In this document: positions 1 through 64,000 of the stretch, piece after piece
Position numbering within the stretch: the first letter of the stretch is position 1
How the letters are laid out: each line of letters begins with the position of its first letter
Source of the DNA: Escherichia coli
GTDB taxonomy: Bacteria; Pseudomonadota; Gammaproteobacteria; Enterobacterales; Enterobacteriaceae
Direction: 5' to 3' (one strand)
NCBI RefSeq assembly: GCF_050920415.1
Contig: NZ_CP169309.1
Length of the DNA stretch: 64,000 nt
Position numbers and translations under genes: made by a program
The notes under the pieces: generated by a model
Databases searched by the model: none
The model's input: only the letters and a program-made list of their open reading frames with translations
Told to the model about the DNA's origin: nothing

Positions 1-10524: not shown

Positions 10525-11403
10525 ATGAATAAGTACACCATCAACGACATTACGCGCGCATCGGGCGGTTTTGCCATGCTGGCAGTCGATCAGCGCGAAG
10601 CCATGCGCATGATGTTTGCCGCGGCTGGCGCACCCGCTCCAGTAGTCGATAGCGTTTTAACTGATTTCAAAGTTAACGCTGCAAAGACCCTCTCGCCTTA
10701 TGCCTCGGCGATTCTGGTAGATCAACAATTCTGCTACCGCCAGGTGGTTGAGCAAAACGCGATTGCCAAAAGTTGCGCCATGATTGTCGCCGCCGATGAG
10801 TTCATCCCTGGCAACGGTATTCCGGTAGATAGCGTAGTCATTGACCGCAAAATCAACCCGCTACAAATCAAACAAGACGGCGGTAAAGCCTTAAAACTGC
10901 TGGTGCTGTGGCGTAGCGATGAAGATGCGCAGCAACGCCTGAATATGGTGAAAGAGTTCAACGAACTGTGCCATTCACACGGTCTGGTGAGCATCATTGA
11001 GCCGGTTGTTCGCCCGCCGCGTCGTGGCGATAAATTCGATCGCGAACAAGCGATCATCGATGCCGCCAAAGAACTGGGCGACAGTGGCGCTGACCTCTAC
11101 AAAGTTGAAATGCCGCTTTATGGCAAAGGTCCGCAACAAGAGCTTCTCAGTGCTTCACAACGTCTGAATGACCATATCAATATGCCGTGGGTGATCCTCT
11201 CATCCGGCGTCGACGAAAAACTGTTCCCGCGTGCCGTACGCGTGGCAATGACAGCGGGTGCATCGGGCTTCCTGGCTGGTCGTGCCGTCTGGGCATCGGT
11301 TGTCGGTTTACCGGACAACGAGCTGATGCTGCGTGACGTTTGCGCACCGAAATTACAACAACTTGGCGATATCGTCGACGAAATGATGGCTAAACGCCGT
11401 TAA
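10525..11403 (+). CDS. yihT: 6-deoxy-6-sulfofructose-1-phosphate aldolase
   Basis: 292 aa class I aldolase-like; position in cluster. Confidence 0.9.
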
Positions 11404-11418
11404 GATGAGGATACAAAA

Positions 11419-12660
11419 ATGAAATGGTTTAACACCTTAAGTCACAACCGTTGGCTGGAACAGGAAACCGATCGCATCTTTGATTTTGGTAAAAATTCCG
11501 TAGTACCGACTGGCTTTGGCTGGTTAGGCAATAAAGGGCAAATCAAAGAAGAGATGGGCACCCATCTGTGGATCACCGCCCGTATGTTGCACGTGTATTC
11601 CGTTGCTGCGGCGATGGGTCGACCTGGCGCTTACTCGTTGGTTGATCATGGTATCAAAGCCATGAACGGCGCACTGCGCGATAAAAAATATGGCGGCTGG
11701 TATGCCTGTGTCAATGACGAGGGCGTGGTGGATGCCTCCAAACAGGGCTATCAACATTTCTTTGCCCTGCTGGGTGCCGCCAGCGCGGTCACAACGGGTC
11801 ACCCGGAAGCGCGTAAGCTGCTCGATTACACCATTGAAATTATCGAGAAATACTTCTGGAGCGAAGAAGAGCAGATGTGCCTGGAATCCTGGGACGAAGC
11901 CTTCAGCAAAACCGAAGAGTACCGCGGCGGCAATGCCAATATGCACGCGGTGGAAGCTTTCTTGATTGTTTATGACGTAACGCATGACAAAAAATGGCTG
12001 GATCGCGCGATTCGCGTGGCTTCCGTCATTATCCACGATGTCGCCAGAAATAATCATTATCGCGTTAACGAGCACTTCGATACCCAGTGGAATCCGCTGC
12101 CGGATTACAACAAAGATAACCCAGCGCACCGCTTCCGCGCATTCGGAGGCACGCCGGGCCACTGGATCGAATGGGGCCGTTTAATGCTGCATATCCACGC
12201 TGCCCTGGAAGCCCGTTGCGAACAGCCTCCGGCCTGGTTGCTAGAAGATGCCAAAGGTCTGTTCAACGCCACCGTGCGCGATGCCTGGGCGCCCGATGGT
12301 GCCGACGGGATTGTTTATACCGTTGACTGGGAAGGCAAACCGGTGGTCCGCGAACGTGTGCGTTGGCCTATCGTCGAAGCGATGGGTACGGCTTACGCGC
12401 TCTACACCGTTACCGGCGATCGCCAGTACGAAACCTGGTATCAGACAAGGTGGGACTACTGCATTAAGTACCTGATGGACTACGAAAACGGTTCCTGGTG
12501 GCAGGAGCTGGATGCGGACAACAAGGTCACCACCAAAGTCTGGGACGGTAAACAGGATATTTACCACCTGCTGCATTGCCTGGTGATCCCGCGTATCCCG
12601 TTAGCACCAGGCCTGGCACCGGCTGTTGCGGCGGGTCTGCTGGACGTGAATGCCAAATAA
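11419..12660 (+). CDS. yihS: Sulfoquinovose isomerase (AGE/mannose-isomerase-like)
   Basis: 413 aa; position in cluster. Confidence 0.9.
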
Positions 12661-12778
12661 CTGACTGAAAACCCTAACCCTCTCCCCAAAGGGGAGAGGG
12701 GACCGCCCGGCGCAGTTTTTTGGTTTGACATCAGCCTCATGGGAGGCTGTATGCCGTTTTTTAATTAAGGTGCCTCGT

Positions 12779-13681
12779 ATGCAAATCACCAACATGCATT
12801 GCAGTGGACAAACCGTTTCACTTGCCGCGGGGGATTATCACGCGACTATCGTGACGGTTGGTGCTGGTCTGGCTGAATTAACTTTTCAGGGTTGTCATTT
12901 AGTCATCCCGCACAAACCCGAAGAGATGCCGCTGGCGCATCTGGGTAAAGTGCTTATTCCGTGGCCGAACCGGATCGCCAACGGCTGTTACCGCTATCAG
13001 GGACAGGAATATCAGTTACCCATTAATGAACATAGTTCAAAAGCCGCTATTCACGGGCTGCTTGCCTGGCGAGACTGGCAAATTAGCGAATTAACCGCCA
13101 CCAGCGTTACCCTGACAGCTTTTCTACCGCCCAGTTACGGCTATCCGTTTATGCTGGCTTCGCAGGTTGTTTATTCGCTCAATGCTCGCACGGGCCTTTC
13201 CGTTGAGATCGCAAGCCAGAATATTGGTACTGTGACCGCACCTTATGGTGTGGGTATTCATCCTTATTTAACCTGCAACTTAACATCTGTTGATGACTAT
13301 CTTTTCCAGCTTCCGGCAGAACAGGTTTATGCCGTCGATGAGCACGCAAATCCAACAACGCTTCACCCCGTTGATGAGCTGGATTTAAATTTCACGCAGG
13401 CGAAAAAAATAGCCGCGACAAAAATCGACCACACCTTTAAAACCGCTAATGATCTGTGGGAAATGACCATTACCCATCCACAGCAGGCGCTGTTGGTGAG
13501 TCTTTGTTCCGATCAACCCTGGGTGCAGGTTTATAGCGGCGAAAAATTACAGCGTCAGGGACTGGCAGTTGAACCTATGAGTTGCCCGCCTAACGCCTTT
13601 AATTCCGGCACCGATTTATTATTACTGGAACCAGGAAAAACGCATCGCCTGTTTTTTAATATTCACGGGCAGCACAATTAA
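12779..13681 (+). CDS. yihR: Aldose-1-epimerase family protein (sulfoquinovose mutarotase)
   Basis: ORF 12725..13681; AAGGTG RBS before ATG at 12779; start choice uncertain. Confidence 0.8.
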   Translation: MQITNMHCSGQTVSLAAGDYHATIVTVGAGLAELTFQGCHLVIPHKPEEMPLAHLGKVLIPWPNRIANGCYRYQGQEYQLPINEHSSKAAIHGLLAWRDWQISELTATSVTLTAFLPPSYGYPFMLASQVVYSLNARTGLSVEIASQNIGTVTAPYGVGIHPYLTCNLTSVDDYLFQLPAEQVYAVDEHANPTTLHPVDELDLNFTQAKKIAATKIDHTFKTANDLWEMTITHPQQALLVSLCSDQPWVQVYSGEKLQRQGLAVEPMSCPPNAFNSGTDLLLLEPGKTHRLFFNIHGQHN

Positions 13682-13741
13682 TTTCATTAAGAAAAAAACG
13701 AGATCATTGTTTAGGGTTGTATTTACACAACAGGAAATATT

Positions 13742-14617
13742 ATGGACTTTTTTACGTTATTTTCGCCAGATGGGGCCATGCTGGAAACAAACGTGGTATG
13801 TATCGTTATCGCGTTGATGTTTCTTTATACCTTTGTGGGGATATGCGCGGGATTTGGTGGCGGTTTAACCACCATGCCACTCGTCACGTTAATGCTCCCC
13901 GTAAAAATGGCAACACCACTTTCGGTAATTGTCGGCACCGCAACCGCCTTGTACGCCACCTGGCTGTCACGTAAAGAAACGGATTGGCGATCGGCAATGG
14001 TACTGATTATTTTCTCGTTTCTGGGAATACCCGTCGGTTTATATGCGCTGTCGTATTTACCCGACCATTTTATGAAAGTGGGCTTAGGCGGATTCCTTAT
14101 CCTTTACTCGTTTTACAGCATGTTTATTCCTCGCCTGCCGATTTATGACCGTAACTGGATCGCCGCACCTATCGGCGCAGTAGCTGGTGCATTAGGTGCG
14201 GCGTTCTCAACCAACGGACCGCCGATGGTTATCTACGGTATGCTGCGTAACTTAGGCCCGGCGGCATTTCGCGGCACTCTGAACGCTTTCTTCACCGCAA
14301 ACAACATCGCGGTAATCGGCGGGCTGGCGACCAGCGGAATTTTGACTGTTTCTATCTTTAAACTGGTGCTGTTTTGTATTCCCACCATGATCCTCGGTTC
14401 ACTGGTTGGACAATATGTGCATAAACGCATTTCAGTCAAAGTGTTCCGTGTGATGGTCTTTTTGTTGCTGATTGCCTCCGGTTCCATGTTGATAAAAGGT
14501 GCGTTGGGAATTCCCGCCGCTGCCGCACTTCTGCCTCCGTTTACCTTGTTAGTTATACTGCAACTGGCATTTGGTAAAAAAGTGGCGGCAATCCGCCGAG
14601 CTGAAGAAAGTAAATAA
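13742..14617 (+). CDS. TauE/SafE (TSUP, DUF81) family permease, putative sulfonate/sulfite exporter
   Basis: 291-aa highly hydrophobic ORF with AGGAAA RBS; glycine-rich TSUP-like segment GFGGGLTTMP; lies between yihR and yihQ. Confidence 0.75.
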   Translation: MDFFTLFSPDGAMLETNVVCIVIALMFLYTFVGICAGFGGGLTTMPLVTLMLPVKMATPLSVIVGTATALYATWLSRKETDWRSAMVLIIFSFLGIPVGLYALSYLPDHFMKVGLGGFLILYSFYSMFIPRLPIYDRNWIAAPIGAVAGALGAAFSTNGPPMVIYGMLRNLGPAAFRGTLNAFFTANNIAVIGGLATSGILTVSIFKLVLFCIPTMILGSLVGQYVHKRISVKVFRVMVFLLLIASGSMLIKGALGIPAAAALLPPFTLLVILQLAFGKKVAAIRRAEESK

Positions 14618-14724
14618 TCACTTGCGCGGGTTTTAATTTATACCCGCACACATTCTTTGATTAATGAAACCTGTAATAACAGGATGGCATGAAATATTAG
14701 TTTTATACTCTATGGAGATTATTT

Positions 14725-16761
14725 ATGGATACGCCACGCCCACAGTTATTAGATTTTCAATTTCATCAGAATAACGACAGTTTTACTCTACGTTTTCAAG
14801 ACCGTCTTATTTTAATCCATAGCAAAGATAATCCTTGCTTATCGATTGGCTCAGGTATAGCGGATATCGATATGTTCCGCGGTAATTTCAGCATTAAAGA
14901 TAAATTGCAGGAGAAAATTGCGCTGACCGACGCCATCGTCAGCCAGTCACCGGATGGCTGGTTAATCCATTTCAGCCGTGGTTCTGACATTAGCGCCACG
15001 CTGCGTATCTCTGCCGACGATCAGGGCCGTTTATTGCTGGAACTACAAAACGACAACCATCACCATAACCGCATCTGGCTGCGTCTTGCCGCACAACCAG
15101 AGGACCATATCTACGGCTGCGGCGAACAGTTTTCCTATTTTGATCTGCGCGGCAAACCGTTCCCGCTATGGACCAGTGAACAAGGCGTTGGTCGCAACAA
15201 ACAAACCTATGTCACCTGGCAGGCCGACTGCAAAGAGAACGCGGGCGGCGACTATTACTGGACTTTCTTCCCGCAGCCTACTTTTGTCAGCACGCAGAAG
15301 TATTACTGCCATGTCGATAACAGCTGCTATATGAACTTCGACTTCAGTGCTCCGGAATACCATGAACTGGCATTGTGGGAAGACAATGCCACCCTGCGTT
15401 TTGAATGTGCGGACACATACATCTCCCTGTTGGAAAAATTAACCGCCCTGCTGGGACGCCAGCCAGAACTGCCCGACTGGATTTATGACGGGGTAACGCT
15501 CGGTATTCAGGGCGGGACAGATGTATGCCAGAAGAAACTGGACACCATGCGTAACGCGGGCGTGAAGGTCAACGGCATCTGGGCGCAGGACTGGTCCGGG
15601 ATCCGTATGACCTCTTTTGGCAAACGTGTGATGTGGAACTGGAAGTGGAACAGTGAAAACTACCCACAGTTAGATTCCCGCATCAAGCAATGGAAAGAAG
15701 AAGGCGTGCAGTTCCTCGCCTACATCAACCCGTATGTTGCCAGCGATAAAGATCTCTGCGAAGAAGCGGCGCAACATGGCTATCTGGCAAAAGATGCCTC
15801 TGGCGGTGACTATCTGGTGGAATTTGGGGAGTTTTACGGCGGCGTTGTCGATTTGACCAATCCTGAAGCATATTCCTGGTTCAAAGAAGTCATCAAGAAA
15901 AACATGATCGAATTGGGCTGCGGCGGCTGGATGGCAGATTTTGGCGAATATTTGCCGACCGATACGTATCTGCATAACGGCGTTAGCGCCGAAATTATGC
16001 ATAACGCCTGGCCCGCACTGTGGGCGAAATGTAACTACGAAGCCCTTGAAGAAACGGGCAAGCTTGGCGAGATCCTTTTCTTTATGCGCGCCGGTTCTAC
16101 CGGTAGCCAGAAATACTCCACCATGATGTGGGCGGGCGACCAGAACGTCGACTGGAGTCTGGACGATGGCCTGGCGTCGGTTGTTCCGGCGGCGCTCTCG
16201 CTGGCGATGACCGGGCATGGCCTGCATCACAGTGACATTGGCGGTTACACCACCCTGTTTGAGATGAAGCGCAGCAAAGAGCTGCTGCTGCGCTGGTGCG
16301 ATTTCAGCGCCTTCACGCCGATGATGCGCACCCACGAAGGTAACCGTCCTGGCGACAACTGGCAGTTTGACGGCGACGCGGAAACCATCGCCCATTTTGC
16401 CCGTATGACCACCGTCTTCACCACCCTGAAACCTTACCTGAAAGAGGCCGTCGCGCTGAATGCGAAGTCCGGCCTGCCGGTTATGCGCCCGCTGTTCCTG
16501 CACTACGAAGACGACGCGCAGACCTACACCCTGAAATATCAGTACCTGTTAGGTCGCGACATTCTGGTCGCTCCGGTGCATGAACAAGGCCGCAGCGACT
16601 GGACGCTCTATCTGCCGGAGGATAACTGGGTCCACGCCTGGACAGGTGAAGCGTTCCGGGGCGGGGAAGTTACCGTTAATGCGCCCATCGGTAAACCGCC
16701 GGTCTTTTATCGCACCGACAGCGAATGGGCGGCACTGTTCGCGTCGTTAAAAAGCATCTAA
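14725..16761 (+). CDS. yihQ: Sulfoquinovosidase (GH31 alpha-glucosidase family)
   Basis: 678 aa GH31-like; position in cluster. Confidence 0.92.
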   Translation: MDTPRPQLLDFQFHQNNDSFTLRFQDRLILIHSKDNPCLSIGSGIADIDMFRGNFSIKDKLQEKIALTDAIVSQSPDGWLIHFSRGSDISATLRISADDQGRLLLELQNDNHHHNRIWLRLAAQPEDHIYGCGEQFSYFDLRGKPFPLWTSEQGVGRNKQTYVTWQADCKENAGGDYYWTFFPQPTFVSTQKYYCHVDNSCYMNFDFSAPEYHELALWEDNATLRFECADTYISLLEKLTALLGRQPELPDWIYDGVTLGIQGGTDVCQKKLDTMRNAGVKVNGIWAQDWSGIRMTSFGKRVMWNWKWNSENYPQLDSRIKQWKEEGVQFLAYINPYVASDKDLCEEAAQHGYLAKDASGGDYLVEFGEFYGGVVDLTNPEAYSWFKEVIKKNMIELGCGGWMADFGEYLPTDTYLHNGVSAEIMHNAWPALWAKCNYEALEETGKLGEILFFMRAGSTGSQKYSTMMWAGDQNVDWSLDDGLASVVPAALSLAMTGHGLHHSDIGGYTTLFEMKRSKELLLRWCDFSAFTPMMRTHEGNRPGDNWQFDGDAETIAHFARMTTVFTTLKPYLKEAVALNAKSGLPVMRPLFLHYEDDAQTYTLKYQYLLGRDILVAPVHEQGRSDWTLYLPEDNWVHAWTGEAFRGGEVTVNAPIGKPPVFYRTDSEWAALFASLKSI

Positions 16762-16806
16762 TCACGTCCGCCCGTGGGGAAACTCACGGGCAAAGGGAGA
16801 ACAACG

Positions 16807-18192
16807 ATGAGTCACATCACAACGGAAGATCCGGCTACTTTACGTCTGCCCTTTAAAGAGAAACTCTCTTACGGTATCGGCGATCTGGCCTCTAACATCC
16901 TGCTGGATATCGGCACGCTTTATCTTTTGAAGTTTTATACCGACGTTCTGGGGCTGCCCGGCACCTATGGCGGTATTATCTTTTTGATCTCGAAATTCTT
17001 TACCGCCTTTACCGACATGGGTACCGGCATCATGCTCGATTCCCGGCGTAAGATCGGTCCAAAAGGCAAATTCCGCCCTTTCATTTTTTACGCCTCATTC
17101 CCGGTCACTCTGCTGGCGATCGCCAACTTTGTCGGCACACCGTTTGATGTCACCGGTAAAACGGTGATGGCCACTATTCTGTTTATGCTTTACGGGCTGT
17201 TTTTCAGCATGATGAACTGCTCTTATGGCGCAATGGTCCCCGCTATTACCAAAAACCCCAACGAACGCGCATCACTGGCGGCATGGCGTCAGGGTGGCGC
17301 TACATTGGGCCTGCTGCTTTGTACGGTGGGATTCGTGCCGGTTATGAATCTTATCGAGGGTAATCAGCAACTTGGCTATATCTTCGCCGCCACGCTGTTT
17401 TCACTATTCGGCCTGCTGTTTATGTGGATCTGCTATTCGGGCGTGAAAGAGCGTTATGTCGAAACGCAACCTGCAAATCCGGCGCAAAAGCCAGGCTTGT
17501 TGCAATCTTTCCGTGCGATTGCCGGTAACCGCCCGCTGTTCATTTTGTGCATTGCTAACCTCTGTACCTTAGGGGCATTTAACGTCAAGCTCGCCATTCA
17601 GGTCTATTACACCCAGTACGTGCTTAACGATCCCATCCTGTTGTCATATATGGGATTTTTCAGCATGGGCTGTATTTTCATCGGCGTGTTCCTGATGCCT
17701 GGTGCAGTCAGACGTTTTGGTAAGAAGAAGGTCTATATCGGCGGCCTGCTGATTTGGGTGCTGGGCGATCTGCTCAACTATTTCTTCGGCGGCGGCTCGG
17801 TCAGTTTTGTGGCGTTCTCCTGCCTGGCATTCTTCGGCTCGGCGTTTGTTAACAGCCTGAACTGGGCGCTGGTTTCCGACACCGTCGAGTACGGCGAGTG
17901 GCGCACCGGCGTTCGTTCGGAAGGTACGGTCTACACCGGCTTCACCTTCTTTCGCAAAGTATCTCAGGCGCTGGCAGGTTTCTTCCCAGGCTGGATGCTG
18001 ACGCAAATCGGCTATGTGCCAAACGTGGCGCAGGCTGACCATACCATCGAAGGTTTACGCCAGCTGATCTTCATCTACCCAAGCGCACTGGCGGTAGTCA
18101 CCATTGTTGCGATGGGTTGCTTCTACAGTCTGAACGAGAAAATGTACGTCCGCATTGTTGAAGAAATAGAAGCCCGTAAACGCACGGCATAA
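16807..18192 (+). CDS. yihP: GPH-family sugar:cation symporter (sulfoquinovose cluster transporter)
   Basis: ORF 16774..18192, 461 aa from internal start; paralogous to the next ORF. Confidence 0.88.
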   Translation: MSHITTEDPATLRLPFKEKLSYGIGDLASNILLDIGTLYLLKFYTDVLGLPGTYGGIIFLISKFFTAFTDMGTGIMLDSRRKIGPKGKFRPFIFYASFPVTLLAIANFVGTPFDVTGKTVMATILFMLYGLFFSMMNCSYGAMVPAITKNPNERASLAAWRQGGATLGLLLCTVGFVPVMNLIEGNQQLGYIFAATLFSLFGLLFMWICYSGVKERYVETQPANPAQKPGLLQSFRAIAGNRPLFILCIANLCTLGAFNVKLAIQVYYTQYVLNDPILLSYMGFFSMGCIFIGVFLMPGAVRRFGKKKVYIGGLLIWVLGDLLNYFFGGGSVSFVAFSCLAFFGSAFVNSLNWALVSDTVEYGEWRTGVRSEGTVYTGFTFFRKVSQALAGFFPGWMLTQIGYVPNVAQADHTIEGLRQLIFIYPSALAVVTIVAMGCFYSLNEKMYVRIVEEIEARKRTA

Positions 18193-18232
18193 ATAATAAA
18201 CAACGCCCTGCGGGGCGTTATAAGGAGTGATT

Positions 18233-19636
18233 ATGTCTGACCATAATCCACTGACATTAAAACTGAATCTGCGGGAAAAAATCGCTTATGGCATGGGCGA
18301 CGTCGGTTCGAATTTAATGCTTAGCATCGGCACTCTGTATCTCCTCAAATTTTATACCGATGAATTAGGGATGCCTGCTTACTATGGCGGGATTATCTTT
18401 CTGGTGGCAAAATTCTTTACCGCGTTTACCGATATGCTCACCGGATTTTTACTCGACTCGCGGAAAAATATTGGGCCTAAAGGCAAATTTCGTCCCTTTA
18501 TTTTATATGCAGCGGTTCCGGCGGCGTTAATTGCAACGCTCCAGTTTATCGCCACCACTTTTAGTTTGCCGATTAAAACGACGATTGCCACCGCGCTGTT
18601 TATGATGTTTGGACTTTCATACAGTCTGATGAACTGCTCGTATGGCGCGATGATCCCAGCAATTACCAAAAACCCCAATGAGCGCGCGCAGCTTGCGGCT
18701 TACCGCCAGGGTGGTGCAACCATAGGGCTATTGATTTGTACCGTAGCATTTATTCCACTGCAGTCGCTTTTTTCTGACTCCACTGTCGGTTATGCCTGCG
18801 CGGCACTGATGTTCTCCATTGGTGGCTTTATTTTTATGATGCTGTGCTACAGAGGCGTCAAAGAGCATTATGTGGACACGACGCCAACCGGACATAAAGC
18901 CAGTATTCTCAAATCTTTTTGCGCGATATTTCGTAATCCGCCATTGCTGGTTTTATGCATTGCTAACCTGTGTACCCTGGCGGCATTTAATATCAAACTG
19001 GCAATTCAGGTCTATTACACCCAGTATGTGCTGAATGATATTAATTTATTGTCGTGGATGGGATTCTTCAGTATGGGATGCATCCTCATCGGCGTATTGC
19101 TGGTGCCATTAACTGTAAAATGTTTTGGTAAAAAACAGGTTTATTTAGCTGGCATGGTGCTGTGGGCGGTGGGGGATATCCTGAATTATTTCTGGGGCAG
19201 TAACTCTTTCACTTTCGTCATGTTCTCTTGTGTCGCCTTTTTTGGTACGGCCTTTGTAAACAGCCTGAACTGGGCGCTGGTACCGGATACCGTAGATTAT
19301 GGTGAATGGAAAACCGGTATTCGTGCCGAAGGTTCTGTTTATACCGGTTATACCTTCTTTCGTAAAATTTCAGCCGCACTTGCTGGCTTCTTGCCAGGCA
19401 TTATGCTGACGCAAATCGGTTATGTTCCCAACATCGCGCAAAGCGATGCAACATTACAGGGTTTGCGTCAGCTCATTTTTATTTGGCCTTGTGCGCTGGC
19501 GATAATTGCTGCATTGACGATGGGATTCTTTTACACGCTCAATGAAAAACGTTTTGCGTTAATTATTGAGGACATCAACCAACGTAAAAATAAAGAGATT
19601 GAGACAAAAGAAAAAACTGCTTCTGTAACGTTATAA
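18233..19636 (+). CDS. yihO: GPH-family sugar:cation symporter (sulfoquinovose cluster transporter)
   Basis: 467 aa, paralog of yihP with many identical blocks (e.g. NCSYGAM, PAITKNPNERA). Confidence 0.88.
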   Translation: MSDHNPLTLKLNLREKIAYGMGDVGSNLMLSIGTLYLLKFYTDELGMPAYYGGIIFLVAKFFTAFTDMLTGFLLDSRKNIGPKGKFRPFILYAAVPAALIATLQFIATTFSLPIKTTIATALFMMFGLSYSLMNCSYGAMIPAITKNPNERAQLAAYRQGGATIGLLICTVAFIPLQSLFSDSTVGYACAALMFSIGGFIFMMLCYRGVKEHYVDTTPTGHKASILKSFCAIFRNPPLLVLCIANLCTLAAFNIKLAIQVYYTQYVLNDINLLSWMGFFSMGCILIGVLLVPLTVKCFGKKQVYLAGMVLWAVGDILNYFWGSNSFTFVMFSCVAFFGTAFVNSLNWALVPDTVDYGEWKTGIRAEGSVYTGYTFFRKISAALAGFLPGIMLTQIGYVPNIAQSDATLQGLRQLIFIWPCALAIIAALTMGFFYTLNEKRFALIIEDINQRKNKEIETKEKTASVTL

Positions 19637-19703
19637 ATGTCAATAGCCGCTATTTCCATCCTGATGGGTGGCGGCCCCCCTACGTTAAAAAAATGGACTT
19701 ATT

Positions 19704-20396
19704 ATGAAAAAGATTAATGCAATAATTTTATTATCTTCTCTGACCTCTGCCTCGGTATTTGCTGGCGCATACGTCGAAAACAGGGAGGCATATAATCTCG
19801 CCTCCGATCAGGCAGAAATTATGCTACGTGTAGGTTATAACTTCGATATGGGCGCGGGTATCATGTTAACCAATACCTATAATTTTCAGAGAGAAGATGA
19901 GCTTAAACATGGCTACAATGAAATTGAAGGTTGGTATCCTTTATTCAAACCAACCGATAAATTAACCATCCAGCCCGGTGGATTAATTAATGATAAGAGC
20001 ATCGGTTCGGGTGGCGCAGTGTATCTGGACGTCAACTATAAATTTGTACCATGGTTTAATCTGACAGTGCGAAATCGCTATAACCATAATAACTATAGTT
20101 CAACAGATTTGAACGGGGAACTGGATAATAATGACACCTATGAAATTGGTACCTACTGGAATTTTAAAATTACCGAGAAATTCTCCTATACATTTGAGCC
20201 ACATTATTTCATACGCGTAAATGACTTTAATAGCAGCAATGGAAAAGATCATCATTGGGAAATCACTAATACCTTCCGTTACCGTATTAACGAAAACTGG
20301 CTCCCTTATTTCGAATTACGCTGGTTAGATCGTAATGTCGAACCGTACCACCGCGAACAAAACCAGATTCGTATCGGGACGAAGTATTTCTTCTGA
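19704..20396 (+). CDS. ompL: Outer membrane porin L
   Basis: 230 aa with N-terminal signal peptide (MKKINAIILLSSLTSASVFA) and C-terminal aromatic residue F. Confidence 0.88.
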   Translation: MKKINAIILLSSLTSASVFAGAYVENREAYNLASDQAEIMLRVGYNFDMGAGIMLTNTYNFQREDELKHGYNEIEGWYPLFKPTDKLTIQPGGLINDKSIGSGGAVYLDVNYKFVPWFNLTVRNRYNHNNYSSTDLNGELDNNDTYEIGTYWNFKITEKFSYTFEPHYFIRVNDFNSSNGKDHHWEITNTFRYRINENWLPYFELRWLDRNVEPYHREQNQIRIGTKYFF

Positions 20397-20405
20397 TGTG
20401 AAACT

Positions 20406-20481
20406 GCCGGATGCGGCGTAAACGCCTTATCCAGCCTACGGTTGATACGGTTTTCATTGGCCGGATTAAACACATCCGGCC
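20406..20481. repeat. REP element plus hairpin between ompL and yihN
   Basis: gccggatgcggcgtaaacgccttatccagcctac REP consensus; ggccggattaaacacatccggcc palindrome. Confidence 0.75.
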
Positions 20482-20486
20482 ATTAA

Positions 20487-21752
20487 TCAAGCTTCAGCCG
20501 CCAACATCTCTTTCTTACGTTGGCTAATTCGCTTAACCAGCATTACGGAAACCACCGCACCACAGAATGCGAAGCAGGCCATAATGCCAAACACGATTTT
20601 GTAGCCAATAATCCCCGGGTTTAAATCCAGAATGTAGCCATACAGACTGAAGCAGAACATCGCCGGGGCGTAACCGATAAAGCTACCCAACGCCATCGCC
20701 GCGCCTGTTTTATTTTCAGCAATTTTTGCTTCGCCGATAGGTGCAAAAAATACGGCTCGCTGTGTAAAGACTATCGCGCCAAAGCCTAATGTACAGGCCA
20801 TCCCTAAATAGACCGGCATACTTTCGTGCGGCAGCATAATCAACAGTACGAGTGCCGCAGTGCTGATGATAAAGGTGTAGCACAGGTATTTACTTGGTGA
20901 TTTCAGGATCTTATCTGAAATCATGCCACCAATAGGTCCACCGATCATTTTGAGGCAGTATTGGTTAATGATGCCATAAGCCCCCACCAGCGCAACAGGC
21001 AGCAGATAGATGTTTTTCAGGAATGGAATGAAGAATGTCAGGCCACAGTACACCGCGTAAACGAAGAAAACATTGAAAGCGATAAGCCAGATGGTTTTGT
21101 CTTTCAGCACCGAGGTCATACTGGTGTTTTGCGGTGCATCTTCATCTTTTTTCACCTCCACGGACGGTGCCTCTTCTTTGTCATTGAGTACTAAGAAAAT
21201 GATAACGCCCACGGCAATCACAATAAGGGAATAGAACCAGATACCCGCTTTAAAGCCCAACAAGCCACTGCCAAACCAGGTAAATACTGCCAACGCAGAA
21301 AATGCCACCACAGTATCGACAATTCCACGCCCTGTTTCGAAGAAGCCAAACAAACGACCTTGTTGTTCGCTATTGCCCAGTCGACTTACCGACTTGAGCA
21401 AGACAGGCCAGTTCATCATGTCGCAGGTAACGCCAAATAGCGCCCAGACAAAGAGGATGCCCCAATACCCCGGCATTGTCGTCAAATAAACACCCAGTAA
21501 TCCTGTCGCAATGAGTGAGAATGACATGGTGTATCTGCGCGGTAGTTTATCGGCAAAATAAATAGACAGAAAAAAGCCCACTGTGGTGACAAATGAGTTT
21601 ACCGACATAGCATTACCAATTTGACCATTGGTCAAATGGAAATATTCCTGCATCGGGATATAAAACGCATCTTTCAACGACGGTAATTTATAAATTGTAC
21701 CGCCACACAATGTTAATAGACTAAATAACGCCCATTTCTTTTTCGTGAGCAT
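20487..21752 (-). CDS. yihN: MFS transporter
   Basis: 421 aa, 12-TM-like hydrophobic profile. Confidence 0.88.
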   Translation of the reverse strand: MLTKKKWALFSLLTLCGGTIYKLPSLKDAFYIPMQEYFHLTNGQIGNAMSVNSFVTTVGFFLSIYFADKLPRRYTMSFSLIATGLLGVYLTTMPGYWGILFVWALFGVTCDMMNWPVLLKSVSRLGNSEQQGRLFGFFETGRGIVDTVVAFSALAVFTWFGSGLLGFKAGIWFYSLIVIAVGVIIFLVLNDKEEAPSVEVKKDEDAPQNTSMTSVLKDKTIWLIAFNVFFVYAVYCGLTFFIPFLKNIYLLPVALVGAYGIINQYCLKMIGGPIGGMISDKILKSPSKYLCYTFIISTAALVLLIMLPHESMPVYLGMACTLGFGAIVFTQRAVFFAPIGEAKIAENKTGAAMALGSFIGYAPAMFCFSLYGYILDLNPGIIGYKIVFGIMACFAFCGAVVSVMLVKRISQRKKEMLAAEA

Positions 21753-21854
21753 AACATCCCCTAAGCGATTTTGAAAATCACTGTTCTAAAGGCAATAAGA
21801 TACCGGCCATTCTTATGGAATGGTTTTTATTAACAGCGGATGAGTTAAAGCTTA

Positions 21855-22835
21855 TTAGTGGTTCAGAAGATGGCTTGCCTCTTGTTTGATTTGTTGTAGT
21901 ACGTTACGCACATGATTTATCTGATTAATTGCATCTTCTTTTTCTTTACGTAACCGCGCATCCAGTAAATGATTTTCTGGCAATGGTGTTTCACTCATCT
22001 GGCGATAAGGGATCCACGGATTATCATCTTCGTCTTCAAAGCGGAACGCCGGAGCATAATAATCAACCTCTTCTTCCAGGCCATACGCTGTCACCTGCGG
22101 TTCTTCATCGCCAAGGCAGATAAGGTGTGTTAATAACTCTTTGAATGGCATATCACCCTGACCTGAAATACAGGCTTTATGGCCCAGGCCACCTTGTTCT
22201 TTAACAATCAAGGCATCTTTGATATGCACCTGAGTAATATGTGGTGCCATCGTTTTTAAAGCGTCTATGGGATGCTCATTCGCATTGATCATATTCGCAA
22301 AATCAAACAGTAAGGAAAGTGATTTCATCTCACTGTCTTTGACCAGCGACACCAGTTCATGGCTTTTTAAATCTTCATGCTGTTCGATCGTAAAGGTCAG
22401 GCCGCTGTCCTGATACGTTTCCCGAACATAGGCAATATCGTTAGCAATGATCGATAATACGTCGCGTAAATTACCTTCATAACGCGGATAAAAACGCACG
22501 GACGATGCCCCGGTTTTCAACGCAATGGCGACGGCTTCGTCAATAGATGCCTTATCTGAGGCACTGGTTTCAATATGAATATCAAGGTTCAGACGACGAG
22601 CTTTATCACCAAAGGCAGAGAGTTCTTTATCTGCCATATTGCCCAGAGAAAAACGCTCGCCATCCAGAACATGAATTTTGACGCCTCGCAGATTATTTTC
22701 ACTTGCAATATCAAGTAAATCAGCCGGCAATACTCTTTCCAGCCGCATATTTAAATGAAAAGCGTAGGCATGCAAATAAAGAGGAAGAGTATCGACACGT
22801 TGTAGAATCTTTCTTGCGTTATTTATTGTCACCAT
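21855..22835 (-). CDS. yihM: Sugar phosphate isomerase/epimerase (xylose isomerase-like TIM barrel) family protein
   Basis: ORF 21855..22889; 326 aa from internal Met. Confidence 0.8.
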   Translation of the reverse strand: MVTINNARKILQRVDTLPLYLHAYAFHLNMRLERVLPADLLDIASENNLRGVKIHVLDGERFSLGNMADKELSAFGDKARRLNLDIHIETSASDKASIDEAVAIALKTGASSVRFYPRYEGNLRDVLSIIANDIAYVRETYQDSGLTFTIEQHEDLKSHELVSLVKDSEMKSLSLLFDFANMINANEHPIDALKTMAPHITQVHIKDALIVKEQGGLGHKACISGQGDMPFKELLTHLICLGDEEPQVTAYGLEEEVDYYAPAFRFEDEDDNPWIPYRQMSETPLPENHLLDARLRKEKEDAINQINHVRNVLQQIKQEASHLLNH

Positions 22836-22842
22836 AAAACAC

Positions 22843-23553
22843 CTACAGATTAATGATGAGATCCACGGCCTCAAATCGCCAATATTCAATATCTATCTGG
22901 ACAATATTGCCTTGCTGGTCGGCGCGATGTTTTTCAATTAAGATCGCAGGCATGCCCGCTGAACCGCCAAGAAATTTACTGATATCACCCGGCATTCTTA
23001 CGGGTTTGAAAACCAGTTTTTTTACTACCGTCTCTTTTTGGTAGCATTTTTCCCAGACTGAAGAAAATGAGTGGTTTTCAAGTTGCTCTATAAAACCTGG
23101 GGCAACTTCAGGATTAATATATGTTTCGTGATAGAAAACTTTATGTCCTTCCAGCGCCCCCCAGCCGGTAATGCGATAGAGTTCAGTTGATGGCGTCACT
23201 GCAACCAGTGGCGCGAGCGTCTCGGGAATGTCGCTGGTACGGCTTTTCTCAGTAAAGCCCCAGGAAGGTTCCCGCCCTTGCTCAATTGCGGCCCGCTGAA
23301 AGCTCGCCGACAGCTCCGGACTGTAATTAAATCGCGGCTGAGTCACGAACCACCCTTTACGATCCTTACGGAAAATTTTGGATTCTGCCTCAAGGTTCAG
23401 CAACGCCTGGCGTAACGTCATACGTTTAATGCCCAGCAACTCTCCCAGCTCTCTTTCTGAAGGGAGTTTTCCACCCGGCGTGGTGATGCCATCTTTCAAC
23501 CACCGATCCAGTTTCTCTTTTGCATTTTCTACGGTGGATTGATTCTCCGCCAT
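22843..23553 (-). CDS. yihL: GntR-family transcriptional regulator
   Basis: N-terminal HTH (LPSERELGELLGIKRMTLRQAL) GntR signature. Confidence 0.88.
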   Translation of the reverse strand: MAENQSTVENAKEKLDRWLKDGITTPGGKLPSERELGELLGIKRMTLRQALLNLEAESKIFRKDRKGWFVTQPRFNYSPELSASFQRAAIEQGREPSWGFTEKSRTSDIPETLAPLVAVTPSTELYRITGWGALEGHKVFYHETYINPEVAPGFIEQLENHSFSSVWEKCYQKETVVKKLVFKPVRMPGDISKFLGGSAGMPAILIEKHRADQQGNIVQIDIEYWRFEAVDLIINL

Positions 23554-23719
23554 TGTTTAATCCTTTTGGTTTAAACCAGATGAGGCATCTTACGCTTACG
23601 CCAAAAAAGAAAGCAATTAACAGCGTATGACTTTGCAGATAATTGTGACAAAGCTCTCTATTGACGTAACCACAAACTTATAAGGGAGATACTCGCACTG
23701 GTGAGAACTTACGACAGGC

Positions 23720-23752
23720 AAAAAAAAACCTGCCATCGCTGGCAGGTTTTTT
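23720..23752 (-). terminator. Rho-independent terminator downstream of typA (bidirectional hairpin)
   Basis: A-run, hairpin cctgccatcgctggcagg, T-run. Confidence 0.8.
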
Positions 23753-23769
23753 ATGACTAAAAAACGAAA

Positions 23770-25593
23770 TTAATCGTCTTTCGGTGCGCGGTTGGCGCGA
23801 CGACGATCGTTTTCCGTCAGGTGACGTTTACGAATACGGATAGAGGTCGGAGTCACTTCTACCAGTTCGTCATCATCGATGAACTCCAGAGCTTGTTCCA
23901 GCGTCATGCGGATAGGCGGAACCAGAACAACGGCTTCGTCAGTACCGGAAGCACGCATGTTGGTCAGTTTCTTACCGGTCAGGCAGTTTACAGTCAGGTC
24001 GTTAGAACGGCTGTGAATACCGATAATCTGACCTTCGTAAACTTCTGCACCGTGACCGAGGAACAGCTTACCACGGTCCTGCAGACCGAACAGCGCGAAC
24101 GCTACCGCTTTACCCTGACCGTTAGAGATCAGTACGCCGTTCTGACGCTGACCCACTTCACCCGGACGTACGTCGTCGTAGTGGCTGAAGGTGGAGTACA
24201 ACAGACCCGTACCAGAGGTCATGGTCATGAACTCAGAACGGAAGCCAATCAGACCACGGCTTGGGATCACGTAGTCGAGACGTACGCGGCCTTTACCGTC
24301 TGGATTCATGTTTTTCAGGTCGCCTTTTCGTTCGCCAAGCGCCTGCATCACAGAACCCTGATGCTGTTCTTCAACGTCCAGAGTCACGTTTTCATACGGC
24401 TCTTGTTTACGACCGTCAATTTCACGGAAGATAACTTTCGGACGGGATACCGCCAGTTCGAAACCTTCACGACGCATGTTTTCGATCAGAACAGACAGGT
24501 GCAGTTCGCCACGACCAGAAACGCGGAACGCATCGGCGTCTTCAGTTTCTTCTACGCGCAGCGCAACGTTGTGTACCAGTTCTTTGTTCAGACGATCCAG
24601 GATCTGACGAGACGTTACGAACTTACCTTCTTTACCGCAGAACGGCGAGGTGTTAACGCAGAAGAACATAGAAACGGTCGGCTCATCAACGGAGAGTGCC
24701 GGCAGCGCTTCAACGTTTTGCGTGTCGCAAACGGTGTCAGAAATGTTCAGTTCGCCCAGGCCCGTGATCGCCACGATATCGCCAGCTTCCGCCAGATCGG
24801 TTTCGATACGTTCCAGACCGAGGTGGCCCAGCACTTTACCGACTTTCGCGTTGCGGGTTTTGCCTTCGCTATCGATGATAGTAACTTGCTGGTTCGGCTT
24901 CACTTTACCGCGCTTGATGCGGCCAATGCCGATAACGCCAACATAGCTGTTGTAATCGAGCTGAGAAATCTGCATCTGGAACGGACCGTCAAGGTCAACG
25001 TCCGGCGCAGGAACGTGGTCAACAATTGCCTGATACAGCGGGGTCATGTCTTCCGCCATATCTTCGTGGTCCAGACCCGCGATACCGTTCAGCGCAGAAG
25101 CGTAAACGATCGGGAAGTCCAGCTGCTCGTCAGTCGCGTCGAGGTTAACGAACAGGTCGAATACCTGATCCACAACCCAGTCAGGACGCGCGCCAGGGCG
25201 GTCAACTTTGTTGATAACAACAATTGGCTTCAGGCCGTAAGCAAACGCTTTTTTGGTTACGAAGCGCGTTTGCGGCATCGGGCCGTCAAATGCGTCAACC
25301 ACCAGCAGCACTGAGTCTACCATGGACATTACACGTTCAACTTCACCACCGAAGTCGGCGTGCCCCGGGGTATCAACGATGTTGATACGGTAATCATTCC
25401 ATTTGATAGCGGTGTTTTTCGCGAGGATGGTAATCCCACGCTCTTTCTCCAAATCGTTGGAGTCCATCACGCGCTCTTGGGTTTCGGCACGAGAGTCGAA
25501 CGTACCGGATTGTTGGAGCAGCTTGTCTACCAGGGTGGTTTTACCATGGTCTACGTGCGCGATGATGGCGATATTACGCAATTTTTCGATCAC
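23770..25593 (-). CDS. typA: Ribosome-dependent translational GTPase TypA/BipA
   Basis: 607 aa; G1 motif [17 protein letters not shown]. Confidence 0.95.
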
Positions 25594-25744
25594 AACTTTG
25601 CCTCAGGCATTAGAAATAGCGCGTTATTGTACACGGATTAATCGCACTACAAAACAGGATCACAAACATCCTCCGCAAACAAGTATTGCAGAGTCCCTTT
25701 GTGATCGCTTTCACGGAGCATAAAAAGGGTTATCCAAAGGTCAT

Positions 25745-25882
25745 TGCACCAATATGGTGCTTAATGTTTCCATTGAAGCACTATATTGGTGCAACATTCA
25801 CATCGTGGTGCAGCCCTTTTGCACGATGGTGCGCATGATAACGCCTTTTAGGGGCAATTTAAAAGTTGGCACAGTTTTCGCT
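25745..25882 (+). promoter_or_regulatory. glnA regulatory region: NtrC enhancer sites and sigma-54 promoter glnAp2
   Basis: TGCACCA-N3-TGGTGC type palindromes at 25745-25761 and 25779-25794; sigma-54 -24/-12 element TTGGCACAGTTTTCGCT at 25866-25882. Confidence 0.85.
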
Positions 25883-25965
25883 TTATCTTTTTTACGGCGA
25901 CACGGCCAAAATAATTGCAGATTTCGTTACCACGACGACCATGACCAATCCAGGAGAGTTAAAGT

Positions 25966-27375
25966 ATGTCCGCTGAACACGTACTGACGATGCTGAACGA
26001 GCACGAAGTGAAGTTTGTTGATTTGCGCTTCACCGATACCAAAGGTAAAGAACAGCACGTCACTATCCCTGCTCATCAGGTGAATGCTGAATTCTTCGAA
26101 GAAGGCAAAATGTTTGACGGCTCCTCGATTGGCGGCTGGAAAGGCATTAACGAATCCGACATGGTGCTGATGCCAGACGCATCCACCGCAGTGATTGACC
26201 CGTTCTTCGCCGATTCTACCCTGATTATCCGTTGCGACATCCTTGAACCTGGCACCCTGCAAGGCTATGACCGTGACCCGCGTTCCATCGCGAAGCGCGC
26301 TGAAGATTACCTGCGTTCTACGGGCATTGCCGACACCGTACTGTTCGGGCCAGAACCTGAATTCTTCCTGTTCGATGACATCCGTTTCGGCGCGTCTATC
26401 TCCGGTTCTCATGTTGCCATCGACGATATCGAAGGTGCATGGAACTCCTCCACCAAATATGAAGGTGGTAACAAAGGTCACCGTCCGGCAGTGAAAGGCG
26501 GTTACTTCCCGGTTCCGCCGGTAGACTCTGCTCAGGATATCCGTTCTGAAATGTGTCTGGTGATGGAACAGATGGGTCTGGTTGTTGAAGCCCATCACCA
26601 CGAAGTTGCAACCGCTGGTCAGAACGAAGTGGCAACCCGCTTCAATACCATGACCAAAAAAGCTGACGAAATTCAGATCTACAAATATGTTGTGCACAAC
26701 GTGGCGCACCGCTTCGGTAAAACCGCGACCTTTATGCCAAAACCGATGTTCGGTGATAACGGCTCCGGTATGCACTGCCACATGTCACTGTCTAAAAACG
26801 GCGTCAACCTGTTCGCGGGCGACAAATATGCAGGTCTGTCTGAGCAGGCGTTGTACTACATTGGCGGCGTAATCAAACACGCTAAAGCAATTAACGCCCT
26901 GGCAAACCCGACCACCAACTCTTACAAGCGTCTGGTCCCGGGCTACGAAGCACCGGTAATGCTGGCTTACTCTGCGCGCAACCGTTCTGCGTCTATCCGT
27001 ATTCCAGTGGTTTCTTCTCCGAAAGCACGTCGTATCGAAGTCCGTTTCCCGGACCCAGCGGCTAACCCGTACCTGTGCTTTGCTGCCCTGCTGATGGCCG
27101 GTCTTGATGGTATCAAGAACAAGATCCACCCAGGCGAAGCCATGGACAAAAACCTGTATGACCTGCCGCCAGAAGAAGCGAAAGAGATCCCACAGGTTGC
27201 AGGCTCTCTGGAAGAAGCACTGAACGAACTGGATCTGGACCGCGAGTTCCTGAAAGCCGGTGGCGTGTTCACTGACGAAGCCATTGATGCGTACATCGCC
27301 CTGCGTCGCGAAGAAAATGACCGCGTGCGTATGACTCCGCATCCGGTAGAGTTTGAGCTGTACTACAGCGTCTAA
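25966..27375 (+). CDS. glnA: Glutamine synthetase
   Basis: 469 aa, [28 protein letters not shown]. Confidence 0.97.
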
Positions 27376-27462
27376 TAGTTGAAGTTGTACTACCCGGTGC
27401 TAAGAAGGCCGGGATTTAGTTGCCGTGGAAACTTTCAGCCCATCTCTGCATGGGCTTTTTTC
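27376..27462 (+). ncRNA. glnA 3'UTR with terminator; candidate 3'UTR-derived sRNA (GlnZ-like)
   Basis: Hairpin agccca...tgggct at 27437-27456 followed by TTTTTT; assignment as sRNA is by analogy to reported glnA 3'UTR sRNAs, exact 5' end unknown. Confidence 0.4.
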
Positions 27463-27549
27463 TCCGTCAATTCTCTGATGCTTCGCGCTTTTTATCCGTA
27501 AAAAGCTATAATGCACTAAAATGGTGCAACCTGTTCAGGAGACTGCTTT

Positions 27550-28599
27550 ATGGCAACAGGCACGCAGCCCGATGCTGGGCAGATCCTCAACTCGCTGATT
27601 AACAGTATTTTGTTAATTGATGACAACCTGGCGATCCATTACGCCAACCCCGCCGCGCAACAACTACTCGCCCAAAGCTCCCGCAAATTGTTTGGTACGC
27701 CGTTACCGGAACTGTTGAGCTACTTCTCATTAAATATCGAGCTGATGCAAGAAAGTCTGGAGGCGGGGCAAGGTTTTACCGATAACGAAGTGACGCTGGT
27801 GATCGACGGGCGCTCGCATATCCTTTCTGTGACGGCCCAGCGTATGCCGGACGGCATGATCCTGCTGGAGATGGCACCGATGGATAACCAGCGCCGCTTA
27901 AGTCAGGAACAGCTACAGCACGCCCAGCAGGTTGCTGCCCGTGATTTAGTGCGCGGCCTGGCGCATGAGATTAAAAATCCGCTTGGCGGTTTACGTGGCG
28001 CGGCCCAGTTGCTCAGCAAAGCATTACCTGACCCGTCACTGCTGGAATATACCAAAGTGATTATTGAACAGGCGGATCGGTTGCGAAATCTGGTCGACCG
28101 TCTGTTGGGGCCTCAACTGCCCGGTACGCGCGTTACCGAAAGTATTCACAAAGTGGCTGAACGCGTGGTGACGCTGGTGTCGATGGAACTGCCGGACAAC
28201 GTGCGGTTGATTCGTGATTACGACCCCAGCCTGCCGGAACTGGCGCACGACCCGGATCAAATTGAACAGGTATTGCTGAATATTGTGCGCAATGCGCTAC
28301 AGGCACTGGGGCCGGAAGGTGGTGAAATCATTCTGCGTACCCGCACCGCGTTTCAACTGACCTTACACGGCGAGCGCTATCGGCTGGCAGCGCGGATTGA
28401 TGTGGAAGATAACGGGCCAGGCATTCCGCCTCATTTGCAGGATACGCTGTTTTACCCGATGGTCAGCGGCCGCGAAGGTGGCACCGGGCTTGGCTTATCC
28501 ATCGCCCGTAATTTGATTGATCAGCATTCAGGCAAAATTGAATTTACCAGTTGGCCAGGTCATACCGAGTTCTCGGTTTACCTGCCTATCAGGAAATAA
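27550..28599 (+). CDS. glnL: Nitrogen regulation sensor histidine kinase NtrB
   Basis: 349 aa; H-box [11 protein letters not shown]. Confidence 0.95.
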
Positions 28600-28610
28600 A
28601 GGTGACGTTT

Positions 28611-30020
28611 ATGCAACGAGGGATAGTCTGGGTAGTCGATGACGATAGTTCCATCCGTTGGGTGCTTGAACGTGCGCTCGCTGGAGCGGGTTTAACCTGT
28701 ACGACATTTGAGAACGGCGCAGAAGTACTGGAGGCGCTGGCGAGCAAAACGCCGGATGTGCTGCTTTCAGATATCCGTATGCCGGGAATGGACGGGCTTG
28801 CGCTGCTCAAGCAGATTAAACAGCGCCATCCGATGCTTCCGGTCATCATTATGACCGCACATTCCGATCTGGATGCTGCCGTCAGCGCCTATCAACAAGG
28901 GGCGTTTGATTATCTGCCCAAACCGTTTGATATCGACGAAGCCGTGGCGCTGGTTGAGCGCGCCATCAGCCATTATCAGGAACAGCAGCAACCGCGTAAT
29001 GTTCAGCTTAACGGCCCGACGACCGATATCATCGGCGAAGCGCCAGCCATGCAGGACGTGTTCCGGATTATCGGTCGGCTTTCACGTTCTTCTATTAGCG
29101 TGCTGATTAACGGCGAATCCGGCACCGGTAAAGAACTGGTCGCTCATGCCCTGCATCGCCACAGTCCTCGAGCCAAAGCGCCGTTTATCGCGCTGAATAT
29201 GGCGGCTATCCCGAAGGATTTGATCGAATCAGAACTGTTCGGTCACGAGAAAGGCGCGTTTACCGGCGCGAATACTATTCGTCAGGGGCGTTTTGAACAG
29301 GCCGATGGCGGCACGTTATTCCTCGATGAAATTGGCGATATGCCGCTCGATGTACAGACGCGTTTGCTGCGCGTGCTGGCAGACGGTCAGTTTTATCGCG
29401 TTGGCGGCTATGCGCCGGTGAAAGTGGATGTGCGGATTATCGCTGCGACCCATCAGAATCTCGAACAGCGGGTACAGGAAGGCAAGTTCCGTGAGGATTT
29501 GTTCCACCGCCTGAACGTTATCCGCGTTCATCTGCCGCCGCTGCGTGAGCGTCGGGAAGATATTCCCCGTCTGGCACGCCATTTTTTACAGGTTGCCGCG
29601 CGAGAGCTGGGCGTAGAAGCGAAGTTGCTGCATCCGGAAACCGAAGCCGCGCTGACGCGTCTGGCGTGGCCAGGTAACGTGCGCCAGCTGGAAAACACCT
29701 GTCGCTGGCTAACGGTGATGGCTGCCGGACAGGAAGTGTTGATTCAGGATTTGCCTGGCGAACTGTTTGAATCAAACGTACCGGAAAGCACTTCACACAT
29801 GCAACCGGACAGTTGGGCAACGCTGTTAGCGCAATGGGCAGACAGAGCGCTGCGTTCCGGTCATCAAAATTTGCTTTCCGAAGCGCAGCCTGAGCTTGAG
29901 CGGACGTTACTGACGACCGCGTTGCGACATACGCAGGGGCATAAACAGGAAGCTGCGCGGCTACTTGGCTGGGGGCGTAACACCCTGACGCGGAAGTTAA
30001 AAGAGCTGGGGATGGAGTGA
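28611..30020 (+). CDS. glnG: Nitrogen regulation response regulator NtrC (sigma-54 activator)
   Basis: 469 aa from [15 protein letters not shown]+ GESGTGKE Walker A, GAFTGA motif. Confidence 0.95.
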
Positions 30021-30131
30021 TTCACAGCTTGTGTGTAAAGATTGATTATTGAGCGCAAATTGCTGGTATTTTGCGCTTTACTGTTCCGATAAGTTCAGTA
30101 TGATCTTGCCCGGAAAACGGGGAGAGTCATT

Positions 30132-30236
30132 ATGCTGGAATCAATAATTAATCTGGTATCGAGTGGCGCAGTTGACAGCCACACACCGCAAACTGCCGTT
30201 GCTGCCGTGCTGTGTGCTGCGATGATTGGGCTGTTT
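30132..30236 (+). CDS. Small ORF (34 codons) with GGAGAG RBS between glnG and hemN; possibly yshB
   Basis: ATG at 30132 preceded by GGAGAG; hand translation MLESIINLVSSGAVDSHTANCRCCRAVCCDDWAV; identity with yshB not verified. Confidence 0.3.
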
Positions 30237-30255
30237 AGCTGAAGCTCGTTGTTTA

Positions 30256-30367
<112 letters not shown>

Positions 30368-30477
30368 AAAGCAATAATTTCTACAGGTTTTGTTGCCCAG
30401 CGCATCAGGCAATCTTGTTCTCAGCACATTGATGGCGCTTTCGTTTTCTACTTTGTAAACGAAGCGCCATTCACTAT

Positions 30478-31851
30478 TTAAATCACCCGTGAGAACTGCT
30501 GCATCCGCGCTTTCTGGCGCAGATAGGTATCAAAGCACATGCAAATGTTGCGGATCAGTAAGCGACCTTTCGCCGTTACCTGAATCCCCTTCTCATCCAC
30601 ATCCACCAGCCCATCTTTTGCTAACGGGGCAAGCAGCTTGAGATCTTCTGCAAAGTAGTCAGCGAAGTGCAAATCCCACTGTTGCTCAATGGGGGCATAA
30701 TCCAGACGGAAGTTGCAGATGAGCGACTTAATCACATCGCGACGAATACAGTCATCACGCGTTAGCGCAATACCACGCCACAGCGCATTGCCTTGTTCAT
30801 CCACTTGCTGATAGTACTGCTTCAACTCTTTCTGATTCTGCGCGTAGCAGTCGCCAATCATGCTGATGGCTGAAACGCCCATCCCCAGCAGGTCGGTATC
30901 GCCCTGAGTGGTGTAGCCCTGGAAGTTACGATGCAGCACGCCTTCACGCTGGGCCACCGCCAGCTCGTCATCCGGACGGGCAAAGTGATCCATACCGATA
31001 AACTGATAGCCCGATTGTGTCAGGAAGGCGATGGTTTCCTGCAGGATATCCAGTTTTTGCTGTGGACTCGGCAGGTCAGCATCTTTGATTTTTCGCTGAG
31101 CAGCAAAAATGGTCGGCAGATGCGCATAGTTAAAGACGCTCAGACGATCGGGGTTCAGCTCCGCCACGCGTTTCAGGGTAAAGGCGAAACTCTCCGGCGT
31201 CTGTTTCGGCAGGCCGTAAATCAGGTCGATGTTGGTGGAGGTAAAACCAATCTCACGCGCATGGTTAAGCAGTGCAAAGATGAACTCTTCATCCTGCTCG
31301 CGGTTAACCAGACGTTGCACTTCTTTGTTGAAGTCCTGCACGCCCATGCTCAGGCGATTAAAGCCCTCGGCGCGTAAATGATCGAGTACATCCAGTTCGA
31401 TTTCGCGCGGATCGACTTCGATCGAAATCTCCGCATCGGCATTGAACTGGAAGTTTTCGCGCAGCAGCTTCATCAGCCGGCTGATTTGCGCTTTATTCAG
31501 ATACGTCGGCGTTCCTCCGCCCCAGTGCAATTGGCTGACGTGACGCCCGGCGAACAGCGGTGCACGATGGACGATTTCTTGCTCCAGCGCGTCCAGATAC
31601 TGATCGGCCTTGTGCTGCTGGCGAGTAACAATCTTATTGCAACCGCAGAAGTAACAAAGCTTATGGCAGAACGGAATATGTACGTAGAGAGATAATGGAC
31701 GCTCAGGATAGCGCGCCACGGCTTGTAAAAACGCCTGTTCGCCGAAGTCTTCTGAAAACTCCAGCGCGGTCGGGTACGAGGTGTATCGTGGCCCGGAATA
31801 GTTATATTTCTGGATCAGGGCCAGATCCCAGTCGATTTGCTGTACAGACAT
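30478..31851 (-). CDS. hemN: Oxygen-independent coproporphyrinogen III dehydrogenase (radical SAM)
   Basis: 457 aa; radical-SAM cysteine motif CHKLCYFCGC. Confidence 0.95.
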   Translation of the reverse strand: MSVQQIDWDLALIQKYNYSGPRYTSYPTALEFSEDFGEQAFLQAVARYPERPLSLYVHIPFCHKLCYFCGCNKIVTRQQHKADQYLDALEQEIVHRAPLFAGRHVSQLHWGGGTPTYLNKAQISRLMKLLRENFQFNADAEISIEVDPREIELDVLDHLRAEGFNRLSMGVQDFNKEVQRLVNREQDEEFIFALLNHAREIGFTSTNIDLIYGLPKQTPESFAFTLKRVAELNPDRLSVFNYAHLPTIFAAQRKIKDADLPSPQQKLDILQETIAFLTQSGYQFIGMDHFARPDDELAVAQREGVLHRNFQGYTTQGDTDLLGMGVSAISMIGDCYAQNQKELKQYYQQVDEQGNALWRGIALTRDDCIRRDVIKSLICNFRLDYAPIEQQWDLHFADYFAEDLKLLAPLAKDGLVDVDEKGIQVTAKGRLLIRNICMCFDTYLRQKARMQQFSRVI

Positions 31852-32039
31852 GCTCACTCCTTCCGATGGCGTCTCTGGCGGCTACGGCGTACCGGCGGAT
31901 GCCCGTTTCGGGTCATCAGCCGGTTGCGCAGCCACTTTTGTCGCCGCGACAACCGCTGTAGTTTAACGAATAACCACACCAGATAACATATAACCGGAAG
32001 GGTTATCAGCAGAACGGGAAGGCCCACGGCGGCAATCCG

Positions 32040-32549
32040 TTAGTTGCCCCGCAGCAGACGCATCATGTCTTCTTGCTTCTCGTCTTCTTCCTCTTCTTCG
32101 TCATCGTCATAAGAGAGGCCGAGTTTCTGCATCAACTCATCAATACGATCCAGTTTGGCATCCACCCAGGATTGCTCTTCGGCGCTCAGGGTTTCGCCTG
32201 CCTCCAGACGTTCCAGCAGCGCATCCAGACGCTCATCCGTTTCCAGTAACTCCAACTCCGCCTGCGGTGAAAGCATAGGTTTCTCACTCTTCGGTTTGTG
32301 CTGTTTGGTGACTTTTTCAGTCACGCCCAATGGAATAGGGGTTTTACTGCCAATACGTGGATCTTTCGGTGCGTTCTGGCCTTTGCTGCCTGACGTGGTG
32401 TTACCGCCCGCTGCGCGGCTGCCCGGCGCATGACCACGACGTTTTTTCTGACGCTTACGGTCACGAGCTTCCTGATCCAGCTCCTCGCGTGTTTTTCGAC
32501 GCGCTTTTGCATGACCTTTGCTGCGTGAGTTTGAAGATGATGGTTTCAT
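32040..32549 (-). CDS. yihI: Der GTPase-activating protein YihI
   Basis: 169 aa from [10 protein letters not shown]; highly basic N-terminus, acidic C-terminus. Confidence 0.88.
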
Positions 32550-32616
32550 AATGGTTCGTCTTTTAGCCGTTTTATTCAGTATAGATTTGCGGCGGAATCT
32601 AACAGAAAGCAAGCAA

Positions 32617-32860
32617 AGAAAAAAGGCGACAGATTACTCTGTCGCCTTTTTTCCTGACTCATAACCCTTAACGGGTCTTACAATCCTTGCAGGCCGCCAA
32701 CACACCCTGTTTTTCCATTAGCCGGAACAATCCGTGTTGATTCCATTTCCGTTTAATTACGTCTCCGGACGTTTGTCTTCCTGACAATCCTCTGTCTTCG
32801 CCTCCTGGCGCTCCTGACCCTCATCCTGAGTCATTGTTCCTGTTAGCGTCCTCGCTCTAT
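32617..32860 (-). ncRNA. csrC: CsrC small RNA (CsrA-sequestering)
   Basis: About 244 nt with many GGA motifs on the minus strand; 5' end ATAGAGCGAGGACGCTAACAGG and terminal hairpin GGCGACAGAGTAATCTGTCGCC + U-run match recalled CsrC; location in the engB-yihI intergenic region. Confidence 0.85.
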
Positions 32861-33130
32861 GGGTGCTACTTTACGCCTTTGCTTTAAACAAACAATCAAC
32901 CGCCATCAGTATTTGCACATTTTCAGAGTTTTATATAAAAGCAATTAACTGATTTATATAGTTTATTTGACATGCATCGCAGAATTTTCTCTGCTATTTC
33001 GCATAAAGACTATCGGCAATGTCTCACAAAGCGTATGGCTTTTACTTACAACGCTCACGCCGAAAAATCCGCCTTTTATTATGGTTCAGGTATAATCGCC
33101 GCAAAGCTTTGACTGACGGAGACGACCGCT

Positions 33131-33763
33131 TTGACTAATTTGAATTATCAACAGACGCATTTTGTGATGAGTGCGCCTGATATTCGCCACCTACCTTCCG
33201 ATACCGGAATTGAAGTGGCTTTTGCAGGCCGTTCCAACGCAGGTAAATCCAGCGCGCTGAACACGCTGACTAACCAGAAAAGCCTGGCGCGGACCTCAAA
33301 AACCCCAGGGCGCACCCAGCTTATCAACCTGTTTGAAGTGGCTGACGGCAAGCGTCTGGTTGACCTGCCCGGCTATGGCTACGCGGAAGTCCCGGAAGAG
33401 ATGAAGCGCAAATGGCAACGCGCGCTCGGCGAATACCTCGAAAAACGTCAGAGCCTGCAAGGCCTGGTGGTACTCATGGATATTCGCCATCCGTTGAAAG
33501 ACCTCGATCAGCAGATGATTGAGTGGGCGGTAGACAGTAATATCGCCGTACTGGTGCTGCTGACCAAAGCGGACAAACTGGCAAGCGGCGCACGTAAAGC
33601 ACAATTGAATATGGTGCGTGAAGCAGTGCTGGCGTTTAACGGTGATGTGCAGGTTGAAACGTTCTCTTCGCTGAAGAAGCAAGGCGTGGACAAGCTGCGG
33701 CAGAAACTGGATACCTGGTTTAGCGAGATGCAGCCTGTCGAAGAAACGCAGGACGGCGAATAA
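33131..33763 (+). CDS. engB: Ribosome biogenesis GTPase EngB (YihA)
   Basis: 210 aa; G1 motif GRSNAGKSS. Confidence 0.93.
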
Positions 33764-33784
33764 TTTTCTTGCCTTAATGCTTGT

Positions 33785-33864
33785 GCCGGATGTGGCGTAT
33801 CCGGCCGGTAAATTCAATAGATTACAATTCTACCGTTGGCCTGATAAACATGGCGCATCAGGCA
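33785..33864. repeat. REP-like palindromes downstream of engB
   Basis: gccggatgtggcgtatccggc and gcctgataaacatggcgcatcaggc palindromes. Confidence 0.6.
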
Positions 33865-33886
33865 TTACAGATCTTTTCTTTCGCCC

Positions 33887-33997
33887 AATAAAAAACGCCC
33901 CAGTCATTACTGACTGGGGCGGCTAAAATATTCAGCCAAATCCGATTACGTGAAGTAAAAGGTCTGAAAGATAGAACATCTTACCTCTGTACCCTAC
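33887..33997 (-). ncRNA. spf: Spot 42 small RNA
   Basis: Minus-strand sequence GTAGGGTACAGAGGTAAGATGTTCTATCTTTCAGACC...GACTGGGGCGTTTTTTATT matches recalled Spot 42 including terminator; located downstream of polA. Confidence 0.93.
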
Positions 33998-34144
33998 GCG
34001 ACTAACTTTACTCTTTTTTGTTCAGTTCAGAAAGCATTTTTTGTAATTTTTTTTCAGTTGTTGCATAGGAATTTCTAATAGCCATCACAAAACGTGACAG
34101 CTTATGTTGCTTACTTACGAAAAAAGGGCATGTTCAGGCGAATC

Positions 34145-36931
34145 TTAGTGCGCCTGATCCCAGTTTTCGCCACTCCCCACTTCCACCAGCAACGGCACAT
34201 CCAGACGAGTACAATTCTCCATCAGTTGATGGATTTTCTTCGCTACCGCCTCAAGATCATCTTTATGAACTTCAAATACCAGTTCATCGTGTACCTGCAT
34301 AATCATACGCACACGCGGTTGCTCAGCTTGTAACCACGCATCAACGGCAATCATCGCTCGTTTGATAATGTCGGCGGCGGTTCCCTGCATTGGCGCGTTA
34401 ATGGCTGCACGTTCAGCCGCTGCACGACGAGCACCATTGCTGGATTTGATATCCGGCAGATACAGACGGCGTCCGTCCAGCGTTTCAACGTAGCCCTGCT
34501 CTTTCGCCTGAGCACGGGTGCGTTCCATATACTCCAGCACGCCAGGGTAGCGTTCGAAGTAAAGGTCCATGTACTTCTGCGCTTCTTTACGCGGAATGTT
34601 CAATTGTCGCGCCAGACCGAAAGCACTCATGCCATAAATCAGACCAAAGTTGATCGCTTTCGCGCTACGGCGTTGCTCGCTGGTGACGGTTTCCAGTGGC
34701 AAACCAAACACTTCTGCCGCCGTAGCCCGGTGGATATCTTTTCCTTCCGCGAATGCGGTCAGCAAGCCTTTGTCACGCGAGAGATGCGCCATAATGCGCA
34801 GTTCAATCTGCGAGTAGTCCGCCGAGACAATCACATAATCCTCTGGCGCAATAAACGCCTGGCGGATACGACGACCTTCTTCGTTACGCACCGGAATGTT
34901 TTGCAGGTTAGGATCGGTTGACGATAAACGTCCCGTTGCGGTTACTGCCTGGTGATAAGAGGTATGTACACGCCCGGTTTTCGGGTTGATCATCAGCGGC
35001 AGCTTGTCGGTGTAGGTCGATTTCAGCTTCGCCAGACCACGATACTCCAGAATCACTTTTGGCAACGGATAGTCCAGCGCCAGTTCTTCCAGTACCTCTT
35101 CCGACGTTGACGGCGCACCACCCGGCGTTTTCTTCAGCGGTTTAATGCCCTGTTTTTCAAACAGAATGGTTTGTAACTGCTTGGTGGAAGAAAGGTTAAA
35201 TTCTTCACCTGCAATTTCATGCGCTTTCTTTTCCAGCTCAGCCAGACGTAGAGTGAGCTCTTCAGAATGATTATGAAGCACTTTCGGATCGATCTTCACA
35301 CCGTTACGTTCAATGCGTGAAAGCACCGGCACCAAAGGCATTTCGATATTCTCGAAGACGTTCAACGGCCCTTTGTGTTTTTGCAGATCCGGCCACATTT
35401 TCAGATGCAACTGCAAGGTGACATCTGCATCTTCGGCGGCGTAACGTCCGGCCTCTTCGAGGGCAATCTGGTTAAAGGTCAGTTGATTTTTGCCTTTACC
35501 AGCAATCTCTTCAAAAGTGATGGTTTTGTGCTTCAACCAACGTTCCGCGAGGCTGTCCATATCGTGACGTCCGGCAACGCTATTGAGAATGTAGGACTCC
35601 AGCATGGTATCAAACGCAATCCCACGTAGTTCAATGCCGTAGTTCGCCAGAATACCGCGATCGTATTTCAGGTTTTGCCCGACCTTCAGCGCCTTTTCAT
35701 CTTCCAGCAGCGGTTTTAGCAACTCGAGTGCACGCTCGCGAGAGATTTGATCGGGCGCATCAAGATAATCATGAGCAACCGGAATATATGCCGCTACGCC
35801 TGGCTCGATAGCAAAAGAAAGCCCGACCAGGTTAGCAGAGATGTTATCAAGGCTGTCGGTTTCGGTATCAAATGCAAATACCGGCGCTTTTTCCAGCTTC
35901 GCAATCCACTCTTTCAGTGTTTCTTCATCAAGGATGGTGACGTAGTTGTCATAAGAAATCACCGTTGCCGTCACTTCTGGCGCTTCGTCTACAACACTGG
36001 TTTGCTGCGGCTTCGCGGCTGGTTTTTCCCCTTTGGCCTGTAGCCATTTTCCCGCTTCGACATCAGCAGTCCAGCGTTTGAACTCATACTTTTTGAACAG
36101 CCCTAACAACTCTTCTGCCGCCGGTTGCTGCACTTCCAGTTGTTCACAGGTCAGCTCCAGTTCAACGTCGGTTTTAATCGTCGCCAGCTGGTATGAGAGA
36201 TAAGCCACTTCTTTGTTTTGCTCGAGCTTCGCCGCCATTGTTTTCGCGCCACGGAAGCTTAGGCCAGCAATTTTTTCCGGCTCGGCATACAGCGTATCCA
36301 GCCCGCCAAGACCCTGCAGCAGTGCCTGCGCGGTTTTTTCACCAACGCCCGGTACGCCAGGAATGTTATCAGAGGAGTCCCCCATCAGCGCCAGGAAGTC
36401 GATGATCAGTTCTGGCGGTACGCCGTACTTATTCACCACCTCTTCCGGGCCGAGGATGGTATTCGTCATGGTATTGATAAGCGTAATATTTGGCGTCACC
36501 AGCTGCGCCATATCTTTATCGCCTGTGCTTATCAGCACCGGACGTCCGGCTTTTTCGGCTTCCCGCGCCAGAGTACCGATAACGTCGTCCGCTTCTACGC
36601 CAGAAACCGCCAGCAGCGGCAGTCCCATCGCTTTAACCATCGCGTGCAGGGGTTCGATTTGTGCTCGCAGATCGTCCGGCATTGGCGGGCGATGTGATTT
36701 GTAATGTTCAAACAGTTCATCACGAAAGGTTTTTCCCTTGGCGTCAAAGACCACCGCTGCATGCGTCGGTTTATATTGCATGATCAGACTGCGCAGCATG
36801 TTGAGGACACCATACATCGCACCGGTCGGCTCGCCTGCGCTGTTAGTCAGCGGGGGAAACGCGTGATATGCGCGATAAAGATAAGATGAACCATCTACAA
36901 GGATAAGTGGATTTTGGGGGATCTGAACCAT
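34145..36931 (-). CDS. polA: DNA polymerase I
   Basis: 928 aa; [25 protein letters not shown]. Confidence 0.97.
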
Positions 36932-37294
36932 AATGTCCGTGCCTGTTTATCAGATTATGGGTAAAGGATGCCACAGACAGGATGAAAACATGAGTTTTTC
37001 ACCGCTTTTCGTGAAAATCTTTTGTAGATCTTCTGGATCGCTCGCAAATCGTCATGTGGATAACTTTGTGCATAAATTATTTACATCGCTTTTAATTTAT
37101 TATCATGCTTTTTACAGCATGATGTTTGTCTTTGCTTTTCATACAGTTAAATATAAAGCCATCCCTAATAATTGTGATAATGGGATTTTTTCTAATGTGG
37201 ATAGATATGAATTATTTTTCTCCTTAAGGATCATCCGTTATTTGGGGCGTTTTCTGCTAAAATCGGCGCCTTGCGCTTCTTTAGCGCACTGTCT

Positions 37295-38227
37295 ATGGCT
37301 AACCTTTTGAATAAATTCATTATGACGAGAATACTCGCTGCGATAACCCTTTTGCTGAGTATCGTATTGACCATTTTGGTCACTATTTTTTGCTCCGTCC
37401 CGATCATCATTGCCGGGATTGTAAAACTATTGCTACCTGTGCCAGTCATTTGGCGAAAGGTTTCGCGTTTTTGTGATTTTATGATGTATTGCTGGTGTGA
37501 AAGTCTGGCGGTATTACTGCATCTGAACCCACACCTGCAATGGGAAGTTCACGGGCTGGAAGGGTTAAGTAAGAAGAACTGGTATCTGCTTATTTGTAAC
37601 CACCGTAGTTGGGCAGATATTGTCGTACTGTGCGTGCTGTTTCGTAAGCACATTCCGATGAATAAATATTTCCTCAAGCAGCAGCTTGCCTGGGTACCAT
37701 TTCTTGGCCTGGCATGCTGGGCGCTGGATATGCCGTTTATGAAGCGTTATTCCCGCGCTTATTTATTACGTCATCCGGAACGACGTGGTAAAGATGTTGA
37801 AACCACCCGGCGTTCTTGTGAAAAGTTTCGCCTGCACCCCACCACCATTGTCAATTTCGTTGAAGGCTCCCGTTTCACGCAAGAAAAACATCAGCAAACC
37901 CACTCCACTTTTCAAAACTTGTTGCCACCAAAGGCAGCAGGCATTGCGATGGCGCTAAATGTACTGGGTAAACAATTCGATAAACTGCTTAATGTTACGC
38001 TGTGTTATCCGGACAATAACCGTCAGCCGTTCTTCGATATGTTAAGCGGTAAACTGACGCGAATTGTCGTACATGTGGATTTACAGCCTATTGCCGATGA
38101 TTTACATGGCGACTACATCAATGACAAAAGCTTTAAGCGCCATTTTCAGCAATGGCTGAACTCACTGTGGCAGGAAAAAGACCGACTTCTGACGTCGTTG
38201 ATGTCATCACAGCGTCAGAATAAGTAA
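37295..38227 (+). CDS. yihG: Putative lysophospholipid acyltransferase (PlsC family)
   Basis: 310 aa from MANLLNKF; acyltransferase HX4D-like motif NHRSWAD. Confidence 0.88.
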
Positions 38228-38267
38228 GTTTTACTCGCCTCTGAATGAGCAGAGGCGAGTGAGTATT

Positions 38268-39698
38268 TTAATGAACAAAACGTCCGGCACGAGACATAAA
38301 TTCTTCTTCGCTCATTTCCTGTCCGTTAAAAACAACTTTACCCGGTGTATAACGCAGTTGCAGCGAGGCGGTATTGTTGTCAATCGTGATTAACTGAAAC
38401 ATCTGACCTAATGTCATCATCCCGCTGATTTGTTTATCAGCCCGCTTTTGCGCTTTTTCAGCATCCATGCCTTCAGATAAATTAAGCTGTTTTGCGGTTT
38501 CTGTGACAACATTAAGCGGTAACTTCACGTCAAAATTGAGCGATTTAATATCTTTGTTTGTGGATGATGAAGATTTGGCTGGGTCGGCAATACTGATATC
38601 CAGATTGGCATTTAGTTCGCCGAGTGCGTTCTTCCATCTTACCGGTTGTTTAATGGTCGGCTCACTTTTTTGTAATAATGGTAAATACTCTTTGAACAAT
38701 GCAGCATTCACTTCTTGCAGAGCAACTTCATCGTTTGCTAACTCAGGGTGTGCAGCAAGCTGCTTCTGCATCGCAATGTTATACTGAATGATAAATTGGC
38801 GCACCGCTGAGGGATCAATAGATTCCGCAATCAAGGACCACTCACCACTACCGAGTTGCTGATTTCCTTTTGTTAACTTATCAAGTTCGTAGGTCAGATT
38901 GACATTGATATAATCTTTGTCTTTAACGCGATCCAGCCTGGTTTTTGCAACGAAAGCATCGATTTGGGCAACGTCTTCTCCCTGATTGATAATGTTAATC
39001 TGATTGAATTTCGACTCGCTTTCGCCAACCGGAAATTTCTTTTCTTCTAATCGCGTCAGAGAATCAATGGTAAAACTTTTCGCCGTTACTTTGTTCAATG
39101 GCGATAATTCCAGAACAATATCTTCGACTTTGCCTTCAATATCCAGGTTAGACAATGAGCTACCATCACCATTAAAAGTAAACTGGCCTTCACCAAAAGA
39201 AAACTTTCCATATTTTGCAGGGGCAACATCTAATGTCGTGGAGAATGAGCCACCAAACGCGAATCGCAATGTCGCTTCCACGGGCGATTTATTTTTTGCG
39301 GCGATAAATAGCGGTTGTGTCAGTTCATTATTCACTAAGTTCACTTTTGCCGCTGCCAGTGCGGGGATGACATTACCACGCATTAACATTGTGATGGGCA
39401 ACGGACCGTGCTCAACATCCACATCAAATGCAACTTTCTGGCCTGGCTTGATATTGAGATCGGGTGCACCGTTATCAAATGTCATTTGCATTTGAAAATG
39501 AGAATTAAAAAAGCCTTTGTCAAAGTTTTTATAACTTAACGTCATATCGTAGGCATGTTCACCTTTCTTTTTAGCATCGTTAAAATCTTTAATGAACTTT
39601 TCGACACCAGGCTGAATTTGCGTACCTGTGTACCATGTGCCACCACCCCAGATTACGGCTAACGCAACAATAACACCTGTAGCTGACTTACGTATCAT
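38268..39698 (-). CDS. yihF: DUF945 family protein
   Basis: 476 aa from MIRKSATGV with N-terminal membrane anchor/signal-like segment. Confidence 0.85.
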   Translation of the reverse strand: MIRKSATGVIVALAVIWGGGTWYTGTQIQPGVEKFIKDFNDAKKKGEHAYDMTLSYKNFDKGFFNSHFQMQMTFDNGAPDLNIKPGQKVAFDVDVEHGPLPITMLMRGNVIPALAAAKVNLVNNELTQPLFIAAKNKSPVEATLRFAFGGSFSTTLDVAPAKYGKFSFGEGQFTFNGDGSSLSNLDIEGKVEDIVLELSPLNKVTAKSFTIDSLTRLEEKKFPVGESESKFNQINIINQGEDVAQIDAFVAKTRLDRVKDKDYINVNLTYELDKLTKGNQQLGSGEWSLIAESIDPSAVRQFIIQYNIAMQKQLAAHPELANDEVALQEVNAALFKEYLPLLQKSEPTIKQPVRWKNALGELNANLDISIADPAKSSSSTNKDIKSLNFDVKLPLNVVTETAKQLNLSEGMDAEKAQKRADKQISGMMTLGQMFQLITIDNNTASLQLRYTPGKVVFNGQEMSEEEFMSRAGRFVH

Positions 39699-39804
39699 AT
39701 AAATATTCCCTGATAAAACAGCAAAACTTTGAATATCCACTTATGCTGAAATAATGTCCAGCGGCAGGACGCATTATCAGAATGTATTTATATTTATTAA
39801 ATAA

Positions 39805-39832
39805 TAAAAAAAGCCCGTGAATATTCACGGGC
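39805..39832 (-). terminator. Rho-independent terminator downstream of dsbA
   Basis: Hairpin gcccgtgaatattcacgggc followed by T-run on the minus strand. Confidence 0.8.
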
Positions 39833-39852
39833 TTTATGTAATTTACATTGAA

Positions 39853-40479
39853 TTATTTTTTCTCGGACAGATATTTCACAGTATCAGCATACTGCTGAAC
39901 AAAAACATCCATATTGCTGGTATCCATACCCTGCGGATTCAGCTGATATTTACCATTAACAAACATCGCCGGAACGCCACGCAATTGCACGTCAGCTGCA
40001 GCTTTTTCCTGCTGAGCGACCAGGGATTTCACCACGAAGCTGTTCCACGCCGCGTCGTACTCTTCACCTTTAATACCTGCGTTGATAAATACATCGCGGA
40101 TATCAGATGCTGAACGAATGGTCTGGGTTTTCTGTACGCCTTCAAACAGCGGAACAGTGACTTTGTCTTCCACGCCCAGTGCCATCGCCACTGCCCATGC
40201 CTGAGTCAGATCTTTGCCCAGGTCACCCCCCATGAAGTTGACGTGGTATTTAGTCATCTTCACGCCTTCCGGCAGTTTTTTCTTCACGTTATCAGAAATA
40301 TGCAGAACTTCTTCAAACTGATAGCAGTGCGGGCAGAAGAAAGAGAAAAACTCCAGCACTTGCGGCGCGCCAGCTACCGGTTTTTCCAGGGTAGTGTACT
40401 GTTTACCATCTTCATACTGCGCCGCCGATGCGCTAAACGCTAAAACTAAACCAGCCAGCGCCAGCCAAATCTTTTTCAT
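39853..40479 (-). CDS. dsbA: Periplasmic thiol:disulfide oxidoreductase DsbA
   Basis: 208 aa; signal peptide and CPHC active site ([12 protein letters not shown]). Confidence 0.97.
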
Positions 40480-40495
40480 GATCTACTCTCTCCGA

Positions 40496-41482
40496 TTAAT
40501 ACATAGGTGTTAATTGCAAAGGGGGTTCTTGTAGAACTTTTGCCTGTTCTATAAAAGTCGCCGTCTGTCGCAGCCAGTAATCTTCCCCGGTTAACCACGG
40601 GAAATTTTTCGGGAACGCGGGATCAGCCCAACGCCGCATTAGCCAGGCAAGATAATAAACCAAACGCATGGCGCGTAAAGGTTCAATCAGTCCGATTTCA
40701 GCGGTGTCGAACTCGCTAAATTCTTCATAAGCTTCAATAATAGTTTCCAGTTGCATCCGCTGCTCGGCTTTATCGCCATTGAGCAACATCCACAAATCCT
40801 GAATAGCCGGACCATTACGTGCATCATCCAGATCAACAAACATTGGACCATCGCGCCAGAGGATATTCCCGGCGTGGCAGTCTCCATGTAGCCGCAGAAC
40901 GGTGAAATCTTCCCGCCAGTGTGCTGTAACGGCGGCGATCAGCTCATCTGTCGCTTTCAGGAATGCCGCTTTCAACCCGGAAGGTATCAGTGTAGCGTCC
41001 TCAAACAGCTTGCGTGGCTCAATGAGATATTCATTCAGACCGATGGTCGGGCGATGGATAAAAAGCTGTTTGCGCCCCGTCTGGTGCATACACCCTAAAT
41101 AACGCCCAACAGCTTCCATCTGATCGATATTATCAGCTTCGAACTGGCGACCACCGACGCTTGGAAAAACAGCGAAATAAAATCCCTGATGATTCAATAA
41201 AGTCTGACCGTTAAAGGCCACAGGCGCTGCGACCGGAACTTCATCGTTAACCAGCTGCAACGCAAATTGATGTTCTTCGAGGATTTGATCGGCTGTCCAA
41301 CGTTCAGGGCGATAAAATTTGACGACAAAACGTCGACGATCTTCGTCCTGAAATTGATAGACACGGTTTTCATAGCTGTTAAGCGGGGTAAGACCGGAAT
41401 CCACCCGGATCCCATGCTCAAACAGAGCGTCCATGATGGTATCCGGGTGTAGTGTCTGGAAAGTAAAAGCGCTGTTGTTCAT
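40496..41482 (-). CDS. srkA: Stress response Ser/Thr kinase SrkA (YihE)
   Basis: 328 aa; kinase-like motifs (HGDCHAGNILW, FVDLDD). Confidence 0.92.
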   Translation of the reverse strand: MNNSAFTFQTLHPDTIMDALFEHGIRVDSGLTPLNSYENRVYQFQDEDRRRFVVKFYRPERWTADQILEEHQFALQLVNDEVPVAAPVAFNGQTLLNHQGFYFAVFPSVGGRQFEADNIDQMEAVGRYLGCMHQTGRKQLFIHRPTIGLNEYLIEPRKLFEDATLIPSGLKAAFLKATDELIAAVTAHWREDFTVLRLHGDCHAGNILWRDGPMFVDLDDARNGPAIQDLWMLLNGDKAEQRMQLETIIEAYEEFSEFDTAEIGLIEPLRAMRLVYYLAWLMRRWADPAFPKNFPWLTGEDYWLRQTATFIEQAKVLQEPPLQLTPMY

Positions 41483-41558
41483 CCCATCATCCGGAAAACA
41501 TTACGAATGATGAAGGATATCATTTCACGATGATTTTGGTGGCACCGCTTACAAGCTT

Positions 41559-41828
41559 TTACTCTTTAATTACGCCGCGAGCGCGTAACAGCGCCGTTTT
41601 GAAATCTTCTTCATAATCTTTCTGCAAACCCGGGATCACCGCACCTTTCGCAGAATCACGCATTTTCAGGTGATAGATCAGAATGTCATCCGTCAAATCC
41701 GCCAGTTCGCCGTCAAAACCTGACTCTTTCGCCAGTTTCTGCAAAAATTGCAGCAGGTTAAGGTCTGGCTCTTTTTGCCAGGCTGGCTGGAGGAGTTCAA
41801 TAACTTCATTCAGACGTTTACATTTCAT
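41559..41828 (-). CDS. yihD: DUF1040 family protein YihD
   Basis: 89 aa from MKCKRLNEV. Confidence 0.85.
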
Positions 41829-41897
41829 AGTAATGCTCCTTACTCTTGAGACAGACACGTTAGCAGGGTCAATCCCACAATAAAAGAGGCGATATCG

Positions 41898-42482
41898 GTG
41901 AATCTGATGACGACGATAACAGGCGTTGTGCTGGCGGGCGGTAAAGCCAGACGAATGGGCGGCGTAGATAAAGGATTGCTTGAATTAAACGGCAAACCAT
42001 TATGGCAACATGTCGCTGACGCGCTTATGACGCAGCACTCTCACGTCGTGGTTAATGCTAATCGTCATCAGGAAATCTATCAGGCAAGCGGTCTGAAAGT
42101 GATTGAAGATACACTGGCGGATTACCCAGGCCCTCTGGCAGGAATGCTTTCAGTAATGCAGCAGGAAGCGGGGGAGTGGTTTTTGTTTTGCCCATGCGAT
42201 ACGCCTTACATTCCCCCTGATTTAGCTGCCCGGCTTAATCATCAGCGCAAAGATGCGCCTGTCGTGTGGGTCCACGACGGTGAACGCGATCACCCGACTA
42301 TTGCTCTGGTAAACCGCGCAATTGAGCCTTTATTACTGGAATATCTGCAAGCAGGAGAACGCCGGGTAATGGCATTTATGCGTCTGGCTGGCGGTCACGC
42401 GGTCGATTTCAGCGATCATAAAGATGCATTTGTAAACGTGAATACGCCAGAGGAGCTTGCCCGATGGCAGGAAAAACGATGA
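41898..42482 (+). CDS. mobA: Molybdenum cofactor guanylyltransferase
   Basis: 194 aa; [20 protein letters not shown]. Confidence 0.93.
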
Positions 42483-42991
42483 TACCGTTACTCGCCTTTG
42501 CCGCGTGGAGCGGCACTGGAAAAACTACGCTGCTGAAAAAACTGATCCCGGCATTATGCGCCAGAGGGATCCGTCCAGGGCTGATTAAGCATACGCACCA
42601 TGATATGGATGTTGATAAACCGGGCAAAGATAGCTATGAGCTGCGCAAGGCTGGCGCGGCACAAACCATCGTTGCCAGCCAGCAGCGATGGGCCTTGATG
42701 ACGGAAACACCAGACGAAGAAGAGCTGGATCTACATTTTCTCGCAAGTCGAATGGATACCTCAAAGCTGGATTTGATTCTGGTCGAAGGGTTTAAGCATG
42801 AAGAGATCGCAAAGATTGTGCTGTTTCGCGATGGAGCCGGACATCGACCGGAAGAATTAGTGATAGACAGACATGTTATTGCTGTAGCCAGTGATGTGCC
42901 GCTTAATCTTGATGTCGCGTTACTGGATATTAATGATGTTGAGGGGCTGGCTGATTTTGTGGTGGAGTGGATGCAAAATCAGGACGGATAA
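42479..42991 (+). CDS. mobB: Molybdopterin-guanine dinucleotide biosynthesis adapter protein
   Basis: 170 aa from MIPLLAF; P-loop [13 protein letters not shown] overlap with mobA. Confidence 0.92.
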
Positions 42992-43051
42992 GCAAGAGTA
43001 GTCTGGATCAGACGCGCCAGCGTCGTATCCGACCTTTTTCTGCACCAGCGC

Positions 43052-43078
43052 AAAAAGGCCCAGTCTTCCGACCGGGCC
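43052..43078 (-). terminator. rrn operon terminator
   Basis: Minus-strand hairpin GGCCCGGTCGGAAGACTGGGCC followed by TTTTT, directly downstream of 5S rRNA. Confidence 0.8.
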
Positions 43079-43092
43079 TTCTGCTTAATTTG

Positions 43093-43212
43093 ATGCCTGG
43101 CAGTTCCCTACTCTCGCATGGGGAGACCCCACACTACCATCGGCGCTACGGCGTTTCACTTCTGAGTTCGGCATGGGGTCAGGTGGGACCACCGCGCTAA
43201 GGCCGCCAGGCA
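43093..43212 (-). rRNA. rrfA: 5S ribosomal RNA
   Basis: Reverse complement TGCCTGGCGGCC...GGGAACTGCCAGGCAT, 120 nt. Confidence 0.97.
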
Positions 43213-43315
43213 AATTCTGTTTCATCAGACCGCTTCTGCGTTCTGATTTAATCTGTATCAGGCTGAAAATCTTCTCTCAATCCGCCAAAACATCTTCGGC
43301 GTTGTAAGGTTAAGC

Positions 43316-46208
<2,893 letters not shown>

Positions 46209-46391
46209 TCACAACCCGAAGATGTTTCTTTCGATTCATCATCGTGTTGCGAAAATTTGAGAGACTCACGAACAACTTTCGTTGTTCAGTGTTTCAATTT
46301 TCAGCTTGATCCAGATTTTTAAAGAGCAAAACTTCGCAGTGAACCTTTGCAGGTACACTCTGAAGTATTTTTTATTTAATCACTACAGAGA

Positions 46392-46467
46392 TGGTGGAGC
46401 TATGCGGGATCGAACCGCAGACCTCCTGCGTGCAAAGCAGGCGCTCTCCCAGCTGAGCTATAGCCCC
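46392..46467 (-). tRNA. alaT: tRNA-Ala (UGC), rRNA spacer tRNA
   Basis: Reverse complement GGGGCTATAGCTCAGCTGGGAGAGCGCCTGCTTTGCACGCAGGAGGTCTGCGGTTCGATCCCGCATAGCTCCACCA. Confidence 0.97.
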
Positions 46468-46509
46468 ATAACATGTAGTTAAAACCTCTTCAAATTTGCG
46501 GTGCAAATT

Positions 46510-46585
46510 TGGTAGGCCTGAGTGGACTTGAACCACCGACCTCACCCTTATCAGGGGTGCGCTTAACCACCTGAGCTACAAGCCT
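46510..46585 (-). tRNA. ileT: tRNA-Ile (GAU), rRNA spacer tRNA
   Basis: Reverse complement AGGCTTGTAGCTCAGGTGGTTA...CCCTGATAAGGGTGAGGTCGGTGGTTCAAGTCCACTCAGGCCTACCA. Confidence 0.95.
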
Positions 46586-46653
46586 GTAGAGGTTTTACTG
46601 CTCATTTTCATCAGACAATCTGTGTGAGCACTGCAAAGCACAGTTCTTTAAGG

Positions 46654-48190
<1,537 letters not shown>

Positions 48191-48560
48191 AAAAGTTTGA
48201 TGCTCAAAGAATTAAACTTCGTAATGAATTACGTGTTCACTCTTGAGACTTGGTATTCATTTTTCGTCTTGCGACGTTAAGAATCCGTATCTTCGAGTGC
48301 CCACACAGATTGTCTGATAAATTGTTAAAGAGCAGTGCCGCTTCGCTTTTTCTCAGCGGCGCGGGGTGTGCATAATACGCTTTCCCGCTCCAGAGTCAAG
48401 CATTTTTTTGCTTTTCTCTGTCGAGATTCTCAGGAGAATCTCGCTGACCCGGCGGCGTGTTTGCCGTTGTTCCGTGTCAGTGGTGGCGCATTATAGGGAG
48501 TTATTCCGGCCTGACAAGAGGAAATTTAAAATAATTTTCCGACCGCGCATTTTTTACTCT
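48191..48560 (-). promoter_or_regulatory. rRNA operon tandem promoters P1/P2 with upstream region and leader
   Basis: Minus strand contains TTGTCAGGCCGGAATAACTCCCTATAATGCGCCACCACTGAC (P1) and TTGACTCTGGAGCGGGAAAGCGTATTATGCACACCCCGCGCC (P2), matching recalled rrn promoter architecture. Confidence 0.85.
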
Positions 48561-48566
48561 TTATGC

Positions 48567-49112
48567 TTATTTCAGCGTCGGTTTGTCGGTTAAATGGGCG
48601 ATTTCTCGGGCGAAATTCTCCACCTGCTGCCAATCGGTATAGACAACTTCTTTGCGCGTATCCGTTTCACCGCCTGACATCTTCATAATCAGCTTGATCA
48701 TAAAGCGGTCGTACCAGCGGTAACGTGGATAACGTAGCGCCCCGGCAATGACGGCACAGCGATCGGGACGCCATTGTGAACTCATCAGAAACTTCCGCGC
48801 GTAGCTGTTGGTCTGTGGAGTACGCTTCTCCGGTTTACGCGCCACCAGGTTTACGGAGTAAAAGGCGCTCGGCATCGAATTCAGCCGCGTCGCATGCTTT
48901 TTGACAAATTCCTGGAACGCAGAGTGGTAGTGACCATAGCGAATAGAAGCACCAATGACCACGCGATCGTAGTTTTCCCACTGGGGTTCTTCAATGCGAT
49001 GCACATTAGCGACATCTGCCTGGATCCCCAGTTCTTTCAGTTCCGAAGCCAGGTAGGCGGCAATCTCGCGCGTTTGTCCGTCCCTTGTTGAGAAAAGAAT
49101 TAATGTTTTCAC
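48567..49112 (-). CDS. hemG: Protoporphyrinogen IX dehydrogenase (menaquinone-dependent, flavodoxin-like)
   Basis: 181 aa; [18 protein letters not shown] flavodoxin motif. Confidence 0.95.
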
Positions 49113-49123
49113 GTATTACTCCA

Positions 49124-50575
49124 TCATTCACGCCAGAAAGTCGGGGTAAAGAGCACCAGCAATGTAAAGACCTCGAGACGACCAAACAGCATGTTGGCAA
49201 TCAGGATCCATTTAGCCACCGGGTTCATACTGGTAAAGTTATCAGCAACCACGCCAAGCCCTGGCCCCAGGTTATTCAATGTCGCAACAACCGAGGCAAA
49301 GGCAGAAAAGTCATCCACACCCGTGGCGATAATCGCCAGCATACTGACAATAAACACCAATGCATAGGCGGAGAAAAATCCCCAAACGGCTTCGAGGATA
49401 CGTTCCGGCAGTGCGCGATTCCCCAGCTTAATGCTATACACGGCGTTCGGATGCACCAGTCGTTTCAGCTCACGGTTCCCCTGCTTAAACAGCAGCAGAA
49501 TGCGGATCACTTTCAGGCCACCGCCCGTAGACCCGGCGCAACCGCCAATAAATGCTGAACATAAAAGCAGTACCGGCAAAAAGAGCGGCCAGCGGGCAAT
49601 GCTGTCAGTCGTAAACCCGGCGGTTGTCGCCATCGACACCACCTGAAAAAACGCCTGGTTAATTGTCATCAGCGCCGAACTATAGACATTATGAAACCAC
49701 AGCACGAGGGTACAAATAACCACCAGCGTAAACTGTACGCCGATAAACATGCGAAATTCCGGATCGCGCCAATAAACCTTCAGACTACGCCCACTTAACA
49801 GCGAAAAGTGCAGACCGTAGTTACAGCCGGAGATCAGCAGGAAGATAGCAATGATGGTGTTAATAGTCGGGCTGTCGAAATAACCGATACTGGCATCATG
49901 TGTCGAGAAGCCGCCAATAGCGATAGTCGCAAAGCTATGGCCGATGGCATCAAAGGCATCCATTCCGGCAAACCACAACGCCAGCGCACAGGCGACGGTC
50001 AGCAAGACATAAATCAACCACAGGGTTTTCGCCGTTTCCGCAATTCGCGGGCGCATTTTGTTATCTTTCAGCGGGCCGGGCATTTCTGCGCGATAGAGCT
50101 GCATCCCACCCACGCCGAGGATAGGCAGTATCGCAACCGCCAACACGATGATCCCCATCCCGCCAAACCATTGCAGCATCTGGCGATAAAAGAGGATGGC
50201 GTGAGGGAGCGAATCCAGCCCCACCAGCGTAGTGGCTCCCGTGGTGGTCAGGCCAGAGAAAGATTCAAAAAATGCATCGGTAATCGTGAGGTTTGGGCTT
50301 TCCGAGAAGATAAAAGGGAGCGCACCGACGCTACCCAGCACGGTCCAGAACAGCACCACTATCAGAAACCCTTCACGGGATTTCAGTTCGCCCTTCTCTT
50401 TGCGGTTCGGCCACCACAGCATAGAGCCAATGGCGAGGGCGACAAAAAAGGTCTGGGTAAAAGCGCGGCCCGCTCCATCCCGGTAGATGAGTGCTACCAG
50501 CCCAGGGATAATCATGGTCCCTGAAAATAAGATGACCAGTAGTCCAACGATTCGGGTAATGGCGCGAAAATGCAT
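49124..50575 (-). CDS. trkH: Potassium uptake protein TrkH
   Basis: 483 aa polytopic membrane protein. Confidence 0.95.
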   Translation of the reverse strand: MHFRAITRIVGLLVILFSGTMIIPGLVALIYRDGAGRAFTQTFFVALAIGSMLWWPNRKEKGELKSREGFLIVVLFWTVLGSVGALPFIFSESPNLTITDAFFESFSGLTTTGATTLVGLDSLPHAILFYRQMLQWFGGMGIIVLAVAILPILGVGGMQLYRAEMPGPLKDNKMRPRIAETAKTLWLIYVLLTVACALALWFAGMDAFDAIGHSFATIAIGGFSTHDASIGYFDSPTINTIIAIFLLISGCNYGLHFSLLSGRSLKVYWRDPEFRMFIGVQFTLVVICTLVLWFHNVYSSALMTINQAFFQVVSMATTAGFTTDSIARWPLFLPVLLLCSAFIGGCAGSTGGGLKVIRILLLFKQGNRELKRLVHPNAVYSIKLGNRALPERILEAVWGFFSAYALVFIVSMLAIIATGVDDFSAFASVVATLNNLGPGLGVVADNFTSMNPVAKWILIANMLFGRLEVFTLLVLFTPTFWRE

Positions 50576-50613
50576 CTCTGCCGCTTCCTTAGTTCTGCAA
50601 AACGAAGTGGGGA

Positions 50614-51228
50614 TTATTCTTCAATCGCTAACAATTGCAATGAACCACGGCTAAAATCCGCCAGCTTTGCGGAAAATTCAGCCACTTTCGCCGCCGGAAG
50701 CGCCACCCGCAGCAGAACGAATGCCTGATAATCACTGTTGATAATTTTGCCGCCACACTGCCCCAGCAACGCTTCAATGCCGGTTAACTGACTATATTCA
50801 CATTGCAAAGTATATTCGGTTAATGGCGTCTTGCGTTGGGTCGTTAGCTGGCGCAGTGCCTGATTCACGCCGCCGCCATACGCTTTCACTAACCCACCGG
50901 TGCCCAGCAATATGCCGCCGTAGTAGCGCACCACCACGGCGGTAATTTCCCCGACGCCGCTGCCCATAAGTTGGGCGAGCATCGGTTTACCTGCCGTTCC
51001 CGCCGGTTCCCCGTCATCAGAGAAACCCAGTTGTTGAGAATCATCCGGTGCGCCAGCTACCCACGCCACACAATGGTGGCGAGCATCGGGATGCTCTGCC
51101 CGCACCGATTCAACAAACGCTTTTGCCGCCTCGACGCCATCGGTATGCGCCAACAGCGTAATGAAGCGGCTTTTTTTGATCTCTTCAACAACCGTGACCG
51201 GTGCCGCAGGAATTAACCAGCTTTCCAT
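50614..51228 (-). CDS. yigZ: IMPACT-family protein YigZ
   Basis: 204 aa; overlaps pepQ stop. Confidence 0.88.
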   Translation of the reverse strand: MESWLIPAAPVTVVEEIKKSRFITLLAHTDGVEAAKAFVESVRAEHPDARHHCVAWVAGAPDDSQQLGFSDDGEPAGTAGKPMLAQLMGSGVGEITAVVVRYYGGILLGTGGLVKAYGGGVNQALRQLTTQRKTPLTEYTLQCEYSQLTGIEALLGQCGGKIINSDYQAFVLLRVALPAAKVAEFSAKLADFSRGSLQLLAIEE

Positions 51229-52559
51229 CACGCCAGTTTCAGATCCCGGGTCATGTTTTCCACGTTGTTTTCGTGGATCACCACGTTGTCTTCGATACGA
51301 ATGCCGCCGAACGGTTTCAGTGCTTCAATTTTCTGCCAATTGAAGTGTTTGCTGAACTGCCCTTCACGCCACGGTGCCAGCAGCGATTCGATGAAGTAGA
51401 TACCCGGTTCGATGGTTAAGACCATGCCCGGCTGGAGAATACGGGTGCAGCGCAGGTACGGATATTTTGCCGGTGCCGCGAGGTGCGTACCGCTATCATC
51501 CTGCATAAAACCGGCCACGTCATGCACCTGCAGGCCCAGCGGATGGCCGATACCGTGCGGCATAAACGGTCCGGTAAGATCATTTTCGACCATCGCCTCT
51601 TCACTCATATCGGTGATGATTTGATGTTTACGCAGCAGTTTGGCGATACGCTGATGGAACTGGATGTGGTAATCCACATAGCTGACGCCTGCTTTCATGG
51701 TAGCGATCAGCGCCAGTTGTTCATCATTTACGTCTTTCACCAGCTGTGCGTAGTCGTTGTCGCTTTTTGCCGACCAGGTACGGGTCAAGTCAGCCGCATA
51801 GCCGTTATATTCTGCCCCGGCATCCAGCAGGAAGCTGCGCATCTCTTCCGGAGCCTGATGGTCCAGTTTGGTGTAATGCAGTACCGCAGCATGTTCGTTG
51901 AGCGCCACAATGTTGCTGTAAGGCACGTCGGTATCACGATGACCGGTCGCGGTCAGATAGGCAATGTTGATATCGAACTCGCTCATGCCAGAACGGAACG
52001 CTTCTTCTGCCGCGCGATGACCGTTGACCGCCATTTTCTGCGCTTCACGCATACAGGCCAGTTCGTACTCGGTTTTGAAGGAGCGGTAGTAATGCAGGTA
52101 GTCGATCACCCCTTTCGGGTTGATATTGCTGGCCTCAATACCCAGTTGCAGCGCACGTTCCGGCACCGGGCCGATATACCCGATATTGCCGCGCGCAGCT
52201 GGCAACAGGCTACCAATGCCATCGGCTTTCGGCAGCGCAATTACTTCCACGTCCTCAGTCCAGAAGGAGGTCGGCAGTGGTTCGACGTTGTGCCAGTAAT
52301 CAACCGGCAGATAAAACCACAGTTTCGGCTTGTTCACGCCATCTACCAGCAACCAGCAGTTTGGCACCTGGGTTACCGGCACCCACGCTTTGAATTGCGG
52401 GTTCACTTTAAAAGGATAGGGATGATCGTCGAGAAAAACGTTGAACAGTTCGCCGGAGTGAATAAGTAACGCATCCAGTTTGAAGCGCGCCAGCGCATCG
52501 CGAGTCCGTTCCTGTAAGGTAGCTATATGATTTTTATAGAGCGAGGCCAGTGATTCCAT
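51228..52559 (-). CDS. pepQ: Xaa-Pro dipeptidase (prolidase)
   Basis: 443 aa M24 family; [13 protein letters not shown]. Confidence 0.95.
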
Positions 52560-52704
52560 TTTTTACCCTTCTGTTTTTTGACCTTAAGTCTCCGCATCTT
52601 AGCACAACGTTAATACAGAGCGTGATTTCTGCCGAGCGTGATCAGATTGGCATTTCTTTAATCTTTTATTTGCATATTTTTAACACAAAATACACACTTC
52701 GTTT

Positions 52705-52725
52705 CATCTGGTACGACCAGATCAC
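52705..52725 (+). promoter_or_regulatory. FadR operator in fadBA promoter
   Basis: CATCTGGTACGACCAGATCAC palindrome about 25 nt upstream of the fadB start. Confidence 0.8.
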
Positions 52726-52747
52726 CTTGCGGATTCAGGAGACTGAC

Positions 52748-54937
52748 ATGCTTTACAAAGGCGACACCCTGTACCTTGACTGGCTGGAAGATGGCATTGC
52801 CGAACTGGTATTTGATGCCCCAGGTTCAGTTAATAAACTCGACACTGCGACCGTCGCCAGCCTCGGCGAGGCCATCGGCGTGCTGGAACAGCAATCAGAT
52901 TTAAAAGGGCTGCTGCTGCGTTCGAATAAAGCAGCCTTTATCGTCGGTGCTGATATCACCGAATTCTTGTCCCTGTTCCTCGTTCCTGAAGAACAGTTAA
53001 GCCAGTGGCTGCATTTTGCCAATAGCGTGTTTAATCGCCTGGAAGATCTGCCGGTGCCGACCATTGCTGCCGTCAACGGCTATGCGCTGGGCGGTGGCTG
53101 CGAATGTGTGCTGGCGACCGATTATCGTCTGGCGACGCCAGATCTGCGCATCGGTCTGCCGGAAACCAAACTGGGCATCATGCCGGGCTTTGGCGGTTCT
53201 GTACGTATGCCACGTATGCTCGGTGCTGATAGTGCGCTGGAAATCATTGCCGCCGGTAAAGATGTCGGCGCGGATCAGGCGCTGAAAATCGGTCTGGTGG
53301 ATGGCGTAGTCAAAGCAGAAAAACTGGTTGAAGGCGCGAAGGCAATTTTACGTCAGGCCATTAACGGCGACCTCGACTGGAAAGCGAAACGTCAGCCGAA
53401 GCTGGAACCGCTAAAACTGAGCAAGATTGAAGCCACCATGAGCTTCACCATCGCTAAAGGAATGGTCGCACAAACAGCAGGGAAACATTACCCCGCACCC
53501 ATCACCGCAGTAAAAACCATTGAAGCTGCGGCCCGTTTTGGTCGTGAAGAAGCCTTAAACCTGGAAAACAAAAGTTTTGTCCCGCTGGCGCATACCAACG
53601 AAGCTCGCGCACTGGTCGGCATTTTCCTTAACGATCAATATGTAAAAGGTAAAGCGAAGAAACTCACCAAAGATGTTGAAACCCCGAAACAGGCCGCTGT
53701 GCTGGGCGCAGGCATTATGGGCGGCGGCATCGCTTACCAGTCTGCGTGGAAAGGCGTGCCGGTTGTCATGAAAGATATCAACGACAAGTCGTTAACCCTC
53801 GGCATGACCGAAGCCGCGAAACTGCTGAACAAGCAGCTTGAGCGCGGCAAGATCGACGGTCTGAAACTGGCTGGCGTGATCTCCACGATTCATCCAACGC
53901 TCGACTACGCCGGGTTTGATCGCGTGGACGTTGTGGTAGAAGCGGTTGTCGAAAACCCGAAAGTGAAAAAAGCCGTGCTGGCAGAAACCGAGCAGAAAGT
54001 ACGCCCGGATACCGTGCTGGCTTCCAATACTTCAACCATTCCTATCAGCGAACTGGCCAACGCGCTGGAACGCCCGGAAAACTTCTGCGGGATGCATTTC
54101 TTTAACCCAGTGCACCGGATGCCGTTGGTGGAAATTATTCGCGGTGAGAAAAGCTCCGACGAAACCATCGCGAAAGTTGTCGCATGGGCGAGCAAGATGG
54201 GTAAAACGCCAATTGTGGTTAATGACTGCCCCGGCTTCTTTGTTAACCGCGTGCTGTTCCCCTATTTCGCCGGTTTCAGCCAGCTGCTGCGCGACGGCGC
54301 GGATTTTCGCAAGATCGACAAAGTGATGGAAAAACAGTTCGGCTGGCCGATGGGTCCGGCATACTTGCTGGATGTCGTGGGCATTGATACCGCGCATCAC
54401 GCCCAGGCAGTGATGGCAGCAGGTTTCCCGCAGCGGATGCAGAAAGATTATCGCGATGCCATCGACGCACTGTTTGATGCCAAGCGTTTTGGTCAGAAGA
54501 ACGGCCTCGGTTTCTGGCGTTATAAAGAAGACAGCAAAGGTAAGCCGAAGAAAGAAGAAGATGCCGCCGTTGACGACCTGCTGGCAGAAGTCAGCCAGCC
54601 GAAGCGCGATTTCAGCGAAGAAGAGATTATCGCCCGCATGATGATCCCGATGGTCAACGAAGTGGTGCGCTGTCTGGAAGAAGGCATTATCGCCACTCCG
54701 GCAGAAGCGGATATGGCGCTGGTCTACGGCCTGGGCTTCCCTCCGTTCCACGGCGGCGCGTTCCGCTGGCTGGACACCCTCGGTAGCGCAAAATACCTCG
54801 ATATGGCACAACAATATCAGCACCTCGGCCCGCTGTATGAAGTGCCGGAAGGTCTGCGTAATAAAGCGCGTCATAACGAACCGTACTATCCCCCGGTTGA
54901 GCCAGCCCGTCCGGTTGGCGACCTGAAAACGGCTTAA
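52748..54937 (+). CDS. fadB: Fatty acid oxidation complex alpha subunit (enoyl-CoA hydratase / 3-hydroxyacyl-CoA dehydrogenase)
   Basis: 729 aa from [12 protein letters not shown]; the ORF-track start at 52550 is an upstream in-frame extension. Confidence 0.96.
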
Positions 54938-56110
<1,173 letters not shown>

Positions 56111-56115
56111 CCACT

Positions 56116-57600
<1,485 letters not shown>

Positions 57601-57640
57601 GATCTAAATGCCACTGTATAAAGTTTTAGTTGCCGTTCTT

Positions 57641-57666
57641 CCCGCCTGTCAGGGGCGGGTTTTTTA
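57641..57666 (+). terminator. Rho-independent terminator between the BIME and fre (likely the fadBA terminator)
   Basis: Hairpin cccgcctgtcaggggcggg followed by TTTTTTAT. Confidence 0.7.
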
Positions 57667-57670
57667 TATC

Positions 57671-58372
57671 TCAGATAAACGCAAACGCATCGCCAAACAG
57701 GCGGTCTTCCCGCGCATTACGCTCACTGCAAAACAGGTCACGGGCAATTTTCGCCATCTCAAAACGCCCGGCAATGTAGATATCATGCTCTGCCAGGGTA
57801 CCGTGATCTTGCAATACCGCCGTTAACACGGTGCCAGTACGCCCACGCCAACCCGCTTCCGGTTGTTCAACCACCGGCACCACTTGCAGACCAGGATGCT
57901 TCAGCGAAAGCGCCTCAAGCTCGGAGAGATCATAAAGATGCTGCTCTTCACGCCCGCCCCAGTAAATGGTGATATCACGGTTTGGGTTACGCGCCAGCGC
58001 CGTCAGCAAAATCGAGCGCGCATAAGAGAAGCCTGTACCGCCCGCAATCAAAATCATCGGACGCTCTTCATCATCGCGCAGCCACGCTTCTCCGTGGGGA
58101 ATATCGACCACGATTTGATGATCTTTGAGGATGCGGTCCATGACTGCTTTCGCGTAAAGGTTGATTTCAGAAGCGCCAATATGCAGCTCGATAAACTCTT
58201 TTTCATCCGGCGTCGAAGCCATTGAGAATGGACGTTTATCGCGCTCATCCATCACCACCATCAAATACTGACCAGCACGAAAAGAAAAGGCCGCGTCTGG
58301 CACGATGCGGACACGATATACGGTATCGGTGATAGCTTCTACCGAGGTCACTTTACAGCTTAAGGTTGTCAT
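57671..58372 (-). CDS. fre: NAD(P)H-flavin reductase
   Basis: 233 aa from [21 protein letters not shown]. Confidence 0.93.
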
Positions 58373-58417
58373 GCGCTTTCTCTGTCGGATCGATAAATAG
58401 GGCAAAACAAACGCGCA

Positions 58418-59911
58418 TCAGGCGCTTTTACCGTTGTTAAAAATAGCCAGTTCATCCCAGATGGCGTCAATATGCGCGACAACATCCGGATCTTTTTTGA
58501 TGGGACGTCCCCATTCACGCTGGGTTTCCCCTGGCCATTTATTCGTGGCATCCAGCCCCATTTTTGAACCCAGCCCGGAGACAGGCGAGGCAAAATCCAG
58601 ATAATCAATAGGCGTATTTTCGACCAACACCGTGTCCCGCGCCGGGTCCATACGGGTGGTAATCGCCCAAATCACATCGTTCCAGTCGCGTGCGTTGACG
58701 TCATCATCGCAAACGATCACAAATTTAGTGTACATAAACTGGCGTAAGAACGACCAGACGCCCATCATGACGCGCTTCGCGTGTCCGGCGTACTGTTTTT
58801 TGATTGTCACTACCGCCAGACGATATGAACAGCCTTCCGGCGGCAGGTAAAAATCGACAATTTCCGGGAACTGTTTTTGCAGAATCGGCACGAACACTTC
58901 GTTCAACGCTACGCCCAGTACCGCGGGTTCATCTGGCGGACGCCCGGTATAGGTGGAATGGTAAATCGCATCTTCACGCTGGGTAATATGCGTCACGGTG
59001 AATACCGGGAAACTATCGACTTCGTTATAGTAACCGGTGTGGTCGCCATACGGCCCTTCCGGCGCCGTTTCACCTTGTTCGATATACCCTTCCAGCACAA
59101 TCTCCGCACTGGCGGGCACTTCAAGGTCATTGGAGATACACTTCACCACTTCGGTCTTGGTGCCGCGCAGCAATCCGGCAAACGCATACTCTGAAAGCGT
59201 ATCCGGAACGGGGGTGACTGCACCGAGAATCGTGGCGGGATCAGCACCCAGCGCCACAGAAACCGGGAAACGTTCGCCCGGATGCGCCGCACACCACTCC
59301 TGATAATCCAGCGCGCCGCCGCGATGCGACAGCCAGCGCATAATCAGTTTGTTTTTACCAATTAGCTGCTGGCGATAAATGCCCAGATTCTGCCGCTCTT
59401 TATGCGGGCCGCGCGTCACTGTCAGCCCCCAGGTAATCAGCGGCGCGGCATCTTCCGGCCAGCAGGTCATAATGGGAATGCGATTGAGATCGACGTCATC
59501 GCCAGAGACGATTTTTTGTTGGCAGGGCGCACCACGCAGTCGCTTTGTCGGCATGTTCAATACTTGTTTAAACTGCGGCAGTTTATCAAACAGGTCGCGG
59601 AAACCTTTTGGCGGCTCCGGCTCTTTCAGAAAAGCCAATAATTTACCCACTTCACGCAGCGCCGAAACATCTTCCTGCCCCATGCCCATCGCCACGCGCT
59701 TCGGCGTACCGAACAGGTTGCAAAGCACCGGCATTGAGTACCCTTTAGGGTTTTCGAATAACAGCGCAGGCCCACCGGCACGCAAAGTGCGGTCAGCAAT
59801 TTCAGTGATTTCCAGATGCGGATCCACCGGGAGCGTGATACGTTTTAGCTCACCCTGCTGTTCAAGCAGCGTCAGGAAGTCGCGTAAATCGTTATATTTC
59901 ATGGCATCCAT
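58418..59911 (-). CDS. ubiD: 4-hydroxy-3-polyprenylbenzoate decarboxylase
   Basis: 497 aa UbiD family. Confidence 0.95.
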
Positions 59912-60032
59912 TGTAGCCTCTTAGTCTGCGCCCATTATACGGCGTTCATCTTTGCGATGCTGTAAATTTGTTAAATTAGCGTGAACTCTGACGGTATAAC
60001 GCAAACCGGGGAATATAATTAACTTAGCGTAA

Positions 60033-61345
<1,313 letters not shown>

Positions 61346-61386
61346 CCTGTACTCCATATGACAACCGCCCTGACGGGCGGTTGAAT

Positions 61387-62163
61387 TTATTCTTCAGTTT
61401 TTTCGCTTTCTGCTTCAGCGTCGTTTTCCTCTTCCCGGTTTCGACCCTTACCAACGTAAAAGCGTGAGAAGAAGACACCGATTTCAAACAGGCAGTACAT
61501 CGGGATCGCCAGCAGCGTTTGCGAGAAGACATCCGGCGGCGTCAGCAGCATCCCGACAACAAATGCGCCAACCAGCACATACGGACGTTTTTTGCGTAAG
61601 TCTTCTGGCGAGGTAATTCCCATCCAGCACAGCAGCACAATTGCCACCGGCACTTCAAAGGAGACACCAAACGCCATAAACAGCGCCATAACGAAGCTTA
61701 AATAGCTGGCGATGTCGGTGGATACCTGTACCCCTTCCGGCGCGGTATTGGCAAGGAAGCCAAATGCCAGCGGAAAGACCACAAAGTAGGCGAACGCCAT
61801 GCCGATATAAAACAACAGAGAGCTGGAAACCAGCAGCGGCACCACCAGGCGACGTTCATGCTTATACAGCGCTGGGGCGATAAACGCCCAGACCTGATAG
61901 AGAATCACCGGCGCTGACAGAATCAGCGACACCATAAAGGTCAGCTTGATCGGCGTAAAGAACGGCGAGGCCACGTCAGTGGCGATCATCGTTGAGCCTT
62001 GCGGCAACTGCTTGATCAATGGCGCGGATACCAGGTGATAGATGTCATTGGCGAAATAGACCAGACACAGGAATATCACGATCACCGCGATAATGCAGTT
62101 CAGCAGACGCTTACGCAGCTCAATCAGATGCGTGATAAGCGGTTGAGTATCTTCTACAGACAT
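61387..62163 (-). CDS. tatC: Sec-independent protein translocase subunit TatC
   Basis: 258 aa polytopic membrane protein. Confidence 0.95.
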
Positions 62164-62175
62164 GTTTACGGTTTA

Positions 62176-62682
62176 TCACTCGACGAAGGGGGAAGGTGCA
62201 GCGGTTTTCGGTTCAGCGTCCGCAGCAGGTTTTACCACCGGCTCTGGCGTGGTTTCTGGCTTCTGTTCCGGCGAACTGGCCTGCGTTTGTGCAGCGGCAG
62301 GCGTTACGCCTTCATGCGCAGCTTCATTATCTTTCACCACCGGGTTATGGATGGTGTGCGCTTCATCGCTCGCCTTTTCAGGATCGTTTGCAACGTAGGA
62401 ACGCTTCATCGACTCCGCGGCCTGGCGTAGTTCATCCATCGACGCTTTCAGTTCGGGCGTCAGGTTAGTGAGGCTCGCCTTTTCAACCTTTTTCAGGCTG
62501 TCCTGAAACTCCTGGAGTTTTAACTCCTGGGTCAGTTCGTTCTGCACCGTTGTCGCCAGTGAACGCAACGCGCGAATCCAGCCAGCTACCGTTTTTACCG
62601 CCACAGGCAGTCGTTGCGGCCCCAGAACGACGAGGCCGATGATGAACACCAATAGCAGTTCGCTAAAACCGATATCAAACAC
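62176..62682 (-). CDS. tatB: Sec-independent protein translocase subunit TatB (C-terminus differs from my recollection of K-12)
   Basis: [26 protein letters not shown]; 168 aa ending ...APSPFVE, see findings. Confidence 0.9.
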
Positions 62683-62685
62683 GGA

Positions 62686-62955
62686 TTACACCTGCTCTTT
62701 ATCGTGGCGCTTCGCGTCTTCTGTTTTAGCCTGTTCCTGATTCGTATCCGCCTGCTTATCGGCGATAGTTTTCGCAGTAAAATCAGCATCCTGACTGGTT
62801 TTATCCTGCTTTGGTTCATCATCGCTCATTGCTTTTTTAAAGCCTTTGATCGACGCACCAAGATCGGAACCGATGGAGCCGAGCTTTTTGGTGCCAAAAA
62901 GCAGTACAACGATGACGGCAATAATCAATAACTGCCAAATACTGATACCACCCAT
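62686..62955 (-). CDS. tatA: Sec-independent protein translocase subunit TatA
   Basis: 89 aa from [26 protein letters not shown]. Confidence 0.93.
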
Positions 62956-63033
62956 ACATGTTCCTCTGTGGTAGATGATGATTAAACAAGGCCGCATTAT
63001 ACGTTACACGGCCCGCCTTGAGCGATGAAAAAA

Positions 63034-64000
<967 letters not shown>

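What the first reader, a model, noticed from the sequence alone, without database searches (positions are those of the whole stretch)
13742..14617. TauE/SafE (TSUP) permease gene embedded in the sulfoquinovose (sulfo-EMP) cluster between yihR and yihQ
The cluster yihW-yihV / yihU-yihT-yihS-yihR-yihQ-yihP-yihO-ompL is intact, but an additional 291-aa hydrophobic ORF with its own RBS lies between yihR and yihQ. It has a glycine-rich TSUP-like segment (GFGGGLTTMP) and the overall look of a TauE/SafE anion exporter. To my recollection yihR and yihQ are adjacent in K-12. TauE-type proteins export sulfite or sulfonates in other organosulfonate pathways, so this may be a dedicated exporter for the pathway end product 2,3-dihydroxypropane-1-sulfonate (a role tentatively assigned to YihP in K-12) or for sulfite/sulfolactate. 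GC content looks native, so it is more likely a lineage-specific cluster variant than a recent insertion.
Basis: partly seen in the sequence, partly recalled or inferred. Interest (0 to 1): 0.6.

Follow-up and report, generated by a model that had tools for sequence, protein, structure and literature searches.

The report
Lost sulfonate exporter gene in sulfoquinovose cluster
Between yihR and yihQ this E. coli strain carries an intact, strongly conserved TauE/TSUP-family membrane permease gene that belongs to the ancestral sulfoquinovose gene cluster, has been deleted in K-12, and is most likely the exporter of the pathway's waste product, a job the textbooks give untested to YihP.

Summary
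Window 13742-14617(+) is a 291-codon ORF with an AGGA RBS, and it matches Pfam TauE (PF01925, E=4.7e-35). RefSeq already names it "sulfite exporter TauE/SafE family protein".

It is not a lineage-specific addition. Salmonella and E. whittamii have it in the same yihR|yihQ slot. Of 5,426 complete E. coli genomes, 1,287 carry it and 2,515 carry the K-12 junction, which retains a decayed leader, ATG and first codons fused to the downstream hairpin. That junction is a deletion scar.

dN/dS is 0.01-0.11, so the gene is under strong purifying selection.

Orthologues (77-87% identical) form an isolated clade; the next relatives are ≤38% identical. All 13 sampled contexts are sulfoglycolysis clusters, either sulfo-EMP or sulfo-ED. 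Each has a YihU-family reductase and none has a sulfite-releasing enzyme. Minimal clusters have one importer plus this permease and no YihP.

The best reading is a DHPS exporter. This is inferred from context and has not been tested. The kind of gene is known: TauE-type exporters occur in other sulfoglycolysis clusters. What I found undiscussed is its membership in the E. coli/Salmonella sulfo-EMP cluster, its loss in K-12, and the doubt this casts on YihP. Interest is moderate.

The parts
13742..14617 (+). TauE/TSUP-family permease gene (291 aa; RefSeq WP_000345432.1), proposed DHPS exporter of the sulfo-EMP cluster
   Evidence: ORF; Pfam PF01925 E=4.7e-35; PGAP annotation in the identical record; dN/dS 0.01-0.11; AF2 pLDDT 95.9 with 2x5 helices plus a C-terminal helix
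13682..13741 (+). 60-bp yihR-tauE leader with RBS AGGA at 13732-13735. No + strand promoter-like or terminator-like site, so co-transcription with yihR is likely
   Evidence: Sequence; scan; a decayed copy is retained in the K-12 spacer
13756..14665 (+). About 910 bp absent from K-12-type genomes, running from about codon 6 of the permease gene to about 48 bp past its stop
   Evidence: K-12 spacer 72-141 aligns to window 13683-13755 and K-12 spacer 142-198 to window 14666-14724
14618..14724 (+). tauE-yihQ spacer with two weak hairpins (GCGGGT 14626-14631 / ACCCGC 14642-14647; CCTGT 14670-14674 / ACAGG 14679-14683) and the yihQ RBS. Neither hairpin has a + strand T-tract. The last ~59 bp are conserved in K-12
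   Evidence: Sequence; blast of the K-12 spacer; scan
14498..14614 (+). Codons 253-291: clade-specific extra C-terminal helix (model helix 259-290) with the motif FGKK(V/I)AxIR, absent from other TSUP proteins (~240 aa)
   Evidence: Distant relatives align only to residues ~20-252; AF2 helix 259-290; C-termini compared
12779..13681 (+). yihR, sulfoquinovose mutarotase (upstream neighbour)
   Evidence: Annotation
14725..16761 (+). yihQ, sulfoquinovosidase (downstream neighbour)
   Evidence: Annotation
16807..19636 (+). yihP and yihO, two GPH/MFS_2 symporter paralogues 64% identical to each other. YihP is the literature's presumed DHPS exporter
   Evidence: PMC6278857
7722..12660 (.). Remainder of the sulfo-EMP cluster: csqR and yihV (- strand), yihU (SLA reductase, which forms DHPS), yihT, yihS (+ strand)
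   Evidence: Annotation

Best explanation
The ORF encodes a functional inner-membrane permease of the TSUP (TauE/SafE) family and is an original component of the enterobacterial sulfoquinovose (sulfo-EMP) operon. It is probably co-transcribed with yihR and yihQ. Its most likely job is to export 2,3-dihydroxypropane-1-sulfonate (DHPS), the dead-end anion made by YihU. The two GPH-type symporters YihO and YihP would then import sulfoquinovose and its glycosides. K-12 and about two thirds of E. coli strains with the long yih cassette have lost the gene through a deletion of about 910 bp. In those strains export must be done by something else, either YihP as the literature assumes or an unrelated carrier. 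SHOWN: family membership, intactness, purifying selection, ancestral position, the deletion scar, and exclusive association with sulfoglycolysis clusters. INFERRED: the substrate (DHPS), the direction of transport (export), and co-transcription.
For: Family: Pfam TauE E=4.7e-35. The AF2 model (pLDDT 95.9) shows two repeats of long-short-long-long-long helices, with the conserved GFG (37-39) and GPP (159-161) motifs at the helix breaks. Function retained: dN/dS 0.01-0.11, and 1,287 of the 1,296 E. coli genomes that match the gene cover >=80% of it. Ancestral: same yihR|yihQ slot in Salmonella (87% aa identity) and E. whittamii. Allele divergence is similar to that of the flanking genes. The K-12 junction is uniform, >=99% identical in 2,361 of 2,515 genomes. 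It retains a decayed leader, ATG and codons 1-5 (local score 17-21 vs 12+-1.7 for shuffles; 0-2/500 reach it), fused to the 3' hairpin. Pathway link: 13 of 13 sampled orthologue contexts are sulfoglycolysis clusters. These are sulfo-EMP in Escherichia, Salmonella, RIT691 and Klebsiella, and sulfo-ED in Hafnia, Leminorella, Edwardsiella, Vibrio, Kluyvera, Enterobacter, Pantoea and Morganella. The ED identity is confirmed because the SDR's best solved relative is sulfoquinovose 1-dehydrogenase, E=5e-96. Substrate: every cluster has a beta-hydroxyacid-dehydrogenase-family reductase (YihU itself or a 30%-identical relative), and none has an aldehyde dehydrogenase or a desulfonating enzyme. Exporter role by elimination: the ED clusters encode only an SSF importer plus this permease. 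The Klebsiella quasipneumoniae EMP cluster encodes only a YihO-like MFS (74% vs 68% to YihP) plus this permease. YihP's exporter role is only 'most likely' in the literature, and a yihP mutant is not among those reported to fail on SQ (PMC6278857). TauE-type proteins are the predicted SL/DHPS/isethionate exporters in the sulfo-TAL and sulfo-TK clusters (PMC7491151; PMC12890257).
Against: There is no transport, expression or mutant data for this protein or any close orthologue. K-12 grows on SQ and excretes DHPS without it (PMC6278857), so it is dispensable in E. coli. The TSUP family contains proposed importers as well as exporters (PMC8873060 text), so family membership does not fix the direction. 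The reductase in the ED clusters is only 27-31% identical to YihU, and its closest solved relative is tartronate semialdehyde reductase, so DHPS formation there is itself inferred. The 13 contexts were chosen from named hits and are not a random sample. No NCBIfam equivalog model and no solved structure exist for this clade.
Confidence: 0.6

Rival explanations
1. It is a safety-valve exporter for another sulfonated or sulfur anion, such as sulfolactaldehyde, sulfolactate, or sulfite as its database name says, rather than for DHPS. YihP would then remain the DHPS exporter.
For: PGAP and Pfam name the family 'sulfite exporter'. TauE of Cupriavidus necator is proposed to export sulfolactate. E. 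coli and Salmonella keep both YihP and this gene, which could mean the two have different substrates.
Against: No sulfite-releasing enzyme and no SLA dehydrogenase is encoded in any of the 13 clusters. Sulfo-EMP does not desulfonate (PMC12608037). The ED and Klebsiella clusters have no YihP, yet still need a product exporter.
Confidence: 0.17
2. It is an importer of a sulfonated substrate, for example a second uptake route for sulfoquinovose, an SQ derivative or another sulfonate, acting like the TSUP uptake member TsaS.
For: The family is named after a 4-toluene sulfonate uptake permease, so direction is not fixed by family.
Against: Every cluster already has a dedicated sugar symporter (YihO/YihP or SSF). 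Without this protein the minimal clusters would have no exporter at all. Growth of K-12 on SQ depends on yihO.
Confidence: 0.1
3. It is a dispensable passenger on its way to loss in Escherichia, with no current role in sulfoglycolysis.
For: It is lost in 2,515 of 5,426 E. coli genomes without loss of the rest of the cluster, and K-12 grows on SQ.
Against: dN/dS is 0.01-0.11 over dS up to 0.23. Identity is 77-87% from E. coli to Vibrio. It is retained in two unrelated pathway architectures and in two different slots of the EMP cluster.
Confidence: 0.05

Closest known systems
TauE (Cupriavidus necator H16) and SafE: founding members of the TSUP family (Pfam PF01925; TC 2.A.102 from my own knowledge)
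   Same: Same Pfam family across the full domain. Glycine-rich helix-break motifs and a two-fold internal repeat. Genetic linkage to an organosulfonate pathway.
   Different: At most ~38% identity to any TSUP outside its own clade. An extra C-terminal helix (259-290) is shared only within the clade. It is linked to non-desulfonating sulfoglycolysis, so sulfite is not an expected substrate.
SftE (sulfo-TAL clusters of Bacillus, Clostridium, Eubacterium) and SqwE (sulfo-TK): TauE-type predicted exporters of SL/DHPS/isethionate
   Same: A TauE-type permease encoded inside a sulfoquinovose catabolic cluster and assigned, by context only, to export the C2/C3 sulfonate end product (PMC7491151; PMC12890257).
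   Different: Different pathways and phyla. Sequence relatedness to this clade was not measured here. Those proteins are part of the published pathway models, whereas this gene is missing from the published E. coli sulfo-EMP model (ompL-yihOPQRSTUVW; PMC12608037).
YihP (GPH/MFS_2 symporter), the presumed DHPS exporter of E. coli K-12
   Same: Encoded in the same operon and proposed for the same physiological role.
   Different: Unrelated fold and family. YihP is 64% identical to the SQ importer YihO. It is absent from the Klebsiella EMP cluster and from all ED clusters that carry the TauE orthologue. Its exporter role is untested in the papers read.
TauE-like sulfolactate exporter of the Pseudomonas putida SQ1 sulfo-ED cluster (from my own knowledge of Felux et al. 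2015; the paper could not be read)
   Same: A TSUP gene as the transport partner of a sulfo-ED cluster, like the Hafnia, Leminorella and Vibrio orthologues seen here.
   Different: The P. putida cluster oxidises SLA to sulfolactate with an aldehyde dehydrogenase. The enterobacterial and Vibrio clusters here carry a reductase instead, which predicts DHPS.

Membership tests
TSUP / TauE-SafE permeases (Pfam PF01925) | Significant full-length match to the family profile | tested here: met
   PF01925 i-E=4.7e-35, model positions 2-235 of 237, residues 23-248. 5,632 relatives at E<=1e-3 in the representative library.
TSUP / TauE-SafE permeases (Pfam PF01925) | Polytopic membrane protein of about 8 TMS built from an internal 4+4 duplication | tested here: met
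   The AF2 model (pLDDT 95.9, pTM 0.91) has helices 16-36/40-49/54-75/82-105/108-128 repeated as 138-155/159-168/173-198/203-227/232-255, plus one extra helix at 259-290. Hydropathy shows 8-9 segments. The sequence-level repeat test by hhalign was inconclusive (E=0.035 over 37 columns, in register).
TSUP / TauE-SafE permeases (Pfam PF01925) | Conserved Gly/Pro-rich motifs in the first helix of each repeat | tested here: met
   G37, F38 and G99 are invariant. G39, P46, G159, P160 and P161 are >=90% conserved across 91 sequences at 26-87% identity.
TSUP / TauE-SafE permeases (Pfam PF01925) | Similarity to an experimentally solved family member | not testable with these tools
   No PDB sequence hit at E<=1. 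The best Foldseek matches are non-family proteins with E>=8e-3 (CMP-sialic acid transporter, BacA/UppP with TM 0.43-0.52).
Sulfite exporter in the strict sense (TauE of taurine/sulfoacetate desulfonation clusters) | Encoded with a sulfite-releasing desulfonating enzyme | tested here: not met
   None of the 13 clusters examined encodes a sulfo-lyase, Xsc-type enzyme or any other desulfonating enzyme.
End-product (C3-sulfonate) exporter of a sulfoglycolysis cluster | Encoded within, and on the same strand as, a sulfoquinovose catabolic operon across taxa | tested here: met
   13 of 13 contexts, spanning two pathway types and three gene-order positions.
End-product (C3-sulfonate) exporter of a sulfoglycolysis cluster | Induced by sulfoquinovose / co-transcribed with the pathway genes | not testable with these tools
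   Only indirect evidence: a 60-bp leader with no promoter-like or terminator-like site on the + strand. The published RNA-seq used K-12 and Nissle, which both lack the gene.
End-product (C3-sulfonate) exporter of a sulfoglycolysis cluster | Demonstrated efflux of DHPS or sulfolactate | not testable with these tools
   Requires a mutant or a proteoliposome assay.

The most novel reading that the evidence does not exclude
This TSUP permease is the real, ancestral DHPS exporter of enterobacterial sulfoglycolysis, and YihP is a second importer, for example for sulfoquinovosyl glycerol. The textbook assignment 'YihP = DHPS exporter' would then be an artefact of the pathway having been worked out in K-12, a strain that had deleted the true exporter gene. 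The tight clade with its extra C-terminal helix would be the first TSUP subfamily with a defined physiological substrate.
Probability: 0.4. Interest if true: 0.5.

Novelty: new member of a known kind. Interest (0 to 1): 0.4.

Why it matters
Sulfoquinovose breakdown by gut Enterobacteriaceae feeds DHPS to sulfite-respiring bacteria that make H2S, so how DHPS leaves the cell matters for that cross-feeding. The E. coli pathway model comes from K-12 and lists ten genes, with YihP as the exporter by elimination. This analysis shows that the ancestral cluster has an eleventh gene, a TauE-type permease that is strongly conserved and always linked to sulfoglycolysis, and that K-12 is a deletion variant. 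The result is a cheap, direct experiment (tauE and yihP knockouts in a carrier strain, and adding tauE back to K-12). It could reassign two transporters and explain the slow growth of K-12 on sulfoquinovose. It would also give the poorly characterised TSUP family a defined substrate. The kind of gene, a TauE-type exporter in a sulfoglycolysis cluster, is already familiar, and RefSeq already names this one. It is a correction to a model and does not reveal a new mechanism.

Tried and rejected
- NCBIfam gave no family at E<=0.01.
- A PDB sequence search found nothing. A Foldseek search of the PDB gave only weak, non-family matches, so no structural homologue helps to infer substrate or direction.
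- hhalign of the N-terminal half against the C-terminal half was inconclusive. I relied on the helix pattern of the AF2 model for the internal repeat.
I made up for this with 7 encoding-contig look-ups.
- The promoter/terminator scan found no + strand signal near the gene. I did not search for CsqR operators because I had no verified motif.
- I first read the 5' 70 bp of the K-12 spacer as the leader remnant, but its similarity is weak (z=2-2.9). The significant remnant is the central segment. A tandem duplication of the leader in K-12 is not supported (segment A vs B: 852/2000 shuffles reach the score).
- I considered recent import of the window's allele from E. whittamii, prompted by the 100% protein match. 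I rejected it: DNA identity to E. whittamii is only 92-96%, and other E. coli alleles are equally close at the protein level.
- Plasmid carriage is rejected. There are no plasmid copies in E. coli genomes, and the two hits in the plasmid collection are a 4.9-Mb record and a non-mobilizable 194-kb Salmonella record.
- Denger et al. 2014 and Felux et al. 2015 could not be read, so I cannot exclude that their supplementary figures show this gene.

Full report
OBSERVATION. Window 13742-14617 (+) is an ATG-to-TAA ORF of 291 codons. AGGA lies 6 nt upstream of the ATG, and the motif GFGGGLTTMP is at residues 37-46. The window is E. coli chromosome: a 2.5-kb query is 100% identical to strain MFDS1022581 (NZ_CP169399). 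In that record PGAP annotates csqR and yihV on the - strand, then yihU, yihT, yihS, yihR, a 'sulfite exporter TauE/SafE family protein' (WP_000345432.1), yihQ, yihP, yihO and ompL. In a K-12 derivative (C600) yihR and yihQ are adjacent, separated by 198 bp. The gene is, however, already named in RefSeq.

FAMILY. Pfam TauE (PF01925) matches residues 23-248 at E=4.7e-35, covering the whole model. NCBIfam has no model for it, and no PDB chain matches by sequence. An AlphaFold2 model built on a 91-sequence alignment is very confident (pLDDT 95.9, pTM 0.91). It has two repeats of a long-short-long-long-long helix pattern (16-128 and 138-255). The family's most conserved residues sit at the helix breaks (G37-F38-G39, P46; G159-P160-P161). 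There is also one further helix at 259-290. Foldseek against the PDB found nothing significant; the best matches were a nucleotide-sugar transporter and BacA/UppP, with TM 0.34-0.52. A sequence-level test of the internal duplication was inconclusive.

IT IS A WORKING GENE. Among E. coli, E. whittamii and Salmonella alleles there are no stop codons. dN/dS is 0.008-0.107 while dS reaches 0.10-0.23 within Escherichia. Synonymous sites are saturated against Salmonella, yet the proteins are 87% identical.

DISTRIBUTION IN E. COLI. Of 5,426 complete genomes, 1,296 contain the gene and 1,287 cover >=80% of it. It is always chromosomal and always annotated as TauE/SafE, and carriers include O157:H7. 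The K-12-type yihR-yihQ junction is found in 2,515 genomes, and in 2,361 of them it is >=99% identical. Most of the remaining genomes (ST131, APEC, O18:H1 and others) carry a different, inverted cassette at the same locus. This is the 'short yih cassette' described by Kaznadzey et al. 2025 (PMC12608037). That paper defines the long form as ompL-yihOPQRSTUVW and never mentions a TauE gene. Other sulfoglycolysis papers and reviews I searched likewise discuss TauE only for other organisms, and assign DHPS export in E. coli to YihP as 'most likely'.

POLARITY: K-12 IS THE DELETION.
- Salmonella enterica has the orthologue (87% identical) in the same yihR|yihQ slot of a syntenic cluster, and so does Escherichia whittamii.
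- The divergence of the gene between strains resembles that of the flanking yih genes. The whole cluster is a recombination mosaic with 80-100% identity in 250-bp windows.
- The K-12 junction is much more uniform than the gene-bearing alleles.
- The K-12 spacer is a scar. Its positions 72-141 align to the leader, ATG and first five codons of the permease gene (K-12 ...CAGTTTTATGAGAATCATTTTAC against ...AAATATTATGGACTTTTTTAC). The local score is 17-21 against 12+-1.7 for shuffles, and 0-2 of 500 shuffles reach it. Positions 142-198 align to the last 59 bp before yihQ, including the CCTGTAATAACAGG hairpin.
- Relative to the window, about 910 bp (13756-14665) are missing. The first ~70 bp of the K-12 spacer have no clear origin.

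WHAT TRAVELS WITH IT. A search of 1.84 billion cluster representatives shows that the orthologues collapse into one 50%-identity cluster. The next full-length relatives are only 29-38% identical, about 240 aa long, and align to residues ~20-252. So this is an isolated clade with a private C-terminal helix, and every member has the motif FGKK(V/I)AxIR. I examined 13 independent genomic contexts.
- Sulfo-EMP clusters, yihR|yihQ slot: E. coli, E. whittamii and Salmonella.
- Sulfo-EMP clusters, gene directly after yihQ: Enterobacteriaceae RIT691 and Klebsiella quasipneumoniae.
- Last gene of a cluster LacI / SSF transporter // dehydratase, HpcH aldolase, mutarotase, SGL lactonase, NAD_binding_2 reductase, SDR, TauE: Hafnia, Leminorella, Edwardsiella, Vibrio owensii, Kluyvera, Enterobacter kobei, Pantoea and Morganella.

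The latter group are sulfo-ED clusters. The SDR's best solved relative is 'sulfoquinovose 1-dehydrogenase' (9gwu, E=5e-96; the next hit is 1e-58). Such clusters have been reported in Hafnia, Leminorella and Vibrio (PMC7491151). Their reductase belongs to the YihU family (6sm7, E=8e-32), although tartronate semialdehyde reductase scores higher. None of these clusters encodes an aldehyde dehydrogenase or a desulfonating enzyme.

MECHANISM PROPOSED. Both pathway types end in sulfolactaldehyde and, given the reductase, in DHPS. The cell cannot use DHPS and must expel it. In the ED clusters the only transporters are an SSF-type importer and this permease. In Klebsiella the only transporters are one YihO-like MFS (74% to YihO, 68% to YihP) and this permease. 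By elimination the permease is the product exporter. YihO and YihP are 64%-identical glycoside-type symporters. yihO is required for growth on SQ, while no yihP phenotype is reported in the text I could read. I therefore propose that the permease exports DHPS, is co-transcribed within yihUTSR-tauE-QPO-ompL (there are no + strand signals in the 60-bp leader), and was lost in the K-12 lineage, where another carrier substitutes. The substrate, the direction of transport and the transcription pattern are inferences. The rival readings (another sulfonate or sulfite, import, or a dispensable passenger) are weighed in the Rival explanations section.

COMPARISON AND NOVELTY. TauE-type permeases are already the predicted exporters in the sulfo-TAL (SftE), sulfo-TK (SqwE), Arthrobacter sulfo-EMP and (from memory) P. 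putida sulfo-ED clusters. So this is a new member of a known kind. What appears undiscussed in the literature I could search is that the E. coli/Salmonella sulfo-EMP cluster ancestrally has this eleventh gene, that K-12 bears its deletion scar, and that this weakens the YihP assignment. I could not read Denger 2014 or Felux 2015.

VERDICT. The function is plausible but untested. Interest is moderate (0.4).

Noticed in passing
window ~7700-20400 (whole yih locus); L015 (E. coli ST131) 5065-13623: About a quarter of complete E. coli genomes (ST131, APEC O2-211, O18:H1, HUSEC2011 and others) carry an inverted, different cassette at this locus in place of the sulfo-EMP cluster. It contains an epimerase, 2 MFS transporters, a Zn-ADH, an aldolase (66% to YihT), a YihU-like reductase (72%), a kinase (66%) and a DeoR regulator (71%). 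It has no yihS, yihQ, ompL or TauE. This is the 'short yih cassette' already published (PMC12608037), although that paper lists only yihTUVW and not the Zn-ADH, MFS or epimerase genes.
   Followed up: partly
L013 (E. coli O157:H7 ECP19-798) 4916-5812: In this O157:H7 genome yihU (SLA reductase) is annotated as a pseudogene with an internal stop, while the TauE gene and the rest of the cluster are intact. I did not check whether this is general in O157:H7.
   Followed up: no
window ~8500-23500: The whole yih region of this strain is only 88-98% identical (mostly 92-97%, per 500-bp window) to K-12, O157, MRE162 and Z0117, and to E. whittamii, whereas the flank at 5500-8000 is 96-99% identical to the E. 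coli strains. Only 1-2 of 5,426 genomes are >=99% identical. dS between E. coli TauE alleles reaches 0.18. This points to deep, mosaic haplotypes at the locus.
   Followed up: partly
window ~12660-12780 (yihS-yihR spacer): This spacer contains a variable element of about 77-100 bp that is missing or divergent in other strains. A 98-bp copy matches elsewhere in another E. coli genome, under a 'hypothetical protein' annotation (H30, 35). It is probably a REP-type repeat.
   Followed up: no
window ~20000-20500 (3' part of ompL); L013 15250-15500: This part of the ompL porin gene is far more divergent between E. coli strains (81-86% identity) than the rest of the cluster. It may be surface-loop diversification.
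   Followed up: no
L017 (Enterobacter kobei) 95-18876: A sulfo-ED cluster that ends in TauE lies next to a sulfo-EMP cluster (csqR, yihV / yihU, T, S, Q, MFS) that lacks both yihR and TauE. The two are separated only by T6SS Hcp/Tlde1 genes. So there are two sulfoglycolysis pathways with a single TauE and a single mutarotase.
   Followed up: partly
L016 (Kluyvera ascorbata) 68-13557: The sulfo-ED + TauE cluster lies directly beside typA-glnA, the same chromosomal site that holds the yih cluster in E. coli and Salmonella. The site looks like a shared integration or replacement hotspot for sulfoglycolysis cassettes.
   Followed up: no
L019 (Pantoea) 10116-18882; L020 (Morganella) 14682-17489: In Pantoea the sulfo-ED + TauE cluster is followed by an OmpL-like porin (88% to E. 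coli OmpL), then AlpA and conjugative T4SS genes. In Morganella an integrase and a transposase lie nearby. This suggests the cassette moves on integrative elements, which would fit 77-87% TauE identity from Vibrio to Escherichia.
   Followed up: no
L005/L006 (Hafnia) 1-18888: The Hafnia sulfo-ED cluster has no GH31 sulfoquinovosidase within 9 kb on either side. This is at odds with the published remark that every SQ cluster examined co-encodes one (PMC7491151).
   Followed up: no
L002 (K-12 C600) 9979-10048: The first ~70 bp of the K-12 yihR-yihQ spacer have no clear counterpart in gene-bearing alleles. They contain an unannotated 14-codon ORF (ATGTATCTTCAATTTATTAAG...TAA) behind an AAAGG motif. 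The last codons of K-12 yihR also differ from those of the gene-bearing alleles.
   Followed up: partly
window 23717-57517: Rfam finds only ordinary E. coli features elsewhere in the window: an rrn operon (43095-48190), CsrC (32607-32860), Spot 42 (33889-34007), ES222, STnc370 and naRNA4 repeats. There are no RNA family hits in or near the yihR-yihQ interval.
   Followed up: yes

What the first reader, a model, noticed from the sequence alone, without database searches (positions are those of the whole stretch)
27376..27462. glnA 3'UTR with strong terminator, candidate 3'UTR-derived sRNA
About 85 nt between the glnA stop and a strong intrinsic terminator (27437-27462), followed by the glnL promoter region. 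glnA 3'UTR-derived sRNAs (GlnZ) have been reported in enterobacteria; the segment here has the expected position, but I cannot define the processed 5' end or seed from sequence alone.
Basis: inference. Interest (0 to 1): 0.3.

Follow-up and report, generated by a model that had tools for sequence, protein, structure and literature searches.

The report
Known GlnZ sRNA, short form

Summary
The window is E. coli (typA-glnALG-hemN). Bases 27376-27461 are the whole glnA 3'UTR. It has a GC hairpin (27393-27413), a single-stranded AUUUAG (27414-27419), the published GlnZ seed UUGCCGUGGAAA (27420-27431) and an intrinsic terminator (stem 27437-27456, T-run to 27461).

Apart from four changes at the tip of the first hairpin, it matches the 85-nt glnA 3'UTR of O157:H7 86-24 and Nissle 1917. 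That RNA was characterised experimentally as O157-type / class I GlnZ and as EsrF (PMC9731577; bioRxiv 10.1101/2022.04.01.486790; PMC8092317).

The seed is complementary to the sucA leader (around -43) and the glnP leader (around -21) of O157:H7 genomes. In a scan of reference genomes, 93 of 120 matches to the seed-plus-terminator-start pattern lay just downstream of glnA in Enterobacterales, and 92 of those 93 had the terminator.

Rfam has no GlnZ family. Its Yersinia family Ysr49 appears to be the orthologue, and the window scores below its threshold.

This is already known. The only local peculiarity is a rare hairpin-tip allele, found in about 13-16 of 5,426 complete genomes, which leaves predicted seed accessibility unchanged. 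Interest is low.

The parts
25966..27375 (+). glnA (glutamine synthetase, 469 aa), the parental mRNA of the sRNA
   Evidence: ORF list. RefSeq annotation of matching E. coli records as glnA.
25867..25882 (+). sigma-54 type promoter motif TGGCAC-N5-TCGCT (glnAp2), with NtrC-type palindromes upstream (e.g. 25746-25760). Presumed to drive nitrogen-limitation expression of glnA and hence of the sRNA.
   Evidence: Read directly from the sequence. The palindrome GCACCAATATGGTGC is listed. Assignment to glnAp2 rests on established knowledge of the E. coli glnA promoter and was not tested here.
27376..27461 (+). Complete glnA 3'UTR = GlnZ, short form (O157-type / class I; synonym EsrF). It is 86 nt in this allele, against 85 nt in O157:H7.
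   Evidence: Alignment to O157:H7 86-24 and Nissle 1917. Published length and ends are in PMC8092317 and PMC9731577.
27393..27413 (+). Hairpin 1: 6-bp stem CCCGGU/GCCGGG with a 9-nt loop. It carries the four allele-specific changes (27398 T, 27401 extra T, 27404 G, 27407 G).
   Evidence: Folding and alignment. Predicted stability is -10.6 kcal/mol against -13.8 for the O157 hairpin.
27414..27419 (+). Single-stranded AUUUAG just 5' of the seed. By analogy it is a candidate internal RNase E site that would give a ~47-nt short form, and a U-rich Hfq contact.
   Evidence: Inference only. K-12 GlnZ194 starts at UUUUAGUUGCC (annotation, alignment). Salmonella has a ~50-nt RNase E product, GlnZ2, that is sufficient for regulation (PMC9731577). 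In other species this position is a U-run.
27420..27431 (+). Seed UUGCCGUGGAAA
   Evidence: Exact and unique match in the window. Identical to the published seed (PMC9731577). Predicted mostly unpaired, mean P(unpaired) 0.61. Complementary to the sucA and glnP leaders.
27437..27461 (+). Rho-independent terminator: AGCCCAU-CUCUGC-AUGGGCU plus U-run. It forms the 3' end of glnA mRNA and of GlnZ, and is the presumed Hfq-binding 3' module.
   Evidence: Terminator scan. Invariant in all E. coli 3'UTR types aligned. Present in 92 of 93 glnA-linked loci of other genera.
27507..27529 (+). TATAAT followed by the NtrC-type palindrome TGCACTAAAATGGTGCA, 21 nt upstream of the glnL ATG (27550). This is the glnL promoter/operator region and is not part of the sRNA.
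   Evidence: Read from the sequence. Invariant in the five E. coli sequences aligned. The functional assignment comes from established knowledge.

Best explanation
[quoted passage not shown] The proposed mechanism runs as follows.

1. Under nitrogen limitation, NtrC activates the sigma-54 glnA promoter.
2. The glnA transcript ends at the terminator (27437-27461).
3. RNase E cuts near the stop codon, and probably again in AUUUAG, which releases the 86-nt RNA and possibly a ~47-nt form.
4. The seed UUGCCGUGGAAA (27420-27431) pairs with the leaders of sucA, glnP and aceE and represses them.
5. This keeps 2-oxoglutarate for glutamate/glutamine synthesis and lowers glutamine import.

What is shown here: the anatomy, near-identity to the characterised RNA, complementarity to two targets, and conservation of the module downstream of glnA.

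What is taken from the literature on O157 strains: the existence of the transcript, its induction by low nitrogen, its dependence on Hfq, and repression of glnP, sucA and aceE by the EHEC O157:H7 form expressed in K-12. RNase E release was demonstrated for the K-12 and Salmonella forms.

What is inferred: that this rare hairpin-tip allele behaves the same way, and where any internal cleavage site lies.
For: - Position: the segment lies immediately after the glnA stop, on the same strand, and ends at an intrinsic terminator.
- Seed: there is one exact match to the published seed in the window.
- Identity: 81 of the 85 O157:H7 / Nissle positions are identical and there is one inserted T. All differences are in the hairpin-1 apex, and the seed, AUUUAG and terminator are identical.
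- Other E. coli types: the K-12 and O111-type 3'UTRs share the seed (one C shorter in O111) and the terminator, but differ by insertions, exactly as published (PMC9731577). MG1655 carries an annotated ncRNA glnZ, b4836, at the same locus.
- sucA: there is an 8-nt exact complement (10 bp with one G-U) at -43 of sucA in an O157:H7 86-24 derivative.
- glnP: there is a 10-bp complement with one G-U at about -21 of glnP in O157:H7 F3113.
- Accessibility: the seed is predicted mostly unpaired, equally so in both alleles.
- Conservation: of 120 genome loci matching GCCGTGGAAACTTT-N1-4-GCCC, 93 lie 10-171 nt downstream of a glnA stop on the same strand. All of these are Enterobacterales by record title, except one record titled Martelella alba. 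92 of the 93 have the terminator and 91 of 92 have GTT before the motif. The 27 unlinked hits are in unrelated phyla and lack a terminator, except two that are cut at a contig end.
- Experiments in the literature: PMC9731577 (northern blots in O157; chromosomal replacement of the K-12 3'UTR by the O157 type), bioRxiv 10.1101/2022.04.01.486790 (class I; EHEC RNA induced by low nitrogen; represses glnP, sucA and aceE) and PMC8092317 (85 nt by RACE; lost in an hfq mutant).
Against: - No expression data exist for this window's strain or allele.
- The duplex-energy tests are weak. 70 of 500 shuffles for sucA and 54 of 500 for glnP bind as well or better, so the in-silico target support rests on the short exact complements and on published compensatory mutations.
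- The target sequences came from O157:H7 genomes, not from the genome of the window.
- The conservation scan was conditioned on the seed motif. It shows linkage to glnA, not how often glnA 3'UTRs lack the seed.
- One paper (PMC8092317) reports a different biogenesis and regulation for the same RNA.
Confidence: 0.93

Rival explanations
1. EsrF model. The same 85/86-nt RNA is a primary transcript made from its own sigma-70 promoter inside the end of glnA. It is repressed by NtrC and so is highest at high ammonium. It activates flhB, and through it motility and virulence, by pairing through GGGAUUUAG with the flhB leader and relieving Rho termination (PMC8092317).
For: - The RNA and its ends are the same object (PMC8092317).
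- The proposed flhB-pairing stretch CGGGAUUUAG is present at 27410-27419. It is the reverse complement of CUAAAUCCCG in the flhB string quoted in that paper.
- That paper reports TEX resistance and expression without the glnA promoter.
Against: - No sigma-70-like promoter is found on the + strand upstream of 27376. By eye, the best -10 candidates (TACTAC, TACAGC) match 3 of 6.
- Two independent groups found the O157 RNA induced by nitrogen limitation, not by high ammonium, and explicitly disagree with that report (PMC9731577; bioRxiv 10.1101/2022.04.01.486790).
- Part of the proposed flhB-pairing stretch lies in the 3' arm of hairpin 1.
- flhB activation could still be an extra target without changing what the RNA is.
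Confidence: 0.05
2. A passive 3'UTR. The segment only terminates and stabilises glnA mRNA and sets the glnA:glnLG ratio, with no role in trans.
For: - A terminator is clearly there.
- Deleting the terminator in K-12 slightly lowers GlnA (PMC9731577), so the cis role is real.
Against: - A cis-only terminator does not explain why the 17-nt GUUGCCGUGGAAACUUU is kept next to the terminator across Enterobacterales, while the rest of the 3'UTR varies from 10 to 171 nt.
- It does not explain why K-12 keeps the seed even though a REP insertion separates it from the terminator.
- It does not explain the published compensatory-mutation experiments (PMC9731577).
Confidence: 0.02
3. A small protein. The 40-codon TTG ORF at 27379-27501 is translated.
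For: The ORF is listed mechanically.
Against: - It starts with TTG and has no visible Shine-Dalgarno sequence.
- It runs straight through the terminator hairpin and T-run.
- Insertions break the frame in the K-12 and O111 types, and a 1-nt indel separates this allele from O157:H7.
- No coding signal is needed to explain the conservation.
Confidence: 0.005

Closest known systems
GlnZ, O157-type (Miyakoshi et al., eLife 2022, PMC9731577) = class I GlnZ (Walling et al., bioRxiv 10.1101/2022.04.01.486790) = EsrF of EHEC O157:H7 (Jia et al., mBio 2021, PMC8092317)
   Same: Same locus, strand and ends. The seed, the AUUUAG and the terminator are identical, and the 5' 22 nt are identical. The architecture is the same: hairpin, then seed directly upstream of the terminator.
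   Different: Four changes in the tip of hairpin 1 (27398 T for C, an extra T at 27401, 27404 and 27407 G for C). These make the RNA 86 nt rather than 85 nt and the stem one pair shorter with a G-U closing pair. Only about 13-16 of 5,426 complete E. coli genomes share the allele.
GlnZ of E. coli K-12 (glnZ, b4836, 194 nt; class III)
   Same: Same gene context, the same ~20-nt seed region UUUAGUUGCCGUGGAAACUUU and the same terminator.
   Different: In K-12 the seed sits right after the stop codon, and a structured insertion of over 100 nt containing a REP element separates it from the terminator. Here the seed is 5 nt upstream of the terminator stem and no REP element is present.
GlnZ O111-type (230-nt 3'UTR)
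   Same: It is the O157-type backbone with the same hairpin 1, seed and terminator.
   Different: The O111 type has an insertion flanked by AGGTTCAAA repeats between hairpin 1 and the seed, and lacks one C after GGAAA (PMC9731577). The window has neither.
Rfam RF02766 Ysr49 (Yersinia sRNA 49)
   Same: In Y. pestis and Y. similis, Ysr49 starts right after the glnA stop, ends at the U-run and contains GUUGCCGUGGAAACUUU plus the same terminator. It appears to be the Yersinia orthologue.
   Different: Only the 3' ~45 nt align. The window scores 28.8 bits against a gathering score of 95. The Yersinia 5' part is unrelated.
Other 3'UTR-derived Hfq sRNAs released by RNase E (CpxQ, SdhX, NarS, SroC)
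   Same: They share the principle: the sRNA shares the terminator of a coding mRNA and acts in the same pathway as the encoded protein (discussed in PMC9731577).
   Different: They have different parental genes, seeds and targets, and no sequence relationship.

Membership tests
GlnZ | Lies in the 3'UTR of glnA, on the same strand, and ends at the glnA Rho-independent terminator | tested here: met
   glnA stop at 27373-27375. Terminator at 27437-27461.
GlnZ | Conserved seed 5'-UUGCCGUGGAAA-3' | tested here: met
   Exact and unique match at 27420-27431. The seed is as given in PMC9731577.
GlnZ | Conserved terminator sequence shared by all GlnZ types | tested here: met
   AGCCCATCTCTGCATGGGCTTTTTT is identical in the K-12, O111, O157:H7 and Nissle sequences and the window. 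GCCCAT...ATGGGC plus a T-run is present in 92 of 93 glnA-linked loci of other genera.
GlnZ | Sequence identity to an experimentally characterised member (O157-type, 85 nt) | tested here: met
   81 of 85 positions are identical to O157:H7 86-24, with one inserted base. All differences are in the hairpin-1 apex.
GlnZ | Seed complementary to the leaders of sucA and glnP | tested here: met
   sucA: UCCACGGC at -43, extendable to 10 bp. glnP: CACCACGGUAAC around -21, 10 bp with one G-U. The targets were taken from O157:H7 genomes. The energy-versus-shuffle tests are weak (70/500 and 54/500).
GlnZ | Released from glnA mRNA by RNase E, stabilised by Hfq, and induced under nitrogen limitation through NtrC | not testable with these tools
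   Literature only (PMC9731577; bioRxiv 10.1101/2022.04.01.486790). The sigma-54 motif and NtrC palindromes upstream of glnA are visible in the window.
EsrF (as defined by Jia et al. 2021) | 85-nt RNA that starts at the T after the glnA stop and contains the GGGAUUUAG flhB-pairing motif | tested here: met
   T at 27376 and GGGATTTAG at 27411-27419.
EsrF (as defined by Jia et al. 2021) | Own promoter (-35/-10) inside the 3' end of glnA | tested here: inconclusive
   The simple sigma-70 scan finds nothing on the + strand upstream of 27376. A weak promoter cannot be excluded from sequence alone.
Rfam RF02766 Ysr49 | Score at or above the family's gathering threshold (95 bits) | tested here: not met
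   28.8 bits, E = 0.0058. Only the seed-plus-terminator part aligns. Yersinia loci score 151-160 bits.

The most novel reading that the evidence does not exclude
The rare hairpin-1 apex allele (27398-27407: four changes in 10 nt, a 9-nt loop GCUAAGAAG in place of CAACAA) might be more than neutral drift. For example, it might be a second lineage-specific pairing surface, or a change that alters processing or stability of the short GlnZ form. That would give this minor E. coli lineage a modified target set.
Probability: 0.04. Interest if true: 0.25.

Novelty: already known. Interest (0 to 1): 0.08.

Why it matters
It matters little as a discovery. GlnZ is a published sRNA that links nitrogen assimilation (glnA) to carbon flux (sucA, aceE) and glutamine uptake (glnP), and the short form found here has been studied in O157 strains.

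The practical value is for annotation. In the 60 E. coli RefSeq records listed for the 86-nt query, nothing is annotated under the match. Rfam has no GlnZ family, and only the Yersinia-specific Ysr49 covers an orthologue. Pipelines will therefore miss this RNA, even though the seed-plus-terminator module is a simple and highly specific marker downstream of glnA across Enterobacterales.

Tried and rejected
- **Rfam at a permissive threshold and at gathering threshold over the whole window.** No GlnZ family exists, and there was only a sub-threshold Ysr49 hit.
- **Whole-RNA fold z-score.** The result, -0.74, is not significant. The RNA as a whole is no more structured than shuffles, which is normal for a short sRNA with an open seed. 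I did not use it as evidence.
- **Duplex energy of the seed region against the sucA and glnP leaders versus shuffles.** The result was not significant on its own (70/500 and 54/500). I kept only the exact-complement observation.
- **Lookup of the original EDL933 record NC_002655.** It is not in the collection, so I used O157:H7 86-24 instead.
- **An independent promoter for the RNA inside glnA.** No consensus match was found.
- **A 40-codon ORF through the region.** Rejected, because it crosses the terminator and is not conserved in frame between the 3'UTR types.

Full report
**What is there.** The window is Escherichia coli. The stretch 27300-27560 matches 5,425 of 5,426 complete E. coli genomes, between genes annotated glnA and glnL. 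The ORF map gives typA (minus strand), then glnA at 25966-27375, glnL from 27550, glnG, and hemN on the minus strand.

glnA ends with TAA at 27373-27375. Downstream the sequence reads UAGUUGAAGUUGUACUA, then a GC hairpin (CCCGGU / GCUAAGAAG / GCCGGG, 27393-27413), AUUUAG, UUGCCGUGGAAA (27420-27431), CUUUC, and a terminator hairpin AGCCCAU-CUCUGC-AUGGGCU (27437-27456) with a T-run to 27461.

The only correction is that 85-86 nt is the length of the whole 3'UTR including the terminator. The spacing from the stop codon to the terminator stem is 61 nt.

**Comparison with the described RNA.** Miyakoshi et al. (PMC9731577) sort E. coli glnA 3'UTRs into three types:
- a K-12 type of 197 nt;
- an O157 type of 85 nt;
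- an O111 type of 230 nt, which is the O157 type with an insertion.

All three carry the seed 5'-UUGCCGUGGAAA-3'. Walling et al. (bioRxiv 10.1101/2022.04.01.486790) call the short form class I. [quoted passage not shown] They equate it with EsrF of EHEC O157:H7. Jia et al. (PMC8092317) mapped EsrF by RACE as exactly 85 nt, from the T adjacent to the glnA stop codon to the terminator T-run.

The seed occurs exactly once in the window, at 27420-27431. Aligned with O157:H7 86-24 and Nissle 1917, the window is identical through the whole 3'UTR except at 27398 (T for C), 27401 (an extra T), 27404 and 27407 (G for C). All four changes lie in the tip of hairpin 1.

Aligned with K-12 and O111:H8 sequences, the same seed and terminator are seen with the published insertions. 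MG1655 carries an annotated ncRNA glnZ (b4836, 194 nt) at this locus.

Among 5,426 complete genomes, 2,857 have a full-length match to the short form. About 990 match only the seed-plus-terminator half, as the O111-type example does. The rest match too little to be reported, which is consistent with the K-12 type. These proportions are approximate.

**The local allele.** Only one genome, MFDS1022581, is identical over 27340-27500, and twelve more are at 98.1%. At most 16 genomes are 99% or more identical to the 86-nt segment. The hairpin-tip allele is therefore rare, at about 13-16 genomes.

The allele shortens the stem from 7 to 6 pairs, with a G-U closing pair, and enlarges the loop from 6 to 9 nt. 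Predicted stability falls from -13.8 to -10.6 kcal/mol. The predicted accessibility of the seed is unchanged, with mean unpaired probability 0.61 in both alleles. I see no reason to think it changes function, but this was not tested.

**Independent checks of function-related features.** I fetched the sdhB-sucA and glnH-glnP intergenic regions from O157:H7 genomes.
- The sucA leader has UCCACGGC at -43. This is an exact 8-nt complement of the seed core and extends to 10 bp with one G-U. Walling et al. place the sucA site close to the RBS.
- The glnP leader has CACCACGGUAAC around -21, giving 10 bp with one G-U. Both papers place the glnP site just upstream of the Shine-Dalgarno sequence.
- Energy comparisons with shuffled targets were not significant on their own (70/500 and 54/500). 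The weight lies with the published compensatory-mutation experiments.

**Conservation.** I scanned one genome per species for GCCGTGGAAACTTT-N1-4-GCCC.

In 93 of them the motif lies 10-171 nt (median 60) downstream of a glnA stop codon on the same strand. By record title these are Enterobacterales, including Citrobacter, Enterobacter, Klebsiella, Pantoea, Erwinia, Serratia, Yersinia, Dickeya, Edwardsiella and Plesiomonas; the one exception is a record titled Martelella alba. Of the 93, 92 continue into the GCCCAU...AUGGGC hairpin and a T-run. In 91 of 92 the motif is preceded by GUU, and it is usually preceded further upstream by a U-run.

The 27 unlinked matches are in unrelated phyla and lack a terminator, apart from two loci that are cut at a contig end. 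They are the chance background.

The module of U-rich stretch, GUUGCCGUGGAAACUUU and terminator is therefore fixed, while the spacer back to glnA is free. That is the pattern expected for a trans-acting seed on a 3'UTR-derived sRNA. Because the scan was conditioned on the seed, it shows linkage to glnA, not the frequency of glnA 3'UTRs without a seed.

**Databases.** No Rfam family reaches its gathering score over 27376-27461. At a permissive threshold the segment hits Ysr49 (RF02766) at 28.8 bits against a threshold of 95, through the seed and terminator only.

In Y. pestis and Y. similis, Ysr49 scores 151-160 bits. There it starts right after the glnA stop codon and ends at the U-run. Ysr49 therefore appears to be the Yersinia GlnZ orthologue under another name. 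In the 60 E. coli RefSeq records listed for the 86-nt query, no feature is annotated under the match.

**Mechanism and rivals.** The best explanation is the GlnZ model:
1. transcription from NtrC/sigma-54 glnAp2 under nitrogen limitation (the TGGCAC-N5-TCGCT motif at 25867-25882 and NtrC-type palindromes are visible);
2. termination at 27437-27461;
3. release by RNase E;
4. Hfq-dependent pairing of the seed with sucA, glnP and aceE.

The existence of the RNA, its induction and its targets are shown in the literature for the O157 allele. RNase E release was shown for the K-12 and Salmonella RNAs. Its extension to this allele, and a possible second cleavage in AUUUAG giving a ~47-nt form, are inferences by analogy with K-12 GlnZ194 (which starts at UUUUAGUUGCC) and Salmonella GlnZ2.

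The EsrF model describes the same RNA differently: an own promoter, NtrC repression, induction by high ammonium and activation of flhB. Its flhB-pairing stretch CGGGAUUUAG is present at 27410-27419. However, no promoter-like site precedes 27376, and two groups contradict the reported regulation.

A purely cis role as a terminator is real but does not explain the seed conservation. The 40-codon ORF through the region is an artefact of ORF listing.

**Verdict.** The feature is an already known sRNA in its already described short form, carrying a rare and probably neutral hairpin-tip allele. Interest is low.

Noticed in passing
window 25675-25782 (minus strand): Strong Rfam hit to ES222 sRNA (RF02755, 133 bits against a gathering score of 62) in the typA-glnA intergenic region. 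It lies upstream of typA on typA's strand, opposite the NtrC-site region of the glnA promoter.
   Followed up: no
L108 3863-3986 (Y. pestis) and L119 5303-5426 (Y. similis): Rfam family Ysr49 (RF02766) covers exactly the glnA 3'UTR of Yersinia, from the base after the stop codon to the U-run, and contains the GlnZ seed and terminator. It looks like the GlnZ orthologue filed under a species-specific name, while Rfam has no GlnZ family for E. coli or Salmonella.
   Followed up: partly
window 27398-27407: The hairpin-1 apex differs from the common O157-type allele by four changes within 10 nt (C>T, +T, C>G, C>G), while the remaining 76 nt are identical. Only about 13-16 of 5,426 complete E. coli genomes share this. 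The clustering suggests a single multi-base event or a recombination rather than independent point mutations.
   Followed up: partly
window 27468-27475: Just downstream of the terminator, the window reads GTCAATTCTC, like O157:H7 and Nissle. The other sampled carrier of the same hairpin allele (Z0117EC0005) reads GTAACTTCTT. Only one genome (MFDS1022581) combines both features as the window does.
   Followed up: no
L129 (NZ_SZPQ01000031.1, titled Martelella alba BGMRC 2031): This record carries an alphaproteobacterial name. It has an Enterobacterales-type glnA C-terminus (83% amino-acid identity) followed 19 nt later by the GlnZ seed and terminator, nearly identical to Acerihabitans arboris (L013). 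The name and the sequence do not agree.
   Followed up: no
window 27507-27529: TATAAT is followed immediately by the near-perfect NtrC-type palindrome TGCACTAAAATGGTGCA, 21 nt before the glnL ATG. It is invariant across the five E. coli sequences aligned. This fits the classical NtrC-repressed glnL promoter.
   Followed up: no
window 32607-32860, 33889-34007, 43095-48190, 23717-23785, 30279-30363, 57447-57517, 1010-1052 (all minus strand): Other Rfam matches at gathering score: CsrC, Spot 42, a complete rRNA operon with two tRNAs and StyR-44, STnc370 at the 3' end of typA, two naRNA4 copies, and ES036.
   Followed up: no

What the first reader, a model, noticed from the sequence alone, without database searches (positions are those of the whole stretch)
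30132..30236. Unlisted small ORF with good RBS in the glnG-hemN intergenic region
ATG at 30132 preceded by GGAGAG gives a 34-codon ORF (hand translation MLESIINLVSSGAVDSHTANCRCCRAVCCDDWAV) just before the BIME. K-12 has a small annotated gene (yshB) in this neighbourhood; whether this ORF corresponds to it, or is a variant, I cannot verify. The Cys-rich C-terminus is unusual and could reflect a frame difference.
Basis: partly seen in the sequence, partly recalled or inferred. Interest (0 to 1): 0.2.

Follow-up and report, generated by a model that had tools for sequence, protein, structure and literature searches.

The report
Known small membrane protein gene yshB
The small ORF is real and is the already annotated E. 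coli gene yshB, encoding a 36-residue membrane microprotein identical to the K-12 protein; the odd cysteine-rich tail was a hand-translation slip, so the finding is ordinary.

Summary
The ATG at 30132 and its Shine-Dalgarno sequence (GGGGAGAG, 30119-30126) are there. The ORF runs to 30242 and has 36 codons, not 34: MLESIINLVSSGAVDSHTPQTAVAAVLCAAMIGLFS.

The protein is 100% identical to K-12 YshB (b4686). It scores 72 bits against NCBIfam NF033841 (cut-off 34). It is annotated yshB in RefSeq and sits as a single copy in 5425 of 5426 complete E. coli genomes.

In 74 species-representative genomes from three enterobacterial families, the gene always lies about 100-113 nt after the glnG stop. It shows purifying selection there (E. 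coli vs Salmonella: 16.5 synonymous, 3.5 non-synonymous differences). A near-invariant promoter (TTTACT-16 nt-TATGAT) and a Shine-Dalgarno sequence precede it.

Published work reports detection of the native protein by top-down mass spectrometry, cleavage by the intramembrane protease RseP, its own promoter with no induction under nitrogen limitation, and a role in Salmonella intracellular replication.

The most likely mode of action is a single-pass inner-membrane microprotein that modulates an unknown partner. This is already known; interest is low.

The parts
30132..30242 (+). yshB coding sequence: 36 codons plus a TGA stop, encoding MLESIINLVSSGAVDSHTPQTAVAAVLCAAMIGLFS
   Evidence: ORF and translation. 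(identical to K-12 b4686). (NF033841, 72.1 bits against cut-off 34). (annotated yshB in RefSeq; single copy in 5425 of 5426 complete E. coli genomes). (purifying selection).
30119..30126 (+). Shine-Dalgarno sequence GGGGAGAG, 5 nt upstream of the ATG
   Evidence: Sequence. A purine-rich SD-like tetramer lies within 20 nt upstream in 78 of 79 orthologous loci and is aligned across genera.
30077..30104 (+). Predicted yshB sigma-70-type promoter: -35 TTTACT (30077-30082), 16-nt spacer, -10 TATGAT (30099-30104). The inferred transcription start is near 30110-30112, giving a 5' UTR of about 20 nt.
   Evidence: Consensus scan. Phylogenetic footprint: TTTACT in 71 and TTTACA in 5 of 79 loci, a 16-nt spacer in 76, TATGAT in 69, with variable sequence around them. 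PMC9731577 states that yshB has its own promoter. The transcription start is inferred, not measured here.
30051..30078 (+). Hairpin AGCGCAAAU/AUUUUGCGCU downstream of the glnG stop. It is a possible glnALG terminator whose 3' arm and T-tail overlap the yshB -35 element.
   Evidence: Fold (-11.2 kcal/mol; weak, z = -1.16). Partly conserved. The terminator scan did not call it. Tentative.
28611..30020 (+). glnG (ntrC), the upstream neighbour. yshB lies 111 nt after its stop codon.
   Evidence: The glnG-yshB spacing is 96-113 nt in nearly all orthologous loci.
30250..30370 (.). REP/BIME cluster immediately downstream of the yshB stop. It probably forms the structured 3' end of the yshB transcript.
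   Evidence: Inverted repeats. Rfam naRNA4 (REP-derived), 71.4 bits on the - strand at 30279-30363. Fold of -61 kcal/mol, z = -5.5. The spacer matches a median of 28 places per E. coli genome. Absent at this size in Salmonella, so it is not part of the conserved gene.
30431..30471 (.). Strong hairpin between the BIME and the hemN stop codon; a candidate terminator for the convergent hemN and yshB transcripts
   Evidence: about -20 kcal/mol and z about -6 on both strands. No T-run, so the terminator scan did not call it.
30478..31851 (-). hemN, the convergent downstream neighbour

Best explanation
Window 30132-30242 (+) is yshB, a core enterobacterial gene for a 36-residue (3.6 kDa, acidic, no Lys/Arg) small inner-membrane protein, here identical to the K-12 protein.

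Shown here or in the cited literature:
- It is a separate transcription unit with its own conserved sigma-70-type promoter and Shine-Dalgarno sequence, wedged between the glnALG operon and the convergent hemN.
- It is translated.
- It evolves under purifying selection.
- The tagged protein is a substrate of the site-2 intramembrane protease RseP.
- The Salmonella orthologue promotes intracellular replication.

Inferred:
- The peptide has an N-terminal amphipathic helix (residues 2-13), a short linker of variable length, and a C-terminal helix (17-35). That helix opens with the conserved HTPQTA motif and continues as an Ala/Gly-rich hydrophobic segment carrying a conserved Cys28.
- It is released from the ribosome before it can be targeted co-translationally, so it inserts post-translationally. 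It sits N-in/C-out like a tail-anchored protein.
- It acts by packing its small-residue face (A25-A29-G33, next to C28) against a larger membrane protein whose activity or stability it modulates, as MgrB, AcrZ, MgtS and CydX do.
- Its level is set by its promoter and by RseP-dependent turnover.

The partner is unknown. My confidence is about 0.99 for the identity, about 0.8 for 'single-pass membrane microprotein' and about 0.4 for the partner-modulator mechanism.
For: Identity:
- The sequence is identical to K-12 b4686.
- It scores 72.1 bits against NF033841, cut-off 34.
- The exact sequence is named YSHB_ECOLI in UniRef.
- It is annotated yshB and present as a single copy in 5425 of 5426 complete E. 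coli genomes at 95% identity or more.

Coding, not chance:
- 74 of 76 hits of a motif scan over one genome per species are intact ORFs of 35-40 codons, about 100-113 nt after glnG.
- Only frame +1 is open in all 77 distinct sequences.
- E. coli vs Salmonella shows 16.5 synonymous and 3.5 non-synonymous differences, pN/pS 0.08. All pairs give 0.27, or 0.40 on codons not fixed by the search pattern. Third codon positions vary 2-4 times more than first and second positions.

Expression signals: conserved -35, 16-nt spacer, -10 and SD. PMC9731577 reports an own promoter and no induction under nitrogen limitation.

Translation: native YshB was detected by top-down proteomics (PMC12529367). More than 11,000 copies per stationary-phase cell are quoted in PMC7549839 and PMC10502375.

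Membrane and RseP: YshB is a class I RseP substrate in all four assays, including chromosomal RseP and purified enzyme (PMC10470546).

Structure:
- GRAVY is 1.12, with hydrophobic residues 21-36.
- The N-terminal helix is amphipathic (muH 0.49; 0.3% of shuffles reach it). The C-terminal helix is uniformly hydrophobic and has small-xxx-small pairs A24-C28, A25-A29 and A29-G33.
- AlphaFold2 with 35 sequences gives helices 2-13 and 17-35, pLDDT 74.

Phenotype: a Salmonella virulence and replication role (Bomjan et al. 2019), as cited in PMC10470546 and PMC9731577.
Against: - The hydrophobic core (A22-F35) is only 14-15 residues, short for a membrane span. There are no basic residues to fix the topology, so N-in/C-out rests on RseP cleavage of N-terminally tagged constructs, and tags can alter topology (stated in PMC10470546).
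- No interaction partner is known, and no solved structure contains the peptide.
- The invariance of HTPQTA..A..CA in my 74-genome set is partly circular, because those residues defined the search pattern. Only the pattern-free phmmer hits support it independently.
- E. coli isolates carry P19Q (seen on 238 contigs), P19S, P19R and H17P variants, so the motif tolerates change.
- I could not read the primary papers (Hemm 2008, Bomjan 2019).
Confidence: 0.9

Rival explanations
1. The ORF is a variant or frameshifted yshB allele that encodes a different, Cys-rich C-terminus (the reading the first-stage reader left open).
For: Frameshifted database entries with a similar tail do exist, for example P0021 MLESIINLVSSGAVDSHTPQTAVAARAVCRNDWAV, so such a tail is what a real frameshift in this gene would give.
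Against: Mechanical translation of 30132-30242 gives the canonical 36-residue YshB. The Cys-rich string is the frame that begins at 30188. The window differs from K-12 inside the CDS at only two synonymous sites and has no indel.
Confidence: 0.01
2. The locus is a non-coding RNA or simply spacer, and the ORF is a chance open frame with a fortuitous Shine-Dalgarno sequence.
For: An SD-preceded ORF of this length occurs in about 12% of shuffled spacers. The antisense frame -2 is also open in 59 of 77 orthologues, which shows that open frames here can be compositional.
Against: There is a strong excess of synonymous change and the ATG, frame and C-terminal length (exactly 20 codons from His17) are conserved across three families. 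Only +1 is open in all 77 sequences. The open antisense frame follows from the absence of Tyr and the scarcity of CAx codons. No Rfam family other than the REP-derived naRNA4 downstream matches. The native protein was detected by MS.
Confidence: 0.01
3. YshB is a type I toxin-like or membrane-perturbing peptide (like Hok, Ldr, Ibs or TisB), whose effect comes from disturbing the membrane itself rather than from binding a specific partner.
For: It is small and hydrophobic, with a single predicted helix. It falls in the same RseP 'class I substrate' group as HokB and HokE. Its high copy number would suit a bulk membrane effect.
Against: No antisense or overlapping antitoxin RNA family was found. 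It has no basic residues and is acidic. It is a single-copy core gene fixed at one locus in 5425 of 5426 genomes, rather than a multicopy or mobile one. More than 11,000 copies per cell are tolerated in stationary phase. No toxicity of YshB is mentioned in the passages read from the RseP study, which singles out HokB.
Confidence: 0.07
4. yshB is functionally the last gene of the glnALG nitrogen-regulation operon. It would be read through from glnG and act in Ntr signalling or ammonium assimilation.
For: Linkage to glnG is strict, with a 96-113 nt spacing, across Enterobacteriaceae, Erwiniaceae and Pectobacteriaceae members. This holds even in loci L005/L006, where the downstream neighbour is a solute-binding protein gene instead of hemN. 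The putative glnG terminator is weak (z = -1.16) and overlaps the yshB -35 element.
Against: [quoted passage not shown] The conserved -35/-10 footprint supports independent transcription. No sigma-54 -24/-12 element is evident in the conserved upstream sequence (my reading). NtrB and NtrC are cytoplasmic (established knowledge), which leaves no obvious role for a membrane peptide.
Confidence: 0.08

Closest known systems
YshB of E. coli K-12 (b4686, YP_002791260.1; NCBIfam NF033841 'YshB family small membrane protein'; Pfam PF28018 in the collection's precomputed hits)
   Same: The 36-residue sequence is identical, the genomic position is the same (glnG | yshB | REP | hemN) and the promoter and SD are the same.
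   Different: Two synonymous substitutions in the CDS, one substitution upstream of the -35 element, and a 7-nt extra GATGCCG copy plus three substitutions in the downstream REP/spacer region. The protein does not differ at all.
YshB of Salmonella enterica (Bomjan, Zhang and Zhou 2019, J Bacteriol 201:e00314-19; cited, not read here)
   Same: It is the orthologue at the same locus, 36 residues, 33 of 36 identical (V23L, M31L, I32V), with the same promoter, SD and start.
   Different: The E. coli locus carries a larger BIME between yshB and hemN. The virulence and intracellular-replication phenotype was shown for Salmonella only.
Single-pass small-membrane-protein modulators of E. coli (MgrB-PhoQ, AcrZ-AcrB, MgtS-MgtA, CydX-CydAB)
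   Same: The size class, the single hydrophobic helix, the separate small transcription unit and the RseP-substrate screening set (MgrB and CydX appear in the same screen) are shared. A small-residue helix face suits helix packing.
   Different: There is no sequence similarity. No partner is known for YshB, it has no basic flanking residues, and its hydrophobic segment is unusually short. This is a functional analogy only.
Hok-type type I toxins
   Same: They are small, hydrophobic, class I RseP substrates.
   Different: YshB has no antitoxin RNA, no positive charges, no reported toxicity and is not multicopy.

Membership tests
YshB family small membrane protein (NCBIfam NF033841, equivalog) | Whole-protein HMM score above the curated cut-off (34 bits) | tested here: met
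   72.1 bits, E = 2.4e-20, residues 1-36 on profile positions 1-40 of 40.
YshB family small membrane protein (NCBIfam NF033841, equivalog) | Sequence identity to the reference protein, E. coli K-12 YshB (b4686) | tested here: met
   36 of 36 residues identical. The exact sequence is held as YSHB_ECOLI.
YshB family small membrane protein (NCBIfam NF033841, equivalog) | Conserved position immediately downstream of glnG (ntrC), same strand, with its own promoter | tested here: met
   111 nt after the glnG stop in the window. The spacing is 96-113 nt in nearly all of 79 orthologous loci. The -35/-10 footprint is conserved.
YshB family small membrane protein (NCBIfam NF033841, equivalog) | Family motif: M-L/F-E-S/T start, HTPQTA, A25, C28-A29, and exactly 20 residues from His17 to the C-terminus | tested here: met
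   This is partly circular for the residues used in the scan pattern; the pattern-free hits P0029, P0030 and P0016 support it independently.
YshB family small membrane protein (NCBIfam NF033841, equivalog) | Pfam family PF28018 (YshB) | tested here: inconclusive
   The local Pfam-A copy returned no family, but the collection's precomputed hits list PF28018:YshB for the orthologues. The model is probably newer than the local copy.
YshB family small membrane protein (NCBIfam NF033841, equivalog) | The protein is actually made and is membrane-associated | not testable with these tools
   Literature only: top-down MS detection (PMC12529367) and RseP intramembrane cleavage of tagged forms (PMC10470546). 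Predictions agree: hydropathy and helices.
Type I toxin-antitoxin small hydrophobic toxins (Hok, Ldr, Ibs, TisB) | A cognate antisense or overlapping antitoxin sRNA, and toxicity on expression | tested here: not met
   No Rfam antitoxin or sRNA family lies over or beside the ORF at E <= 1. It is abundant in stationary phase. Toxicity itself is not testable here.
   Inverted repeats I1, I4 and I5. Rfam naRNA4 at 71.4 bits against a gathering score of 59.5. A median of 28 matching places per E. coli genome.

The most novel reading that the evidence does not exclude
The linkage of yshB to glnLG is never broken in the loci examined. It is kept in three enterobacterial families and also where hemN is replaced by another neighbour, and the -35 element is embedded in the tail of the putative glnG terminator. 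This linkage might reflect a real functional tie: YshB could be a membrane-embedded modulator of a nitrogen-related membrane protein such as an ammonium or amino-acid transporter, or its promoter could be occluded or activated by glnALG read-through. That would link nitrogen status to the Salmonella intracellular-replication phenotype.
Probability: 0.08. Interest if true: 0.45.

Novelty: already known. Interest (0 to 1): 0.04.

Why it matters
For the genome scan it matters only as a calibration point. Biologically, YshB is a core enterobacterial microprotein with a reported Salmonella virulence phenotype and no known molecular mechanism. The by-products of this check could help anyone designing mutants or partner screens: the phyletic range, the fixed 20-residue C-terminal module beginning with HTPQTA, the variable linker and the invariant promoter geometry. 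None of it changes what the locus is.

Tried and rejected
I used the exhaustive phmmer representative search instead.
- The primary papers are not held: Bomjan 2019, Hemm 2008, Hemm 2010 and Fontaine 2011. Their content is cited only through papers that quote them, or marked as my own knowledge.
- The local Pfam copy gave no hit, PADLOC gave none and PDB chains gave none at E <= 10.
- The literature search for 'b4686' returned only unrelated antibody catalogue numbers.
- The terminator scan found no canonical intrinsic terminator in 29900-30550. The hairpins I report lack T-runs or have long loops.
- I looked for a sigma-54 -24/-12 element upstream of yshB by eye in the alignment. The GG-to-GC spacing does not fit and the GG is not conserved, so I rejected it.
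- I considered an antisense gene because frame -2 is open in 59 of 77 orthologues. I rejected it as a compositional by-product, since a stop in that frame needs a TAx or T|CAx context and YshB has no Tyr and only two CAx codons.
- I did not run a fold search on the AlphaFold model. Two short helices would give meaningless matches.

Full report
**1. The observation**

The + strand has an ATG at 30132. The mechanical ORF list gives 30132..30242, 36 codons plus TGA: MLESIINLVSSGAVDSHTPQTAVAAVLCAAMIGLFS.

Its tail ANCRCCRAVCCDDWAV is exactly what translation from 30188 gives, ending at a TAG at 30236-30238.

The '34 codons', the end at 30236 and the 'Cys-rich C-terminus' all follow from that slip. 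The real peptide has a single Cys.

As a bare ORF it is not statistically remarkable. About 12% of shuffles of the 457-nt glnG-hemN spacer contain an ATG ORF of at least 36 codons with an SD-like tetramer.

**2. Identity**

- The spacer is 100% identical to E. coli strain MFDS1022581, where RefSeq annotates glnL, glnG, yshB ('YshB family small membrane protein', WP_000893994.1) and hemN in this order.
- In K-12 MG1655 the same position holds yshB (b4686, YP_002791260.1). Its translation is identical to the window's.
- The only CDS differences from K-12 are two synonymous third-position changes.
- The peptide scores 72.1 bits against NCBIfam NF033841 small_YshB (equivalog, cut-off 34).
- The exact sequence is held in the protein collection under the UniRef name YSHB_ECOLI.
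- Promoter plus CDS (30070-30242) occurs exactly once in 5425 of 5426 complete E. coli genomes, always at 95% identity or more and annotated yshB in the sampled rows.

The 'variant' alternative is wrong.

**3. Is it a real gene? Comparative evidence made here**

An exhaustive phmmer search of 1.84 billion cluster representatives found only 15 hits at E <= 1e-3. Apart from one long (1691-residue) protein with no aligned stretch, they are YshB-like sequences; many are frameshifted or mis-started, and the genuinely diverged ones keep HTPQTA...A..CA.

The orthologues I looked up are all encoded directly after glnLG. This includes a lineage (L005/L006) where the downstream neighbour is a solute-binding-protein gene rather than hemN.

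A degenerate DNA pattern for H-T-P-Q-T-A-x2-A-x-(L/M)-C-A, scanned over one genome per species (100,044 species), gave 76 hits, of which 74 are YshB genes. They come from:
- Escherichia, Salmonella, Citrobacter, Enterobacter, Klebsiella, Kosakonia, Pluralibacter, Mangrovibacter, Trabulsiella, Siccibacter, Franconibacter, Shimwellia, Leclercia, Phytobacter and Pseudenterobacter;
- Izhakiella and Erwinia sp. OLFS4;
- Brenneria and Affinibrenneria.

Features of these genes:
- In every one the stretch from His17 to the stop is exactly 20 codons.
- The N-terminal part has 15-20 codons, with a four-residue insertion in the linker in several genera. Total length is 35-40 residues.
- The start is always ATG. 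All three stop codons are used. Only frame +1 is open in all 77 distinct sequences.
- E. coli vs Salmonella shows 16.5 synonymous against 3.5 non-synonymous differences (pN/pS 0.08). Over all pairs pN/pS is 0.27, and 0.40 when the codons fixed by my search pattern are left out. These are uncorrected proportions, so saturation of synonymous sites makes the ratios conservative.
- Third codon positions vary 2-4 times more than first and second positions.

This is the signature of a protein-coding gene under purifying selection.

One caveat applies. The invariance of the motif residues in the 74-genome set is imposed by the pattern, and only the phmmer hits support it independently. Rare E. coli alleles carry P19Q (238 contigs), P19S, P19R or H17P.

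**4. Expression signals**

The consensus scan finds TTTACT-16 nt-TATGAT at 30077-30104. Aligned across 22 genera, these two hexamers and their spacing stand out from otherwise variable sequence. Over 79 loci:
- the -35 element is TTTACT in 71 and TTTACA in 5;
- the spacer is 16 nt in 76;
- the -10 element is TATGAT in 69;
- the -10 element ends 24-28 nt before the ATG in 74;
- an SD-like purine run is present in 78.

I infer a transcription start near 30110-30112 and a 5' UTR of about 20 nt. [quoted passage not shown]

Upstream, a modest hairpin (30051-30078, -11.2 kcal/mol, z = -1.16) could be the glnALG terminator, and its 3' arm and T-tail overlap the -35 element. Downstream in E. coli there are two structures:
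- a REP/BIME cluster at about 30250-30370 (Rfam naRNA4; -61 kcal/mol);
- a strong hairpin at 30431-30471 next to the hemN stop.

No canonical intrinsic terminator was called. Salmonella has a much shorter spacer, so the BIME is not part of the conserved unit.

**5. Published evidence**

- Native YshB was detected by top-down proteomics. It has no tryptic sites, which explains why bottom-up methods miss it (PMC12529367).
- It has been estimated at more than 11,000 copies per stationary-phase cell (quoted in PMC7549839 and PMC10502375).
- A C-terminally His-tagged version was not detectable in one study.
- YshB is a class I substrate of the S2P intramembrane protease RseP. It was positive with HA-MBP and 3xFLAG tags, with chromosomal RseP and with purified enzyme, and it is also clipped periplasmically by other proteases (PMC10470546).
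- The Salmonella homologue promotes replication in host cells and is required for virulence (Bomjan et al. 2019, cited). I could not read that paper or Hemm et al. 2008, which first described the gene.
- SmORFinder lists the family as a core small ORF of E. coli, Klebsiella, Salmonella and Shigella.
- yshB mRNA fell in E. coli in DSS-colitis mice.

**6. How it probably works**

The peptide is 3.6 kDa with pI about 4.4. It has no Lys or Arg, and its GRAVY is 1.12.
- Residues 2-13 form an amphipathic helix (muH 0.49; only 0.3% of shuffles reach it).
- Residues 14-16 are a linker of variable length.
- Residues 17-35 form a second helix. It begins with HTPQTA and continues as a uniformly hydrophobic Ala/Gly-rich segment with small-xxx-small pairs A24-C28, A25-A29 and A29-G33.
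- AlphaFold2 with a 35-sequence alignment gives the same two helices at moderate confidence (pLDDT 74).

At 36 residues the chain is released before it emerges from the ribosome, so insertion must be post-translational. That is the general argument made for this protein class in PMC7549839 and PMC10502375.

RseP generally cleaves N-in/C-out single-span substrates. YshB ends one residue after its hydrophobic segment, so a tail-anchored N-in/C-out orientation is the simplest reading.

My best guess, which is inferred rather than shown, is that YshB packs its small-residue face against a larger inner-membrane protein and modulates it, as MgrB, AcrZ, MgtS and CydX do. Its abundance would be set by its promoter and by RseP-dependent turnover.

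Weak points of this model:
- the hydrophobic core is only 14-15 residues;
- there are no charged flanks to fix the topology;
- the cleavage assays used tags;
- no partner is known;
- no solved structure contains the peptide.

**7. Rivals**

- A Cys-rich variant allele is refuted.
- A chance ORF or non-coding RNA is refuted by the selection pattern and the MS detection. The antisense frame that stays open in 59 of 77 orthologues is a by-product of the lack of Tyr and the scarcity of CAx codons.
- A Hok-like toxin is unlikely. There is no antitoxin RNA, the peptide is acidic, the gene is single-copy and core, and it is highly abundant.
- Membership of the glnALG operon or nitrogen regulation is contradicted by PMC9731577 and by the conserved independent promoter. 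The strict linkage to glnG remains unexplained, and it is the only mildly novel angle.

**8. Verdict**

The one feature flagged as unusual is an artefact of hand translation. Interest is very low.

Noticed in passing
window 32607-32860 (-); L001 5148-5314: Rfam finds the sRNA CsrC here (277.9 bits). In the RefSeq record of the identical strain, PGAP annotates a 'hypothetical protein, frameshifted; internal stop' pseudogene at L001 5148-5314, which maps to window 32668-32834. That is inside CsrC, so the pseudo-CDS is probably an annotation artefact laid over a non-coding RNA.
   Followed up: partly
window 30324-30337: Relative to K-12 MG1655, the BIME carries one extra 7-nt GATGCCG unit (a tandem duplication inside a REP) plus a few substitutions. 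The whole spacer is 100% identical only to strain MFDS1022581 among the listed hits.
   Followed up: partly
window 30033-30040 and 30051-30078: Two features between the glnG stop and the yshB -35 element are conserved across many genera. One is a GTGTAAAG box. The other is a GCGCAAA...TTTTGCGC hairpin-like element that overlaps the -35 element. The hairpin is thermodynamically weak (z = -1.16), and the role of the box is unexplained.
   Followed up: partly
window 30431-30471: A strong hairpin (about -20 kcal/mol, z about -6 on both strands) abuts the hemN stop codon, with no T-run on either side. It is a candidate terminator or RNA-stabilising element for the convergent hemN and yshB transcripts.
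   Followed up: no
Many of the 50%-identity 'representatives' of this family are such frameshifted, read-through or mis-started calls, which inflates the apparent diversity of the family.
   Followed up: no
The local Pfam-A copy returns no family for YshB, while the collection's precomputed annotation lists PF28018:YshB for the orthologues. The Pfam model appears to be newer than the local library.
   Followed up: no
L005/L006 2501-2614: In one lineage (assembly GCA_000404125.1, organism not identified here) the 37-residue YshB (MLESIIHFVTQTAETGAHTPQTAMAAIMCALMLNLFH) stays next to glnG, but the downstream neighbour is an SBP_bac_5 solute-binding protein gene instead of hemN. The conserved linkage is therefore to glnLG, not to hemN.
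   Followed up: partly
window 43095-48190 (-), 33889-34007 (-), 25675-25782 (-), 23717-23785 (-), 1010-1052 (-), 57447-57517 (-): Other Rfam matches in the window: a complete rrn operon (16S, two tRNAs, 23S, 5S, with StyR-44 in the spacer), Spot 42, ES222 upstream of glnA, STnc370, ES036 and a second REP-derived naRNA4. All are expected features of this E. coli chromosomal region.
   Followed up: no
E. coli YshB alleles P0002, P0005, P0007, P0015: Natural E. coli variants change the otherwise conserved HTPQTA motif: P19Q (seen on 238 contigs), P19S, P19R and H17P. The motif is therefore not absolutely required for carriage of the gene in the population.
   Followed up: no

Follow-up and report, generated by a model that had tools for sequence, protein, structure and literature searches.

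Two sRNA genes, csrC and spf (Spot 42), were identified in the 64,000-nucleotide stretch of DNA analysed here (the window), both of them on the minus strand and one on either side of the ribosome biogenesis GTPase gene engB. Rfam covariance models were scanned at their curated gathering thresholds, the scan being repeated on the whole 64-kb window, and gene limits were taken from an alignment of the whole polA-to-yihI interval to the curated annotation of E. coli K-12 MG1655. A preliminary description of this DNA had made its identification of the two RNAs depend on Rfam matches, and both families were matched over the full length of their models and far above their gathering scores (Table 1). 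The Spot_42 match starts 10 nt before the annotated +1, for the sole reason that these bases are part of the model.

The neighbouring protein-coding genes were assigned with NCBIfam models. The arrangement that had been described, with csrC upstream of yihI, spf downstream of polA and both RNA genes flanking engB on the minus strand within positions 32617-33997, was borne out by the Rfam matches, the NCBIfam assignments and the alignment to K-12: this span runs from at most 2 nt off the csrC 3′ end to the exact spf +1, with engB in between. engB is divergent from csrC and convergent with spf. The gene order hemN-yihI-csrC / engB / spf-polA was the canonical K-12 order of the curated MG1655 annotation in reverse orientation. 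As judged from the NCBIfam neighbours and the K-12 order, csrC occupied the enterobacterial context typical of CsrC, between yihA/engB and yihI, and spf, with its +1 at 33997, lay at the typical Spot 42 site just downstream of polA on the same strand. The yihI protein showed 0 amino-acid differences from that of K-12.

Table 1. Features located in the window, ordered by position, with the evidence on which each is placed.
Feature	Position	Strand	Evidence and remarks
ES036/CssrF	1010-1052	-	Rfam, 45.8 vs gathering score 37.6
STnc370	23717-23785	-	Rfam, 55.6 vs gathering score 54, marginal
ES222	25675-25782	-	Rfam, above gathering score, 133 bits
hemN	30478-31851	-	NCBIfam
yihI (Der GTPase-activating protein)	32040-32549	-	NCBIfam NF003560, 169.2 bits vs cut-off 90; downstream neighbour of csrC
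CsrC Rfam match (RF00084)	32607-32860	-	277.9 bits vs gathering score 61, E=1.6e-88, model 1-255/255
csrC gene, 246 nt	32615-32860	-	Alignment to K-12 csrC b4457; Rfam match reaches 32607
csrC intrinsic terminator (18-bp stem, GUAA loop, U tract)	32616-32655	-	Terminator scan
Putative csrC -10 hexamer, TAAAGT	32868-32873	-	Read by eye, 7 nt upstream of +1
csrC UvrY-P binding region, by published sequence	33011-33050	-	Exact match, -151 to -190 from +1
engB/yihA (ribosome biogenesis GTPase)	33131-33763	+	NCBIfam TIGR03598, 252.2 bits vs cut-off 124
spf gene (Spot 42), 111 nt in K-12 annotation	33887-33997	-	Alignment to K-12 spf b3864
Spot_42 Rfam match (RF00021)	33889-34007	-	122.8 bits vs gathering score 80, E=5.1e-25, model 1-115/115
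spf intrinsic terminator (11-bp stem with 8 G-C pairs, then UUUUUUAUU)	33896-33921	-	Terminator scan, Rfam hairpin, minimum-free-energy fold
spfP, 15-codon ORF inside spf (MFYLSDLLLHVIGFG, then stop)	33932-33979	-	Translation
polA (DNA polymerase I)	34145-36931	-	NCBIfam NF004397, 1254 bits vs cut-off 720; upstream neighbour of spf
5S rRNA	43095-43210	-	
23S rRNA	43306-46208	-	
tRNA-Ala(TGC)	46392-46467	-	
tRNA-Ile(GAT)	46510-46585	-	
16S rRNA	46654-48190	-	

The csrC gene was identical at 245 of its 246 positions to K-12 csrC (b4457; RF00084, CsrB/RsmB clan CL00106), with which it shared length, 5′ and 3′ ends, terminator, genomic position and 14 GGA motifs. The sole change was an A-to-U substitution at RNA nucleotide 144 (window position 32717), which turns AAAGGAA into AAUGGAA. 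The twelfth GGA, which follows the polymorphic base, is kept, and in the Rfam structure the model position of that base is a non-standard pair already in K-12; therefore, neither the GGA motif nor the helix is altered by A144U.

The preliminary description had called this RNA rich in GGA motifs, and its 14 copies were indeed unsurpassed: across both strands of the 64-kb window no stretch of 246 nt held more, and a stretch of that length averaged 3.0. Compared with dinucleotide-preserving shuffles of csrC (8.9 ± 2.0 motifs, maximum 15 in 2000), the enrichment was only moderately significant, supportive but not decisive alone, and the identification therefore rests on homology and not on that statistic. 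When the motifs were placed on the Rfam consensus structure, hairpin loops held 6 of them and single-stranded linkers 5, the other 3 being partly paired; such an arrangement would be expected of a CsrA sponge. The strong terminator that had been noted was also recovered, as an 18-bp stem followed by a T run, which corresponds to the last hairpin in the Rfam consensus.

The UvrY-P binding sequence published for E. coli csrC consists of a TGTAAG half-site, a 16-bp spacing and an inverted repeat (PMC4682653). In the window, the 18-nt imperfect inverted repeat TGTGAGACATTGCCGATA was located at 33011-33028(-), corresponding to -168 to -151, and the TGTAAG half-site at 33045-33050(-), 16 bp upstream of it; the composite TGTAAG-N16-TGTGAGACATTGCCGATA had a single exact match in the window with 0 expected by chance. 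Both elements are the same in K-12 csrC. By ChIP-exo, UvrY cross-link regions at csrC have been mapped to -223 to -143 and to -49 to +32 (PMC4682653). Repeat and half-site both fall inside the -223 to -143 region, and the three substitutions that distinguish the engB-csrC spacer from that of K-12, at -87 (32947), -102 (32962) and -241, all lie outside both regions. The csrC promoter carries a BarA-UvrY-type upstream UvrY inverted repeat, and activation through it is predicted. A sigma-70 consensus promoter scan of positions 32500-34200 returned no qualifying site, which for csrC is as expected of an activator-dependent promoter; the stretch that contains the putative -10 hexamer is identical to K-12.

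The spf gene was identical to K-12 spf (b3864; RF00021) at 111 of 111 positions, the spfP frame included, and together with the retention of the GGA motifs and the terminator in csrC this agrees with the earlier remark that both genes look intact. The RNA keeps the long 5′ hairpin, an unstructured stretch at about nucleotides 48-60, the second hairpin and the terminator with its U tail, the same three hairpins as in K-12 Spot 42, and its minimum-free-energy fold had a value of -40.6 kcal/mol. The spfP start is the first ATG of spf, at RNA nucleotide 19, and both its position and its length equal those of the 15-codon K-12 spfP frame (b4837), which encodes a small CRP-binding protein (PMC8916003). 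The polA stop precedes spf by 147 bp, as it does in K-12. Differences are confined to two positions of the promoter, outside the transcript: a G-to-A substitution at -40 (34037) and, at about -131 (34128), one inserted nucleotide. In a consensus scan upstream of spf, the only candidate CRP-like site seen was TGTGATGGCTATTAGA at 34074-34089, centred at -84.5 and with 2 mismatches, against a background of 0.25 sites per kb at up to 2 mismatches.

The convergent engB-spf spacer is filled by two REP-like palindromes that we read from the sequence, TGCCGGATGTGGCGTATCCGGCC and GCCTGATAAACATGGCGCATCAGGC (33784-33806 and 33839-33863). Their stems are only about 7 bp long, and an inverted-repeat search of this spacer with a 10-nt minimum found none. 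Compared with K-12, the spacer carries three substitutions, with 33852 inside one palindrome and 33807 adjoining the other.

Of 5426 complete E. coli genomes, 5425 matched the locus, and NZ_CP169399.1 was 100% identical over 1581 bp of it. Only 17 of the 5425 were at least 99% identical over positions 32560-34140, though each sRNA allele is common. When 40 E. coli genomes were drawn at even intervals from the match ranking, 11 had the exact csrC allele and 11 the exact spf allele, taken as 174 nt with 63 nt of promoter; sharers of the exact window alleles include O157:H7 and APEC O1. Relative to K-12, the sRNA genes are better conserved than the sequence around them, with 1 difference in 357 nt (0.3%). 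The four flanking genes had 125 in 5304 nt (2.4%; engB 26/633, yihI 8/510, polA 64/2787, hemN 27/1374), almost all of which were synonymous, and the roughly 605 nt of remaining spacers had 8; two more apparent differences at the end of the alignment arose only from an interval cut 2 nt too short. The divergence of engB (4.1%) was about twice that of yihI (1.6%), hemN (2.0%) and polA (2.3%), with all 26 nucleotide differences synonymous and the protein identical to K-12 YihA. The engB gene found here is a rare allele, possibly imported by recombination.

With the csrC query (32607-32860), 5489 places were matched in 5425 records, some genomes having a second match. Two of these places were on records labelled plasmid, and the csrC of NZ_CP148581.1 was only 87.3% identical to the query.

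The preliminary description had expected both RNA genes to be missed by ORF-based annotation, and the RefSeq/PGAP annotation of NZ_CP169399.1, whose locus is identical, lists neither csrC nor spf. Over csrC, at the window equivalent of 32668-32834(-), it places a pseudo-CDS flagged as 'hypothetical protein; frameshifted; internal stop', and in every one of 40 sampled E. coli genomes the csrC match overlay a 'hypothetical protein'. Taken literally, these entries would make the csrC stretch a decayed protein-coding gene and not an RNA gene, a reading to which we give practically no chance of being correct. The pseudo-CDS itself requires a frameshift and an internal stop, and the longest ORF fragments on the csrC strand there are of 39 and 25 amino acids, whereas the stretch fits the CsrC covariance model with 277.9 bits and all hairpins, is recorded as ncRNA csrC in the curated K-12 annotation and, unlike a decaying pseudogene, is 99.6-100% conserved across most E. 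coli. With ORF fragments of 39 amino acids at most, the coding reading of csrC was rejected. Given these short fragments and the fit to the covariance model, the pseudo-CDS looks like a systematic annotation artefact across E. coli. Automated protein-centred annotation drops both global regulators, the CsrA antagonist CsrC and Spot 42/SpfP of catabolite repression, or overwrites csrC with a spurious pseudogene, and a regulatory reading of this genome should restore csrC and spf, no new biology being implied.

It might also be supposed that csrC, spf or both are present but inactivated in this strain, whether through a damaged promoter or, for csrC, through A144U. The differences from K-12 that could be held responsible are the spf changes at -40 and at about -131, A144U itself and the csrC substitutions at -87 and -102. 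The terminators, the -10 regions, both UvrY cross-link regions and the UvrY inverted repeat are free of them; A144U leaves its GGA in place, and the pairing at its position is non-standard in K-12 as well. Moreover, both exact alleles are widespread in E. coli, as seen in the sampled genomes, and the differences are therefore normal polymorphisms. On these grounds loss-of-function alleles of csrC and spf were rejected, and inactivation is judged very improbable. Intact genes are the preferred reading, and nothing in the sequence speaks against it: the window is almost certainly an Escherichia coli chromosome segment with the canonical polA-spf/engB/csrC-yihI-hemN locus and two independent, intact sRNA genes. 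csrC and spf are here the textbook E. coli sRNAs, already known, in the form of ordinary alleles.

The functions that follow are those predicted for this strain from the characterised K-12 genes, from which we infer csrC and spf expression, the interactions with CsrA, Hfq and CRP, and the regulatory outcomes. CsrC, an RNA of about 246 nt, would bind CsrA dimers through the GGA motifs in its hairpin loops and linkers and sequester them, by which CsrA control of mRNA targets would be relieved; with 99.6% identity to the K-12 RNA, both this sequestration and a turnover via CsrD and RNase E are to be expected. Some 160 bp upstream of csrC, phosphorylated UvrY of the BarA-UvrY system would bind the imperfect inverted repeat and activate transcription (PMC4682653). 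Spot 42, of about 109 nt, would act in an Hfq-dependent manner, base-pairing with mRNAs for non-preferred carbon sources when glucose is available; the 100% identity to K-12 makes Hfq binding and pairing with galK, the classic target, and with other mRNAs probable (PMC8916003). Cells would produce it in glucose, with cAMP-CRP as its repressor, and the 15-amino-acid SpfP, encoded by the same transcript, would bind CRP and so reinforce the feedforward loop (PMC8916003).

A further proposal is that csrC and spf lie within 1.4 kb of each other owing to a shared UvrY input, forming a co-regulated hub that links the Csr and catabolite-repression circuits. Consistent with such an input, ChIP-exo in both E. 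coli and Salmonella places the spf promoter, like csrB and csrC, among the few 'group one' UvrY/SirA sites (PMC4682653). Upstream of spf (33998-34144), a search for the UvrY-type inverted repeat TGTRAG-N6-CTYACA at up to 3 mismatches found none, and the only repeat of this type in the locus was the known csrC site. The pattern was not enriched in the window at the same tolerance, with 26 matches vs 56 expected. For the weaker-site genes that were tested, the summary of the same study describes negligible or modest regulation by UvrY (PMC4682653). We consider a hub of this kind very unlikely, and favour two independent sRNA genes.

Further features were seen elsewhere in the window. The gene yshB, encoding a small membrane protein of 36 codons, was mapped from the RefSeq identical locus to about 30132-30242(+), between glnG and hemN, and is another feature below the usual ORF-length cut-offs. 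Rfam naRNA4 (RF02564) was matched at 30279-30363(-), between yshB and hemN, and at 57447-57517(-), with 71.4 and 85.0 bits, respectively; we take both matches to be REP/BIME-type repeats. Three other Rfam families were matched nearer the start of the window (Table 1). A complete rRNA operon was present at 43095-48190(-); judging from where it lies with respect to polA, it should be rrnA. A StyR-44 match at 46216-46324 falls in its spacer, immediately upstream of 23S.

Follow-up and report, generated by a model that had tools for sequence, protein, structure and literature searches.

A one-base insertion near the 3′ end of tatB as a probably inherited, functionally neutral allele of one rare Escherichia coli lineage

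We examined the tat genes in a stretch of E. coli DNA of 64,000 nucleotides (hereafter the window), where tatB lies in the context tatA-tatB-tatC, followed by tatD, with intact partner genes (Table 1). TatA and TatC have protein accessions common to O157:H7 PV15-279, strain N96 and the complete genome NZ_CP169399.1, which closely resembles the window and to which we refer as the sibling record. Between positions 57400 and 64000 the window is 100% identical to that record, so the same tatC sequence is present there.

Table 1. Features of the tat operon and of the altered tatB 3′ end in the window
Feature	Position	Strand	Remarks
tatA	62686..62955	(-)	Intact; 89 aa; WP_001295260.1 in the sibling record
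tatB ORF	62176..62682	(-)	GTG start; 168 aa; residues 1-165 as in K-12 TatB, then FVE and stop
C5 run, site of the 1-nt insertion	62188..62192	(-)	G5 on the plus strand; C4 in other E. coli, by alignment
New tatB stop, TGA	62178..62176	(-)	In-frame TAA adjoining at 62175..62173; translation ends in PFVE and two stops
Ancestral tatB stop, TAA	62168..62166	(-)	Out of frame in the window; 2 nt before the tatC ATG
tatC	61387..62163	(-)	Intact; 258 aa; protein in the sibling record WP_000109943.1, the O157 and N96 accession
tatD	60563..61345	(-)	Intact; last gene of the tatABCD cluster

The 3′ end of tatB was aligned directly with those of K-12 MG1655, O157:H7 PV15-279 and N96. In these three strains TatB has 171 amino acids and ends in APSPSSSDKP, whereas the protein encoded in the window has 168 and ends in APSPFVE. 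The corresponding DNA reads CCTT-CCCC-TTCG in the three strains and CCTT-CCCCC-TTCG in the window. The original prediction of a frameshift relative to K-12, which took SPSSSDKP as the K-12 terminus, was thus correct. It had identified the extra base as a T following a C5 run; however, since the run is followed by TT in either allele, the inserted base is a C, which converts C4 to C5. Comparison with N96 placed this indel at 62188 in the window. The insertion falls within or directly after codon 165, where CCT becomes CCC and proline is kept, and it replaces residues 166-171 (SSSDKP) by FVE while residues 1-165 are untouched. An early stop 12 nt before tatC had also been proposed, and the interval between the TGA and the tatC ATG (62163..62161) is indeed exactly 12 nt (62175..62164), compared with 2 nt for the normal TAA, which in K-12 does lie next to the tatC start as the prediction had it. 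K-12 TatB (b3838, YP_026270.1, 171 aa) therefore resembles the window protein in residues 1-165, in its place in a tatABCD operon, in its GTG start and in its score against the TIGR01410 model described below, and differs from it in having a C4 run, the SSSDKP tail, three more residues and a stop 2 nt rather than 12 nt before tatC. In the sibling record tatB is annotated by PGAP as a pseudogene with the note ‘frameshifted’, and the annotated span ends at the ancestral TAA (62166..62168).

We surveyed the C5 allele across 5,426 complete RefSeq E. coli genomes using a 121-nt probe spanning the site and a 41-nt probe for which seeding is possible only across the C5 run. The 121-nt probe found matches in 5,425 of these genomes, 5,271 of which were at least 99% identical to it; only one match covered the whole probe at 100%, the other listed matches spanning 120 nt. 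The 41-nt C5 probe matched exactly one genome, NZ_CP169399.1, which is that of strain MFDS1022581 from animal-source food in South Korea. All of the other 5,425 genomes were without C5, contrary to the possibility, raised with the original prediction, that K-12 and other E. coli might have the same sequence at this position. JGI metagenome contigs, scanned for exact copies of the 34-nt C5 allele, likewise gave 0 matches, in agreement with a rare allele.

A search of public protein sequences revealed the exact 168-aa TatB on 62 contigs (95 index blocks, mostly on contigs of 10-200 kb, from NCBI, ENA, Logan and UniRef). Its protein accessions include EGB59579.1, whose source names E. coli M863, as well as EGE62404.1, EGO6589012.1 and EGO7493063.1; these come from separate isolates and assemblies and share the same 168 amino acids. 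M863 is a member of Escherichia clade I (PMC4182557). We read 24 of the 62 contigs, and in all of them the neighbouring proteins were identical. One draft contig, GCA_015290155.1, carries C5 and contains CCTTCCCCCTTCG; when aligned with positions 59176-64000 of the window it showed 1 mismatch and 0 gaps in 4,825 nt (99.979% identity). Over the region as a whole, identity is ∼97% with K-12 and with most E. coli but rises to 98.5-99.4% in a handful of genomes. One of these is N96, the closest relative to have a normal tatB (about 98.7%). Judged by a single gene with its flanking sequence, the window strain would belong to a sub-lineage of Escherichia clade I in which the insertion is fixed. The 168-aa variant and wild-type TatB fall in the same 90% protein cluster. 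This cluster also holds a 145-aa ‘TatB’ from Shigella boydii Sb227 (P0012, ABB68309.1), which starts at normal residue 27 and is without the transmembrane helix; it represents either a disrupted 5′ end or an artefact of start-codon annotation.

The reliability of the window assembly was assessed against the sibling record and N96. BLAST alignment with NZ_CP169399.1 (∼4997288-5061291) gave 5 mismatches and 12 gap positions over 64 kb, which ruled out that the two sequences are identical; the window therefore appears to derive from a near-identical sibling isolate, or from a different assembly or assembly version, of NZ_CP169399.1, with C5 present in tatB of both. All of the indel differences between the two are located in the rrn operon (∼43.7-47.8 kb) or in a copy of IS621, and their single-copy DNA differs by two substitutions only (22156 C/T in yihM and 39445 G/A in yihF), with no indels. 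The yihM and yihF products in the sibling record have recent, closely numbered protein accessions. When the window was compared with N96, the tatB site was the sole 1-bp indel in about 57 kb of single-copy sequence, so that no excess of such indels was seen in single-copy genes. The remaining indels outside rrn and IS621 were an 11-bp difference in yihU, which is a deletion private to N96, and differences of 7 bp and 8 bp in intergenic repeat units. In 100 kb of the sibling record sampled elsewhere (two samples of 50 kb), one CDS was flagged as frameshifted, and it lies in an already decayed gene cluster. A hypothetical CDS between yihI and yihA (∼32668-32834), marked ‘frameshifted; internal stop’ in the sibling record, was considered as a possible sign of an error-prone assembly, but N96 has the same flag in the same place and the CDS is therefore a shared relic that says nothing about assembly quality.

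Several other differences were noted in the course of these comparisons. The 11-bp deletion shifts the reading frame of yihU in N96 (L006 10008-10893; ∼9971 in the window), whereas the window gene, encoding sulfolactaldehyde 3-reductase, is intact. Relative to N96 the window has one extra GATGCCG unit at ∼30323, between yshB and hemN, and one fewer 8-nt unit (CACTGTAT-like) at ∼57616, between the IS621 copy and fre. A stretch at ∼870-1470 that carries yiiF gave no alignment to N96, which has no annotated yiiF between fdhE and yiiE, a difference of presence or absence.

Within the rrn operon (23S, tRNA-Ala, tRNA-Ile and 16S genes; 43700-47830, minus strand) 9 positions, mostly indels, differ from both the sibling record and N96, and 8 of these are found only in the window; 4 further differences are private to the operon of the sibling record. 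The window 16S gene has 2-nt deletions at ∼47211 and ∼47825, the latter inside GGGGAATATTGCACAATGG, a highly conserved stretch. The tRNA-Ile(GAT) gene (46510-46585) is reduced to 76 nt by a 1-nt deletion at ∼46563 (GGTTA-AGCGC) and is still detected by ARAGORN, compared with an annotated length of 77 nt in the sibling record and N96. The IS621 copy (IS110 family; 56170-57446) lies between fadA and fre, a site at which N96 has no IS621. Two 1-nt losses in homopolymers split its transposase into ORFs 56606-57253 and 56275-56505: as judged against an intact copy in N96, G4 has become G3 near 56517, as it has in the sibling record too, and C3 has become C2 near 56650-56652, in the window only. To judge from these alignments, the private differences in rrn and IS621 are probably consensus errors limited to multi-copy sequence.

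It is against this background that an error of assembly at tatB must be considered, with a true run of C4 and a normal TatB of 171 aa. The site is a homopolymer, the window does have private indels in rrn (9 positions, 8 of them window-only) together with the private C3-to-C2 deletion in IS621, and tatB of the sibling record was flagged as frameshifted by PGAP. A 1-nt change in a short homopolymer leading to a ‘frameshifted’ call is also what errors in long-read and pyrosequencing assemblies look like. Pyrosequencing is prone to errors in homopolymers, and some early assemblies that carry C5 may derive from it. However, unlike such errors, C5 in tatB is repeated across independent assemblies of one lineage and absent elsewhere. 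The allele or its 168-aa protein occurs on 62 contigs from several repositories, including those of M863 and the 99.98%-identical draft contig, and its presence in many independent assemblies of the same lineage indicates that it is inherited rather than an artefact of assembly. More than 5,400 other complete genomes, presumably obtained on many sequencing platforms, have C4. As 5,271 other genomes match the 121-nt probe at 99% identity or more, none of them with C5, the distribution follows descent, and a sequencing error driven by the local context is unlikely. Finally, no other 1-bp indel was found in about 57 kb of single-copy sequence, and all of the probable errors sit in multi-copy repeats. 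We therefore regard an assembly error at tatB as highly improbable. The suspicion of systematic assembly error that accompanied the original prediction probably holds in part, for the rrn and IS621 repeats; it is not supported for tatB or the single-copy genes, given the 62 contigs, the draft contig with C5 and the lack of any further 1-bp indel against N96.

If the insertion is real, it might be supposed to inactivate tatB, leaving a lineage that is Tat-deficient or that uses TatA or TatE in place of TatB. The PGAP note ‘frameshifted’ could be read in this way, and the wild-type tail is conserved within the genus, SPSSSDKP being present in TatB of E. ruysiae and E. albertii; this may point to a small role for the tail, or may reflect only the low divergence of these two species from E. 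coli. Several observations make inactivation scarcely credible. The changes are confined to residues 166-171, and probably no part of the protein needed for function is lost or scrambled. The transmembrane helix, the amphipathic helix and the helices that follow (residues 1 to about 96) are intact within a segment, residues 1-165, that equals K-12 TatB; these helix boundaries, and the prediction that the protein is random coil from residue 96 onward, are taken from a published study of TatB (PMC9436932). The NCBIfam equivalog model for tatB (TIGR01410) covers residues 2-80 and scores the C5 allele at 108.8 bits and wild type at 108.7, well above its cutoff of 56.5, and PF02416 (TatA_B_E) is recorded for the 168-aa TatB. 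TatB lacking 50 or 60 C-terminal residues showed export and quality control nearly identical to wild type, and some 50 N-terminal residues are enough for export of physiological substrates (PMC9436932, Sci Rep 2022). The hydrophilic C-terminal domain is also described as dispensable in a 2026 review (PMC13186574), which cites Lee et al. (2002, J Bacteriol 184:5871), so the earlier suggestion that the altered tail is probably harmless agrees with both sources. The engineered truncations resemble the window variant in that a hydrophilic, unstructured tail is lost or altered and the transmembrane and amphipathic helices are kept; they differ in removing 10-140 residues, whereas the variant exchanges six residues for three by a frameshift. 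In addition, both TatA and TatC are complete and match those of other E. coli exactly, and the allele persists in many isolates. The truncation studies in K-12 and our own comparisons thus suggest that C5 tatB is most likely a functionally neutral tail variant. The pseudogene label given by PGAP probably over-calls such a variant and reflects an annotation rule.

An effect on regulation rather than on the protein can also be imagined, in which the greater distance between the tatB stop and the tatC ATG, 12 nt in place of 2 nt, alters coupling of termination and reinitiation and thereby the TatB:TatC ratio. No clear Shine-Dalgarno sequence was read upstream of the tatC start, the nearest GAG being ∼17 nt upstream; tatC may thus depend on coupling, and a shift of the stop by 10 nt could change it. 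However, a distance of 12 nt is still short, and the predicted folding of mRNA at the tatB-tatC junction is weak and does not differ between the alleles (-5.8 vs -5.9 kcal/mol), for which reason we dropped a structural effect on tatC initiation. Persistence of the allele also argues against any strong effect, and a real allele that acts through coupling seems very unlikely to us. Very unlikely, too, is a broader proposal in which either TatB:TatC coupling has been retuned in a clade I sub-lineage, or +1 slippage of tRNA-Pro on CCC-CU yields two TatB isoforms. The CCC-C/U context for a programmed +1 frameshift is present, but relatives, having C4, would have no need of one. Transcriptional slippage was considered as well, but five C's in a row would be too short for it.

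Taken together, our preferred reading, to which we assign a probability of about 0.88, is that C5 in tatB is real, has been inherited within one rare E. coli lineage and is expected to be functionally neutral. Replication slippage is the most plausible way in which the C4 run at codon 165 would have gained its extra C. The frame of the last six codons would then shift, so that residues 1-165 are followed by Phe-Val-Glu in place of the Ser-Ser-Ser-Asp-Lys-Pro end, and translation would stop at the TGA-TAA pair 12 nt before tatC and not at the TAA 2 nt before it. The insertion appears to have become fixed in a lineage that includes the window strain, its sibling MFDS1022581 and the isolates whose TatB is identical to that of clade I strain M863. 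Since neither the transmembrane and amphipathic helices nor any other structured part of TatB is altered, and since tatA and tatC are intact, Tat export would be expected to be normal.

Public databases already contain the C5 allele, which is an ordinary variant of a familiar gene and opens no new biological question. Its value lies mainly in curation: a one-base homopolymer difference that resembles an error is a stable marker of a lineage, and automated annotation makes a pseudogene of a tatB that is very probably functional, with the result that the sibling RefSeq record seems to be without TatB. That the probable errors in the window are confined to the rrn and IS621 repeats is useful when other findings from it are read. 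For the organism itself, the C5 allele could mark a rare sub-lineage, apparently of Escherichia clade I.
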